From the IMG/VR virus record IMGVR_UViG_3300009545_000019: DNA of 20,000 nt, one strand, 5' to 3'. The notes below the pieces were generated by a model. The model searched no databases. It worked only from the letters and a program-made list of their open reading frames with translations, and had not been told where the DNA came from. Each line of letters begins with the position of its first letter. Position 1 is the first letter of the stretch. The stretch comes from an uncultured virus (IMG/VR IMGVR_UViG_3300009545_000019) (taxonomy: Duplodnaviria; Heunggongvirae; Uroviricota; Caudoviricetes). Shown in pieces: positions 1-20,000 of the stretch. The position numbers and the translations under genes are program-made.

Positions 1-87
1 CGAGGGATGCGACGTGAGGGCTGCGATGCCGAGCGCAGCGACGCCGCCCGCTACCAGCCATCCAACAAGTCCGATTCCCTTCGCCAT
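1..87 (-). CDS. Partial (runs off left edge) membrane-anchored protein, MAKGIGLVGWLVAGGVAALGIAALTSHPS...
   Basis: ATG at 87, just after the stop of 92..781; N-terminal hydrophobic Gly/Ala-rich helix; not in ORF track. Confidence 0.7.
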   Translation of the reverse strand, partial: MAKGIGLVGWLVAGGVAALGIAALTSHPS

Positions 88-91
88 CGTT

Positions 92-781
92 CTATGCCTT
101 CTTCGCAAGAAGCAGCCTGCATCGAGGCGCCGTCAAATCGTTCGCTTTGCCCAGATTCATACCAAGCTCGCCCGATGGATCCTCGTTCGAGCCGTCCGGG
201 TTCTGCACCGTCACGTGATACAATATCCCATCGGGCATGCGCTGGGAGATCAAATTCGGCCGACAAGGATCACCTACGATGCGTCGTTCAGCGACTCGAG
301 CGCAGGCGAGATCTTCGCAAACGCCGTGGCCGCGCTGGTGGAGCGCCTCGATCGAATCCCATAGCTCCTCGGTGCCCTTCACCTTCGGCTTGTAGCAAAC
401 CGATTCGTAGACGCTCGGGTACGCGCTCTTCCCGGCGGAACCGATGAGCCCATGCATCCTCGCGCGGATGCACCAGATATTGACCGCGACGAGCGCTTCG
501 AGGGCGTCGTAGAAGACGACGGGCGGCCCGTTCGACCATGCCGGCGGGCTGTTCTTTGGAACGAGCACGCGCATGGCGACGATCTCAGGCTGATCGGAAG
601 CCTCGTTGCTCCCGAAGTCTGTCGCCACACCCCAATGTTGCCCAGCCGGCTTTTCGTAATTCGTCAGCTCGAAGGCGAACTGCCGGATGATGTCGACCGC
701 TTCCCCGTAAGGGACTCCGCGCTCATCCAAGTGTCCCGGAACTTCGAACGTGATCGGAAAAACCGAGCTGAAATGGCGCAC
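92..781 (-). CDS. Transglutaminase-like cysteine protease (papain-like fold), putative virion-associated enzyme
   Basis: GVCEDLACARVAE (Cys), YHVTV (His), EDPS (Asp) in transglutaminase-like order; 229 aa. Confidence 0.6.
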   Translation of the reverse strand: MRHFSSVFPITFEVPGHLDERGVPYGEAVDIIRQFAFELTNYEKPAGQHWGVATDFGSNEASDQPEIVAMRVLVPKNSPPAWSNGPPVVFYDALEALVAVNIWCIRARMHGLIGSAGKSAYPSVYESVCYKPKVKGTEELWDSIEALHQRGHGVCEDLACARVAERRIVGDPCRPNLISQRMPDGILYHVTVQNPDGSNEDPSGELGMNLGKANDLTAPRCRLLLAKKA

Positions 782-832
782 AGGCTACCTGTTCTTTGCG
801 AGGCGACCTGTGCGCCGTTCCGGCATGTTTCC

Positions 833-1555
833 TCAGACGCAGGGGCTGAAGCGGCGGAACTCTTCCGGCCCTTCCTTGAACCACGCGCCGGCCTTGAACG
901 CGCGGGCGTTGGTCTCGACGCCATTGACGAGCGCCGACGGGAGGGTGTTCTTCACCGTGATCTTCAGCTTCTGACCGGGGCGAAGCATGTGCGTTCGGAT
1001 GCCTTGGCCGCCGACCGCATCCTCGCGGAACATGCAGCCCGGGATGTCTCCCGTGCCGCCGAGCAGGCACTCGCGACCGACGCGGATCTCGACGACGTCA
1101 AAGACGTCGCAGGTGCCTTCCGGAATGACGATCGACCAGAGCATCATGTCGGTGTCGATCTCCATCTTGATCGTGGCCTGGAGACCCGGGGGGACCAAGC
1201 GACAACCGGTGCCGATGCCGACCGGGATCAGCTGCCCACGATCCATCTCCTGAACGGTTCGCCCGTCGAGGAACTGTTGCTGGATGCGCGGCGGCAGATC
1301 CTTGAGATCGCGGAGGAGCATCGCGTACGCGTACGCGGCGCCCGTCGGCGTGGCGGGGTTGTTGATGTCGGCGAGGTTCAGCGGCGCGCACGACATGCTG
1401 TACTGCGGAATCGAGGCCGGAGGACCGAACCCGCAGTTGTTCCAAAACCCATCTCCTCCGAAGCGGGGATCCTGCGCCTGCGGCGCAGATCCAGCGAAAC
1501 GCGGAGCGGGAGCAATTCGACGATCTCCAACGGGGAGATAGGGGTTGAATTTCAC
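833..1555 (-). CDS. Candidate single jelly-roll capsid protein (start GTG 1555, or GTG 1639 per ORF track)
   Basis: C-terminal ~110 aa of alternating beta-strands (ATIKMEI, LWSIVIP, FDVVEIRVG, GDIPGCMF, GQKLKITVKN, FKAGAWF); GAAGG SD-like 10 nt before GTG 1555; flanked by membrane-protein genes. Confidence 0.5.
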   Translation of the reverse strand: MKFNPYLPVGDRRIAPAPRFAGSAPQAQDPRFGGDGFWNNCGFGPPASIPQYSMSCAPLNLADINNPATPTGAAYAYAMLLRDLKDLPPRIQQQFLDGRTVQEMDRGQLIPVGIGTGCRLVPPGLQATIKMEIDTDMMLWSIVIPEGTCDVFDVVEIRVGRECLLGGTGDIPGCMFREDAVGGQGIRTHMLRPGQKLKITVKNTLPSALVNGVETNARAFKAGAWFKEGPEEFRRFSPCV

Positions 1556-1573
1556 GAGAACTCTGCCTTCTGA

Positions 1574-1686
1574 CAAGGTGAACTGTTTTTGTCCGTTTCC
1601 CCCGGACCTGCCGCCGACACCGGTCGGCGACAAGTTCACTTGCTGACTTCGGGCCTCATCCGCGAGGAGAAGCCTCAGCCGTCAGC
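1574..1686 (-). ncRNA. Structured cis RNA (hairpin plus three-way junction) upstream of the capsid candidate
   Basis: Stems read directly: 1686-1681/1647-1642; 1642-1633/1584-1574; 1632-1623/1618-1609 (10 bp, one U-G); 1607-1603/1595-1591. Confidence 0.5.
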
Positions 1687-1694
1687 GGAGCTTT

Positions 1695-2075
1695 TCAGGC
1701 AGCGGCTGCCGACTTCTGACCACGCTTGTACGCGGCCATGCCAGCGGCGTACGACGCGGCGCCCTCGCCAGCGGCGAGAACGAGGTCGGCCATGTCACCG
1801 GCGTACCCCGAGACAGCGTACGCGATGAGCGCGGCGCCGCCCCATGCGGAGATCGGCACGTTCGCGGCTTGCGCTCGGGCCGGGTACTTTCCCTCGACGT
1901 AGCCGAAGAGTCCGCCGGTCACGATGGCCGCTGCGGTCTCCTTGATCTGGTCGAGTTGAACCTTGTGCTCGAGGGCCGCTTTCTTGGCGCGGGCCACGAG
2001 ACTGTTGTTCTCGCGAAGCAGGTGCTCCTGATCGCGAACGGAGAGGCTGCGTCCTTGCAAGATCGAATCTGCCAT
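1695..2075 (-). CDS. Small membrane protein (coiled-coil N-terminus plus 2-3 hydrophobic helices), putative virion membrane protein
   Basis: 126 aa; GAGGA SD; hydrophobic segments AAAIVTGGLFG, ISAWGGAALIAYAV, LVLAAGEGAASYAAGMAAY. Confidence 0.75.
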   Translation of the reverse strand: MADSILQGRSLSVRDQEHLLRENNSLVARAKKAALEHKVQLDQIKETAAAIVTGGLFGYVEGKYPARAQAANVPISAWGGAALIAYAVSGYAGDMADLVLAAGEGAASYAAGMAAYKRGQKSAAAA

Positions 2076-2161
2076 TTTTCCTCAATGACCCGTGGTCGTT
2101 GTTCGCCAATCGGCGGGGCAGACTAAGAGCTACCAGCCCCTGTTCCCCTTGGCAAGCCCCC

Positions 2162-2602
2162 CTATCGATGGATAGAGACAGAGATTCCGGAATCGTCATC
2201 ATCCCGCTCAGACGGGTGATGAATGCTGACCGTCGACTCGTAGCGCGTCCTTCCCGCGAACGGAACGCGGCTCGGCGGCCGATCGACCGGCATCTGCACG
2301 TAGATGTACTGCACCTGCACCGGCGCAGCCTCGACGGCCTTCTTCTTTCGGCGCTTCTTCGGAACAAGCGCAGCCGCTGGCGCAGACCGGGATGCCGAAA
2401 GCTTCCGATCGTGCGCCGCCCGCTTCTCCGGGTCCGAGATCACGCCGAAGGCCCAGTTGATGTCCTTCAAGCGAGCCTCGGCCTTCGGCTTGTCCTTCGC
2501 TCTATCGGGGTGCTCGTTGAACACGAGGCGCTTGTAGACGAGCTCGACGATCTCGGTAGAGACCGACTCGGCCACCTGAAGCACCTCGTACGCGTTCCTC
2601 AA
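2162..2602 (-). CDS. J-domain (DnaJ-like) protein with basic C-terminal extension
   Basis: NAYEVLQV...YKRL...HPD...INWAFGVISDPEKRAAHD is a canonical J-domain with the HPD motif. Confidence 0.9.
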   Translation of the reverse strand: MRNAYEVLQVAESVSTEIVELVYKRLVFNEHPDRAKDKPKAEARLKDINWAFGVISDPEKRAAHDRKLSASRSAPAAALVPKKRRKKKAVEAAPVQVQYIYVQMPVDRPPSRVPFAGRTRYESTVSIHHPSERDDDDSGISVSIHR

Positions 2603-3195
2603 GGAACCGCCACGTCCCCGTCGGCCAGTGCTTTGACGGCCTTGAGCGCGTCGTCGATGTTCGTCGGCTTGAAGAAGCTCCCCGGAGAGAGGAGCGACGA
2701 TGCCCCGACGAGCCGCTGCACGAGGACTTCGGCGGGCAAGAGCTTGCGAGCATGCGTCTTGTACTTCCAGACGCCGGCCGTACGACCAAGCGGCAGAAAA
2801 ACGATTTCGTACACATGCTCGCCTGCGACGTCCGTTCGAGGCGCGAACGCTGAAAGACCTGCGGAGCCGTGTGGTACGAGAAGGTTCTCGCCGACCTTGA
2901 CCTCGATGTAGCCCTCGGCCTTCTCGGGCTTGCGCGCCAGCATGGGCGAGGTGAGGCGAACGATCGCATACGCCTTGGTGTCTTGCAGAACGATCCCGCG
3001 AAAACCCGCGAGCTGCACGAAGTTGTTCGGCAGGGTGAACTGCGGCACGTAGACGCCGTCGATCTTGACGTCCAGATCGACGAACTGACGCAGATCACCG
3101 GGTGGAGGCGGCGGAAGGACTACCGGATCGGTAGCTTGCGCCTTCGTCTTCTTCTCGGCCTTCGGATCTTGCGCCGTATCAGCGAGCTCGTTCAT
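2599..3195 (-). CDS. Hypothetical protein, 198 aa (beta-rich core, possibly OB-fold/ssDNA-binding)
   Basis: ATG 3195 with GAGGGA upstream; stop overlaps the J-domain start; the fold guess is weak. Confidence 0.65.
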   Translation of the reverse strand: MNELADTAQDPKAEKKTKAQATDPVVLPPPPPGDLRQFVDLDVKIDGVYVPQFTLPNNFVQLAGFRGIVLQDTKAYAIVRLTSPMLARKPEKAEGYIEVKVGENLLVPHGSAGLSAFAPRTDVAGEHVYEIVFLPLGRTAGVWKYKTHARKLLPAEVLVQRLVGASSLLSPGSFFKPTNIDDALKAVKALADGDVAVP

Positions 3196-4060
3196 GTTGT
3201 TCCGTCCCTCGTTTCGGTTGTTTCGGCATCGCTCCGAGCCATCCCCTGGATGCATCCGGAACCTTCAATGCCTCCTTCAGGTCTAACACTCCCGTCTCTG
3301 CCGCGTCCAGGGCCGCGCGGATTCCACGAAGGACGAGAAGTTCGTTCGGAGTGGCCGACGCAGCCTTTTCGGCCACCTGCGCCTTCCATTGTTCGATGTC
3401 GCGAAGGTTCGCAGGCTCCGCCGTCCTCGAACCTTTCGGCCGACCGCCGCGTTTGTTCGCGAGGCGCGCATTGTAGGCTCGAACCTGCTGATCATGCGGC
3501 ACCGTGAGGACGGCCAGGAGATCGTTCGTATCGAATCGCTCCGGATTCGTGCGCCACGCGTCCCATAGGTCGAAGCAGAGCTTCTCCTTGATTCGGATGA
3601 GCTTCTCTACGTATCGCGGTGAGAGGCCGATCTCAGGGCTGATCTGCTCGCACGTCCAACCGGAGCGCCGTTGGAGCCGATGCAAAGCCTCGGAGAGCTC
3701 CCACTGATACAGATTCCTCCGGCACGAGTTCTCCGCGATGTTCTCGAGCAATGCGCGCAAGTCGTCCTGACCGGCGTCGCCCGTCGACGGCATGACCGAG
3801 CATCGGATCTTCTTCTTCGGTGCAACGCGCTCACATGATTCGACGCGCCGAAACCCGAAGATCAGCGAATAACCGCCGTCCGGATCGCGCCGAACACGAA
3901 CGGGCTGAAGGAGCCCCTTCTGCCGGATCGACTCGTCGAGCTCGTGAACGGCTTCCCTTTGCTCGGCCGCGCTATGCTGGACAGTCTGACGCGTGTTCCA
4001 CGCGCGTTCGACGCGGATTTCGTGCGGGTAAAGGTCTACGTGCTCGGGCTCTCCGGCCAT
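3179..4060 (-). CDS. ParB/Spo0J-like protein (ParB N-domain plus HTH)
   Basis: LDESIRQKGLLQPVRV...LIFGFRR...ENSCRRNL, followed by HTH WTCEQISPEIGLSPRYV. Confidence 0.88.
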   Translation of the reverse strand: MAGEPEHVDLYPHEIRVERAWNTRQTVQHSAAEQREAVHELDESIRQKGLLQPVRVRRDPDGGYSLIFGFRRVESCERVAPKKKIRCSVMPSTGDAGQDDLRALLENIAENSCRRNLYQWELSEALHRLQRRSGWTCEQISPEIGLSPRYVEKLIRIKEKLCFDLWDAWRTNPERFDTNDLLAVLTVPHDQQVRAYNARLANKRGGRPKGSRTAEPANLRDIEQWKAQVAEKAASATPNELLVLRGIRAALDAAETGVLDLKEALKVPDASRGWLGAMPKQPKRGTEQHERAR

Positions 4061-4077
4061 GCCGGGAGCATACCATG

Positions 4078-4278
4078 CTAGGCCGCTTGCATCTCCACGA
4101 GCATGAAGGCTGCTTCGACCGTGAGGCGCGGCTCCTTTTCACGAGCTGCCAGGACGAGAAGGCATTCTTCGAGCGCATCCCGGTCGCCCGTGAGCGCGAG
4201 GCGTAGAATGAGCTGCGGGTAGCGACCCGTTGCTTCGGCCTGGAGATCTCGAAGTTGAAGGACGAGTCGGCGAGTCAT
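4078..4278 (-). CDS. Hypothetical protein, 66 aa
   Basis: ATGA overlap with the upstream gene; operon continuity. Confidence 0.6.
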   Translation of the reverse strand: MTRRLVLQLRDLQAEATGRYPQLILRLALTGDRDALEECLLVLAAREKEPRLTVEAAFMLVEMQAA

Positions 4279-4487
4279 CGCGACGGCACCTCGCCTTCTC
4301 GAATCGTGTCGAGATTGCCGCGAAACGAGCGGCGACTTGCAATCCGGGAACCCGATCTTGCCGCGCCAAACTCGTCGAGCTCACGGTCCGCGGCTTGTGG
4401 GTCGCGCAGCATGGCAAACGCCACGCCTTCAGCGTCGGTCAAACCGTACTTGTTGCGATACCAGCGCGAAGCGGGGCTCATGTTCAT
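4275..4487 (-). CDS. Hypothetical protein, 70 aa
   Basis: GGAGGAG SD; ATGA overlaps on both sides. Confidence 0.65.
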   Translation of the reverse strand: MNMSPASRWYRNKYGLTDAEGVAFAMLRDPQAADRELDEFGAARSGSRIASRRSFRGNLDTIREGEVPSR

Positions 4488-4813
4488 GACTCCTCCGACA
4501 GATCGGCGATTGCGCCATCGATCATCATTCCGACCAGCGCCTTTCCAAATTCACATCCGGGCCAACGTTGATCCCACTCTCTGACGTGCGCCGCTCGGAT
4601 CTCTCTCAGAGAAGATACGATAGGCGCATTCAAAGCCTCGCGTTGCGCCATATTCTGGGCAATGTGGTGACACTCGGCGCATTCCGGTCCTGACGTAGGC
4701 AGGTGCCCCTTGATGGGGCAGTGGAAAAGCGGATGGTCGTTGACCTTCCGGCATCCCGGACAGAGGACGTCAGCGGAGCCCGTTGGATCGTCGCACCATA
4801 GGCAGAGATTCAT
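4484..4813 (-). CDS. Cys/His-rich putative zinc-finger protein, 109 aa
   Basis: Start MNLCLWC at 4813 (ATGA overlap, GGAGG SD); CLWC, CPGC, HC-x4-H, CAEC motifs. Confidence 0.7.
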   Translation of the reverse strand: MNLCLWCDDPTGSADVLCPGCRKVNDHPLFHCPIKGHLPTSGPECAECHHIAQNMAQREALNAPIVSSLREIRAAHVREWDQRWPGCEFGKALVGMMIDGAIADLSEES

Positions 4814-4986
4814 GACGGATCGCCCTCCCATTCGTGGCCTTCTTCGCGCTCGCGTCGCTCTTCCTCGAAGCATTCGAGGCATTGAAGATGCGTTTCTGTT
4901 GCCGTGTGTTCGGCGCCAGGGTGCCGAATGCAAGGCTTGAACCGAGCGGCATGTTCCTTGCGCAGACGTTGGACTAACCGGCTCAC
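4810..4986 (-). CDS. Small putative Zn-binding protein, 58 aa
   Basis: GTGA overlap with 4983..5246; CIRH...CLEC. Confidence 0.6.
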   Translation of the reverse strand: MSRLVQRLRKEHAARFKPCIRHPGAEHTATETHLQCLECFEEERREREEGHEWEGDPS

Positions 4987-5246
4987 GGTGCGCCCGTTTT
5001 GCACTCGTCGCCGAGATCGCATTGCCCCGACGCGGGCCCGTTGACGGGCAATCCGCATCCCTCGCATTGCGCCTTCCAAAGGGCCTTATCTGCGGCCAGC
5101 TTCGCCCGCATTGCCGCTTGGACTTTCGGATCGTCGTGGCGCCACTTGTAACGCGCATCTCCCGCATTGCTTCCGTAGACACGTCGAAGCTCCACCGAAA
5201 AGGCATCGTCAGCGGCTTGCGCCGCGCGGTAATGTTCGTGACTCAT
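4983..5246 (-). CDS. Hypothetical protein with C-terminal Cys cluster, 87 aa
   Basis: GAGG SD, ATGA overlap; CEGC...C...C. Confidence 0.7.
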   Translation of the reverse strand: MSHEHYRAAQAADDAFSVELRRVYGSNAGDARYKWRHDDPKVQAAMRAKLAADKALWKAQCEGCGLPVNGPASGQCDLGDECKTGAP

Positions 5247-5428
5247 GGTGCCTCTCTTACCGAAAACTCCGGCACGTCATACATGATGCGGCCGGTTTTG
5301 AACGCTTCGCGCGCTTTCCTGTTCAGCCTATCAGCGAGACGCCATGCGATCGGCCACTTGTGGGATCCTTCGAGCGGTTTTTCGCCGCTCCAATCTTTTC
5401 GGATGACGACGTAGCGCTTGGTTTTCAT
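5243..5428 (-). CDS. Basic hypothetical protein, 61 aa (MKTKRYVV...)
   Basis: GGAG SD; ATGA overlap with the stop of 5425..5745. Confidence 0.7.
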   Translation of the reverse strand: MKTKRYVVIRKDWSGEKPLEGSHKWPIAWRLADRLNRKAREAFKTGRIMYDVPEFSVREAP

Positions 5429-5745
5429 GACGCTTTCTCCCATCCCATGGCTTGCGCCTCAATAAAAAGTCGCGCTTCTTCCGGCGTTCGGCACCACTTG
5501 ACCGCTTTCGGGCCCGTAGTGCTACCAGGAACACACGCCACGGCATGAACGGTTCCCTCGGGATGCCTTTCCGCGTACTGCGGCCCGCACGGGCCATAGT
5601 CGAGATAATGTCCGAAGCACCCTCGCCCGCCACATTCGAAAGACTCGCCCTCGATGCCGGGCCCGTAATACCAGCCACGATCCGTCGTGGCTTGCCGCGG
5701 GGCCTTAGAAACGTGCCATTCAAACTTTCGCGAGCGCTTGGGCAT
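5425..5745 (-). CDS. Hypothetical protein, 106 aa
   Basis: GAGGA SD within conserved leader element D. Confidence 0.75.
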   Translation of the reverse strand: MPKRSRKFEWHVSKAPRQATTDRGWYYGPGIEGESFECGGRGCFGHYLDYGPCGPQYAERHPEGTVHAVACVPGSTTGPKAVKWCRTPEEARLFIEAQAMGWEKAS

Positions 5746-5812
5746 GATGGTTCCTCTAACGCCTCAAGCCCCGATGCCATAGGCAAGCGGGGCGAGACGG
5801 AAAGCGGTTTTT
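5746..5812 (-). repeat. Conserved intergenic hairpin-leader, copy D
   Basis: GCCCCG-ct-TGCC-tat-GGCA-t-CGGGGC (5793-5768), then TTGAGGCGTTAGAGGAAccatcATG. Confidence 0.75.
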
Positions 5813-6049
5813 TTAGACAGATTCGCCGTTCCTAAACCATGCTTCGGATTCCTCCCATCGTTTCTTGCCGTTTTCGGCATAGACGATGTGGAAGATCCCA
5901 TAGATCGCGCCGTCTCGAGACTTGCTTACGTAGTCGTAGACGTAAGCGAGGCTTGTGCCAGGAACCACGGGCTCCCTTTCAGTCCCCACGAATGCGCCCG
6001 CTTGCAGCTTCGCGCGTCGAACCGTGTACTTCTCTTGTGAAGCTCTCAT
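5813..6049 (-). CDS. Hypothetical protein, 78 aa (MRASQEKY...)
   Basis: ATGA overlap with the stop of 6046..6297. Confidence 0.65.
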   Translation of the reverse strand: MRASQEKYTVRRAKLQAGAFVGTEREPVVPGTSLAYVYDYVSKSRDGAIYGIFHIVYAENGKKRWEESEAWFRNGESV

Positions 6050-6297
6050 GACAGCCATTCCCGCGCGTACTGTCGCGCCGTTTCGCGGCTCGGATGTTGA
6101 CGCCATGATGGATCGCCCATGCCTCTGTAGCGATAGGCAAACGTGCTCCACGTTCCGTGCGTCAGCTCGACGGATACACGCGAGAACGCGCGATCGAACG
6201 TGTCGCGGTGATCGTAGCTCGTCTCCACGATCGAAGCTTCGCGGTACTTTCGCGCGCTTTCTTCGAGCAAGGAGACAATCTGAGGAGAGCGTTTCAT
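6046..6297 (-). CDS. Hypothetical protein, 83 aa
   Basis: AAAGGGA SD; ATGA overlap. Confidence 0.7.
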   Translation of the reverse strand: MKRSPQIVSLLEESARKYREASIVETSYDHRDTFDRAFSRVSVELTHGTWSTFAYRYRGMGDPSWRQHPSRETARQYAREWLS

Positions 6298-6692
6298 CGT
6301 TTCCCTTTCTTAACGTTGCCGTTCTCGTCGCAATATCGGGACTCGCGCTCGCATCCGAGTGATTCCCCGTACTTGCTCACCCATTCCAACTGTTCGGGCG
6401 AGTAATCCGAAAAGTAATCCTCATCCGTGTCGCCCGGTTTCATCGCGACGAGAGACATGATCAATTCTCGTGCCTCGATGCCGTCGCTTGCCCCGTGGAC
6501 AGCGCAGTAGAGTTGACCGCGCCGAAAGATAACCTTTCCTCCGTGCGACACTTCGCACGAAAGCTTGACGCGGCCCGCGCTGTCCCATCCGAGATCATCG
6601 AATGCCTTGATAACGATAAGGCGAGCGTCGTGCTCGCGTCGGAAAAGGCGAACCCGAAGGGTAAAGGCGAGGTTTGGATCTTCGCGTTTCAT
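6294..6692 (-). CDS. First gene of leftward early operon, 132 aa, with acidic PGDTDEDYFSDYSPEQL motif
   Basis: ATG 6692 just downstream of a sigma54-like motif; the ORF-track extension to 6821 looks non-coding. Confidence 0.75.
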   Translation of the reverse strand: MKREDPNLAFTLRVRLFRREHDARLIVIKAFDDLGWDSAGRVKLSCEVSHGGKVIFRRGQLYCAVHGASDGIEARELIMSLVAMKPGDTDEDYFSDYSPEQLEWVSKYGESLGCERESRYCDENGNVKKGKR

Positions 6693-6705
6693 GACCAAGG
6701 CACCT

Positions 6706-6721
6706 TGCTCTAATCGTGCCA
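6706..6721 (-). promoter_or_regulatory. sigma54-like (-24/-12) promoter, leftward
   Basis: TGGCACG-ATTA-GAGCA; GG-N10-GC spacing; followed by AGGT as in the rightward copy. Confidence 0.4.
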
Positions 6722-7010
6722 AGCGAGGCGACCCTAGGAACGCTCGCCCGGTCAAGGCTACCTCCCTAGCCTGGCCGTCCCAAAACGACGCTAGAAGGCA
6801 AAGCGAGGCGAGACGGGCCAAGAAACGATCCTGGCGAGACGAGCGATCGGGGCCGCGAGGCGAAAGCGTTTTCTCATGAGGTGCGAAAAACGACGCCTCG
6901 AGACGCGAACGGAGCGAAGCGCGAAGGGAGCTCGCGGTAACCGCGAAGCCAGGGTTACGAAAAACTGGCGAAAGATCTTCACACCTCCAGTTTTCGCGGG
7001 CTTTTCAGGA

Positions 7011-7026
7011 TGGCACGGTACTCGCA
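7011..7026 (+). promoter_or_regulatory. sigma54-like (-24/-12) promoter, rightward
   Basis: TGGCACG-GTAC-TCGCA versus consensus TGGCACG-N4-TTGCW (1 mismatch). Confidence 0.55.
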
Positions 7027-7033
7027 AGGTCTC

Positions 7034-7086
7034 TTTCCGTGGTCAACGGTTGACCATCCGAAACCTCTCTAGGGAGAGGTCGGAAA
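7034..7086 (+). promoter_or_regulatory. Structured 5' leader (two perfect hairpins)
   Basis: TGGTCAA-cgg-TTGACCA (7040-7056), ACCTCTC-tagg-GAGAGGT (7063-7080), closable by TTTCCG/CGGAAA. Confidence 0.5.
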
Positions 7087-7101
7087 CTAGGAAACTATAC
7101 C

Positions 7102-7257
7102 ATGGCCAAGTTTTCGCAAGAAGAGTTTGACGCGAAGTTGGAAGAGATCCTTGACGATCAAACCGGAAGCTCGCTCCTCTTAATTCCCGGAATCTATGAG
7201 ATCGTTTCCGAACATTTCAATAATGAGATCTTGGAAGCTATGGAAGAAGACGGATAA
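7102..7257 (+). CDS. Very acidic 51-aa protein MAKFSQEEFDAKLEEILDDQ...EILEAMEEDG, first gene of rightward operon
   Basis: AGGA SD; 14 D/E vs 2 K; below the ORF-track size cutoff. Confidence 0.75.
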   Translation: MAKFSQEEFDAKLEEILDDQTGSSLLLIPGIYEIVSEHFNNEILEAMEEDG

Positions 7258-7325
7258 CCCGCATCGCTAGCAGCACCGGCCCGACTCTCGCATGAGAGCG
7301 GGCCTTGGGGCGTTGGGAGACCACA
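7258..7325 (+). repeat. Conserved intergenic hairpin-leader, copy A
   Basis: GGCCCG-a-CTCTC-gcat-GAGAG-CGGGCC (7278-7304), then TTGGGGCGTTGGGAGAccacaATG. Confidence 0.8.
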
Positions 7326-7502
7326 ATGGCTAATCAATTCTCTATCAAGATCGAATTGGGCAACGATGCCATGAGAACGCGCCGCGACGTCGTGCGAGTC
7401 CTTCGCGAGCTTGCGGCAACGATCGATGATGGCTCGAAACGAGAGGAAGGGAAGATCCGAGACGCAAACGGTAACAGCGTCGGATCGTGGTCCTTCGATT
7501 GA
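7326..7502 (+). CDS. Small phage protein, 58 aa (F-x-I-x-I...GNDA...IRDANGNSVGSW)
   Basis: GGAG SD in leader A; the motif resembles small phage hypothetical proteins as I recall them. Confidence 0.8.
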   Translation: MANQFSIKIELGNDAMRTRRDVVRVLRELAATIDDGSKREEGKIRDANGNSVGSWSFD

Positions 7503-7567
7503 TCGACCTTCTCGCCGGCGTTGGCCCGTACCCTGCAAGGGGTCGGGCCTTGGGGCGTTGAGGGAAC
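7503..7567 (+). repeat. Conserved intergenic hairpin-leader, copy B
   Basis: GGCCCG-t-ACCCT-gcaa-GGGGT-CGGGCC (7523-7549), then TTGGGGCGTTGAGGGAACATG. Confidence 0.8.
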
Positions 7568-7759
7568 ATGAAAACTCGCAAGCTTTACGATTGTTTCGAG
7601 CGCGACACGCGGACCGATGGCACCGAGTTTGTAAAGGTCAAGGACGATGCTCCGGAATGGTTGCTCGACGCGGTACGCGAGTGCCAGGCGATTGCGTCGA
7701 AGATGCTGGAAGCCGTGAGTGAGAACTCCGGCGAGGAAGAAGACGACGCCGCGGAGTGA
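7568..7759 (+). CDS. Acidic 63-aa protein, possible shortened Ocr-like DNA mimic
   Basis: 18 D/E; acidic tail EEEDDAAE; Ocr-likeness is from memory only. Confidence 0.7.
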   Translation: MKTRKLYDCFERDTRTDGTEFVKVKDDAPEWLLDAVRECQAIASKMLEAVSENSGEEEDDAAE

Positions 7760-7764
7760 CTTGA

Positions 7765-7822
7765 GTCCGCACGGTAGGGCGCCTCCGACGAGACGCCTCT
7801 CCGCGCGCATCTAAGCGAAAGG
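7765..7822 (+). repeat. Second leader family, copy 1 (GTCCGCACGG...CTCCGCGCGCATCTAAGCGAAAGG)
   Basis: 10-bp (7765-7774) and 24-bp (7799-7822) blocks identical to 8745-8754 and 8759-8782. Confidence 0.9.
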
Positions 7823-7830
7823 ATAGATCG

Positions 7831-8274
7831 ATGAACATCGAACGAGAGTATCGTCGTCTACGGGCGAAGGATTGGCCAGCGCACGAAGCAATGCGGGCGG
7901 CCCGCGTCAACGCTCAGTTTACCGAATATGAGGAGCAAGGCCTCGTGCGGTTCTATGCCGAGCCCGATGAGTGTTCTTTCATCGAAGAACACATCGGCGA
8001 TTACTCGGATCTCCCTGAAAAGCTCCGGAAGAAATACCAAGCGGAAGATCGTGAACTCGCCGAACGTGAAGGCATTTGGGTCTACCTCACGGCAATCCGC
8101 CCGAACAAGCGCACGCCTTGGAAGGTTGTGGATAGCCTGGGAGCTTGCGTCGGAGAGCTGAAGGATGCCGGCTACGACACCGACATGAAGGAAGCCGCGC
8201 TCGAAGCGTTGGATAATGCATTCGAAGCTGCGGCGGCAACTCTCACAGAACGTGCGACGTTCGCCGCAGGATGA
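7831..8274 (+). CDS. Acidic hypothetical phage protein, 147 aa
   Basis: AAAGGA SD in the repeat leader. Confidence 0.85.
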   Translation: MNIEREYRRLRAKDWPAHEAMRAARVNAQFTEYEEQGLVRFYAEPDECSFIEEHIGDYSDLPEKLRKKYQAEDRELAEREGIWVYLTAIRPNKRTPWKVVDSLGACVGELKDAGYDTDMKEAALEALDNAFEAAAATLTERATFAAG

Positions 8275-8278
8275 AGCC

Positions 8279-8350
8279 ATGAGCGACAAGCCAAACGGTT
8301 CCGGCAAGGGCCACTGCGACGTCTGCGGTCGAGAATACACCTGCACGTGA
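8279..8350 (+). pseudogene. Truncated copy (23 aa) of the 9000..9278 gene start
   Basis: 8279-8343 matches 9000-9064 at 63/65 nt, then reads CT-stop. Confidence 0.7.
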
Positions 8351-8447
8351 TCCTTGCTGGCAAAAGTCGCCACACGTCGATGTTCGACCTCGGGATCGTT
8401 TCGTGAAAACGCTGTCAGAGGTTACTAGTGTGCCGCGTGGTAGGGAC

Positions 8448-8588
8448 ATGAACGCCAGCGATTCCCAGGGATACGAAACCGCAACCCTTGACTACCTCGT
8501 GAGTGATGAATCTTACGACGTAGAGATCCACGGGCCTTTGACCTGGATCTCCGATGAAAACGAAGAAGATTCTTCGGAAGAAGAATAG
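8448..8588 (+). CDS. Very acidic small ORF (46 aa from ATG 8448; 61 aa from GTG 8403), possibly a gene remnant
   Basis: 15 D/E and no K/R from 8448; frame is open back to 8283. Confidence 0.5.
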   Translation: MNASDSQGYETATLDYLVSDESYDVEIHGPLTWISDENEEDSSEEE

Positions 8589-8620
8589 GCAGAAGCGCCG
8601 CAGCGCGCGGCTTCCTAAGC

Positions 8621-8743
8621 ATGTCCAATGGCTGCTTCACGTACGAACGACGAGACGGTGCGCTAAGCGGCGTCTACCACGTCGTCGACGACACCGGCAG
8701 GCAAACCTCGTTCGCCGGCTGTGCTGAGGTGGTCGTCCTCTAA
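8621..8743 (+). CDS. Small ORF, 40 aa (MSNGCFTYERRDGALSGVYHVVDDTGRQTSFAGCAEVVVL)
   Basis: Stop codon lies directly before the repeat leader, like the stop at 7759 before copy 1; no clear SD. Confidence 0.4.
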   Translation: MSNGCFTYERRDGALSGVYHVVDDTGRQTSFAGCAEVVVL

Positions 8744-8744
8744 G

Positions 8745-8782
8745 GTCCGCACGGGCCACTCCGCGCGCATCTAAGCGAAAGG
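8745..8782 (+). repeat. Second leader family, copy 2
   Basis: Blocks identical to copy 1; ATG 8 nt downstream in both copies. Confidence 0.9.
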
Positions 8783-8790
8783 GTAAGGCT

Positions 8791-8982
8791 ATGACGCTAA
8801 TTGAGATCAAGGCGGCCGTCGAAGCCGGCAAGAAAGTGTTCTGGAGCAATCGCTCTTACGAAGTCCTCAAGGACAGCGTCGGACAGTGGCTCATCCGATG
8901 CTCAAATGGGTCCTGCATCGGGCTCACGCACCGAGACGGCGTGACGATGAACGGCGAGCCCGAAGAGTTTTTCATCGGCTAA
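8791..8982 (+). CDS. Small phage protein, 63 aa (MTLIEIKAAVEAGKKVFWSN...)
   Basis: AAAGGG/TAAGG SD; compact coding-like sequence. Confidence 0.85.
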   Translation: MTLIEIKAAVEAGKKVFWSNRSYEVLKDSVGQWLIRCSNGSCIGLTHRDGVTMNGEPEEFFIG

Positions 8983-8999
8983 GGCGAGAGGGTAGCTCA

Positions 9000-9278
9000 A
9001 TGAGCGACAAGCCAAACGGTTCCGGCAAAGGTCACTGCGACGTCTGCGGTCGAGAATACACCTGGGGTTGCGGCCATTCCGGCTCACAGGAGTATGCGGC
9101 CCGAAAGCACAACGGCACGCGAGCGCATGCGAATCGAAAGTGCAAGTGCTTCGGGCACGACCATTGCGACCCGAAGACGTGCAAGTTGGCCGGCGTCCGA
9201 ATTCCCGGTTACGTGCCGTTTTACCAACACACCGAGGAACGTGAGCCTCTCACTGATATTACAGGGTGTGACGTCTAG
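9000..9278 (+). CDS. Cys/His-rich protein, 92 aa (MSDKPNGSGKGHCDVCG...)
   Basis: GAGAGG SD; CDVC, CGH, CKC, HDHC...C. Confidence 0.7.
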   Translation: MSDKPNGSGKGHCDVCGREYTWGCGHSGSQEYAARKHNGTRAHANRKCKCFGHDHCDPKTCKLAGVRIPGYVPFYQHTEEREPLTDITGCDV

Positions 9279-9346
9279 CCCAACATCCGCCGCTCCCGGC
9301 CCATACCCTCGCGGGTTGGGCCTCGCGGTGTTGAAGGAGTCTCACA
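9279..9346 (+). repeat. Conserved intergenic hairpin-leader, copy C
   Basis: CAACATCCGC...GGCCCA-t-ACCC-tcgc-GGGT-TGGGCC (9298-9322), then TCGCGGTGTTGAAGGAGtctcacaATG. Confidence 0.75.
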
Positions 9347-9637
9347 ATGAAAAAGACCATGACTCGAGCACGCGCAATGAAACAAGGAACGAGGGACGGC
9401 ATCGAGGACGCCGATATGATCCTCGCCGATAATGGCCACGAGGCGGCGCTTGGCTGCGCTTCGTGGGGAGAGATGGCCCGCGGCGTGAAGCTCGCCGAGA
9501 TCATGAAGATCCCTATCGAGCTCGAGGCCGTGTACTACGCGGCGTACGAAGTGGCGGCGACGTGCCGCGTTCGGGAGATCGCCGGCCGCAAGGTCGAAGT
9601 CTTCGATGCGGTCGAAGTTGAGGAGAAGGCGGCGTAG
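9347..9637 (+). CDS. Hypothetical protein, 96 aa
   Basis: AAGGAG SD. Confidence 0.8.
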   Translation: MKKTMTRARAMKQGTRDGIEDADMILADNGHEAALGCASWGEMARGVKLAEIMKIPIELEAVYYAAYEVAATCRVREIAGRKVEVFDAVEVEEKAA

Positions 9638-9639
9638 TC

Positions 9640-9888
9640 ATGGCTGCAAGCCCTATGTGGAAGGTTTATCTCGGCAAGGAGTACCGTGCCGCGTGCAAGC
9701 ACGTGGAAGAGGCCGCGTGCCTCGTAGCATTCCTTGGGAGAGGCTCGACGATTCGAGCGGAGCACTCTCTCATTGTGTGGTCGGAAGGCAACGAGGATCG
9801 GCCGGCCGCCGATAGCTATGATCACGTTGTCGAGGTCACCCACGCTCGTCTCGAAAACTACCGTGCCAAAATGAGGAAAACCACATGA
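9640..9888 (+). CDS. Small phage protein, 82 aa
   Basis: Directly follows the previous stop; operon continuity. Confidence 0.8.
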   Translation: MAASPMWKVYLGKEYRAACKHVEEAACLVAFLGRGSTIRAEHSLIVWSEGNEDRPAADSYDHVVEVTHARLENYRAKMRKTT

Positions 9889-10064
9889 ACATCTCACGCG
9901 AAGACATCAAAAGCCCCGAGGCGTGCATTGCGACGATCGAGGATCTCTCGAATCACATCGAGGAGATCGCCCATCACGAACCGGAGTACCAGTTCAGCTC
10001 CCTCCTCGCCGAGGAGCACTTCCGGCAGGCACTCAACTATCTCGCCATGGCGATGGGACGATGA
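9885..10064 (+). CDS. Acidic hypothetical protein, 59 aa (MNISREDIKS...)
   Basis: GAGGA SD; ATGA overlaps at both ends; not in ORF track. Confidence 0.75.
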   Translation: MNISREDIKSPEACIATIEDLSNHIEEIAHHEPEYQFSSLLAEEHFRQALNYLAMAMGR

Positions 10065-10273
10065 AACTCAACAAGTCAAAACGGGTCATCACGTTGGGCC
10101 GCACAGACACGAAGACCTGGCAAGATGCGGGTCCGGACGGAGACAAATTCCGCCGCCTCGTGCGTGAGATGGCGCATCGTCTCGCCGACACAAGCGGTAA
10201 GGCTGTCGAGATCTATGCGTCGGCGAGCGCAGGCGGGTGGATGTGCGATCAGATCGAGGCCAGAACCGCATGA
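10061..10273 (+). CDS. Hypothetical protein, 70 aa (MKLNKSKR...)
   Basis: ATGA overlaps. Confidence 0.75.
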   Translation: MKLNKSKRVITLGRTDTKTWQDAGPDGDKFRRLVREMAHRLADTSGKAVEIYASASAGGWMCDQIEARTA

Positions 10274-10443
10274 AACTCACTTTCTACGATCTCGACGACA
10301 AAACCGTGATGAAGGTCACGTCCGCCGCGGTGCCCCGAAAAGGCGAAACCGTCTCCCTGCTCGGCCAGATGTACGAGGTTATGCACGTCCGTTGGATGGC
10401 CGAACCCGGAATTCTCGAACAAGTGGAGATCCTCGTAAGATGA
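10270..10443 (+). CDS. Small beta-rich protein, 57 aa (PRKGETV motif)
   Basis: GAGG SD; ATGA overlaps. Confidence 0.75.
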   Translation: MKLTFYDLDDKTVMKVTSAAVPRKGETVSLLGQMYEVMHVRWMAEPGILEQVEILVR

Positions 10444-10613
10444 AAACATCACCCATCCTCGTCCGCCTCCAAGCGGATCTCGACAAGGCGCTCGCCGAGC
10501 GGGACGCCGCTCGACGCGAACGTGACGATCTGCTCGCGGATATGTTCCGCTTCGCCCGCGAGCTCGGTGCGGCGGTTTCGGGCTCGACGGAGCCCAGGAA
10601 AGGAAACGGATAA
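10440..10613 (+). CDS. Coiled-coil protein, 57 aa
   Basis: ATGA/TAATG overlaps. Confidence 0.7.
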   Translation: MKTSPILVRLQADLDKALAERDAARRERDDLLADMFRFARELGAAVSGSTEPRKGNG

Positions 10614-11110
10614 TGGGACGCGAAGTAAGAATGGTTCCGGCAGACTGGGAGCATCCTACGGACCGGCGCGGTTACCGTCCGCTCTTCGATGGCTCCAAGT
10701 TTCGAAAAGAACTTGAGGAATGGAACCTCAACAAGGCCAAATGGGACGAAGGTCTCGTGGCCAGTTACACGCGTGACAACGAGTGGGTCAAGTACGACGG
10801 CGAAATCACATCGTTCAGCGAGTACTACGGCCGACGTCCGAGTCCGTACGACTACATGCCCGAGTGGAAGCCCGAAGAGCGCACGCACTTCATGATGTAC
10901 GAAACGACGACCGAAGGCACGCCCATCTCGCCGATCTTCGCCACGGCTGAGGAACTTGCGCATTGGTTGGCCGACAACAACGCGTCCGCATTCGCGGACA
11001 TGACGTGTACGTACGAACAATGGCTCGGCACGATTCGTCGGGGCAGTTCGATCAGCGCCGTCATCACGGACGGTGTGTTGCAACCTGGTACAGTTCTGAA
11101 CGAAAAGTAA
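10613..11110 (+). CDS. Phage hypothetical protein, 165 aa (MGREVRMVPADWEHP...YETTTEGTPISPIF)
   Basis: AAGGA SD; aromatic-rich, conserved-looking motifs. Confidence 0.85.
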   Translation: MGREVRMVPADWEHPTDRRGYRPLFDGSKFRKELEEWNLNKAKWDEGLVASYTRDNEWVKYDGEITSFSEYYGRRPSPYDYMPEWKPEERTHFMMYETTTEGTPISPIFATAEELAHWLADNNASAFADMTCTYEQWLGTIRRGSSISAVITDGVLQPGTVLNEK

Positions 11111-11115
11111 CTCCT

Positions 11116-11355
11116 ATGCCTAACATCGAAGAACGACCGCCCATTGCCGAGCAGCTCCGCAAGATTCGCCGCCGAGTCAAAGAGCTGCGCCTTCTCGTGG
11201 AGAAAAAAGACTACGAAGCTGCTACAAGCGCAGAGCGTGCGCTTCGTGACGAAGCCTTGCGAATCATCGCGAAGAATCTCACGTTCGATTCAGAGGCCGT
11301 CGCGCGTGCCGTGCTGGCGACCGATCGCATCAAGTTTCCGAGATATTGCGCATAA
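11116..11355 (+). CDS. Phage hypothetical protein, 79 aa (C-terminal FPRYCA)
   Basis: ATG 5 nt after the previous stop. Confidence 0.75.
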   Translation: MPNIEERPPIAEQLRKIRRRVKELRLLVEKKDYEAATSAERALRDEALRIIAKNLTFDSEAVARAVLATDRIKFPRYCA

Positions 11356-11405
11356 GTAACCGATCGCATGCAGTGCCTTCTCAAGAGAGAAGGCCGGAGG
11401 AACGC

Positions 11406-12317
11406 ATGAGCACCAAAGACGAAAACAAATCGAGCTACTACTGGTATTTCCCCGAAGAGATCGAGCGCATCACGGACCCGCGCGATCCTCTTTTCGACCC
11501 TCGGGTCCTTCTACCAGCCGATCCCGGCCTCGTGGATTCTATCCTTGAGCACGGCGTCCAGGAGCCGATCGCCATCGTGCGAAGGGGCGCAAAGCTCTTC
11601 CTCGCCGACGGTCGGCGTCGACATGCCGCCGTCGAAGAGGCGAACCGGCGCCTGAAGCGGGCAGGCAACGACAAGGACAGCCTGATTCGTCTCCCGTGCC
11701 TTCACGTTCGCGGCGTCAAGCCCGAGGACGCGATGGTCATCCGTCACTCGCACCGTCTCGACGAGTCGACCATCGAACGCGCCATGAAGGCCGAGGCGAT
11801 GCGTGCTCGAGGCTACGACGACGAGCAAATCGCGTCGAAGCATGGCAAGAGCGTGGCGACGATCGAGCTTTGGAAGCACGCCATGCGTGCGCCTCACGAT
11901 GCGATCGAGAAGTGCAAAAGCGGAGAGTTGAGCTTCCAGGCCCTCGTCGAGCTCGGCAAGATCGAAGAGCCAGCGAAACAAACGGAGGCAATGGCGGCAA
12001 TCAAAGAAGTCGTCGAGTCGGACGGCGGTCGGAAGAAGGGCCGCATCGTCGAGGCTGTCCGCGACACGAAAAAAGGCAAGAAGCGCCCCGCGGCGGCGAA
12101 GAGCGAAACCGAATCCGACGCTCGAGGTCCCCTCGGTCGCGCGAAGATCCGCAAGATCTGCGAAGCCCTGGCCCCTACGAAGGACGACGAAGTCGACCCG
12201 GAGAGTCCCGAAGAACTCGCTTGGCGCCTGATGCGCGTGGTGGTTGGGGAAGGAACGCCGGCCTTGTTGAAAGCCTGGCCGGGTGTGGCGAAAGCTGTGC
12301 GGGAGGCGTTGAAATGA
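11406..12317 (+). CDS. Second ParB-like protein, 303 aa (ParB N-domain plus HTH)
   Basis: GGAGGA SD; LVDSILEHGVQEPIAI...LADGRRR; HTH YDDEQIASKHGKSVATI. Confidence 0.85.
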   Translation: MSTKDENKSSYYWYFPEEIERITDPRDPLFDPRVLLPADPGLVDSILEHGVQEPIAIVRRGAKLFLADGRRRHAAVEEANRRLKRAGNDKDSLIRLPCLHVRGVKPEDAMVIRHSHRLDESTIERAMKAEAMRARGYDDEQIASKHGKSVATIELWKHAMRAPHDAIEKCKSGELSFQALVELGKIEEPAKQTEAMAAIKEVVESDGGRKKGRIVEAVRDTKKGKKRPAAAKSETESDARGPLGRAKIRKICEALAPTKDDEVDPESPEELAWRLMRVVVGEGTPALLKAWPGVAKAVREALK

Positions 12318-12499
12318 ATGACGACAGAAAGATCACGATCTCGTTCACGGTGACGGAGGCTAAAAGCCTTGCTACGGCGGCGAACCTTGGAATGCGAAGT
12401 GGAGGTCTGTTAGAAGCATTCAAATCCGTCGAAGAAGACGAAGCGCTCGTGGCGGCGCTCGTTAAATTGTCCGCTGTGACCAAGGATGGTTGTCCGTGA
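12314..12499 (+). CDS. Hypothetical protein, 61 aa
   Basis: GGAGG SD; ATGA overlap. Confidence 0.7.
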   Translation: MNDDRKITISFTVTEAKSLATAANLGMRSGGLLEAFKSVEEDEALVAALVKLSAVTKDGCP

Positions 12500-12717
12500 G
12501 GTGGCGTCGAAGGCTTCTTCGGAGACAACGGCGCGTATTGCGCCGATACCTAGACATCGTCATCCACGACGGCGAGGTGTTCAATCCGAGCGGACCTATC
12601 GAATGTCGGAACCTCATCATCGAAGGATCCGGACGCATCGAAAGCTGCGGACATTCGATACGCGTTTGGGGAGTGCTCGACTTGACCAAAGCCAATCCGG
12701 CGGGAGGCACGCGATGA
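12496..12717 (+). CDS. Hypothetical protein with Arg-rich N-terminus, 73 aa
   Basis: AAGGA SD; GTGA overlap. Confidence 0.6.
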   Translation: MRWRRRLLRRQRRVLRRYLDIVIHDGEVFNPSGPIECRNLIIEGSGRIESCGHSIRVWGVLDLTKANPAGGTR

Positions 12718-12815
12718 CCCCCGACGAGCGCGAACTGCGCGACTTTCTCCGTCACCCGATCCGATGGCTGCGCGGCGCCATCCGTTACCTCATGTCGCCG
12801 GATAGGAGGTACTGA
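12714..12815 (+). CDS. Small protein, 33 aa
   Basis: GGAGG SD; coupled on both sides. Confidence 0.6.
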   Translation: MTPDERELRDFLRHPIRWLRGAIRYLMSPDRRY

Positions 12816-13024
12816 TGCGGCTCGACACGACCCGAGACCGAATGTCTGTTGACCAGCCACGCGCCGCCACCGTCGCCGAGTACAGCGAACGCGCTGGCGG
12901 TCCCATTACCGAATACCAGGTCATGGTCAACGACGAATGGGTGGCTACGTGGACAACACAATCCGAGGCCGAATCACACGCGAAGCGCATCAACGAAGCG
13001 CTCGAATGGGATGGGAGTAGCTGA
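12815..13024 (+). CDS. Hypothetical protein, 69 aa
   Basis: AGGAGG SD; TGATG overlap. Confidence 0.75.
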   Translation: MRLDTTRDRMSVDQPRAATVAEYSERAGGPITEYQVMVNDEWVATWTTQSEAESHAKRINEALEWDGSS

Positions 13025-13233
13025 TGCACACGAGTCGATTCAAGTATGAAGGCAGGACGGCCACCGTTCATCACAACGCCGACTGGAGCGGCGAGGCGAT
13101 CGTCACTTACAAAGGCGATGACAGCGTCACACACAATGTTCGACTCCCCGCCGCGCTCCTTCTCGCCATCGGCCACCGCTCGGCGGTCGAAGCCATCCGC
13201 GACCAGATCGTCAACCTCCTGGAGGACTTGTGA
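13024..13233 (+). CDS. Hypothetical protein, 69 aa
   Basis: GGGAG SD; TGATG overlap. Confidence 0.75.
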   Translation: MHTSRFKYEGRTATVHHNADWSGEAIVTYKGDDSVTHNVRLPAALLLAIGHRSAVEAIRDQIVNLLEDL

Positions 13234-13457
13234 GAGGCCTCACGCGAGAGGAGCGCGAGGTGCTTCGACAGCTCGCCAGGCCCGGCGAAGATGCGATCGA
13301 AATCGGCGACGAGGACGTGCCGATCCGAGAGCAGCTCACGGAGCGCGGGCTCCTGAGCTACCGCGAGGAAGTCGAAGCCGACGACGAGTACGAAACCGTC
13401 TACGACGTCTGGGAGATTAGTGAGACCGGCCGCCTCGCGCTTCGGGTGTGCACATGA
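13230..13457 (+). CDS. Acidic small protein, possible winged-helix-like, 75 aa
   Basis: GGAGGA SD; L...GLL...WEISETGRLAL pattern. Confidence 0.7.
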   Translation: MRGLTREEREVLRQLARPGEDAIEIGDEDVPIREQLTERGLLSYREEVEADDEYETVYDVWEISETGRLALRVCT

Positions 13458-13618
13458 CCAGGCTCACACCGGCTGACCGATCGCTCATCCGGCAACTTCT
13501 CGAGAGTTCCCTTCGCTGCCAAGTGCCACATCCGTCTCACTTCGTTCAACTACGAAGAATCGTTCGTGAGGTACGCAGCTGGCGAGGTACGACCTCTAGA
13601 TTCAGGAGACCGCGATGA
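13454..13618 (+). CDS. Basic hypothetical protein, 54 aa
   Basis: ATGA overlaps at both ends; not in ORF track. Confidence 0.55.
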   Translation: MTRLTPADRSLIRQLLESSLRCQVPHPSHFVQLRRIVREVRSWRGTTSRFRRPR

Positions 13619-14061
13619 GTACCTACGCGATCCGTAAGCCGGCCTTCGGCGCCTTCCAAAAAGGACCGTATCTCTACTACCACGAGACCACGCCGCACTG
13701 GCGCTCGACTCCGCCCCTTCCCGGTCACCGTCTCTCGCTCGAGGAGACCCGTCGGCTGGCCAGGGAGGTGGGCGGGCGGGTCGTCCGGTTCACGACCCGA
13801 GCGGAGCGCTTGGGGAGGCTCGTAGAGGCGGCAGGTGTGGTCCTGCTCGCATACGGGAACACCGGATCGCCGTTCGATGAAGGCCAAGGACGGGAGCTTC
13901 TGAGAGCCCTGCGCCCGTTCCTTTGCGGGAGCCGGCCGAACCCGGGGATCGGAGCGGGAAAGGTTCCCTGTCATGACGACGCGGGGGAGACAGTGTGCCC
14001 TTGCGTGCGGGTGAAGGGGCATGCTCCGCCATGTCGATGCGAACATGGGACGGATTACTGA
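13615..14061 (+). CDS. Hypothetical protein, 148 aa, with C-terminal Cys/His cluster
   Basis: AGGAG SD; last gene before the convergent region. Confidence 0.65.
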   Translation: MSTYAIRKPAFGAFQKGPYLYYHETTPHWRSTPPLPGHRLSLEETRRLAREVGGRVVRFTTRAERLGRLVEAAGVVLLAYGNTGSPFDEGQGRELLRALRPFLCGSRPNPGIGAGKVPCHDDAGETVCPCVRVKGHAPPCRCEHGTDY

Positions 14062-14111
14062 ACATGAGCCGTTTTTTGACGCGCCACCGAACACCTGAAT
14101 GACGCATTGCA

Positions 14112-14279
14112 CAGGGAGGCAGGGATAGTCAGGGATAGTCTTCCGTATGATCGGCCTATAGGATTTACTGCACATATGGGTCGCTTTTCGTCCATTGCGT
14201 CGATAAACCTACGAACCCTCCCTAACTATCCCTTTCGGCCAAAAACTCAATTCACGGATCGCAACCCTCCCTGACTCCC
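14112..14279. other. Putative replication origin with inverted iteron-like repeats
   Basis: CAGGGAGG followed by AGGGATAGTC x2 (14121-14140), facing AACCCTCCCT-a-ACTATCCCT (14214-14233) and AACCCTCCCTGACT (14263-14276); AT-richer centre; abuts the primase 3' end. Confidence 0.55.
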
Positions 14280-16334
14280 AAGGAGTTCGAGGCCGAAATA
14301 GCTGATCTTCCCATCAGTCTTTCGCTTCTCGAAGCCTCTGGAGCTGAGTTCTTTGCCGAATGCCGTTTGACTCATCGGGCGTTCACCTGCTTGAGAGATC
14401 CATGTCTGGTAGCGCAGGTACAGCCGGGAGGCCTCTACGCGACCGGTACCGGTATTGCATTCATCAGCTAGGAACCGTCCGATGACGTCCTCTTCGGCGC
14501 GATACGTTGACGTCGCTTCGAGAACTATTTTGGGAGGGGTCAGGCCGAGGCGTTGCCATGCGAGACATCCGTCGACCATCCAGCGAAGGATGCGAGGGTG
14601 CTCGACTCGAAGGAGTTCTTCGAAGTTCGAGATCTTCTCAGCGTCGGAGATCGTTTCCAAGAACGGGATAAGGCGAATGCGCCGCCAGATGCCGAGGTCC
14701 GTTCCCTGGATCTTCGGTTTGTGGTTGCCTGCGACCCAGAGCTTGTGCGTGGGCTTCCAAGTGACCGGATTCTCGCGCATGAACCGCGCCGTGATGGGAT
14801 CCTTCGATGAAAGATCTTTCACGCGAGCCTCGTTCCAAACGGCGCCTTTGTCTGTCTCGCTGGTCCAGACGAAACGAGCTCCGCGAAAGGGCATGAGCTC
14901 GGCGGAATGTTCCTGGTGCTTCCGGAGGTCGAGAAGACCCATGCCGGCCTTCACGAAGTAGTCGCCGAGGATGGCTTGCATCGTGAGCAGAAATGTCGAC
15001 TTCCCGTTCGCACCGTTACCGTGGAGGAATGAAAGCGCTTCTTCTGAAACGATGCCGGTGAGAGAGTAGCCAGCCCACCGTCGAAGAAACTCACGCTCTT
15101 CGGGATCTGGCATGACGCGTTCGAGGAACGACAACCAAAGGGTAGGCTCTCCGCTACCTAGTTCGCAGCCGGCGACCTTCGAGCAAGCATCGTCCCGCCG
15201 ATGCGCACGAAGAACGCCGGTCTTCAAATCGATCGATCCGTTCCGGACATTAAGAAGCCAGGGGTCGGCGTCGAGACGGCTCGGAGCGATCATGATCGTC
15301 GGCACGCTTCGCGCGAACGCGAGCATTGATTCAACGCGAGACCTAGCTGCGCTTTCCTTCGCGTGCTTCGTGATCGCTGCCCGGCGTGCTTCGGATTCGG
15401 CCGCAGCCGCGTCGAGAAAAAAGGAACGGGCGGTCTCTTTGGCGAGTTCCTGGACCAAAAGACATTCGTCGCTTTTCCAGTGCGTCTCAGCCCATGTGAG
15501 CCAACCTAGCCCACGAGAGAAGCGCACCGTCTCTGAGTGCTGCGAAGCAAAACGAGCACCGTTACCGATGTCGTCGAGCATCGAGCCTTCTTTGTAGCGT
15601 TCGGCGCTCTGCGCGATTCTCTCGAGTTCTTCGTCGTCGAGCGGTTCCGAGCAACGCATGTTCTCGGCTGCGATCATCGTCCGGATGTCGAGACCTCGCT
15701 GACGTGCGGAACAGGCCACTCGAAAGAGTTTGTCGTTTCTTTCGCCGGTCTTGATGATGCGCTTTGCGCCGATCTCGTCAGGGTTGAGAACGTTGCCGAC
15801 GATTTCCCAAACGTTCGCACCTCCGCTCGGAAGAAAGTAGGCGCGAGACGGATCGGAACATTTTGGATCGGCCTGTATGTTCAGATCACGGAGTGTCGAT
15901 CGCCACCAAGGTTCCCAATCTTCGGCGGAGACAGGTCGCGTGAGCGGGAAAATGACACGCCATCGAACACAGCCTTCTTTTGCCGGCGAAGGCGTTTCGT
16001 AGATGATCTTGTGCTGGGGTAGTTCCCAAATTTGAACTCCTTTTTCTGCCGGTATATCGTCTAGATCGATGACAAGCTGGCTTACTTCGATGACGTTTTT
16101 CTTACTTTTTCCGCGGCCATCGAAGCGGGCGGCAGAGAACATGGGAAGAAGTAGTTTTGCTGCGGCGAACTCTTTTTCGGGGAGATGTCTACCCGGATGT
16201 GGAGTCTCTACCTTAGACCGGTTGATCAGCTCTTTGAATTTGGCCCACGTGAAGTGGTCAGGTGTCGGGTAGTCCTTTGCATGCTTGAAAAGGGAGATCG
16301 CGAACTCGCCCAGATCGTTGACGCTGGTACTCAA
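14247..16334 (-). CDS. P4/D5-family primase-helicase (primase N-domain, PriCT-like, D5_N, SF3 helicase, C-terminal wHTH)
   Basis: LVIDLDD, RWRVIFPLTRPV, GERNDKLF, Walker A HGNGANGKST, TDLGIWRRIRLIPF; 695 aa. Confidence 0.93.
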   Translation of the reverse strand: MSTSVNDLGEFAISLFKHAKDYPTPDHFTWAKFKELINRSKVETPHPGRHLPEKEFAAAKLLLPMFSAARFDGRGKSKKNVIEVSQLVIDLDDIPAEKGVQIWELPQHKIIYETPSPAKEGCVRWRVIFPLTRPVSAEDWEPWWRSTLRDLNIQADPKCSDPSRAYFLPSGGANVWEIVGNVLNPDEIGAKRIIKTGERNDKLFRVACSARQRGLDIRTMIAAENMRCSEPLDDEELERIAQSAERYKEGSMLDDIGNGARFASQHSETVRFSRGLGWLTWAETHWKSDECLLVQELAKETARSFFLDAAAAESEARRAAITKHAKESAARSRVESMLAFARSVPTIMIAPSRLDADPWLLNVRNGSIDLKTGVLRAHRRDDACSKVAGCELGSGEPTLWLSFLERVMPDPEEREFLRRWAGYSLTGIVSEEALSFLHGNGANGKSTFLLTMQAILGDYFVKAGMGLLDLRKHQEHSAELMPFRGARFVWTSETDKGAVWNEARVKDLSSKDPITARFMRENPVTWKPTHKLWVAGNHKPKIQGTDLGIWRRIRLIPFLETISDAEKISNFEELLRVEHPRILRWMVDGCLAWQRLGLTPPKIVLEATSTYRAEEDVIGRFLADECNTGTGRVEASRLYLRYQTWISQAGERPMSQTAFGKELSSRGFEKRKTDGKISYFGLELLGSQGGLRSVN

Positions 16335-16358
16335 GGGAACCTCGGCGCAAGAAGGGGC

Positions 16359-16387
16359 TTGCTCACAGACACGTGTGCCGCTATGTT
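16359..16387 (+). promoter_or_regulatory. sigma70-like promoter antisense to the primase operon
   Basis: TTGCTC-N17-TATGTT; palindrome ACACGTGT in the spacer. Confidence 0.4.
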
Positions 16388-16393
16388 CACGGG

Positions 16394-16443
16394 GACTCCT
16401 GTCGACCGGCCCCGCGTGGTGGTGTGGCCGGTCGAGTCTTTTC
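16394..16443 (+). ncRNA. Candidate ~50-nt antisense RNA / intrinsic terminator hairpin
   Basis: TCGACCGGCC/GGCCGGTCGA 10-bp stem, GACTC/GAGTC end pairing, followed by TTTT on the + strand. Confidence 0.4.
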
Positions 16444-16994
16444 TACGCTTCGTGGTCGGTCACGTCAACGGGTTGTTGTCGGCCACTTCCGGCTGCTTTT
16501 TCATCTTTCGCGAATCGACGAATCTCTTCGACGATGACGTCAATGCGGACATCTGTCTCACAGGACACGTCGTGAAGGTCGTAGTAGAAAAGGCTGTACT
16601 GAGGCGCCGGAATGTCGACACCGTTTCGTGTGGCGCGTCTTGTTCTGACCACCCAACCGGTGCTTTCCAGCCAGGCTCTGGCGATCTCGGATCGTGCCCA
16701 ATAGGCGGGAACCGTCGTATCCCGATACTTCGTAGGAACGTCGATGCGACAGCCTCTATCGATGAAAGATATGAGAGGCTCTTCGAAAGCAAACCATTCA
16801 CCCACGCCGCGCAAAGCCTTGAACTGCTGATGAAGCTGACGTTCTAGCGTCTCATCACCTTGAATAGTTGCAATCAGCTCCAGACGTTCGTGGTTGCCTG
16901 TTTGAAGACAATCCAGCCGATCGTGTGGACGACCATCAGTGAACCCGATCTTGATATGCTTCGAGATCGACGCCTGGATGAAGTAGATGGTCAT
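16443..16994 (-). CDS. GIY-YIG nuclease, T5orf172/MUG113-like, 183 aa
   Basis: IYFIQ...IKIGFT...RL..LQTGN...LERQLHQQF....GEWF; ATGA overlap with the HTH gene. Confidence 0.88.
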   Translation of the reverse strand: MTIYFIQASISKHIKIGFTDGRPHDRLDCLQTGNHERLELIATIQGDETLERQLHQQFKALRGVGEWFAFEEPLISFIDRGCRIDVPTKYRDTTVPAYWARSEIARAWLESTGWVVRTRRATRNGVDIPAPQYSLFYYDLHDVSCETDVRIDVIVEEIRRFAKDEKAAGSGRQQPVDVTDHEA

Positions 16995-17242
16995 ACCACC
17001 GTCCCCCACGTCTTCTTCGGCGGTTTCGCATCGGACGGCGTGTCCCACGAAGACATAGCGATGCCGAGCTCTTTCTCCATGCGGTAGGCGAGTTCGCGGC
17101 TCGGCTTTCGTCGGCCGTGGAGGAGGAGGGAGACGTAGCCCGCCCCTGAAGTGATGCCGAGCAAGGTCTCGACGTCCTTTTGCGACCATCCTCTTCGGCC
17201 CATCGCACCTGCGAGCGAGACCGCACCTTCGTTCATTACCAT
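16991..17242 (-). CDS. XRE/Cro-like helix-turn-helix regulator
   Basis: RGWSQKDVETLLG...YVSLLLHGRRKPSRELAYRMEKELGI. Confidence 0.88.
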   Translation of the reverse strand: MVMNEGAVSLAGAMGRRGWSQKDVETLLGITSGAGYVSLLLHGRRKPSRELAYRMEKELGIAMSSWDTPSDAKPPKKTWGTVV

Positions 17243-17289
17243 GAAGGTAAGAGGTAGCGGAAGCAGGTAGCGACCGCAAGCAAAAGTGC

Positions 17290-17324
17290 TTGACTGGTCG
17301 AAACCTGAGGCGTAGGTTCAGGTT
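17290..17324 (+). promoter_or_regulatory. sigma70 promoter with overlapping inverted-repeat operator
   Basis: TTGACT-N17-TAGGTT (17290-17318); AACCTGA-N9-TCAGGTT (17302-17324). Confidence 0.65.
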
Positions 17325-17330
17325 CCAACG

Positions 17331-17516
17331 ATGAGCCAATTCGACAATCCGAAAAAATCCGAAGAAGAGAAGGCAACACTCGCTAAGCAGATCACGGAAC
17401 AGTTTTTAGCGCTGCACTGGATGGACCGACCGGACGTCATTCATCTTGTGGGGAAAGAGTTCTGCTTTCATTGCGGCGACGAGGATTGTAGCGGCGTTTG
17501 CCAGAGGGACGACTGA
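17331..17516 (+). CDS. Small protein with C-terminal Cys4 cluster, 61 aa
   Basis: CFHC...C...C; first gene after the promoter. Confidence 0.7.
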   Translation: MSQFDNPKKSEEEKATLAKQITEQFLALHWMDRPDVIHLVGKEFCFHCGDEDCSGVCQRDD

Positions 17517-18103
17517 TGGCTTCCGAAATCGAAAAAGCCTTCGGCACCGGCGCGAACGTCGCCGCGGTGAAGGAAACCGCATCCGCCGAGAAAGTCTTCG
17601 CCGAGAAGGTGCTGGCCTTCGCGCAGACGAAACATGTCACCGATCCCGCGAGCCTCGCCGACGCCGAAGAGCTCGTGAAGCTCGTGAAGGCGAACTGGAA
17701 ACGAATCGACGAGGCGAAGAAGAGCATCGCGTCGCCGCTCTGGAACGCCCACCGGAACGTGCTCGCGTATTTTTCGCCGCCGCTCGAGATGCTCTCGAAG
17801 GCCGAGCAGCACTTGAAAACGGAGATCGCGCGGCATGCACGGGAGACGGCGGCGAAACAAATCGAGGCGATGCAGGCAGTCTCCCAAGGCGCAGACATCG
17901 TCATTCCCGCCACGACCGAGCTCTCGAAAGGGATCTCGGTCCGCACGGAGCAGCGGTGGGAAATCGTGAACGCAGACGAAGTGCCGCGTCAGTTCTGCTC
18001 GCCCGACCCGAAGAAGATTCAGGCGCACCTCGATGCCGGCGGGCTTGAGGCTATTCCGGGCATCAAGTTCGTCGACAAAGAGATCGTGACGGTGCGGGGG
18101 TGA
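17516..18103 (+). CDS. Gp157/Gam-like coiled-coil phage protein, 195 aa
   Basis: Long coiled coil, then WEIVNADEVPRQFCSPDPKKIQAHLDAGG..IPGIKF; TGATG overlap. Confidence 0.7.
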   Translation: MASEIEKAFGTGANVAAVKETASAEKVFAEKVLAFAQTKHVTDPASLADAEELVKLVKANWKRIDEAKKSIASPLWNAHRNVLAYFSPPLEMLSKAEQHLKTEIARHARETAAKQIEAMQAVSQGADIVIPATTELSKGISVRTEQRWEIVNADEVPRQFCSPDPKKIQAHLDAGGLEAIPGIKFVDKEIVTVRG

Positions 18104-18339
18104 GCGACGTAAGCATCTGCTTGATCGAGATGCCCGACGGCGAAATATTCCCGTGGCTGGGCTACCCTCCGCGTCGAGGCGAGGTTGTAACCGTTCGTGA
18201 CAATCAGTTGAGCGAGAACGGGCATTGCGAGCTACTCGTGGTCAATCGGCTGCGACACGAATTCATCAGGTACCCGAACGGCAATTGCTGCAAAACGATC
18301 GCCGTTCTTCGACGGACGTACAGAAGGAAGCCGAAATGA
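18100..18339 (+). CDS. Hypothetical protein, 79 aa (PRRGEVV motif)
   Basis: GTGA overlap. Confidence 0.65.
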   Translation: MSDVSICLIEMPDGEIFPWLGYPPRRGEVVTVRDNQLSENGHCELLVVNRLRHEFIRYPNGNCCKTIAVLRRTYRRKPK

Positions 18340-18512
18340 AGTTCAAGTCGATCGCCGTAGGTCAGCAAGAGAGTAACTACAACGTCTACGCGCTGTCCGA
18401 GGACGGCTCGATCTGGACGCTCGACTACCGGACGAAAGGCTACGGCTGGTATCGCGTCTCACCGAGCATCCAAGGCGAGCCGGAGTTCGTCGAAGCGCCG
18501 AGGGACCGATGA
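18336..18512 (+). CDS. Small beta-rich protein, 58 aa (VYALSEDGSIW)
   Basis: AAGGA SD; ATGA overlaps. Confidence 0.75.
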   Translation: MKFKSIAVGQQESNYNVYALSEDGSIWTLDYRTKGYGWYRVSPSIQGEPEFVEAPRDR

Positions 18513-18796
18513 AGACCTCGGCACGTCTTCAATGGGCTCGTGAACGGAAGGCAGACGCCGAGCGGCGCGGCGTCGTCCACGAATGGGATTCAGTCATCGG
18601 GCGGGCGGAGCTTGAAGAGGCCGCTGGCTTCGACGGCGAAGAAGAGGACTTCAAGGCTTTTATTCTCGATCTTGTGGCGGTCGCGAAGCTCGCGGCGCGA
18701 TGGTCACACGGGGATTCGGCCCTTTCGATCAACCTGTACCCGCTCCTTCGGAAGCTCAAGCCAACGATCAAGAATTCGTACGAGTACGATCGATGA
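18509..18796 (+). CDS. Hypothetical protein, 95 aa
   Basis: GAGGGA SD; ATGA overlaps. Confidence 0.7.
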   Translation: MKTSARLQWARERKADAERRGVVHEWDSVIGRAELEEAAGFDGEEEDFKAFILDLVAVAKLAARWSHGDSALSINLYPLLRKLKPTIKNSYEYDR

Positions 18797-20000
18797 CCTC
18801 CTCTATCGTTCTTACCGACGCTCCGCTCGATCAGCAATCGCGCGGGCAACTTGATGAACTCGCCCCCGACGGGTCGCCTATCTTTTCGGCGACGCAGGTC
18901 GACACGTTCCGCCTCTGCAAGCGCAAGTGGGCTTGGCGGTACCTCGACGGCATCGAATCTGAGCCGCACGCTTCCGCACAGCTCGGCACAGAGGTGCACG
19001 CGCAGCTCGAAGGTTGGCTCCGCGAAGGGAAGATGCTCGACATGTCGACACGCGCGGGGTTGATAGCAATGTCTTCTCTGCACCTGCTCCCCTCGCCGAA
19101 GTCGTGTGACGTAGAGCGGCCGTTCCTCATCGAACTGTTCGGCTTTCGCTTCCGCGGGTTCAAGGATTTCGAGCGCGGGCCGGAGATTCATCGATCCAAC
19201 GGAACATGGATTTCCGGCTTCGTGGGCGATCACAAGACTTCGACCGATCCTTCGAAATGGGGCAAGAGCGCCGATGATCTTCGGAACGACACGCAGGCCA
19301 TCCTCTATGCGGCCGAGCACATGCACCGGTTCGAGGCCCCTTCGGTGGAGCTGCACTGGAATTACCTCCGTACGAGCGGGAGCCCGAAGGCGACGCCGGT
19401 GCTCGACGGCACGTGGGAACGTGACGATGAAGGAAACGTGGCATGGATGCCGAACGGCCGTCGGCCGGTCATCACACGCGGCGAATGCGAACCAGTCCTC
19501 GAACGGACCTATAACGCAGCGAAGGAGATGGCCTCCATTTGTGCGCAAGCTTCGGCGAAAGACCTTGCGGCAATCTCTCGAGAAGATCGCGTGTTGCCGC
19601 CGCACGCTCTCTCCCTCGAGCCGAACGCCGCCGCCTGCCAAGCTTTCGGGGGATGCCCCCATATTGAACGATGCAACCTTTCAGCGAATGACAAAATCAG
19701 GAGCCTATTCAAAATGAACGACAAAGAAGCCCTTCTCGCGAAAATGGCAAACAATCCTCAACTTCCGCCCGCAGGGCCGCCGGCCGCCGCGCCTGCGATC
19801 AATCCGCCGACCGCGCCGAGCCCGTTCGTGGATGGCACGCCGTTCAATGACGGAAAAGACTGGCATCTGCCGGGCACGCCGGGGTACTTGGCGTGGAAGG
19901 CATTCTTCGCGGCGCAGGCTGCGTCGACAGGGACGCCGGCAGCGGCGCCGTCCACGCAACCGACGGATGCGACAATCAAGCATCTCACGCCTGCGCAGGA
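18793..20000 (+). CDS. Cas4/RecB-like PD-(D/E)xK exonuclease with Fe-S cysteines and Pro/Ala-rich tail (runs off right edge)
   Basis: Open frame from ATG 18793 to the end, absent from ORF track: SATQVDTFRLCKRKW, GTEVH, GFKD, DHKT, QAILY, CQAFGGCPHIERC. Confidence 0.88.
   Translation, partial: MTSSIVLTDAPLDQQSRGQLDELAPDGSPIFSATQVDTFRLCKRKWAWRYLDGIESEPHASAQLGTEVHAQLEGWLREGKMLDMSTRAGLIAMSSLHLLPSPKSCDVERPFLIELFGFRFRGFKDFERGPEIHRSNGTWISGFVGDHKTSTDPSKWGKSADDLRNDTQAILYAAEHMHRFEAPSVELHWNYLRTSGSPKATPVLDGTWERDDEGNVAWMPNGRRPVITRGECEPVLERTYNAAKEMASICAQASAKDLAAISREDRVLPPHALSLEPNAAACQAFGGCPHIERCNLSANDKIRSLFKMNDKEALLAKMANNPQLPPAGPPAAAPAINPPTAPSPFVDGTPFNDGKDWHLPGTPGYLAWKAFFAAQAASTGTPAAAPSTQPTDATIKHLTPAQ

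Follow-up and report, generated by a model that had tools for sequence, protein, structure and literature searches.

Four intergenic spacers of an uncultured virus contain the same hairpin followed by the same kind of 10-nt tail, and this element is a structured signal without an Rfam match that is common to otherwise unrelated viruses. Judged from sequence comparison, it sits at joints where small, likely early genes are exchanged among relatives. We tentatively prefer the reading that the repeated signal marks a stop and restart between these genes and serves secondarily as a recombination joint.

Four elements with one architecture

The elements lie in two divergent operons of the window, by which we mean the whole 20,000-nt stretch of DNA that was analysed:

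Element A, 7255..7314, plus strand: stop TAA 7255-7257, C-rich linker, hairpin 7278-7304, tail 7305-7314; SD from 7315, ATG at 7326
Element B, 7500..7559, plus strand: stop TGA 7500-7502, linker, hairpin 7523-7549, tail 7550-7559; SD from 7560, ATG at 7568
Element C, 9276..9332, plus strand: stop TAG 9276-9278, linker, hairpin 9298-9322, tail 9323-9332; SD from 9333, ATG at 9347
Element D, 5758..5815, minus strand: stop TAA 5815-5813, linker, hairpin 5793-5768, tail 5767-5758; SD from 5757, ATG at 5745

The hairpins and tails reported by the first-pass annotation were correct in coordinates and sequence, each with a stop codon before it and a SD and ATG after it. The single layout proposed for the four spacers held for hairpin, tail and SD. 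The AAC or GAC said to lie near the stop codon did not stand out, however, occurring in 42 of 58 copies against 37.4 ± 3.4 in shuffled linkers. The consensus begins with a stop codon and a linker rich in C. The hairpin that follows has a GGCCCG stem, a small internal loop and an upper stem that varies and often carries a GNRA cap, and it ends in CGGGCC. After it comes a 10-nt tail, UUNRGGCGUY, which is directly followed by a SD or, in 6/58 copies, by the start codon itself. The length distribution of the hairpins has peaks at 25-28 and 34-38 nt. The stop codon mostly lies 21-26 nt 5' of the stem; among the 54 copies with an upstream open frame, 36 have it at -21 to -26 and 27 at -22 to -24. 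The first-pass annotation did not mention this fixed spacing, nor three features described below: gene starts of the leaderless type directly at the tail, a resemblance to CGT-motif terminators, and sigma54-like promoters at the head of the operons.

Homologues in unrelated viruses

A descriptor of hairpin plus tail matched four times in the window and never in 300 first-order Markov resamples. We trained a covariance model on A, B and 16 outside copies, leaving out C and D, and both were recovered (E = 8e-4 and 2e-7, respectively). In the 73-kb genome the model found nothing beyond the four elements below E 0.7. Elsewhere it identified about 60 homologues, spread over dozens of other viral and metagenome contigs. 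The covariation noted among the four copies was borne out by compensatory changes in both stems. No Rfam 15 family matched (no hit at E ≤ 5 in the window), and the elements of eight other loci had no Rfam match either. When nine element-bearing genomes were compared, several of them only in part, no protein was common to all.

Searching cultured phages by blastn with element B returned no record covering 80% of the query; the best partial match fell on a hairpin between genes in Streptomyces phage phiSASD1. Among 51 GTDB matches, the only clear copies lay on two 4-kb MAG contigs that are possibly misbinned. Five bacterial genomes together gave at least four covariance-model matches, with 150 of several thousand candidates scored per genome. 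A large group of pattern matches (L009, L015, L182 and the like) was set aside because it reads as coding sequence on the opposite strand. Full-text literature searches found no description of the hairpin-tail element among the results listed. Six of its 15-mers were absent from the accessible part of the supplementary tables of a survey of 10,000 candidate viral RNAs (PMC10690425); these tables apparently hold no alignments, and the element may be among that survey's candidates. Separately, a second repeat (E/F) had two and five IMG/VR matches, none with the rest of the repeat.

Gene exchange at the elements

The following genes adjoin the elements:

7102..7257, plus strand: first gene slot, 51 aa, no family
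7326..7502, plus strand: gene after A, 58 aa, PHROG 9027, unknown function
7568..7759, plus strand: gene after B, 63 aa
9347..9637, plus strand: gene after C, 96 aa, no family
5425..5745, minus strand: gene after D, 106 aa, no family

The suggestion that gene content between the elements varies among relatives proved right: three close relatives (L333, L351 and L369) retain elements while the flanking genes are replaced. Element A is a 61-69-nt island of 93-94% identity in L333 and L369, with unrelated genes on either side, and element D is a 49-nt island between unrelated genes in L333, where the gene after D is replaced by an unrelated 128-aa gene. The hairpin, tail and SD of element B are 98% identical in L351, again between other genes. 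Element C is followed by the same 96-aa gene in all three relatives and shows compensatory changes in L351. In the first gene slot, L333 and L369 have a different gene between the same ATG and TAA; L351 has a RadC-family gene that starts from the same ATG and ends before a B-type element. The gene after A is missing from all three, and in two of them the hairpin of A is connected to the SD of B. The first 40 residues of the gene after B match a 152-aa protein of L021 and L203 that starts directly at the tail of its own element. A likeness of this L021 homologue to Ocr was rejected (E 0.2 only, no Pfam match). Across the copies, 51 downstream genes could be grouped into 44 families, and 59 upstream genes formed 55. 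The copies have 16-21 nt in common and could therefore also act as short-homology crossover points, like the PeSLs compared below.

Gene exchange at the elements also fits an earlier suggestion, namely an attC-like site for a tyrosine recombinase, which would make the genes true mobile cassettes. So do the GTT after the hairpin (49/58 copies; GTTRRR in 41/58) and the presence of a tyrosine recombinase gene in the genome. Measured against the integron attC consensus, however, the ends did not agree: GTTRRRY occurred in 0/58 copies and RYYYAAC within 40 nt in 5/58, with no conserved inverse core. The recombinase is not IntI, since its 57.7 bits fall short of the IntI cut-off (265) and its alignment to XerA/XerD shows no long insert; it is encoded about 40 kb from the elements, and 8 of 13 element-bearing records, including two of the five near-complete ones, have no integrase. 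The breakpoints do not share a single G^TT position either: homology breaks off in some cases at the stop codon and in others at the stem base, the tail or the ATG, and an element can be retained while its upstream gene changes. The attC reading is already largely refuted, and we rank it as the least probable of all.

Translation starts and the fold upstream of them

In six of the 58 copies an ATG or GTG stands exactly at the first base after the tail (tail+1), in front of six unrelated genes. The next four offsets never carry a start codon (0/58), and in 31/58 copies it lies 8-18 nt on. Two of the six tail+1 starts look genuine, on the evidence of a lipoprotein-type signal peptide and of alignment to the window's gene B. 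All scan patterns required the T before this position, and two of them a purine at +1. In a scan with the base after GTT unconstrained, a SD or start followed in 7/9 hits with a stop codon at -21 to -26 versus 12/51 others. Re-initiation would depend on the hairpin, because tail-only copies were not seen; among 48 hits of a tail-only scan, SD- or start-like sequence came next in five with a hairpin and in two without, and those two look like chance. It counts against a restart that the +1 purine is also simply the first base of the SD or start codon.

The inner stems covary, and the elements are co-oriented with transcription. G-U wobbles had been taken to favour an RNA role for the sense strand. 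This argument held in the alignment of the lower stem (11 wobble cells versus 1 mismatch), but other strand measures were near even: there were 30 sense versus 34 antisense G-U pairs, and whole-element energy favoured the sense strand in only 32/63 copies. A GNRA tetraloop caps 22/63 sense hairpins, and about five would read GNRA on the opposite strand. For comparison with the roughly two helical turns of duplex around the cut in a T7-type RNase III site, the lower and upper helices give a firm 10-11 bp; an additional 4-9 bp with the linker is weakly supported. The proposed pairing of the tail back to the linker survived as a weak signal (-9.6 kcal/mol versus -9.1 ± 0.2 permuted; score reached by 1/300 permuted and 0/300 shuffled controls) that covaries between two copies in L179, but it has no fixed register, the best one being only 41% Watson-Crick.

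The first-pass annotation had proposed an mRNA processing or stabilising element, citing T7. A role at the mRNA level is indeed most likely, and the T7-type RNase III site was weakened. In its general form, endonucleolytic processing would mean that a host nuclease, RNase III or other, recognises the long, twice-interrupted hairpin and cuts at GUY^R, leaving a hairpin-protected upstream message and a SD-first or leaderless downstream one, much as T7 early mRNA is processed. Cleavage would account for the exact tail+1 starts, for the requirement of hairpin plus tail and for the linker-tail pairing slightly above controls and its covariation; the stop spacing would suit a ribosome footprint plus the extra stem, and T7 early hairpins likewise end in GGCCUU. 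But in T7 the stem runs unbroken for 10-12 bp and includes the UU, paired with AA, whereas AA faces UU in 1/58 copies here, and the extra stem keeps no register. T7 RNase III cuts 2-4 nt after GGCCUU; the end implied here lies 10 nt after the stem. The covariance model found no match on T7 at E ≤ 3, and cleavage leaves the fit to the pause consensus (next section) unexplained. We doubt this reading, though it is the likeliest of the alternatives.

Ribozymes occur between phage genes, and a small self-cleaving ribozyme cutting at GUH^R would explain why the element is spread over unrelated viruses independently of the host; in most copies GUU, GUC or GUA directly precedes the putative 5' end. 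It is nevertheless highly improbable: no Rfam ribozyme matched, very few unpaired bases are conserved, and inspection against the consensus structures showed no hammerhead, HDV, twister or pistol core. In addition, a 5'-OH end should hinder leaderless translation.

A possible terminator-like 3' end

The tail has 3-5 U per 10 nt in 64/65 copies, typically 4, and YGT at positions 7-9 in 60/65. The identical tail occurs on several chromosomal hairpins of Streptomyces and other actinomycetes. The pause consensus is G-11 G-10 ... Y-1 G+1, and it fits when placed at tail 7/8, with GG in 56/58 and YG in 54/58 copies. With respect to a canonical intrinsic terminator, the GC-rich hairpin after a stop codon is present but the U-tract (at least 5 U in 8 nt) is missing, and none of the four elements was called as a terminator. 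The features of Streptomyces CGT-motif 3' ends, a GC stem at about -10 and a CGT with adjacent T near the end, are found; the motif was applied as worded in the text of PMC8914203. Because RNA and DNA form a GC-rich hybrid over the tail, release is expected to be weak. Some observations count against a terminator. Tails richer in U are common on terminator-like hairpins in the sampled chromosomes of a Polyangiaceae, a Phycisphaeraceae and a Thermoanaerobaculia genome, and CGT at position 7 occurred in only 1 of 19 hairpins in 320 kb of one Streptomyces genome. Moreover, a post-transcriptional mechanism would use tail-linker pairing and a terminator would not.

All terminator-like evidence applies equally to a plain attenuator or pause, which would slow or partly stop polymerase, shield upstream 3' ends and step expression down along the operon. 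Downstream genes would then be translated from read-through RNA, the tight spacings reflecting genome compaction. No new mechanism is needed, and precedents exist. The gp4-gp5 gap of phage phiC31 contains a GCCCCG...CGGGGC hairpin with a UU...CGUU tail. Inside Streptomyces operons, 3' ends that are U-rich but not terminal show read-through of 0.06-0.72 (PMC8269248). What an attenuator leaves unexplained is the six SD-less starts exactly at tail+1, each with a stem beside it, the lack of starts at offsets 1-4, where a tail-borne SD should place them, and the constancy of the stem sequence. It appears somewhat unlikely.

Predicted operon promoters and the search for promoters at the elements

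From the sigma54 consensus we predicted one promoter for each operon:

7011..7026, plus strand: predicted sigma54-like promoter TGGCACG-N4-TCGCA, heading the rightward operon with A, B and C
6706..6721, minus strand: predicted sigma54-like promoter TGGCACG-N4-GAGCA, heading the leftward operon with D

The former is invariant in L333, L351 and L369, and the latter is also present in L351. The first ATG of the leftward operon (6692) lies about 3 nt after the predicted transcription start and would therefore be nearly leaderless; sigma54-like promoters in the element-bearing viruses also give near-leaderless starts. A sigma54 activator gene was found in none of five viral records.

At the four elements themselves there was no sigma70 site, and the position profile showed no TANNNT. 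A full sigma54 site was also lacking, with GG-N10-GC ahead of tail+1 in 0/58 copies. There is therefore no known recognition factor for a restart. The element as an ECF or sigma54 promoter was rejected, since the loop spacing is variable and the -24 box is missing.

A DNA-level site, either a compact phage-type promoter or a protein-binding inverted repeat in double-stranded or extruded DNA, is very unlikely. The two hairpin length classes are about one DNA turn apart, although the long class may be one lineage. GC lies 12 ± 1 nt before tail+1 in 57/58 copies, and GG-N10-GC occurs in the 5' half in 10/58. The phiC31 18-mer, which acts as a promoter, starts with CGGG, ends with TT and often follows or overlaps a hairpin in intergenic regions. 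Most phiC31 18-mers stand alone, however, whereas the 73-kb genome has no hairpin-free copy, and the model picked up none of the phiC31 intergenic hairpins (best E 0.14, inside a gene). The covarying inner stems, the free variation of tail positions 3-6 in second copies and the lack of a shared phage factor also argue against a DNA-level site.

A proposed stop and restart between genes

In the reading that we prefer, transcripts would come from the sigma54-like promoters. A ribosome would halt about 22-24 nt before the stem, leaving it free to fold. The GC stem, the UU and the CGU at tail positions 7-9 would then form a U-poor pause or terminator, as at Streptomyces transcript 3' ends, and in the CGU tail the RNA polymerase of the host would either pause or let go of its RNA. 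A new 5' end would arise 11 nt after the stem base, at the purine following the tail, giving SD-first or leaderless messages.

One specific form, a programmed junction, seems unlikely: polymerase would release its RNA, stay on the open bubble and begin again 11 nt past the stem, needing no separate promoter; sigma54 gripping the GC at the bubble edge might help. In vitro, core RNA polymerase remaining on DNA after termination initiates without sigma, only non-specifically (bioRxiv 10.1101/2024.09.28.614012). If it exists, such a junction would cut a polycistronic early operon into separate triphosphate-headed messages without a nuclease, and would make any gene behind the tail expressible, with a SD or none. 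Three positions, the stop codon, the terminator-like pause and the next translation start, are tied within a few bases. The 60-nt element offers a ready test of whether biology uses sigma-free initiation after termination at a defined site. Under duller readings, too, the covariance model serves as a marker for hypervariable regions of early genes, in which one would expect genes for host takeover and anti-defence, and the element draws attention to sigma54-like early promoters in the viruses that carry it.

Comparison with known systems

To our knowledge, actinomycetes lack sigma54; the likely hosts of element-bearing viruses, by contrast, have it. With Streptomyces CGT-motif 3' ends, as far as the accessible text of PMC8914203 describes them, and with phiC31 early terminators, which have no poly-U tails, the element shares a GGCCCG/GCCCCG-type GC stem followed by UU, 3-5 U per 10 nt and CGT near the expected release point. 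Chromosomal hairpins of the CGT type usually have AA ahead of a near-perfect stem, and no gene starts at their tail, whereas the viral element has a C-rich 5' side, a conserved internal loop and a SD or start directly after it.

Like attC, the element lies 3' of each small gene and combines an imperfect, bulged hairpin with GTT and purines near the next start. It differs in having no RYYYAAC/GTTRRRY pair, no L boxes that we could see, no IntI and no single crossover point. The T7 R0.3-R1.3 sites (V01146) are likewise early-gene hairpins before a SD, with 3' arms ending in GGCCUU and some GCAA loops; their stems are unbroken for 10-12 bp with AA/UU pairs, and the UU of the viral element is unpaired.

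PeSLs of T4-type phages are promoter-terminator cassettes, according to the accessible parts of PMC2839356 and PMC4122927. As described there, they too are repeated stop-to-ATG modules with a stem-loop and SD, occur in a hypervariable region of small, orphan early genes, and are repeats at which close relatives exchange genes, as L333, L351 and L369 do relative to the window. They span about 100 bp and carry consensus sigma70 -35/-10 boxes and an AT-rich stretch. By contrast, the viral element is about 60 nt long and GC-rich, has no recognisable promoter box but a fixed 10-nt tail, and is located in the sigma54-like operons of unrelated viruses.

Elements A-D belong to a widespread family

The four elements (A, B and C on the plus strand, D on the minus strand), each a hairpin followed by a 10-nt tail, are present in the sequence as the first-pass annotation had described them. 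A hairpin-plus-tail descriptor gave four matches in the window and none in 300 Markov resamples, and the Rfam search returned no match for the elements. They lie within two divergent runs of small, mostly unannotated genes, with a control region at about 6700-7100 between the runs. The window forms the final 20 kb of a virus record of 73,290 bases, which also encodes a DNA polymerase, a helicase, a D5 primase, two ParB proteins and a tyrosine recombinase; the look-alikes of the protein at window 833-1639 are only viral and unnamed.

Homologues were gathered by pattern scans of IMG/VR, GTDB genomes and metagenomes. We then trained a covariance model on A, B and 16 copies from elsewhere, 18 in all and each of the 27-nt class. 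Searched with this model, the virus's own genome yielded exactly A-D at E < 0.7, and 53 chosen loci yielded 78 matches, many of them second copies beyond the reach of the seed patterns. Exact duplicates were left out of the counts, as were seven rows that resembled terminators in having AA ahead of the stem or in lacking a start behind it; five mis-registered rows were also removed, and three were restored by hand. The resulting set comprised 65 copies in 43 loci; dereplication at 80% reduced it to 58. In the model-fitted alignment as it stood ahead of these removals, a kind of fitting that favours the structure, pairing was kept in 96.7% of cells, with two-sided changes at 8 of 10 pairs; none of 500 shuffles attained this pairing, and slid registers reached 44-57%. 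The element is real and widespread. Hairpin lengths of the 58 dereplicated elements group at 25-28 nt and at 34-38 nt, and few fall in the gap. The two classes may reflect the distance of one DNA turn or just a pair of lineages.

Anatomy and spacing of the element

In 54 copies an open frame 40 or more codons long lies upstream. Its stop codon falls -21..-26 relative to the stem in 36 of these copies and -22..-24 in 27. C makes up 49% of the linker that follows. GGCCCG/CGGGCC, with compensated variants, forms the lower stem, the 5'-side loop begins with CA or TA in 39 of 58 copies, and the upper stem varies in length, with a GNRA loop in 22 of 63. The tail has the consensus UU N R GG CG UY, much of it, like the stem, having been fixed by the seed patterns. 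An SD-like word lies within 4 nt after the tail in 50 of 65 copies, a count inflated by the removal of rows. Measured from the first base after the tail, the start codon stands at offset 0, directly after the tail, in six copies and at offsets 8-18 in 31. Offset 5 has a single start and offsets 1-4 have none. Two further starts overlap the tail, six are more distant, and no start occurs within 30 nt in 12 copies. In the scan with the base after GTT left free, hairpin hits that showed the stop spacing led into an SD or start in 7 of 9 cases, and those that did not in 12 of 51.

The first-pass annotation had also proposed that the tail pairs back to the upstream linker, at an AAC or GAC after the stop. 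Tail-to-linker pairing was indeed slightly above permuted and shuffled controls, but its register is not fixed, and AAC/GAC proved no commoner than in shuffles. Evidence on the strand asymmetry said to favour an RNA role was mixed.

One outside copy (L190:5947-6040) lies about 25 nt past a predicted sigma54 start. It has no clear gene upstream, and the next ATG is about 100 nt away; given this position, the element may also act in a leader. The window holds a second, two-copy intergenic repeat (GTCCGCACGG ... CTCCGCGCGCATCTAAGCGAAAGG) at 7760-7830 and 8740-8790, before genes 7831 and 8791. One copy bears an inserted hairpin, and the first folds better on the minus strand (-35.4 vs -26.2 kcal/mol). 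Our searches found no homologue of this repeat.

Genes are exchanged around the elements

Across the family, 51 downstream genes fall into 44 families and 59 upstream genes into 55. In three close relatives of the window (L333, L351 and L369), whose flanks are 80-95% identical to it, A, B and D are kept as 49-69-nt islands amid unrelated genes. In the first gene slot three different genes share one ATG, and two end at the same TAA before A. L333 and L369 carry A's hairpin fused to B's SD, the product expected of a crossover within the 16-21 nt that the elements share. Gene content varies at the elements, but not with breakpoints at one fixed G^TT: homology ends variously at the stop codon, stem base, tail or ATG, which leaves no unique point of crossover.

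These boundaries bear on the earlier suggestion that the element is an attC-like site at which a tyrosine recombinase exchanges genes as cassettes. Measured against the attC consensus, the core sites are missing (GTTRRRY in 0 of 58 copies, RYYYAAC in 5 of 58, AAC/GAC at shuffle level). A tyrosine recombinase is present in the genome (G000:18063-19316), but it resembles Xer and scores well short of the IntI cut-off, and only 5 of 13 element-bearing records, including 3 of 5 near-complete ones, have such an enzyme. The element is retained though its upstream gene is replaced, which rules against a gene-plus-attC cassette. The array is not an integron, and the attC reading is the least credible of all that we weighed.

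A RadC-family gene, complete in the three relatives, keeps its 3' end at window 8279-8415, where a 65-nt copy of the beginning of gene 9000 has been joined to it; the fusion is a recent illegitimate joint distant from any element. The gene after B (7568-7759) resembles an acidic protein of 152 aa (L021:4281-4736, minus strand) that has lost an internal part; the faint likeness of the longer protein to T7 Ocr (E 0.2) is a lead only. The same leftward early operon of L021, a related 83-kb virus, holds a full Ro60 gene (TROVE + vWA; L021:330-2018, minus strand). Four genes, among them those for helicase and DNA polymerase, are common to the present genome (G000), G001 and G013; a gene block that unites G001, G013 and G005 is missing from G000.

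Promoter context and host

Back-to-back sigma54-like sites, called with the sigma54 consensus, head both operons.

Loci noted with sigma54-like sites
window 7011-7026, plus strand: site heading the rightward operon
window 6721-6706, minus strand: site heading the leftward operon
L203, L198, L338, L365, L377 and L190: other loci with such sites

All three relatives retain the rightward site, and L351 has the leftward one as well. Of the 65 elements, 17 have a same-strand site no more than 1.5 kb upstream and none has one downstream; the 17 are not independent in that some share one promoter. The control, 1.33 Mb of unrelated viral loci, contained 10. At several sites the first ATG is 1-6 nt past the predicted start, and by this spacing these viruses appear to use near-leaderless messages. 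We found no sigma54 activator gene in five of these viruses. By site scans, the element is no complete promoter of the sigma54 or sigma70 kind. A palindrome (TGGTCAACGGTTGACCA) and a bulged hairpin, possibly an operator and a leader structure, lie in the rightward operon's leader (window 7040-7085); the arms are altered in L333 and L351.

Actinomycetes are not known to have sigma54, and such sites would argue against an actinomycete host for this lineage, although the locus L236 resembles an actinophage locus by eye. No protein was common to the nine element-bearing genomes compared, several of them partial, which points to an element served by host machinery or by the RNA itself.

A tentative pause-and-restart model

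The functional steps of all readings are inferred from sequence. The element combines two sets of features. The GC stem, the UU, the CGU at tail positions 7-9 and the fit to the pause consensus resemble a 3' end, and the same tail occurs on actinomycete chromosomal hairpins. Starts placed exactly there in six copies, the lack of any at offsets 1-4, and SDs that begin immediately resemble a 5' end at the purine following the tail. We tentatively favour, at somewhat less than even chances, a model in which polymerase would pause or release at the hairpin and tail and then re-initiate 11 nt after the stem, because one mechanism would cover both sets. On a bolder reading the element would be a programmed terminate-and-restart site, which is improbable.

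Nuclease cutting, which would account for the 5' end and the extra stem, is a doubtful alternative; the elements lack the T7 determinants. A read-through attenuator would be the simplest reading, yet it leaves the six exact starts unexplained and is unlikely. A DNA-level promoter of the phiC31 kind is very unlikely, and a ribozyme more so.

A S. griseus Term-seq study places a stem-plus-CGT motif at 293 of 2,115 ends (PMC8914203). Streptomyces terminators have 3-4 U per 10 nt, and their RNA is released in vitro at a distance of 7-9 nt from the stem (PMC12207403). Terminators near stop codons are masked by coupled ribosomes (PMC7858274). Against a 3' end, CGT is not fixed at position 7 in a small Streptomyces sample, and many tails in the other three sampled chromosomes are U-richer. 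Polymerase can remain on DNA post-termination and start RNA without sigma, though non-specifically (bioRxiv 10.1101/2024.09.28.614012).

Relation to known systems

The literature search found no description of the element among the entries it listed; the alignments of a viral structured-RNA survey (PMC10690425) may contain it. As far as our searches reach, the element is undescribed. Closest in role are the PeSL promoter-terminator cassettes of T4-type phages (PMC2839356, PMC4122927), but their defining feature is a sigma70 promoter, which the element lacks. Closest in sequence are the U-poor actinomycete terminators (also PMC8269248). The element is a variant of the terminator-joint modules in phage early regions: the variant is new, and the module type is known.
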